Of a stretch of DNA of 64,000 nucleotides, positions 1 to 64,000 are shown piece after piece. Each line of letters opens with the position of its first letter. Position 1 is the first letter of the stretch. Origin of the DNA: Balanoglossus misakiensis (Eukaryota > Animalia > Hemichordata); the NCBI GenBank assembly GCA_040954595.2, contig CM082586.2:8091337-8155336 (forward strand), written 5' to 3'. A program made the translations under genes and the position numbers. Under the pieces are notes generated by a model. The model saw only the letters and a list, made by a program, of their open reading frames with translations. It made no database searches and was not told the origin of the DNA.

Positions 1-75
1 TACCCTCAATTTTTTCAAATCCCCCCCCTCAATTCTCCTGCCCCCCCCCCTCCAGAGGTGTTTGTGAATGCAGCC

Positions 76-458
76 TTAGTCCTATGGATTGGGAACCGTC
101 CGTCAGTCCGTCTGGAGTCATTAAACAGATATTCCAGAACCGATTTCATTCCAACTTAATGCAATGAAAACGTACTGAGATGCACACATGCACGTCAATT
201 GACTTCGCGATGCGACAAAAAATGACTGTCAGACAGCCTTTATGGTTTGATTGTATTTCATGTCTGGAACCGTTGGGCCCTACGCAGATGTGCCTGAACA
301 CATTCCATTCCGACTATGGAAAAGAAGTGTTCTATCATAATAATGAATAGACATTTGAAACACTGTTGGCAGACATTCACGCACTGATCCTTTTCCACTT
401 TGAGGAGTTCTCTCTACCCATTGATCAGTGGGGACTAGGCCATTGACAATGACTTGTT
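76..458 (+). mobile_element. Short HINE/pearl-like non-autonomous element remnant
   Basis: Starts TTAGTCC with a (CCGT)-like microsatellite; ends GTGGGGACTA plus the small stem-loop GCCATTG-A-CAATGAC-TTGTT. Confidence 0.4.
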
Positions 459-1579
459 ACGTCGTGAGTGGGCGGCGCTCGTCACACAGGCACGTCAGCG
501 CGATTACATAACCGAAAACGTCGCAGATGTCACGCTTGTAATTTCTATCTGCATATTTATTGATAAAAATGTAATTTCAACGGCAAAACCAAGAACAACG
601 TAGTAATTTTCAGAGCTTCTGCGCTCCAGGGCTTTACGTATATGCGCTTCCGCTTACCGTAAGTCTGACTTCGGCCGCAGTTGCTCTGTGACAGAGGGGT
701 TGTGCTCTGGCCAATCATCTTTTCTTGGGTCAACAACTTCGTTATCCTCGTCAATAATACTTATCCAGTCAACATCGTTCAAACGACTTCTGCTCGTATC
801 GTTGAGAGGGGTTCGTAAACATGGAGTGCAACATGGGATTGTGATGACAGCCACTGTAACGTATACAATTATTGAGCGCATACTTCCACTTCGTCCTGTG
901 AACGAGCGCCGCGTGACCTGCAGAAGTTTGGCCTTTGGGTGCGGTTCAAGGTTTAGACTTGAATAGCGCCCCCAAGATTTTATATATTATCTCGATGGTC
1001 GCCTGAGCTTTTCGCGACAGGAAATTTTCGCGATATCAAAAAGCGGCAACTGTTACTCCACGATTAATTTCCGCGTTCTCGTATTTCACTGCATCGTTAT
1101 CTCCGAAAAACATTTTTTGCGGTTTTTGGACTCTCTCGTAGTTCACGAAAATTTATCGTTCGCGAAAATTTCCCGTTTTACAGTATTTTGCTACGGCCAT
1201 CTGATCCCCAGTCTACTTGGGGAATTGTGAAAACATAATATGTTATTATATCCGCAGTTGCTGAAGTCTATTAATATGCAAATTAGCAGTCCATTGACAT
1301 GATGTGATATGGGGATCAAAAATTGGTCCAGGAGTTCTGGGCATATGTCACTGTATCAATAGTGCTTTACATTCAAAACATAACTAATAGTAAAATTTCA
1401 AGCCTCGATCGCCATTATTATTCTACCATACACAAAGCAAAGGTGTTCTCTTTGTTTGTGATTTAATCAGTTCTTTGCCTTTAAAGCTGAAGTTAAATAC
1501 TTGGCAATCTGATCGTTTGTTCCTCGGTTATCGAAGGGACAGATATTCGGACGGGCATAGTACAGTGTAGTACCTTAGT

Positions 1580-1729
1580 TTGTGTGAGTGTGTTTGTGTG
1601 TGTGTGCGTGAGAGAGGGGGAGAGATGGGGGAGAGAGGAGAGTGGCTAGTGGCAGAGGGGGGAGCGAGAGAGATAGTGGGAGTGAGAGATAGAGTGGTAG
1701 AGAGAGGGGAGAGGGGAGGGAGGGAGGAG

Positions 1730-1762
<33 letters not shown>

Positions 1763-1780
1763 GAGAGTGAGAGAGAGAGA
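1580..1780. repeat. (GT)n/(GA)n low-complexity tract
   Basis: Visible dinucleotide runs. Confidence 0.85.
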
Positions 1781-3661
1781 CGCAGCCACAGACAGTGGGT
1801 ATGAAAGGTTACATGGCGCGCAGAGGAAATTCATTAGGATCTCAGTCATACCACACAGTAAATGTCAGATTTCGCTGCCCGTAGGTAATTAAAAGGATCA
1901 ACGCAGCGAGGTCGCAAATTGCGTCAAAATGACCAAGTTGAAGTTGATTAAAAAGAAAACCTGGAATTGGTGTCGACGACGTCTGTCTACATTAATACGT
2001 TGTTAGAGTCATCAAAAGCTGTCTGAAGTTGCAGGATTGTGATCGCCGGCTGTATCAAGCTGTAGTTGGACACACCGAGGGACAGACTTACAATTGGATT
2101 GTTTTTTTTTCACTTGGATGGGTGGCTGGCGAGATGGATGGATGGATGGGCGGGGATTTGCATGCATGGATGGATTGTTGGATGGAGTAGAGGTGGAAGA
2201 GCTTTGTAATTAGGTTTTCTAAGTTGCCATGGAAATTGACAACAGCATTGTAAAGTAGTCACACCTTGGAGGAAAAGGTCAATGTATCTTTCACTTGTAA
2301 TGAAAAATTGTTTCCTAAACACATGCATAACACATACACTGGATTTCTCCCCTTATCATGGATATATTGATGTACGGTCATTTCCGCGTTCATAGCAGAA
2401 GAGAATTCATATCGCCGGGATGGCTAAATATATCCTTCAAGTTGTTTTCACTATGTTTATTGTGTACTAGTATTTTCCATTGGTTTTCGCGCCGTTTTGA
2501 AATATTTCGATTTCTGTATACCATATATATTAGAACAAATAGTAAAATAGTGACTACAGTGCAAATTAGCCTGAACACACTCCACGTTATTTAATTGCGT
2601 TGGGTTACCGCCATTTCCATTATTGAGTCGACGAAAAAAAATGCTGTTGGTTTGTCCACAAATCATTTGCCGCGACTTTTGAGACATTTACACCCACTTG
2701 TATACGTGTTGTTTCAGAAATGAAGACATACATGAGCCATGGAGCTTGCGGTGTGTACGGTCATCGGTACACCCATAGTGTGTGTGTGTGTGTGTTATTG
2801 ATTTGTGGTTGCCATGGCGATAATGAGCGTTCGGGGACAGACTGGGTCCCTCTCTCATTATTTTCCGAACGATTCCGCGGCCATTGTGAGTCGAGTCGGC
2901 GCTGGATGTCGCACCTTGGCAATCTGGGTTCTTGTGAACTGCACAACTTACTCGTGAAGGACAAATTAAGAAACTGAAGTTAATACCGTTAAAACGCAAC
3001 AGTATCGAACATTTACAATAAGTGCACTCTCTTCAATATGGTTGTCGAGTCTATCTGTCATGGGGACGGAACAGTAGTACTTCCCATTTGTTCAATCTTT
3101 CAGTAAGATTATTTGGCTTTGTTGTAGGACTGACAAGATAATCTGGTATTTACTTCAAAGGAGCCTGGGCACTGTGGTGAAAGGTACTTCATGTTCTGCA
3201 TCGTTGTCTTTTGTCTACCCCAGGAAACAGCGATTCCCTTTTATACCAATTCTAAGAATTGCCACTGTTTTCTATTGTTCCAACTAACCATGGGGCTGCC
3301 ATAGAGTATAGCCCCATGCATGGACTATCCCACTAGTCGCTTGGTGATTTTCTGTCTTAAGATTCTCAATACTTTCCGTGTGTTTGCTGTAGCTTTGGGC
3401 GAGTTTCTGGTATTGAGCTGAGTTTCGAATTTGGGGCTGGGCTTCCGGTTTCGGTTCAAACGTCCACCAAGGCCAACGCGATGCCATCATGTCATTCACG
3501 CGCTCACACGTACTCGCTGCGTTCACTCCACACACGCTACATATAGAGACTCGGAACAAAACTTGTCTGTTATGTATTTATTATGAAATAATGAAGCCCG
3601 TAAACTTGGAGCAAGTCTACACATGCGTTAACCATGGACGTACCGTGTCTATAGTACAAAC

Positions 3662-3735
3662 TAGCTCTGCGTGGCAGGGCTGTGTTGTTACGGCGAGCCC
3701 TCGCCGTAACAACACAGCCCTGCCACGCAGAGCTA
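3662..3735. mobile_element. 74-bp perfect foldback MITE with 9-bp TSD (Mutator-like)
   Basis: 36-bp perfect inverted arms (3662..3697 / 3700..3735) with a 2-nt loop, flanked by AGTACAAAC at 3653..3661 and 3736..3744. Confidence 0.8.
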
Positions 3736-5857
3736 AGTACAAACATGCAAACACCATAACGTTTAGGCGTTGTTACCTCGCAAGTGAATACGAAAAATAT
3801 GACGCAGTTTGGGGAAAGTATGGCTTACAGGTTAATCTGTGGCGACCCCGACAACTACAGAAGCCGTGGGCCTAGTCCGTGATGTCGGACCGCGATTTCG
3901 ATAATAGCCCACGGTCCCCCGCTAAGTGTTGCTTAGTGATTCCAAAATTAACTCAAAAGCGTGTTAGTTGGTCATGTACGCCCATGTACGACAACAGTGT
4001 GAAGTGTGCCCTCTCGTTGGGACTATAGACACTGCGAACAGATTAACAAAGAATGTGCAAACTTGCCTGAAAATTAGTCAAGTGAAAACGACGTGTTTCG
4101 GTTTGCATTTGCAAGTTTTTCCCTGGGCAGTGCTTATGCTTTGATTTGTGAATTTCACAACATTACAAGTGGCATAGCGTTAATTGTCCATACTGCAGTA
4201 TAAAACAATGTCAGTAGCCCACACACCATTTTACACATCAGTTATATTTCAGCTATCTGCATTTTGCACTTCCCTGCATGAGTGTTGACATATCAAGCAA
4301 CTGATCTGCAAGTGTGTATTTTCTGTTAAGTGACGCCTCTACACTAAGACACTATTTTTAGTTAATATATTATGCTCCAATATGAGTTGAATGTTTCGGT
4401 TACACGCGATCTGAAGCGTGGCATTGGTTTTCAAGCATGGACGTACCACAGGTTTGAGCCAACCGAATACGATGATAGCATTATTTGAAATTCGGCCATT
4501 CTGCAATCATGTACACTACACAGACAATATTGTAAACGTATTTATCAAGGAGATACCGTATCCAAGTTCCCTAAAATATTTTCAAGATCTGTTTAATTAA
4601 AAATCGGGTGCATTTTTACTTTTATCTTAAGAGGGACGTTTGATGTATCGTGATAAACACTTCAAATGAATGAATTCATTTTCTGAGTGTTTTTGACTGA
4701 CCACTGAGTAGTTTGGCACGTGACTCCGTTTCACCCATTAGTGTGTGCCATGCAGGTCACCCACAAATGACGTACTCATTTTAACAGTCGATTTGCTAAC
4801 TTGGAAAAATATTTCCTTGGAAAACAAAAGACAGTTTAAAATCAATGTCAACAAGAAGTAATTGTGAGGGACCGGGACTGAGACCGGGGCTCTAAAACGA
4901 GTTCAGCTACAAGCGTTGCGATCATTGGGCTGGGTTGGAACAAAAGACGCCAACAATTATACGCGTGACAGAGGGCTTAATCCGAGAGCCTTGTCTTTGT
5001 GGGCTAATAGAATCATTGACAATTACATGTACATGACAATGCGAACAATTAGAGACTACATCGCTTTCTCGGTAACTCGGGCAAATTACATACACGCATT
5101 ATCACACAAGAACCAGAATGTGTACATATCGGTGCATAACGCAATCTTCTACACAACATGAGTGTATGTCTGTGTCAATATTAGTCTATCAGAATAACCC
5201 GTATGAGATGATTGGCACAGTGAGGTATAAAAAATAACAGCAACATTTACGCATCAGGACGAGCCTATGCTTGCACTGAATGGTTACCATCCAAAATCTG
5301 ATAACCCGCACGCAATCAATTATTACGAAACGCTAAGGTTTATTTCTAGAACTTGTTCACCTCTTTCAAGTTTCTGTTGTGATTTTTCTACCGGCAACTG
5401 ATGCATTTCTAAAGAATAGATTTTTTTCTAAACTGAAGCTTCGGGTTTATGTACGAACTTTTAAAGCATGGAATCGATAGATATTTATCACAGGCGTAGA
5501 AACTGAGTCATTGTTGAAGTAAAGAGCTCATTTGAAATTCCACCGTGTATCTATTGTACCTATGCCTTGGGTGGCGACTACCTACGCATCCTCCTATTGT
5601 GCAATGATTGACAGGTCATCCTCCAAACAGATGCCAGGAATGCTAATATGCCTTTTGTTTCTTTTGACCAATCATCTGCAAGAGATGCAAAGTGTTGGTA
5701 TTGTTACGTCACTCACAGGGATTCCTCGCAAGTTGTATTCGTTCGGTAATAACACATGTGTACGCAGACTTAATAAGGAGGCACGATTTTTTTTCTCTGC
5801 AAGGACCAAAGACATTCATTGGTGCTGAAAGACACCTTGAAAAAAAGTCGATAGGCG

Positions 5858-26299
<20,442 letters not shown>

Positions 26300-26931
26300 G
26301 GTAACCCAGCGGCGTTCATGTACAAAGAGACACTGCCCGACACTTCAATTATTTATTTATAACTACTGTATTACCTTCTTGCCATATTTACTTCTGTACT
26401 TCTCCACTTTTTTTGAAAGAAAGTATTTTGTTGACGTCACTTTCTATCAACATTTACAACTTATATGTGCAAATGAGACATTTCGTCACGTGTGAAACAG
26501 GCATGCACTCTAATAAATTAGTCTTTTTAATGTTTAATGTTTAAAATACAACTCGTCTGGCAACTCTTAGACTAGGACAATCATCCTACTGTAGTTTAGT
26601 TAGCCTAGACAAATTTTAACTAACCCTTTAGTGTTTGGAATTAGTGTCTAACCTTTTTGTGAAACAAAATACTAATATATTGATTTTAAACTGCATGACC
26701 TGTAAGAGTGTGTTTTTCTTATGAAGAAAGTACAAGAGGAGGACATATTTTGATATAAGATGCAATTTTGTATGTTTACTACGTGTAATTGTAAAACTTG
26801 CCTTTATTAACTGGAGATATTTTACACTGTATTTGGAGACAACTCACTGACCTCAACCTTTGAGCTTTTTTGATTCTTAAAGTTTCACATTTTGATGAAC
26901 GTCAAGAGAATTGTTGCGAGACAAAGATTTA

Positions 26932-26937
26932 AATAAA
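26932..26937 (+). terminator. Candidate polyadenylation signal of tbr (alternative at 26512..26517)
   Basis: AATAAA followed by U/GU-rich sequence. Confidence 0.4.
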
Positions 26938-27383
26938 TTTGTTAATGTTTTAATTGATTTCTGCGCAGCTTGAGTGATTTCTTTAAAAAAACCCGGAAAG
27001 AATGTGGCTAAGTCCAGCACTCACAGAAAATGGGACAGACCAATCGAATTAAAACATAGCGCCTTGTGGAGATAACGGTCCGCCGGATAGGGCAGCACTT
27101 GCCTGTTTTCAGCGATAAATAAATTAACGCCGTCTCTCGCACTTTCCCGTATCATTCGCCTCGAGAGTATATGCAAATTACCCGAAATCTCGCAAAACAC
27201 GTTACGTGGTTATGCGAGACTATCATACGTTGTTTACACTCAGAGAGTGGTGCCAGCCAGTGAAAGTGACGAGTTCAATCATGTTTTTCGGATTCCGATG
27301 AAGAGTATGAATAAAGCGACACCGATGCAGGTTCTGTCTGTGATAAGTCTCGCTTGCCCGACCTCGCCCTAACCGACCACAGG

Positions 27384-27568
27384 CGAATTAGGCGTTCTTT
27401 TCGGGGAAACAAACAAACAAACAAACAAACAAACAAATAAACAAACAAAATTTAGTTTGTTTTGTTTGTTCAATTCAAGACACCGCGTTGCTTATCATGA
27501 CGGTGGTTGTTGTTTCTTTCTTTCTTTCTTTTGTTTGTTTGTTTCCCCCGAAAAGAATGCCTAATTCG
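27384..27568. mobile_element. Foldback element with (AAAC)n/(GTTT)n arms
   Basis: CGAATTAGGCGTTCTTTTCGGGGAAACAAAC... inverted against ...GTTTGTTTCCCCCGAAAAGAATGCCTAATTCG. Confidence 0.6.
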
Positions 27569-27885
27569 TCGTGATCCGACGGGACAGCCAAGTCAAAGTT
27601 TTATTTTCTAAACATGATGTGTACCAGACTGTACCCATTTGGGAATCCCTCACATGCCATTTTTTTTTTTTTGGGGGGGGGGGGGGGGGTGGAGTTACTC
27701 CCTTCTCTCTGTCAATGACTGTGATTATGAATAAAGGCCTCCATGATTTTGGGAACATGATGCATATATGTATGCACATGGTTTGTCATGACGGGGTTGA
27801 TAGATTTGATATTTCAAAATTAAATTCAATATTCAGCAGGTATTATTCATTTTGGTGAGTTTTTTCACTCTCATGTCTACAAGCA

Positions 27886-28011
27886 GGATGGAAGGTGTTA
27901 GTGGTTGAACGTCGATTCACTATATATCCACATGTAGAATAACATAAATGGTGTCTTGTATCAAACATAATAAATGGAAAAAGGTCAGCGAGAGAGAGAC
28001 TTTTCCCTTTA
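27886..28011. repeat. TIR of the same TTAA MITE family as 13452..14710
   Basis: GGATGGAAG..GATTCACTATATATCCACAT..GGTGTCTTGTATCAAACATAA..CAGCGAGAGAGAGAC..CCCTTTAA. Confidence 0.6.
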
Positions 28012-28145
28012 ATCAAATAAATTCCCTGCACTGTGCTTAGACTAGTGTCAAGTATGCCCTGTTCCCATAATTCCATTTGTGTCATACAGGCATGTTTAGA
28101 GATTCCACCTGCCCGGTGATTACTTCATATAAATTTTTGGCTTAA

Positions 28146-28330
28146 AGGTTTACGGTCACCTATGCAAATTTAGCCACAGTTGCCATGGTAACTTTGGATC
28201 AAGTCAATCACAGATTTTCAGTGGGTGGCACACGCTAAAAAAAGAGCGCCACTATATGTTCTTTTGAACGCTCAAATACACCATTTCAGCCATATATGGG
28301 CGTATGTAAATTGGAGGTGACTGCATACCT
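28146..28330. mobile_element. TTAA-flanked MITE (Kolobok-like)
   Basis: TTAA|AGGT...ACCT|TTAA with imperfect TIR (GGTCACCT / AGGTGACT); second copy at ~63527..63678. Confidence 0.65.
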
Positions 28331-28376
28331 TTAAACAGAAATGACCAAACACACAAAGAAGTCAAATTTACCAGCA

Positions 28377-28382
28377 TTTATT
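28377..28382 (-). terminator. Candidate polyadenylation signal of BAG3
   Basis: AATAAA on the minus strand ~440 nt past the stop codon. Confidence 0.45.
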
Positions 28383-28819
28383 AATCAGCTGCACCACATG
28401 GGTGTCTCTCTGTGTGTACACAATAAGGCAATATCAGATAAATAGATTAATATATACAGAATATTTCAAAAGGCTCCTGAAGAATGCTTCTACACAAATC
28501 TTGCATGCAGGGATAACATTAAAATATGCCTAAGCTTTACAAAAAAAAAACATATCTATAATAATGCCACGATAAATGAAAACATCTCTAAATTGCACTA
28601 ACAATATATGTGTTTCAAATACTTCACGAGCAGCATTCTTACAAATACATAAACATTATGTATCTCCTATGTCAATGACATCACTGCAAAGTCATTTCTA
28701 ACACACCAACAACACAAAGCAGATGCATTGCAATTTCATCATGATAGTCATCAGCCATTTTTGCATTGTTCGTAAGTCTTCGATGCTAATCTACATAATA
28801 CCGCCTTTCACACCTGTCA

Positions 28820-31122
28820 TCAACACACCAGTCCCGCACTGTCCATGTCACCTGTATTTTCCTGACAAGTTTTACCTTCGCTCTCATTTCCTAACTCTAC
28901 AGGACAACTTTGTACTTTCTGACTCTGTTCAATTCCTCCTTCCGGCCTCACCCCTTGGCCGCCAGCGTCCTCTGCCCGATTGCCACATTTTGGATTTGTC
29001 ACTTTTTGTTCCAAGATTTCGATGCATCTTTGTACATTCCTCACGGCGTTCCTCCTAGCACTTCTAATATCCTCGTTACCATTGGACTCTATGTTGTCCA
29101 ATTTCAACAGATTTCTAGTCAGGAACTCTTCTAGATGTAAATACTCCTTGTCACTTTTTCTGCCTTGAAAGGCTTCAACTTGCTGAAGTAAATACTTGGT
29201 GTCCTCGGTGATTTTGTTGATTTCTATTAATTCTGGAGAAGAATTTGCATATTTTACTCTCTCTTGTGAGTTCATAGAGGGCGCTCTTCCCGTTGCTTGT
29301 GGAGCAGTTGGTTGCTCAGGTTCTCGGTGATTGGATTGTGGTATTTGTGACGCTGAGGATTGTGGGTAGCTTGGCGCCGCTGATTGGCTCGTGTGTAAAG
29401 GCGACGAGCTGGCAGCTGGGGGGCCCTTTTCGACCTGGATTGGAATTATCCGTTCGTTGGTCGATCGTGCCGCGTTCCCGGGATGTGGATGGTGATGGGA
29501 TGTGGATGGAGCCCTCTCTGCCTCATTCACTTGTTGCTGTTGTCTCATTTGGTCATGATGTCGCCGTACACCTTCCCTGTGTGCAGTGGGGTCTGCATGC
29601 GGGTGATGGGCGCTTGCAGCATCTCCCGGATTACGGCCATCGACTTCTATTGGGATAATTCTCTCTTTGGCACTTCCAGGGTTTGTCCATGCTGAACGAC
29701 TCGATGTTGGATTTCCATGACCGGAATATCCCGGCTGATGTCGTCCACTGAAGAAGGGATCTTCAGCAAATGGGGAATGGCTTCCAAACATGGACTCTCG
29801 GCCAGAAAAATGCTGATCCATTGGCTGCAAGAAAAGAACGAGTGAGCTCGTTAAGTATTTTGGCTAGAACAATACAAATGAAAATATGGACTCGTCAGAA
29901 ATGTCTTTGTGACACAGTGTCACCTGACAGGTGGGACCGCACAAAACCAAACTCTTCAATGTGGCAAAAAATTGTTCTTAAATTTATTGTAACAGCAATA
30001 CGGTTTAAAAAATCAGAATTGACGGATCTATGTATGTGTGTGATCAGATACAAATATAATCTACCAATATTCTGAATGAGCGTGACACCAATGAAAACTT
30101 GAGTTTCCTCACGTAGCTGTATCCCTCTGAGTTAGTGGCTTCGAGGGTAACAACCACTAAGTGTGATTGTGGGGAAATTAGTCATCTTTGATATTACAAC
30201 CGTTTGGAATATTTGTATATATTGTATGTCACTAATCCAATACTAAGTGTGTGGTGTGTGTGTGTGTGGGGGGGGGGGGGGGGTATTTGTTTCCTGTAAT
30301 TAGCCATGCATGTGTGTCCATCCATTCATTGTGACTGGACTTCAAATAAGCATACAGCATAAATAGTTTAGTCATCGGTTTAAATGGGATTATCTAATTG
30401 ATGGTTTAATTGATTGGTTCGCGGAGGATTCTAGACACAGGCGCAGGAATCACACTGACTGTAGCCTGATTCAACATGTGAAGAAGAAATTTGTTCTTTA
30501 CACGTTGAATCAGGCTACAGTCAGTGTGATTCCTGCGCCCTTGATTCTAGGCCTCCACGGTTGGTTTCTAGTTGTACTGAATATGCCACTCCTTTTCTGT
30601 TTGATATTTGCTTGTCAACATGTATCAGTGTCAAACACACGAGAAAAATCGCCCATCAAACATGACGTGGCAGATTTAACCACAGTACCTCCACGATATA
30701 ATGTCGACAGTGAAAGATCTCTCTCTGCATTGCAGATACATTTACATGTAAATGTCTGAATGGATAAACACTGACAGTGACAGCAACGAAGTCGAGTAAC
30801 ACCGTATTGATGTGTTTGGACGATCGGACATAACATTTAACCACACCAGAGTGACGACAACAGAGAGATTTTCAGCGGTGACATAATTCGTAACACAATT
30901 TAAAGAGATTTAACAAAATAGTCCACATACCGGTCGACGCCTGGGGTCTTGCCAAGTTGTCCTTTTCGTATTGTGATCCACGTAAAATGGCCAGCCGGTT
31001 TGTGTATCGAATAACATTTCCCAACCTGGTGGCAGCGGGTTACTTGAATCGGCACCTACACGAAATCTTCCGTCGTTGTACGAGCTGCGATTGAATGATC
31101 CAGACTGGTCTTGGCTGGCCAT
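28820..31122 (-). CDS. BAG3: BAG3/starvin-like co-chaperone (WW domain, two IPV motifs, BAG domain), ~398 aa; complement(join(28820..29824,30931..31122))
   Basis: Exon 1 encodes the WW domain [33 protein letters not shown] and ends CCG|GTATGT. Exon 2 starts after TTCTTGCAG in phase 0 and contains IIPIEV, IIPIQV and a BAG domain ([57 protein letters not shown]). Confidence 0.92.
30435..30542. mobile_element. ~108-bp foldback MITE in the BAG3 intron, hAT-like
   Basis: 36-bp perfect inverted arms GGCGCAGGAATCACACTGACTGTAGCCTGATTCAAC (30440..30475 / 30504..30539), flanked by direct repeat GATTCTAG (30427..30434, 30543..30550). Confidence 0.7.
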
Positions 31123-31149
31123 CTTGGCACTTTATACACATTACTTCCG

Positions 31150-31285
31150 TACTTTCTCGAATGCACTGGCTCTCCCAGAAAGATCACGAGTTTTCCAGAA
31201 ACAGTCGCACTGCTGTTCCAAGGACATAATTGATTGGTAACTCTTGTTGACAATTGCATATTTCGACCAATCAGAATGTTCCTTA
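31150..31285 (-). promoter_or_regulatory. BAG3 proximal promoter with heat-shock-element cores and CCAAT boxes
   Basis: TTCTCGAA (31154..31161), GAGTTTTCCAGAA (31188..31200) and GAATGTTC (31274..31281); GATTGG at 31232 and CCAATCA at 31267; all within ~160 bp of the ATG. Confidence 0.5.
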
Positions 31286-31967
31286 TAACACTCGTGACGA
31301 TTCACCGCTAGAGGGCGCGATATTAGGCGAGGATCCGAAAATCATACGCAATCTGAAGCTATCTGGGTCCGATCCTCCTACGAGGTGGAATGTATCAGGC
31401 CTGTCCCTATGCAAAATTAGTTGATCTTTGCAGTTCTGTTTTGTTCTGTGAATCGACCAACGACCACACCAGAGTCTCAGGATTCCAGACTACCAACGAC
31501 TCCAACACAAGTGCTGTTCTGAACGTTTCAAGTCGCTCTCTGACAGTTTGGCGTGCAGGCCTATAAATAGACCCTCGACTCGGACGTTGCAGGCGCACAT
31601 CATCACTGCCGCTCCCTGACCCGATCGACCTACGCTGGGTCGATCGGGTGGACGACACCCTATCCACCCGCCGTTTTAAAAATGGTGTGATAGAGGAGGA
31701 GGTACCGACTACGAGAACGTACTATTTAAAGTCGCCGCCAGAACTATCAACAGACCGGCGGCGACGACGAGGCCGCGCCGCCCCCGAAGAAAAAGAGACG
31801 ACATCCGAAGAAAGAGAGCCAGAAGGCCCACCTGCACCTGCCCGAGCTGAGCCCGGAAGAAAGCATTCCACTAACCCCAGGGAGAGATTTGAGACATGAG
31901 ACGTAGACGTGACCAGAGACTTTTAGTATAGTTCCAGAGACTTTTATCGTTCGAACACTTCATTTTT

Positions 31968-34020
31968 AGGGGACCGAGCGCCCTCAGGCGCTCGGTCCCC
32001 TTCTGTTATTGCTGGAGTTTTTCTTCTTTCTTCTTGAGTCGTTTTTTTGCTCCCATTTTTCTCAACATTTCCTGGACGCACGTTCATGAAACTTCGCACG
32101 GTGGTGGGAGTACATGAGTACTGGTGCACCTGCCCTTTCATTTTGTAATTAGTCTCGTGACTTGGTGGCTATAATCGAGCGAAATTTTCAAATTGACCTA
32201 ATTTGCACGTTAATGGCGGCATGTACATTCTTTTCGCGATTTTTGTAGATCATGTGACCAAAATCCCCTGTGCCAAATTTCAAGGTCCTAGGCCACGTCG
32301 ATTTTGAGAAGAAGATTTTTGTAATATTTTTCGCATTTTTTGGTGGGCTGAGGACGGACACTGGGGTATCGGACTTTCACTGTCATTACATAATCCTGCG
32401 GAGGTCTCATTAGCAGGGTACACACTTCGTTGGAAAATCGGCTGAAATACGTAAACAGACCAGTGATTATTTTCCACGGAATGAATTTTGGGACAACACA
32501 TGATCGGAGTTCAGGCTGTGTTAGGGCGTATTATTGAAGTACGCTGAGTTTGTTAGCTGTTGCTGTGCAAATGTTTGTATCCAGACCCGGCTACACTGGT
32601 TAACATAGCGGCAGCAGACTTTGACCCTCAGTCGCTAATGGGCGAGTCAGGTTTCATTAGCATGGTAGTCACATGTAGTGGGTATTAGTTCAGGAAATCG
32701 GCCGAATACGTAAGCAGACCAGTGATTTTCTTGCACGAAGGGAGTATGGTACCAGCAATAATCAGAGATCAGGCTTCATTGCCGTTCAAAAGTTCCTACC
32801 TCAGTCGTGACGTTGCAACTGGACGTTCAGTATGGGGGTCGGCCCGCAGGTGGCCGTGGGGGTTATCAGGTCGCCCGTAATGGCACGCAGCTTCATGCAG
32901 CTGTATGGGACCAAAATAATACACCCGATTCGGGGGTCACCTGTGATACCTGCGTAACTCAATTATGTGCATGCGCAATTGTGGGGTCAATGAAAGGGAT
33001 GCTAGCGTGGTTTTTGTTGCACATGGATCAATATGAAGTCCGATTTTCCTGTCACGTTGTGGGCGACCTTGTGTGACATTTCACATACTTTTGCTTAGTG
33101 AATAACAGCAGATGCATGCAGCTTTGGCGTGGGGGATATACGGATGGGTCCATAATGATATACCAAAGGCGGAGTCACCTGTTGCACCTGCCTAAGTCAT
33201 TGATTGTGTACATGTAATTTTACACTAACCAACAGGTCGATATGTGGGGTTTCAGTTCCACAGGGACGAATGTAAGTGTCAGTTGGTTTTTGCCCAAATG
33301 TATAAGGTGATTTGATGACCTCTGTCGTACAGTGCCACATCTCAGCACGTTGTACAGGTGCAGCTTTGGTATTTGGAGGGATGAAACTATCATGAAATGC
33401 CAAATACAAGGGGATACCTGTGACACCTACTTGATTCATGTATTACACGCATACCTAATAGTAGGCAAAGTGGAAGGGCTGCAAATGCAGGATTTGTTGC
33501 ACATGACATAAACTGGAATGAACATTTTTTGTCAAATTTTCGGGTGACCTCAGGTGTCCATTGACCTGCTTTCCATATGTTAGCTCGCACATCATATATA
33601 GCCAGGTGTTTGGAGGGGAGGGTAGGACCCTCTGCGTCATGACATGCTGAATTCCTGGGGCCACCTGTAACTTACTTGCGTAACTCATTATTATGGCCAT
33701 ATCTAAGTTGACAAACCCGAAGGGCGGTGATTTTCCGTTGTCTTGAATATGAACCAAATAAGAATCCTAATTTTTGGCCCAATTTTGGGTACCCTCAGCT
33801 GACCTTTGATGTACTCACTGAAGTACTTACAACGTAGAAGTTCACCTTTGGTTGTTGTGTTTGTACTTGTAGGACATGCATTTCGGGTGGTTGCCTACTT
33901 CCCCATATCTCAACATCGAGAGCAAATACAGCCTACGCATTTGAATGGTACAACCCTGAATGGAGTCTAATGGTTATTCACTCTATGCTTGGGCCCCTTC
34001 AACGCTGCTTGCAGCTTTAA
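31968..34020 (+). mobile_element. Divergent Helentron/HINE-like element in the opposite orientation
   Basis: 5' hairpin AGGGGACCGAGCG-CCCTCAGG-CGCTCGGTCCCCT has the same loop as family A, followed by a TTC-rich tract. The 3' end is GCTTGGGCCC..GCTGCTTGCAGCTTTAA. It is inserted between T runs and may be composite. Confidence 0.6.
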
Positions 34021-35446
34021 TTTTACCTAGTGTTTTATTGCATTTGTAAAGCTGTACGCGGGTTGGGGTGTCCCTCCCTTGTTTTATATTTCTCTCTGAA
34101 GATATTTCAAATTGGACAATTGTCGGAGCTTTATTGTCTTAGAAGGGGGTAATGTAGAGATTTCGTCATCTAACGAGGCCCATTTTATACGTTTCAAAAT
34201 GCCTTTGCGGTTCTTGTAATTACTCAGCCGGCACACGCGCCAAAACCGATTAGCTTGTTACGCACGAATTTCTACGCACGTTCAGTTCTCACTGTTTGCC
34301 TTTGGTTGGTTAGCAACCACGACTTTGAGCGACAGCTGCCAATCACTTATATAGTTAATTTTCTTGGCTTGCTGCCGACGGCAATTTTAGATAAATTGTT
34401 GCAACAAGTGTTTTCTCCGACGTTCGCCTATGCAGATTAGCTTCTCTAATTTTGAATCCGACCCGAGGGTATACAAATAGCGATACCTTTTAAAAAGGGG
34501 AGTCGCTCAAGGGATTGTACTGCCGGAGGCCACGCCAGTAGTAACTTCAAGGTACAGCTAAATATTTTATGCAGTTTTGTCAACTCTTTTCTAGTTCTTA
34601 GTTAATAAATACGCCACGTTGGCTTTTCCACTTTATTTTTCTCGTACTTGTCACAGGCGCTTGTAAAGATGCTATTTCAGTTTTTTTTATTAATTGTAAA
34701 GTGGCTAAAAACGATAAATCAGTAGCTTAGACGATCTCCCGAATTTGCGTCAAACGAGCGCTCTCGCTATGTCCGGGCCTAGGCCTATACCCCACTGACA
34801 CATAAAGAGATTATCTCTTTGCCCTGGCTTTTCAATCGCTTGCAAACGGCACTAAACATCTTCCGGCTATTGGAAAACTCATCGCCATCAACTGTATTGT
34901 AGGTGCAGTGATTTTTGAGCCGAACAAAACAGGTATGAAGAAAAAGCCGAAGAACTCCAGCAAAAACACCTGGGGCCCTGCTCTTATGGGGCTTGGGCCC
35001 TAAAAATTACAACAATTAATACCAATACTAATCAAAACATATCCCTACCTACGGTATACCTACCGGTATACTCTATTTTCGAATGGAACAGCACAGTTTT
35101 TGGCCTTTTTATCACACACTATATCAGCATCTGCACCCCTTGCCAGAGGACAAAATGAAGCAATACAACACAGCAGTGCAGTGCATACTATATTTATTTC
35201 GCTAAAAGAGGAAAAATTCAGTCAACATTACATGTTGCTCGCCAGTAATTTTTCAAATAATCATACGAAAAAAGGTACAAGGAGAAAAACATGCTGGTAT
35301 TCATGCATACTAATTATCAGGAAGCGTTGAAGTAAATACGCGTCTGAGGAAATATATTTAAAGCTATGGTCGATCTGCAGTTTACATTTAGTTCCATAGT
35401 CGCCTGTATGCTGATTTTGTCCCAACATCTTCGCATCAACCAGTGT

Positions 35447-45845
<10,399 letters not shown>

Positions 45846-48800
45846 TGTTGTCTGAAATGTCATTGTGTAAGATGATGAGAAAATGAATTGGTGTGATAAG
45901 GACATCGACTTCAAGCAGAAATAGAATAGAAACATGACAGGCAAAAACACTTAGATTTGAAATGCAAGACTGAAGCCGTTGTTTGCTTTGGCCAATTTAA
46001 GTATCTCGTTCATTAAACAAAATGGTGAATGAGAAAAGTGACTTGCTACACGAATCTGGAGTCAAAACAATGTGCGTAATTACTCCTTGAAAATGTATAA
46101 GCTTTAAGGAACTTACCTTTTTGTCGTTATGCAGTTAACAAGCAGATGATGTCAGTTGAGCAACTGAAAATTGCTCTGCAAACCTACAGAACTCTCCACT
46201 TACATTATTGGTTTATATGCAATTGCTACTTTTCTCAATTTGCATTTACCAAAATATTTATTCCTACTTTGCACAAAAATACTTCAATTAACATACTGAG
46301 ATGGTAACCAACAACCCACATTATTACTTTTACTGAGCTAAAGATAAAACATGCTGACCACAGAAATTCCGGTCGTTAAACAGGTCACATGATGCAACTG
46401 GATAAATCCGGATAGTGCGCAACAAAATTAGGGAGCTTTCAGTTATAACAAAAGGGGTGGGTGGGCTGGAGCACACGGGGTATGGGTTGGTCACATACAA
46501 GTTAATGTAGAAAAAATACACACGGTAACAAAACAACCTGGGGGACAGAATGTCATTGTGGTGCCATTTTGGTTCATATTTAAGTGAAAGTAATATAAGA
46601 ATCTCTCGATCCTGTGAACTTGGCAAAAAATGTGCAATGGTTCTGTCTTCACGTCCCCATTGGATTTAGATGATATGTACTTCGGTGCAACTAACCTGGT
46701 CAAAAGGGGTACATTTTGAATTAATTTTTTATAGATGTTGATACATTGTGATATGACCAGGTGGCGTAATTCCATCAAAATTTATCAGAGACCTTTCATG
46801 GAGGGTCTAACTTCTGCCACGTGTCCTAGGGGATGGTAACCGATCCACCCCAAATACCACAGGCCCACCCCTCCCATGATAAAAGAAAAGCTCCCTTACC
46901 TAGATGAAATTCCAATATAGGGAATTTGTGGAGTTTTCAACATATCAAATTACGGTTTAGTGATGTTTAAAGATACAGTTATTTTATTTTTACTTTTTGT
47001 TCATATCTCTGGGTGATTTAGAAAGGGAAAAAATAAGGATTCTGGATGGCACTCTGGTTCGAAAGATTTTGTTTAATTTACTGAATTGACCTGCGTAAAT
47101 TGTATAGAAACTATAGTTTATTTCCGTTAGGTTGAGACATGCGCAGTGCAGCGGCATGCAATTGAAGAAGACGTCACAGTAACATGTCATTCAAAGGGGA
47201 ACTGTTTAACTCCATTTGGCCAACAAGTTTTACCTAGTTCCGCATGAAAACGTTGGCCTGTAAGACGTACCGGTATGTGCGACATGGACATAGTGTAAAC
47301 CTGTACTTCACAACTCTGGTTAATTAATCTAAATGTGCAAGTTGTGGAACAATTCGTCCAGTATGGCTGCAATTCTTTAATATCAATCACGTGATCTGGC
47401 CATGTTACCATTGTCAGTGCCAGGTGATGGGCAAACAATTTCTCGGAACTGCCAGAAGTGTTACATGTATCAGGCATGAAGCCTCATCGGCCTCATGGCG
47501 TTTCGTCTGCACAGTCATCTTCTGCACCATATGTTGCTGAAATTGCCCGTCAGCTGGGAATGAGAATGCCAGTGTAACTCTCTGACTGCGTCTGATGTCA
47601 TTTGATATCGAAGAATAGGTGCATCATGCAAAAAGTCCTAAAATAAAACACCAACAATTGTTGTCCACAATTTCAATTCGTTGCCCTTCGTGAAATTCCA
47701 ATATTTGACTAGTGTTCATCACGACTTGTAAAATGTTGCAGGCAAATATTGTGGATGCAAGAGTAATATTAACATATTCAAATTTGCAGAAAAAATGGGT
47801 GGTAAAGTTAAAATGTTGTACAAAATCTTGACAGAGAAAATGTACAGGAAGGGTAAATCAATAGATCTGTATGGGATAATAATGGAGGATAATATTATCA
47901 ATGTGACAACTATGATCACCAGAACAACTTTTAATTAAGGCCGACTTTGCAATTCCGCACGATACAGGATAGGAATAGTATGTCTGATGGCTGAAAATAG
48001 AAGTTAATCTCTATTTTCTCTCGAATGACGTCATACTGAAAACAGTCGTTAAACCCTATTTTTTATTTCCAATGTACTTATGCAGGCAATTCATTGAATT
48101 TCGCAACACGTTCGACCACAAAAGTTATCCACCACTACGATTGTACAGGGGTTGTACCTGTTTTCCTTAAGCATCGGGTAGTAAAACAGAAAATCTGTAT
48201 TAGTATAAAAACAACCAAATACCGGTACTAGAAAATCAACAAATAACAGAATGTAAATACTTTTTAAACTATATCAGTAATTTGGTTGACCACGTGAATG
48301 CATAATGGCAGTCTTTAATATATAAATAATCATGTAAAAAATAACATTTAACTTTTTATCTTAGTCCATGCAACCAAACCCTAGAATCATTGTCCTAATA
48401 ATAGAATTTATTGTAGAATTCACACAAGCGGCAGACTGACAGTCTGCCTGGTCTTTGTTGTGTCCACTCAATTATTTTAAGCATGGCTGTTGGACACTGG
48501 TGTCTCCAAGGGTGTTTGAGATTTGTGTGAATTGTAAGCTGCATAGAACGCTTGTGTGGTGTGGGTGGTGGGCTCCAGACCGAAACGTTCTACCCAGCAG
48601 TGTTGTAGTTCACAGCACATTTGTGCTTATGCCTACAATGGCCATCATTATCTGTTGTATATATTCCCTGTAGTGGCCTCAATATGTTCTGTGTCTGAAG
48701 TACTCTTTCTTTTTCATCTCTTACTTATATTTCTATAAATACAGCGTATGCTGTCTACTATTTGTTTTATGGTGTAGCCGTGGAAGGATGCCTCGAATTG

Positions 48801-48999
48801 TTTATCATTTAGGATTATTTGGCGTACCTGGGCAGAAGTTATCTTCTTCTCTGCGATGTTTTCCCTGAATTTTATGTTTATGATTTCTACTTGCTCTTGG
48901 TTGAAGCTTGGTCTTCCAGAGAAGATGTGGGATGTTTGGAATTGTTCAAATGAGGGTGCTATAACTGATTCAGTTTTCTCTTCCTCAATTTCCAGAGAT

Positions 49000-49500
49000 C
49001 TAGAGGGAATATTTTTTTGCTTCAGCTATAACAGCTTGGGCTGTCAAATCTTCTCTCAATTCACGCGCCTCCTCCAAAATGTTGGAACTCTCTTTAACTG
49101 CTCCGGCAATCCTATAGTAAGATGACTGCATTGCCTCCCTATGGGCCATGTGACTCGCAAGTTTTTTTTTACAAATAGGGCTTATTTTCAAGAACCATTG
49201 TTACCTTACTTTTTCTACAAATGGATGTTGCAAATTGTCCGTTTCTTTTTAGAAACTCCTGGCTTAATCCAATTCCTGTAAAATTTAGCAAAGGTCGGAC
49301 TGCTCAGTTGTTCTCCATTGAAACTAGAGAACAGTCTCCTAGAAGATCCATCTCTACCAGTGTTTTCGGAAACACGTCACGAACCATCATCGTCTCAGAA
49401 AGTTGATCTGCTTGCCTCTCTAAAATGAGAAGTAGGCCTAGACTGAAGCTCATCATCTCCAATGTCTTGTGAGCTAGGGTATCAAGATATTCATCCATGC
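49000..49500 (-). pseudogene. Second, frameshifted tyrosine-recombinase-like relic (C-terminal half)
   Basis: Minus-strand pieces LAHKT ... TSICRKSKVTMV ... (stop/frameshift in an A9 run) LASHMAHREAMQSSYYR resemble the RK..VT / LA..M.H / YY end of animal transposon tyrosine recombinases. Confidence 0.45.
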
Positions 49501-49510
49501 GTTCAGAGGT

Positions 49511-50100
49511 TTATGGTTCTTGGTGTGCAAATATTCCCACTTCTAAAATAGAGCTTGCGTTCTTGCAGGATTGCTCATGACCACGTTTCAGCTGTAGCAG
49601 TTGATCATTGACATAAAGGATGCTGCTGTACGTGTTAACCTGAAAGTTTTCAGGACGGAGATCACGCTGCCCTTCTCTACCACGGCGACAAAAATATAAC
49701 ATGATATTGAACCATACATTGTGGAGAAGTATAGTTGCGTCCGTATTCGAGCGACTGAAGTAGGTGGCTAGTTTAGCGAGATCGCCCGGGAGTATGGCCG
49801 GTTTGTGTACAACATTTCCTTTGCCCTTGCTTTTCAATTGCTTGCAAACGGCACTTAACATCTTCCGGACATTGGAAAACTCATCGAGTTCTCCTTTCTG
49901 AGTACGCACTTCAGCGTTGAATGTAGCCACGGCTGCATCCAGAGTCGTTGCTGTGAAGGTCTCGATCTCCCGGTAACTGTAGCTGTACTTGGAACTGAGA
50001 TAATTTTGAAAAACAGATACTGCATTGTTGGTCGCTACTCTCGTGATTTTGCTGTCCATTGGCAGTAAAAGACTATGTACGAGTATGAAAATTACTTTGC
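49511..50100 (-). pseudogene. Degenerate Crypton-type tyrosine recombinase (DUF3504/KCTD1-ZMYM-QRICH1-related) fragment
   Basis: Motifs FNAEVRTQKGE, LKSKGKGNVVHKPAILPGDLAKL and VWFNIMLYFCRRGREGQRDLRPENF (RG-R-E, first catalytic Arg). The segment normally lying between KGE and EF appears deleted, and similarity is lost after ENFQVN. Confidence 0.7.
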
Positions 50101-50534
50101 TAAAACACGAATAAATTTGATTTAATCTGTACTTGTTATGTATGACATTATTCTCACCCAAAAATGTTTATTCAAGCCGAAAATTACAAAATATTATCTT
50201 TTTATCATCGAAGTATGTTTTTCGATGATAAAATATGTATTTAACAATTTCCGATGTGAAAAAACAGTGATTTGGTGCAAAAAATATCATACATAAATAT
50301 CATACATGTCGAGAGAGTTTGATCAAATATATTCATATTTTTACAGAGTTTAATATTTTCATACTCGTACTGCAGATGCCAAACCGCGATGGTCGCCCGA
50401 AAATGCTTAAGTACTTTCAGTCTCTCGAACCCGCACCTTGACCCGCTGACCCGATACTGTAACCGGCCAAGATGGCGAGCATTCACCAGTGTAGTTCGGT
50501 CCATTAAGCTGATTTTATATGTTTAGATATAACC

Positions 50535-53500
50535 ATGGCAACCACTAGCAAAGATATCCTCCCCCTCAGGGCTTTATTCCTCAGGTTAGATAACGAACTG
50601 GGTGAGAAAGATGTAAAAAAACTGAAATTTTTACTGTCTGGAAGCCACATTAATGCAAGAGACGCAAAGAAGGCAGACAGTGCATTGGAATTATTCATGC
50701 AACTAGAAGAGCGTGGTCATGTGTCTAATACGGATGTGGAACTACTTGTAAACCTGATGAGACGTTTAAAACTCGCACGGTTACAGGAAGAAGTGGAGGA
50801 GTTCCAGAGACAATCAAAATCGGTTGCAGCAGGTAAGGCGTTATCAGACATTACCACTACATGCTGCCATTGTTGCAGACTGTAACTCAGGGAACGGACC
50901 ACGTCGCACGACAACATGTCGTTTGAGAGCCAATCCAATTTAAACGAAAAATGTTTAATATGGAGCATATTCAAATACAATGGAAGTATTTGGGTTACCC
51001 ATAGCTTTTATAATTTGAATCAATCCGATCGGAAAAAATAGTGCAGACATTTGAGGTCATGATTTGGTTAAACTGAGCGTACGTGTGTCAACATGAAAGA
51101 ATAGGCCTACATGAGAAGTAGGTCAGTAGGAGGAGTCGGCCATTTTTTGAACTTCTGTATATGTGCAATGATACTGAGCAAATACTTGCAATTTGGGGCA
51201 ATTTTCTTCCAAATATCGACACGATCGGTACATAATAAATACATAAAAGATGCTGAGTATATCGCAGTCGCGCTATTATCAAATATCTACAACAAACCAA
51301 AGTATCACAGGTCAAACCTTGCATATACAGAGAATTGAGATTATCATACGCCATGAATTAAATATGCAAATTAGTCACATGTCCATTAAATTATTTTTCA
51401 GTATTTCACAGCAAATGAGTAATTATAAACAAGAAGGACTACATTCTGTTTGTAAACATCGAACACCAAGAACGCTAGAGCAAAGTTATGATCGCCAAAA
51501 AATTGTGATTTTTCAACACTGTGGCAGGTCATCAACCATTATCCTTCCGAACTCTTGTCAGATTAACAAAACATTTGTCAGTATATATGGGATTCTTGAA
51601 AATTTCGAAAATCTCTGGCTATCGCCAGTTCTCAAATATTGCAGATGCGATCTCCGACATAGGTGACTATTGGCGAAATGGCCCAACATGTACCCTTTGC
51701 ATAACAGAGATTGCATCATTTTGTCGTATGGACTGCCATCTTAGTGTTGCATAGTCTCTGTCGCATCACTGTACTGATAATCAAAATGCCACGATCGGAA
51801 CTTTGATTTTCGTCAAATCTGGGGTAACACATTCACTATATATAATAACAGAACTTCATGGCCTCTGCGCGTGATCTGTGCTGTGCAGAAGTTATTTTGG
51901 CGAGTGCTGAGGTATATTCTGCAGCAGCACTTTCATGAGCGCAACAAGTGAAGGACAGCAGAATACTCCGCAACACTTGTATAATAATTTCTGTACGGCT
52001 CAGAGCGTGCGGAGAGGTCATTAAGTTCTGTGTAGGGAACAGACTGCACGTAGATGTTTTGAAATGCTGTTATATTATCAAATTGAGTGCACTTTTTACA
52101 TTTAATTTCACAGCAGGGAAAAGAAGGCGGCGATGCAGTGTCACTGACCTACGAGGACCGGAAATGCAGCCCTGTGTTGGTGAGTACGATGATAGATATA
52201 AAGTCTAGGAAAATAGTGATTATACTAAAGGGGCCCTTTCTTTACTAACTACTGGAAGCTAGTAATGCTTGACCTACGTATTCACATTGGAATGACAACA
52301 ACCTTTACACAGTAGATAATACTTCTCTAGGACTAGGAAAGTAGGAGTGTCCGTAAATGAAGGCATTTGGGTACCTGGCAGCTCAGATATTGCAATGTGT
52401 CTGTTTAGCTCCGTAGGCTTATTGCTGAGCATGTGAGCTCTTGTTTGCTCCCCAGAGAGTTGTGTGGAATAAAATTACCGGTAGGTCAAATGACCAGGGG
52501 TTATTGTAAAGCGCCATGAGCACAAAAGGTTGTGGATATGTGCGCTATATAAGAACTCACTATTAATGCAGTAGAAATGATGTTTTAACATGAGACTTTC
52601 GAGTTGTTGGGAAACACAAGATTTGAACTCATGTCACAAATGCGGGCCGCACTACATTCAGTCACATATAGTCAACTGGAACAACACTTGTGAAGACGCT
52701 CGCAAAATAAACATGAAGGACAAATCAAGAAAGATTCCTCCTTCAAAAGCAAAAACGGTTGGATACCCAGCTCAGATCTTGTCGTGCCCACTGTTATCCA
52801 TGTCCGTCTCAATTCGTTTGTTGGGGGCATGGGTAGAAGGTCATGCCGAGTACCCTTGTGTGTTTTTCTCATTTGTTGGCCTATTTTGAAGCTGCAACAG
52901 AACAAATCAAAGTATACAGGATTGGGTTACGGATATGAAGTCTACATCATGTATATATCGCCTGCTGGTTATCGCCTTCCGTAGAAAACCTTATGTACTG
53001 GAAACGCCATGGCAGCCATTTTGTCTGTGTAAAAGCATTTAGTCACACGTATGAAAATATATCACATACATTTGTGCTTTCTCTCCCACAGATTTCATGG
53101 TAATGCTGACGTTGGTCTTGACATTCATGAAGTCAACGGTAGAGTATAAGCTTATGATGGAAGAAAGGAATGAAGAAAAAATCAAAGAATTACTAAGCAC
53201 AGCCACAGAGATTTTTGAGAGTGAGTTCAGCGAAACAATTGGTGGAAATAATCCAGACATGAAGAGATTGATAAGAGATGCATTTAAACGTTTCGAACTG
53301 GAATTGATCAAGATGAAACGGTCCTCTGTTATACTTACTCTACGGTCATTCAAAATTCGTAGCATAGAACGTTTCCAAGATAGAGTGGAAAGTGGTGATG
53401 TTGACAGACAACTGACTGACATATTTGTCACAAAGGCGATGAAAGCACTGATCAAAGACCAACCTTTAGAGTTCCGTGTGGAAACTCACGTTGACCAATC

Positions 53501-56500
53501 ACAATTGAAGATGGCAATACAGTACTTTAAAGGTAAGTGTTCGCTGACAATACATTTACCTTAGTTTCTTTTTGTAAAACATTAGGAGAGAACCATTTGA
53601 TTTCTGGAGTGTAGGATACGGATAGGTCAGCAAATTATTCTTTTCACCCAGTGTTACAACATTATTTTCTTCAAGGCATTTAAGAAGAATTTGTTTTCCT
53701 CTCCACCATCTGCCAACATTTTTTTCTTCAAAAATTCCTCCACCCACCCCGAAGTAAAATGGTTCTCCCCTTTATTTCTAGCATGTGGTGATTTTTTCAT
53801 TGGCAATTCATGTTTGTTTATTATGGCCAGGCCAAATTAATTCCATGTTCTTTGATATGGATCAGCTATAGTATCTGAAAAGAGAATCTTGATCATACCA
53901 CGAATATAATGCATGACATTATTTTCAGTCCGTTACATTGTACATGCATTAATAGTTTTCTGGACTCTGATGTGAGCGTTATTGTACAAATTCACAGATT
54001 TGACGGTAGTGTATAGTGATGAACAATATTTTGATACGTTTTGTGCAGTTTTCTAACATTTTGTTCCGTACATGCTCACAGATTTGCATCAAGACAACAA
54101 GGTTTTTGCCGGAGCCAGGAGCAGAAAATTACAGCAACCGAGCCTAGATGAATTCCCCTGCGTAAATCAACTGAATTTGATTTCAACAAAATGGCCGGCC
54201 AGACAGGAAGTTTCAAAGTTTGGTCTTCTTATGTTAAAGTGTAGTAAGAGTTTCCGTAAACGACTACAAGTTGTCACAGTACAACACGACATCGACCAGA
54301 GAAAGATCACATATCTGGAGCAGACGAAATCACTCCATCAAGAAGAAATCAAACGGCTCCAGAGTGCCAAAGAACGAGCAGAAAAATTAGCTGTGCGTGA
54401 GAGGACAAAACGAATTGCTCCCTCAGTGGTATGTAACGATTTAAAAATACTCATGTAATAATATTAGGTATTTCTACGCTGAAAAATTGTTTGATAAACT
54501 CTGAGCGAAATAGTGTTTGTAAAATTGCAAACGCTGCGACTTCAGCTTTAGAGTACAGCTGCCACACATGAGAGAAACTTCCTGTGCAAAATGTCATTCG
54601 AGGAATTTTGCTTCTTCCTCTCGTGTGCGTCGGTCTTGAGTAATTTTCCTCACAAGGAAAAAATATCAAACACTTGAATATTTTGATCCACAGCACAAAA
54701 GTAATAAAAATCACAAATTAAAGCTGCAAGCAGCGTTGGCGGGGCACAAGCGGTTCCCGTGGTGACCAGCAAATGCCACGGCTGTATCTGCTGGGGATAC
54801 CAATATATGGGAAAGTAGGTCAAAGGACACCTGAGGTCACCCCAAATTTGGCCAAAAAAAATTGGACCCCATACTAGTCTAGATCCAACAAAAAACCAGA
54901 CCCCTAGCCCTATTGGTTCGCCTGCAATTAGATATGCATATAATTAATGAGGTCTTGTGTAAGACTCCATTATGTGCTCAATCCCCATAAAAGCCAGGGC
55001 TCTAACTGCTCTGGATGCTGAGATATGGGAAAGTAGATCAAAGGTCACCCAAGGTCACCCAAAATTAGGGCATAAAATTTTGATCCCAGAGTGGGCCATG
55101 TCCAACCAATACCAGACCTCTAGCCCTATTGGGTAGCATGGAATTAGATATGCAGAAAAATGATGTTTCAGAAATAGGTCAAAGGTCATTGTCAAAATTA
55201 CCAAAATATTTGTGTCATGTTCTGGCAGCATTGGTACCCATGTCCACAAAATTCATGACTGTGGTGCTTTGACAAGAGGAGGTATGGGGAATATGCATAT
55301 ATAATTATTTGTTTTAAAACTGGGTCAAAGGTCATGTGAAAATTGCCCCGAAAAATTGTGACAACTTCCGGTCATATGATGACTCATATCCAAAAAAAGA
55401 ATTTCCATGCTGTCAACATTTTGGCTACAAAACGGAATTATCACTTTTCAATGGTTTTCCGAAAATCCAACATGGCCGCCATAATGATCGACCAATCACA
55501 TTGCGCTTCGCAAACTTGATAGACATAGGTTAGGTGACCACATATCCCACATCCCGAGACTCGGTAACCGCTGGTTCTGGAGAAGAAGATTTTTAAAGTT
55601 ATAAGTAGTTTTTCAGAAAAACAATTGTAGCAAAAAACCTTTATGTATGACGTCATGATTTTATGGGGTAAAATGATGGACATAAGGTAGGCTACCTGCA
55701 CACCAAATTTGAACTCGATCGGCCCAGTGGTTTTTGAGAAGGACTCATTTAATGATTTTCAGGAAATCCAATATGGCCGCCAGGTCACGTGACTAATTAA
55801 ATATTCACGAGCCACTGCACGTCTACTCATTGGCCCCTACCACCCTACCAAGTTTCAGCCCCCTAGGTGCTGCGGTTTTCCAGATCTACCTGGCCGATTA
55901 TTTGCAGAAGAAGAATAATAATAAAGAATTAAAGCTGCAAGCAGCATTGTCGGGCCCAAGCGCTGATCTTGAATTACATATGCACAGTATGAATGAGAAG
56001 AAACAGAATGCTCTATCATGTTTTTTATCTCATGACATAACAAGGACGTATGTATTTTTGCTGCAGAAATAGAGTAAAGTAGGTAAAAGGGCACCTGAGG
56101 TCATCTGAATTTTGGGAAATTTTTTTGACCCATATTTGTCCATGTCCAACAAAAACCAAAACTCTAGCTCTATTGGTTCGTCTGTAATTAGGTATGTGCA
56201 TATTTAATGAGGTCAGCAGGTGTCACAGGTGACCCAAAAATGTGGCTTTACATTTTGGTCCCATTCTGCCAAATGCCAAGGCTGTATCTGCTCTGGATGC
56301 TAAGATATGCGAAAGTAGGTCAAAGGTCACCAGAGGTCATGCAACATTTGGGCAAAAAAATTTGACCCCATTCTGGTCCATTTCCAACAAAAACCAAACC
56401 ACTAGCTTTATTGGTTCGCCTGTAATTAGCGATGCACATAATTAATGAGGTCAACAGAGGTCAAAGGGGTCATGAAAAGTAGCAAAATATTTTGATCACA

Positions 56501-59500
56501 CACTAATCCACATGCATCAAAAACCAAACGTCTAGCCCTATAGGTTAGCCAGGAAATAGATATGCAGAAATAATAACGTGTGAAAAGTAGGTCAAAGGTC
56601 ATGTGAAAAATCGCCAAAAATTTGTAACATATTTTAGTCATATGACGATTGATATCCATGAAAAAAATTTGTATGCTATCAATTTTTAGACTAGGAAAAG
56701 GAATTTCAAGTTTTCACTGCTTTTTACAAAATCCAATATGGCCGCCATAATCTTCGACCAATCACAATGCTCTTTGCAAACTGGATAGACATCAGTGTAG
56801 TGACTATACTCCCCGAATCTTGCGACTCAGTTATTGCCCGTTCTGGAGAAGAAGATTTTTGCAGTTTTACTATGGTTTTTCGAAAATCCAATATGGCCGC
56901 CATAATCTTCGACCAATCACAATGCTTCTTCTCAAACTTGATAGACATCAGTTAGGTGACCACATACCCCAAATCCCGCGACTCGGTTATCGCCGGTTCT
57001 TGAGAAGAAGATTTTTGAAGTTTTAGTTGGATTTTTCGAAAATCCAATATGGCGGCCAAAGTCACGTGACCGCTCGAGATTTTATTATCAAACTTTGTTG
57101 GGCAGAGGCCATGTGTACTATGTACCAAATTTGAACTTGATTTGCCTTGTAGTTTTTGAGAAGAAGTCATTTACATTTTTTGAGAAAATCCAATATGGCC
57201 GCCAGGGCACGTGACTAATTAAATATTCACGAGCCACTGCACATCTACTCATTGACCTTGACCACTGTAGTAAGTTTGAGCAGTGTACCTGCAGTAGTTT
57301 CAGAGATTTAGTTGGCCGAAGAATTGACAGGAGAATAAAGAAAGAAAAATTCCAACGAAACCAATAGGGCCCAAGCGCTTGCGCGCGCTTGGGCCCTAAA
57401 AATTCCAACAATACCAATGGGGGCACAAGCCGCCTGAGGGCGCTTGTGCCCCCAAAAAATCGCCCGAACACGAGTGGAAATTTGTTTAGCAAAATTCCTC
57501 GAATGACTTTTTGCACAATAAAATTCTCTCTTGTGCGGCAGCCTTTATACGCCGTATGCACTTGTCACCCTGCAATTCTCCACATTCTTCCTCAATGAAC
57601 ATCGCTATAGCGTCTGTGAATCACTAAGTAATATCATTCATTTTTGAAAAACCTTAGCCCTGTTTAAATATGAATTTAGATGTTTTAGTAGCTTTGATGA
57701 TTTCTTAATTAATACCTTTATCAAACTACATGAACAATAATATCACAATCGTAGTTGAGCTCTAGAGAGGCTAAGAAAATTCGCCAATTTAAAAACGTGA
57801 ATGTTTTTCTGTTTGCATTACTTTCGATAGAAAAGGCCGCAAATACATTATAAATTGAGAACAACACACAAACCGCTGATGGTGTTTTGTTCTAGACAAA
57901 ATATGTGAAAAAATTGTTTGCACTATTTAAATTTCCAGGACGAAGTCTCCAAAATAAAGGACAAAAAAGAAGACGTAGAAGAAGGTCAGTGTGAAGGTTG
58001 CAAAGAAACTGAATCGCTACACAGATGCAAAGAATGCAGTGCGAAGTTTTGTTCTTCCTGTATAGTTGTCCATGAAGACACAGAAGCGGTCAAAGGTCAG
58101 AGTGACGTCACACTCGACAAATACTTAGAAGAAATATCAAGTCAGAATTCCCAGCAAAGTCAAGTATACTGCAGCTTTCACACACAGAATGAAGTACATC
58201 TGTTTTGTGATAGATGTCAAGTATGCATCTGTCCTGAATGTATTGCCAAACATCCAATTCCTGACCATGTCCACAGAGAGATACACGAAGCAGCTGATGA
58301 TTACAGACAACAACTGAGCGAGATGGTGACGAAGTTGAGAAGAAATGAACAGGCCGTCAAGTCACGTGACACTGGGGGCGAGACCATCAAAGATGACCTG
58401 GAAGTGCATCGTCAAGAAGAAGAGAAGAAAGTGAGAAATAAAGCAAAAAAGAGAATAAAAATGTTGAAGAGGGAAGAGTTCAGACTGGTTGAAGAGATGA
58501 ATCTTGGATACAAGATGATCAGACAAACCATTGAAAGTGAAGTCGATGATTGGGAAGAAATACATGGAAATATTTCCAAGGCATGCGATTATCTTGACGC
58601 ACTGGTGCATGATGGGAGTTCTGCTCAACTCATGTCATCCAAGAAACCGACGCTGCTTCGCATTCAAGAATTCGCTCATAAAGTGAATCAATTCATAAAA
58701 TGTGAGTTGATCAAATTAAACCCTTCTGCAGACCCTCCAGAGTATGGAATGCTGGGATTACTGACATTAGATATCAGTGCATCACAGTGTAGAGTAGAGG
58801 GCATTCCCAAAAGACTCGTCAGGGGCGAGTCTGCTGACGTCATTGTCAGAATCAAAGACAGAAGAGGGAAACCAGTCATACCATACAAAGCAATCACAGC
58901 AAAGATCTGCAAAGAAGATGGGTTACAAAAAGACGTTGGAGTGGTTGACAACAGAGACGGTACACGCAGTTTGAGAATTCATGCTGATGTGGGTGGTAGA
59001 CATGAAATCAACATAACACTTGGTGATCAGCCGATACCAGGATCACCATTTGTAATTTCTGTCAAGGGTATGGTGAAGATAATAGGCAAAGGTCAGCTTG
59101 ACAGTCCAGCAGGGATAACTACTAATAAACACGGCGACTTTGTTACAGCTGACCGGGGTAACAATAGGGTACACATAGCCGACAGAGATGGGAAGTACAA
59201 AAAAGGTTTAACGTTCACACAGTTTGAAAAGCCATTTAGCCCGCGCAATGTGGCAATATCAGCTGATGATGAATACTTCATGACAGATAAGGGCAACAAC
59301 CAAGTAGTTGTAAGCGATGAGGATGGAGAAGTACTCAGGCCCTTTGGACAACCTGAAGTGAAATATCCCTATGGAATTGGTATCAGTCCTCTGGATGGCA
59401 GTGTTTATGTCACAGACTGGGATGGAGAGGGTGATGACACAGACAAGGAAGGTAGTCACTGTGTTAGGAAATACACACAGCAAGGTCAGCACATCAAATC

Positions 59501-59900
59501 TTTTGGAAAGCGTGGCACTGAAGAGGGAGAATTTGATGGACCTGTATATGTGGATATCAACAGTCAAGGAGAAGCATTTGTATCAGATCTTAGCAATAGC
59601 CGAGTTCAGGTGTTCAGTGCAGACTGTGAGTTTTTATACTCATTTCACAACATCAGCACAGAAGACAGCCTGAAATGGCCCGAGGGAATAGTGACAGATA
59701 AAGATGGAAATGTGTATGTCTGTGAGAGAGGAAACAAACGCGTGGTGAAGTTAGACAGCAGAGGGAGATTCATATCTCGCATTGACAGTGATGAGGATGG
59801 ACTTGAGTTGCCAGTTGGTATCACACTGACCAATGATGTGCCATGCAGAGTGGCTGTAGTTGACTTTGAAAATGACTGCATTAAAGTGTTTGCCCAATAA
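50535..59900 (+). CDS. DED + TRADD-N-like + B-box/B-box/coiled-coil/filamin/NHL (RING-less TRIM2/3-like) protein, ~1037 aa; join(50535..50832,52114..52179,53092..53532,54082..54428,57939..59900)
   Basis: Exon 1 is a death effector domain (LRALFLRLDNELGEKDVKKLKFLL..ALELFMQLEERGHVSNTDVELLVNLMRRLKLARL). Exon 5 has CEGC..CKEC..CSSC..H, CSFH..CDRC..CPEC..H..H, a coiled coil, a filamin repeat (VVDNRDGT..IPGSPF) and NHL repeats (LDSPAGI, YPYGIGI, FDGPVYV, KWPEGIV, LPVGITL). Splice sites are GT-AG with phases 1,1,1,0 giving 3114 nt in frame. Joining exons 1-4 to exon 5 is inferred from phase compatibility and the lack of an ATG start for exon 5. Confidence 0.78.
52330..52566 (+). mobile_element. 3' part of an L2-tailed SINE
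   Basis: GGGTACCTGGC..GCTCCCCAG..TTGTAAAGCGCCATGAGCAC..GTGCGCTATATAAGAAC..TATTA is the typical L2/SINE2 tail pattern. Confidence 0.5.
54718..57453 (-). mobile_element. Helentron/HINE-like element, family A copy 2 (contains nested B4)
   Basis: Same termini as copy 1 (GCTGCAAGCAGC..GGGGCACAAGC; GGGGGCACAAGCCGCCTGAGGGCGCTTGTGCCCCC). Confidence 0.75.
55929..57399 (-). mobile_element. Helentron/HINE-like element, family B subfamily variant (B4)
   Basis: Starts TTAAAGCTGCAAGCAGCATTGTCGGGCCCAAGC and ends GGGCCCAAGCGCTTGCGCGCGCTTGGGCCC. ~156-bp internal units at 56728, 56884 and 57040. Confidence 0.75.
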
Positions 59901-60918
59901 ACACAGCAGCACACGTTGTGTATCTTGGATGTGACAAAGAAAACAAAGAAACGGTGGGAATTTCACCAATACACAAAGAACAATAGTGTCACTGAGGATG
60001 AAGGGAAACATGAATAGAATTGGTGTACTATAGTGAATACTAGTATGTTCCACAATAACTTACAACATAAACTAGTGTATAATACTAATATTTTATATGT
60101 TTGATATGGTGGCTAGTCAGACTATGCTGCTAAATGAATATAAACTCACAATTATTCTTGGAATTAATTAAAAAGGATATTAAATCCACAGAGATGTAAA
60201 TTTAAAGTGTTCACAATGTGCTGTGTGCAATTGCACAATCCCTCAAAAGAAAGCTCTGATACCGTGTAAAGACAATAACACAAATGTCAGATCTGAGGGT
60301 AAGCAATTTGCTACAGAAACTCTGACAGATTCCCAAAAGATGACAAACTCAGTAAATAGTGAGCATCACATTTGGTAACTAACCAGACCACAGAAAGTAG
60401 TGCAACGACCTGGAAGAATATTTGCATAATGACAAATGAAAGCTTTTAGCAGAAGATTTTGCCGTGTAATAATTATTTGTTTTACTGAGAAAAGGAGGGA
60501 CTCCTTGAATTGTGGATTTTTTTAAATATATTTTATTATTTTGGACGTAAGTACATACACTGCGCTAAAATCGAGCGCACAATAAGACAGTTATTTTGTA
60601 GAGATTTCGGTTTACTAGACTTTCACATCATTTTCATTTGTATCACAAATGACTTGTTTTTAAAAATTGAAAACATTGTTAATGTATTGGTTTTAATCTG
60701 CAAATTGGGTTTTCATAAATACCGGTTGAGTGAAACGAGAGTGCCTTTAACTGTACTGTTGAAATATGAGTTTACGTTAAGGTACAAAGTATACAAGGAT
60801 ATATTTTATTTCCCAGAAAGATGAAGAATTTCAGAACTACTTGTATCTATAATGTCTTTCTTCAGTTTTGTTATCTTCTTTGGTTTTGTTTTAATAAGCC
60901 GATGTATTGTAAGATTTT

Positions 60919-60924
60919 AATAAA
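60919..60924 (+). terminator. Candidate polyadenylation signal of the DED-TRIM-NHL gene
   Basis: AATAAA ~1 kb after the stop; another AATAAA overlaps the stop codon (59896..59901). Confidence 0.35.
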
Positions 60925-63526
60925 AGAAAAAAAACAGATCACATTTGATGTCCTTTTTCATTACAAAACTGATACTCAGGAGTTACTATATTAATGAAAA
61001 AAATGGATAAAATTATACAATTATATGATTTATGATTTGTGTTGATAACATGATGCTAAAATTGAAATACATTTCTAATACTGGTAATAAATCGTCACAC
61101 CCCACTTGCTCCACCTGTATTCGAAAAATTTACAGCTGTGAATGAAAATAAAATATTGCCTGATATGTAGGGATGACGAATATCAAAAGCAAAGTTGACG
61201 GAAAGAAGATAAGACCTGAGACGCTGAGACCAAATAGAAAGGGAACCAAAACTGACATTTAAAGATGTCATTATATTGACCAGTTTCCTGCAGGACGACG
61301 CATTGTGTCCATGTCTGACCTAAGGTCAAGTTTCAATAGTATTTAAGACTTTGCGTGATAATGAGACACGTTTATTAGCACAGAGGGAGCTAAATGTGTT
61401 CAACCCTGAGAGAAAATTTAGCCAAATATCCCGTAAGAACTGTTAAAATGTTAAAACTCCGTTAAAACTAAAGAACGAAGTTACTACACGCCACAGATCA
61501 ACTAATTTAAAAAGGAGGTGGTTTTTGACGAAACCAAGGAATCCTCACACATGTCGTTCCCCCTCCTTCAGAATATGGCTGCTTCAAAGAAGGTTGCTAA
61601 TAAATCTGGGTATATTTAACTGCCAAAGTTTTAAAGTCATATCTACAAACTTTTATTGAAGTCTGTGTATCAGACGGCCCATATTTCTTCAAGTCATATC
61701 CACACATTTTTATTGAAGTCTTTGTATCAGACGGCCCATATTTCTTGTCAACAAGCCATAAAATGTGGGTTGACATTTCAATGAGGTCATATAAAGATTA
61801 CTGTATAGCACGGGCATAGAGAATATATGTACAAGGTAATTAAACCACCAGCCGCGATCTACATTGTTTTCCTTATTCCTTTATGTAAGTCTCTGATTCT
61901 AAATGAACATCGGACGAAATTTGCCAGATTTAATAATAATATGTACCAATAGAAACAATTCTGTGCGCTTATTAAGTCTTGGCAGGTCGCCAGTTTCGGC
62001 TAAAGAAGTCGGTTAATGATTGGCCTTCTCCTTAATCTCTATGGTAATCAATAAATGTTAGCAGACACAAGTGTGCGTTGCTTTATGTCTTTATCAGACA
62101 TGTCCTTAACACAAACAAACATGCATAGCTGAACTGCCAGTCTGCAGTTTGACTACAGTGGAACATGTTTTAGTAGAATATGTTGAACGGGTTCACAATC
62201 TGAAGGGGGTTGTGGCGCAGAATTCATAGTTCCACTCTACGGTAATAAGCCACGCCCCCCCTTAGTTACTGTTGCTACGCCCCACAAGCTCAACGCTTGT
62301 GGGACATTGACCTCCATAGCTCCACAACGTGGTTGGGGAAACTAGATTCGTTCAGCGATAGTCTGCGCAACGTTCCTGGCGATATTTCTGTATGCTACCT
62401 ACCAGAGTTAAAAAACCTATCCAAGAAGTCACAGGAAAAGGGTTTAATGAGGTATAATTCCCCCGTATTTCGAACGAGAGTGCCTGCATCGCGGACGATA
62501 GCGGCCGTATCCCCCCGGACCGCAGGCTATACTGGGAATGTCGAGTTCGCGACGCAGACACACGAGTGAGGAATACGGGGGAATTATATGTTTATCACAT
62601 ACATAGACCTAGTTTCCATGAAATTGAGCTTCTTTGTGAATTTAAAACATTTCAGCAATAAAATAGCACTATTTTAAAACGATCGAAAGATCATGTTATG
62701 CGGTCGGGGTCACACGCATTAAACCGCGATCGATCAGCTGTAGCAGTGGCTATAGTACTAGTAATAACGGACCTCGAAGGTTAAGTTTATCGTGCTATTT
62801 CTGAGTGAAATCAGACGAAATACGAGACACAAGAGGTATCACTTCAACTGAAGATATTTTTGGTAGGTAAATATGGATGAAAGCACTGATAACACGGCGA
62901 ATTCAGAAAACTACGTGAACGTTACTTGGATTGACAGCGCGCGGCCCCATTGTTTACAACGCCGGACATTTTATAACGGGTCGAACAACATTGACTTTTC
63001 GAATGAAAATTGCAAGCAGCATATGAATTTCAAAATTTTCAAACACTTTAGCAATAAAATCATTGTTGAATATTTATATTGAAGACGTGTCAGTTTAAAA
63101 TCTAAACGCAAACTTTTAATATCCACCACCTGAGACACCTCTCTCGCTGTGCGTTTTTGGCTTCGGAAACGGAACAAAAAATATACTCGATGTTGGGTCA
63201 AGGTACCTTTCATCCGATTTACACGTCCCCCAGGCGCATCTCTTCACTATTCTGGCCGATATTTTAAAACCATTAAGTTCCTAAAACTGAAAAAAAACTT
63301 CCAGTCTGTCTATCTCTACCTGAGCGTGTACTGTAGGCTGGGCCACGTTGTTGATTATATGTGGGACAAAATGGCGGTTGTGTGAACAGCATGACTTTTC
63401 TCGGCTCTGATTGGCTGAGGGTTCAGTGTGATTGACAGCTGTGGAACCATGGATTGGCTGACAATGAGGTAACACAGTATAGTCATAGCATGGGGTGAGA
63501 TCCCAGCCAAAATACATATTTTTATT

Positions 63527-63678
63527 AATTTAGCTACATGTACAGTTACCATGGTAAATTGCGATCAAGCCAATCACAGATTTCAGTGGGTGGCACTATA
63601 TGTTCTTTAGAACACTCAGAAACGCTATTTTTGCCATTTATGGACATATGTAAATTGGAGGTGGTCGTGTACCTTTAA
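63527..63678. mobile_element. Partial copy of the TTAA MITE at 28146..28330
   Basis: Shares CCATGGTAA, CAATCACAGAT..CAGTGGGTGGCAC and TATGTAAATTGGAGGTG..TACCTTTAA. Confidence 0.6.
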
Positions 63679-64000
63679 CTGAGGCTTCGGTCAAAATCGC
63701 ATGTTCGAACGACAAAAGCGAGCTCGAGACACGGGTGAACCAATACAAGTTGTCTGCCACCAGGCATGAGTTGTCATCATTCCTCTGGGCCTGGTGTTTT
63801 CACAAGTGTAGAACACACAACATAGACACAGGTTGGGCCGTAACTTGTCAACCGAATTATTTTTAAAACGCCCATTGAGTTGACTGTTGGGACAGATACT
63901 GACAATGAGGCAATTACGCATGAATTATTGCCTGATTATAGATGTGACGAATTTCAAAAGCCAAGTTGTACTATACTAAACAGTGACAGGCATTGTGTAA

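What the first reader, a model, noticed from the sequence alone, without database searches (positions are those of the whole stretch)
50535..59900. RING-less TRIM-NHL carrying a death effector domain and a TRADD-N-like domain: candidate sensor-adaptor for death signalling
Seen: DED exon, short basic linker (KRRRR), ~145-aa exon 3, coiled-coil exon 4, then B-box/B-box/CC/filamin/NHL, all in frame, with no RING. Established: DEDs recruit caspase-8/FADD-type proteins; TRADD-N binds TRAFs; TRIM coiled coils oligomerise; NHL propellers bind RNA or protein ligands. Inference: exon 3 (IKMKRSSVILTLRSFKIRSIERFQDRVESGDVDRQLTDIFVT..VETHVDQSQLKMAIQYF) resembles TRADD-like N-terminal domains. The E3 RING would thus be replaced by signalling modules, giving a sensor (NHL) - oligomeriser - DED/TRADD-N effector layout analogous to NLR/RLR receptors.
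Basis: partly seen in the sequence, partly recalled or inferred. Interest (0 to 1): 0.82.

Follow-up and report, generated by a model that had tools for sequence, protein, structure and literature searches.

The report
Death-headed TRIM-NHL sensor of acorn worms
This gene, whose closest relatives are in acorn worms, is predicted to splice a cell-death signalling head (a death effector domain and a TRADD-N domain) onto a TRIM-NHL protein in place of the usual ubiquitin-ligase RING, and it likely works as an intracellular immune sensor, a design already catalogued in corals, oysters and amphioxus.

Summary
Five GT-AG exons (50535-59900, +) give a 1037-aa frame without stops: DED, basic linker, TRADD-N, helical/coiled-coil exon, then B-box1/B-box2/coiled coil/filamin/NHL. 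No RING lies anywhere in the window. A Ptychodera flava RefSeq model (XP_070539273.1) is collinear over all five exons; two more models cross the exon 4/5 junction. No RNA confirms the splicing. Exon 3 is a DEDD2-clade TRADD-N: two of its four database relatives are published members, and TRADD-N ranks first in two fold searches, weakly. The window and five P. flava models form a RING-less clade among RING-bearing acorn-worm TRIM-NHLs. Their propeller top face varies far more than the rest (19 of 36 sites versus 26 of 242). Best reading: a pyrin-like intracellular sensor that clusters on a ligand and signals through DED contacts. This is untested. TRAF binding is not implied by this kind of TRADD-N. 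The class is known: Kaur et al. 2021 list near-identical RING-less layouts in coral, oyster and amphioxus. New here are the acorn-worm graft, which keeps the whole B-box-to-NHL body, and the variable face.

The parts
50535..50832 (+). Exon 1: ATG and death effector domain (aa 12-93). Keeps the FL motif (F32-L33 = FADD F25-L26) and D26 (= FADD E19); the RxDL motif reads L-A-R-L
52114..52179 (+). Exon 2: 66-nt phase 1-1 linker with KRRRR (aa 102-106); least independently supported exon (6 of 21 identical to P0003)
53092..53532 (+). Exon 3: DEDD2-clade TRADD-N domain (aa 122-268), phase 1-1; Ser200 of the uS motif at 53325-53327
54082..54428 (+). Exon 4: extension shared with Saccoglossus TRADD-N proteins (aa ~269-322), then a short predicted coiled coil (aa ~336-380); 49% identical to P0003
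54558..57542 (.). Repeat-filled core of intron 4: 55-nt inverted arms (54558-54612 / 57488-57542, 87%) around two diverged ~1.2-1.4-kb repeat copies; about 3.0 of the intron's 3.5 kb
57939..59900 (+). Exon 5: one 1962-nt exon for the RING-less TRIM-NHL body, ending in TAA
57990..58100 (+). B-box1 (aa 402-438); last zinc ligand His replaced by Gln
58170..58277 (+). B-box2 (aa 462-497), full C-H-C-C-C-C-H-H pattern
58284..58721 (+). TRIM coiled coil (aa ~500-645), assigned by position and homology
58776..59054 (+). Filamin domain (aa 664-756)
59064..59897 (+). Six-repeat NHL beta-propeller (aa 760-1037) whose top-face positions vary strongly between paralogues

Best explanation
The five exons are predicted to form one RING-less TRIM-NHL protein with a DED + TRADD-N head, which likely acts as a pyrin-like intracellular immune sensor: its variable propeller face would bind a repeated foreign or damaged-self ligand, clustering of TRIM dimers would bring the DEDs together, and these would likely recruit FADD/caspase-8-type DED proteins. 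Shown: the domains, the open frame, no RING in the window, a RING-less clade among RING-bearing relatives, and amino-acid variation concentrated on the propeller's top face. Inferred: splicing into one mRNA; antiparallel dimers with the N-termini far apart (from pyrin); ligand-driven clustering; DED-DED recruitment; and TRADD-N as a conformational bridge between head and tail (Kaur et al.'s model) rather than a TRAF binder. The gene likely arose when an older DED-TRADD-N-coiled-coil head was grafted onto a TRIM-NHL body just before B-box1.
For: (1) One gene: P0003 (XP_070539273.1, 1046 aa) aligns over aa 10-1037 across all four junctions; P0105 crosses junctions 3/4 and 4/5; P0001 crosses 4/5; the 4/5 region aligns with no internal gap to both models displayed, P0003 and P0001. 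(2) DED above Pfam cut-off; all 21 PDB sequences hit by a two-sequence DED profile are FADD, caspase-8 or cFLIP, and the FL motif is kept. (3) TRADD-N: 2 of the 4 relatives of exon 3 among 1.84 billion proteins are Saccoglossus LOC102805649 and LOC102809883, both listed as TRADDN-DEDD2 by Kaur et al.; a third carries the GT4-conflict partner domain. Atlas top hits for the P0003 region are TRADD-like_N clusters, 0.92-0.93. The model has pLDDT 90, and human TRADD-N ranks first in Foldseek and VIA-align (Z 5.4, the only Z of 5 or more among 48,161 chains). The uS Ser is invariant in 5 of 5 and sits in the hairpin turn. (4) The window and P. flava RING-less models form a clade with SH-aLRT 100 inside a 21-row, otherwise RING-bearing group. 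(5) Among the three closest paralogues 19 of 36 top-face sites vary, against 26 of 242 other NHL sites (Fisher p 3e-8), 6 of 35 opposite-face loop sites (p 0.003), 2 of 101 B-box and 4 of 97 filamin sites. (6) Precedent: pyrin's RING is replaced by a death-fold PYD (PMC4455283); DED+TRADD-N heads with variable immune tails (PMC8195603).
Against: No transcript evidence for this locus; the supporting RefSeq models are predictions whose RNA support I could not see, and only 1 of the 5 (P0003) is full length. Exon 4's donor is the weakest (6 of 9), read-through stops after 9 codons, and AATAAA hexamers lie in intron 4. Exon 3 itself misses Pfam TRADD-like_N (best alignment member E 0.028), and the fold matches are weak (Foldseek E 0.24, TM 0.40, rmsd 15; Z 5.4 is in the range the tool calls common). 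The DED lacks RxDL and is single, so an inhibitory role fits too. Top-face sites were picked by repeat anatomy after I had seen the alignment, face assignment was not checked on a model, no dN/dS was possible, and the coiled coil also varies (39 of 163). Top faces also differ among non-immune human TRIM-NHLs (PMC9634614). The trees are quick trees without bootstrap. No ligand, partner or death phenotype is known.
Confidence: 0.55

Rival explanations
1. Same protein, but a brake or decoy: the single DED caps or sequesters DED filaments (like cFLIP or PEA-15), or the RING-less body pairs with RING-bearing paralogues and damps their ligase activity.
For: Single DED without RxDL: L-A-R-L here, also altered in P0020 and P0003. 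cFLIP is among the PDB relatives. DEDD2, the namesake of this TRADD-N clade, is described as a negative regulator that binds cFLIP. Many RING-bearing paralogues exist.
Against: The FL motif is intact. A pure brake does not explain a top face only 46-66% identical between paralogues whose B-boxes are 98-99% identical.
Confidence: 0.14
2. One reading: TRADD-N binds a TRAF MATH domain, so the protein borrows an E3 ligase in trans and signals to NF-kB/JNK while the DED recruits caspase-8.
For: The Ser equivalent to TRADD Ser67, which contacts TRAF2, is kept; TRADD-N/TRAF2 (1f3v) is the top Foldseek hit; it would make sense of losing the RING.
Against: DEDD2-clade domain with 13-16% identity to TRADD-N. 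Kaur et al. find the Ser conserved even in bacteria, which lack MATH domains, and no matching MATH expansion in these animals.
Confidence: 0.12
3. A Brat-like RING-less, RNA-binding translational regulator whose DED/TRADD-N head is a scaffold or a nuclear-targeting module as in DEDD/DEDD2.
For: NHL domains of Brat and LIN-41 bind RNA on the top face. DED - basic linker - TRADD-N is the DEDD2 order (the basic linker of DEDD is recalled). Basic clusters occur in the window and in 4 of 5 paralogues.
Against: The window's 36 top-face sites hold 7 basic and 8 acidic residues, unlike the electropositive Brat face; the best PDB match is TRIM3, whose face is mixed. KRRRR is not kept in P0003. Some paralogues are more basic (P0001: 10 basic, 2 acidic), so RNA as one ligand class is not excluded.
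Confidence: 0.1
4. Two units, or a mainly short transcript: a DED-TRADD-N-coiled-coil gene (like Saccoglossus LOC102805649) that ends in intron 4, beside a headless TRIM-NHL exon.
For: Stand-alone DED+TRADD-N+coiled-coil genes exist in Saccoglossus. Weak exon 4 donor, early stop on read-through, poly(A) hexamers in the intron. 4 of 5 P. flava models carry only part of the head.
Against: Exon 5 has no Met before its B-boxes yet keeps an intact 653-codon frame; three P. flava models on two scaffold lengths cross the same junction; most of intron 4 is inserted repeat; no RING exon lies in the window.
Confidence: 0.09

Closest known systems
[quoted passage not shown]
   Same: N-terminal DED followed by a DEDD2-clade TRADD-N at the head/tail junction; uS Ser; hemichordate lineage; TRIM-type tail. 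Listed layouts include DED+DED+TRADD-N+coiled coil+filamin+propeller (Stylophora XP_022798487.1), Death+TRADD-N+coiled coil+propeller (5 Branchiostoma rows) and Ig+DED+TRADD-N(NCOA6)+B-box+propeller (Crassostrea XP_011421835.1).
   Different: No row found has DED+TRADD-N with both B-boxes, coiled coil, filamin and propeller and no RING. No Saccoglossus TRADD-N row seen has a TRIM tail, and Ptychodera has 0 hits (the file was cut when stored). The body here groups with acorn-worm TRIM-NHLs, so the graft looks independent.
Ptychodera flava RefSeq models XP_070539273.1 (P0003), XP_070556695.1 (P0105), XP_070556532.1 (P0001), XP_070556526.1 (P0002), XP_070554797.1 (P0020)
   Same: Same RING-less clade; P0003 has the whole layout (37% identical over aa 8-379, 57% over exon 5).
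   Different: Named only 'TRIM2/3/71-like'; the window protein is at most 70% identical over exon 5, so it is a distinct paralogue or from a related species (not determined).
Pyrin / TRIM20 (PMC4455283, passages)
   Same: TRIM protein whose RING is replaced by a death-fold domain joined to the B-box by a long linker, with a C-terminal binding domain.
   Different: PYD versus DED; B30.2 versus filamin-NHL; no TRADD-N; an analogy of layout, with no shared origin shown.
TRIM-NHL family (TRIM2, TRIM3, TRIM71/LIN-41, Thin, Brat)
   Same: B-box1/B-box2/coiled coil/filamin/six NHL repeats; best PDB matches are TRIM3, Thin, TRIM2 and TRIM71. Brat is also RING-less (recalled).
   Different: No RING; a 384-aa signalling head; a top face that is variable between paralogues and not clearly basic.
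DEDD / DEDD2
   Same: DED followed by a DEDD2-clade TRADD-N.
   Different: No TRIM-NHL tail in DEDD/DEDD2; they are conserved low-entropy genes; orthology not tested.

Membership tests
DED (PF01335) | Pfam score above the curated cut-off | tested here: met
   60.3 bits versus 35.9
DED (PF01335) | FL hydrophobic motif of helix 2 (role in DED assembly recalled) | tested here: met
   F32-L33 align with FADD F25-L26
DED (PF01335) | E/D-RxDL charge triad (common in DEDs, recalled) | tested here: not met
   D26 kept; FADD R72-H-D74-L75 aligns with L80-A-R82-L83
TRADD-N superfamily, DEDD2 clade | Sequence homology to curated members | tested here: met
   Exon 3 hits LOC102805649 and LOC102809883 at E 3e-4 and 4e-4 among 1.84e9 proteins; both are TRADDN-DEDD2 in the supplement
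TRADD-N superfamily, DEDD2 clade | uS motif in the beta2-beta3 turn | tested here: met
   S199-S200; Ser invariant in 5 of 5, between the two strands of the model; motif defined
TRADD-N superfamily, DEDD2 clade | RRM-like alpha+beta fold like 1F2H/1F3V | tested here: inconclusive
   Rank 1 in both searches but weak: Foldseek E 0.24; Z 5.4, rmsd 4.0, 97 aligned. The folded piece (aa 149-268) omitted aa 122-148, which may hold strand 1
TRADD-N superfamily, DEDD2 clade | Pfam TRADD-like_N (PF20694) at cut-off | tested here: not met
   No hit for exon 3; 1 of 5 alignment members at E 0.028; a curated member (P0107) is missed too, so the profile is not sensitive here
Kaur et al. DED-TRADD-N variable-tail immune proteins | Death-fold + TRADD-N constant head, TRADD-N internal, variable immune-type tail, slow-moving marine invertebrate | tested here: met
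   Architecture; related TRADD-N domains occur with GT4, coiled-coil and TRIM tails; nearest named relatives are hemichordate
TRIM-NHL (class VII) | B-box(es) + coiled coil + filamin + NHL propeller | tested here: met
   B-box1 lacks its last His
TRIM-NHL E3 ligase | N-terminal RING | tested here: not met
Vertebrate TRADD-type TRAF adaptor | Binding of TRADD-N to a TRAF MATH domain | not testable with these tools
   No acorn-worm TRAF sequence in hand; argues that MATH is not a universal partner
Pyrin-type sensor | Death fold in place of RING on a TRIM scaffold | tested here: met
   Layout only
Pyrin-type sensor | Signal-dependent nucleation of an adaptor/caspase polymer | not testable with these tools
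   Needs cell or biochemical assays
NLR / RLR receptors | STAND NTPase or SF2 helicase core | tested here: not met
   No such Pfam domain in exons 1, 3, 4 or 5 or in P0003
Diversifying immune receptor | Positive selection (dN/dS above 1) on the ligand face | tested here: inconclusive
   Amino-acid variation is strongly enriched on the top face; no paralogue DNA was available for dN/dS

The most novel reading that the evidence does not exclude
Ptychoderid acorn worms built their own pyrin: a family of RING-less TRIM-NHL receptors with a diversifying propeller face that turn ligand-driven TRIM clustering directly into DED-filament nucleation and caspase activation, gated by TRADD-N. With the separately built coral, oyster and amphioxus versions, this would be a recurrent, untested class of invertebrate intracellular receptors that trigger cell death without an NTPase.
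Probability: 0.35. Interest if true: 0.7.

Novelty: new variant of a known kind. Interest (0 to 1): 0.45.

Why it matters
Marine invertebrates carry large expansions of TRIM-NHL and death-fold genes of unknown function. This gene joins a variable binding face, an oligomerising scaffold and a death-signalling head in one chain, so it is a compact test case: force it to cluster and read out death or NF-kB. A positive result would give the DED-TRADD-N class of Kaur et al. a direct function and show that the pyrin design arose more than once. The layout itself is close to ones already catalogued in 2021, so it is not a surprise for specialists.

Tried and rejected
No whole genome is held, so no genome-wide paralogue survey was possible. 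Sequencing runs: no RNA holder was listed, so no reads were laid. Exon 3 alone against longer proteins: none of 231 candidates passed; the five-sequence profile found only its own four members among 7993 scored candidates. A single-sequence fold of whole exon 3 had pLDDT 44 and was not used. PDB sequence searches with exon 3 profiles did not find TRADD. Viral fold library: no match at E 0.001 or better. Complex prediction of DED with TRADD-N: no verdict. The PPR hits of exon 1 in PDB are repeat-summing artefacts (each stretch E above 1). Alignment A4 was misaligned and discarded. A RING exon or remnant in the window was sought and not found; weak tblastn hits fall on the B-boxes or have E of 0.015 or worse. 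The idea that the B-box1 His loss is clade-wide was rejected: 4 of 5 have Gln, P0105 keeps His. Literature searches for this architecture found no paper on it; PMC2575513 has no whole-word hit for NHL, B-box or TRIM. The library lacks most subscription papers. Earlier scan notes: no look-alike by sequence.
Full report
OBSERVATION. The sequence gives five + strand exons: 50535-50832, 52114-52179, 53092-53532, 54082-54428 and 57939-59900. All introns are GT-AG with phases 1, 1, 1, 0, and the joined frame is 1037 aa with no internal stop. Pfam confirms a DED in exon 1 (60.3 bits, cut-off 35.9) and NHL and filamin in exon 5; the B-box hit (21.8 bits) is under its cut-off, but both B-boxes show their ligand patterns. 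Exon 5's frame has no Met before aa 513, so its B-boxes need an upstream exon. A RING profile from 45 relatives finds nothing in the six frames of the window (best E 0.75) and scores controls at E 1e-28 or better.

IS IT ONE GENE? No RNA run was listed, so the evidence is comparative. A search with exon 5 gave 101 proteins; the top 65 are named acorn-worm proteins, and 2 of the 101 carry a precomputed DED. One of these, P. flava XP_070539273.1 (P0003), aligns with the model over aa 10-1037, across all four junctions. Identity by block is 29% (DED), 29% (exon 2), 19% (aa 122-147), 41% (rest of exon 3), 49% (exon 4) and 48-63% (exon 5). P0105 crosses junctions 3/4 and 4/5, P0001 crosses 4/5, and the 4/5 region aligns without an internal gap in both alignments displayed. 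About 3.0 of the 3.5 kb of intron 4 is inserted repeat. Against: these are predicted models, 4 of the 5 hold only part of the head, exon 4's donor is the weakest (6 of 9), and read-through would stop after 9 codons. I put the one-gene model at about 0.9.

EXON 3. Pfam does not recognise it. phmmer over 1.84 billion proteins gave 4 hits: P0003, a P. flava GT4-conflict protein, and two Saccoglossus proteins, LOC102805649 and LOC102809883. Kaur et al. 2021 (PMC8195603; I read the abstract, sections 8, 10, 11, 12 and passages, and searched Figure 4-source data 1) list those two as DED+TRADDN-DEDD2+coiled coil and TRADDN-DEDD2+coiled coil. The Atlas places the matching P0003 region next to TRADD-like_N clusters (0.92-0.93; family shares 18-62%). 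With a five-sequence alignment, aa 149-268 folded at pLDDT 90. Human TRADD-N ranked first in Foldseek (E 0.24, TM 0.40) and in VIA-align (Z 5.4, rmsd 4.0, 97 residues; next Z 4.1). Each match is weak alone; the piece folded may lack strand 1 (inference). The family's uS motif is S199-S200, with the Ser invariant in 5 of 5 and placed in the hairpin turn. Together these make exon 3 a DEDD2-clade TRADD-N. That does not imply TRAF binding: the paper says MATH domains are not a universal partner and proposes instead that TRADD-N bridges its flanking domains as a switch.

ORIGIN. In a quick tree of 54 exon-5 regions (rows covering at least 85% of exon 5, plus four outgroups; shorter hits left out), the window and four RING-less P. 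flava models form a clade (SH-aLRT 100) inside a 21-row group (100) whose other 16 rows all carry a RING. A filamin-NHL tree of 27 rows (chosen subset; P0058 dropped for coverage) adds P0020, the DED-filamin-NHL model, to the same clade. Both trees are midpoint-rooted and have no bootstrap. The head has a stand-alone relative in Saccoglossus with DED, TRADD-N and the first part of exon 4 but no TRIM parts. A RING-bearing relative starts matching exon 5 at B-box1. So an older DED-TRADD-N head was likely grafted on just before B-box1, replacing the RING (inference). No Glandiceps or Saccoglossus hit among the 101 carried a DED, which weakly suggests a narrow lineage.

THE PROPELLER. The loops that join strand b to c and d to a form the NHL top face, which binds RNA in Brat (PMC4015489, passages). 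I took 36 such positions, six per blade, from repeat anatomy, after seeing the alignment and after earlier scan notes had raised the idea. Among the three closest paralogues 19 of 36 vary, against 26 of 242 other NHL sites (p 3e-8), 6 of 35 opposite-face loop sites (p 0.003), 2 of 101 B-box sites, 4 of 97 filamin sites and 39 of 163 coiled-coil sites. Pairs with 98-99% identical B-boxes are 46-66% identical on the top face. This is the pattern of a variable binding surface, but no dN/dS was possible, and top faces also differ among human TRIM-NHLs (PMC9634614, passages). The window's face has 7 basic and 8 acidic residues, so it is not obviously an RNA binder.

THE DED. All 21 PDB sequences found by a two-sequence profile are FADD, caspase-8 or cFLIP. 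F32-L33 match FADD F25-L26; the RxDL motif is lost. The roles of these motifs are recalled, not tested.

MECHANISM. In pyrin/TRIM20 the RING is replaced by a death-fold PYD, and the antiparallel dimer holds the B-boxes about 170 A apart (PMC4455283, passages). By analogy, a resting dimer here would keep its two DEDs apart; binding of the propellers to a repeated ligand would cluster dimers, reconfigure TRADD-N and let DEDs seed an assembly with FADD or caspase-8-like proteins, leading to death or inflammatory signalling. All of these steps are inferred (0.55). Rivals: brake or decoy (0.14), TRAF-recruiting adaptor (0.12), Brat-like RNA regulator (0.10), two separate units (0.09).

WHAT IS KNOWN. 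Kaur et al. describe DED+TRADD-N heads with variable tails in marine invertebrates, including 22 DEDD2-clade copies in hemichordates and fusions to TRIM domains. Their supplement lists DED+DED+TRADD-N+coiled coil+filamin+propeller in Stylophora, Ig+DED+TRADD-N+B-box+propeller in Crassostrea gigas and Death+TRADD-N+coiled coil+propeller in five Branchiostoma rows. I found no row with this gene's exact layout and no Ptychodera entry, but the file was cut when stored and the other supplements were not searched. Five literature searches found no paper on this architecture.

VERDICT. A real and well-read gene; a new variant of a known kind. Interest 0.45.

Noticed in passing
window 49511-50167 (-): A 218-codon stop-free frame about 370 bp upstream of the ATG, on the other strand, with a motif that recalls the tyrosine recombinase of Crypton transposons (recalled). 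Pfam and PDB gave no meaningful hit, so this is unconfirmed.
   Followed up: partly
window 54558-57542: Intron 4 holds a nested repeat: 55-nt inverted arms around two tandem, 73-83% alike copies of a ~1.2-1.4-kb element with internal subrepeats; likely non-autonomous transposons.
   Followed up: partly
window 52114-53532: Exons 2 and 3 are both phase 1-1, so either could be skipped in frame, giving a DED head without TRADD-N; exon 2 also has a tandem CAG-CAG acceptor.
   Followed up: no
P0020 (XP_070554797.1): A P. flava model joins a DED 40% identical to exon 1 straight to filamin-NHL, without TRADD-N, B-boxes or coiled coil: a minimal variant or a mis-prediction.
   Followed up: partly
P0105 (XP_070556695.1) aa ~100-195: The exon-4 coiled-coil segment appears twice in tandem in this paralogue.
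   Followed up: no
window 58098-58100: B-box1's last zinc ligand is Gln in 4 of 5 clade members that have the pattern, but His in 29 of 30 other relatives matching the pattern (15 more did not match it).
   Followed up: yes
window 57939-57990: P0001, P0002, P0003 and P0105 carry a K-K/R-x-K/R basic cluster at the start of the exon-5 equivalent; the window lacks it there and has KRRRR in exon 2 instead. Possible nuclear signals at shifting positions.
   Followed up: partly
window 5855-6502, 17331-17834 (+): Exons of a T-box gene (Pfam T-box); the frame at 25445-26296 may be its last exon.
   Followed up: partly
window 28823-29863 (-): Exon with a BAG domain (PF02179, 66 bits).
   Followed up: partly
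window 39814-41457 (-): Exons resembling a subtilisin-type S8 peptidase (weak Pfam hit, E 0.07), with a long 4-nt microsatellite near 41.0-41.4 kb.
   Followed up: partly
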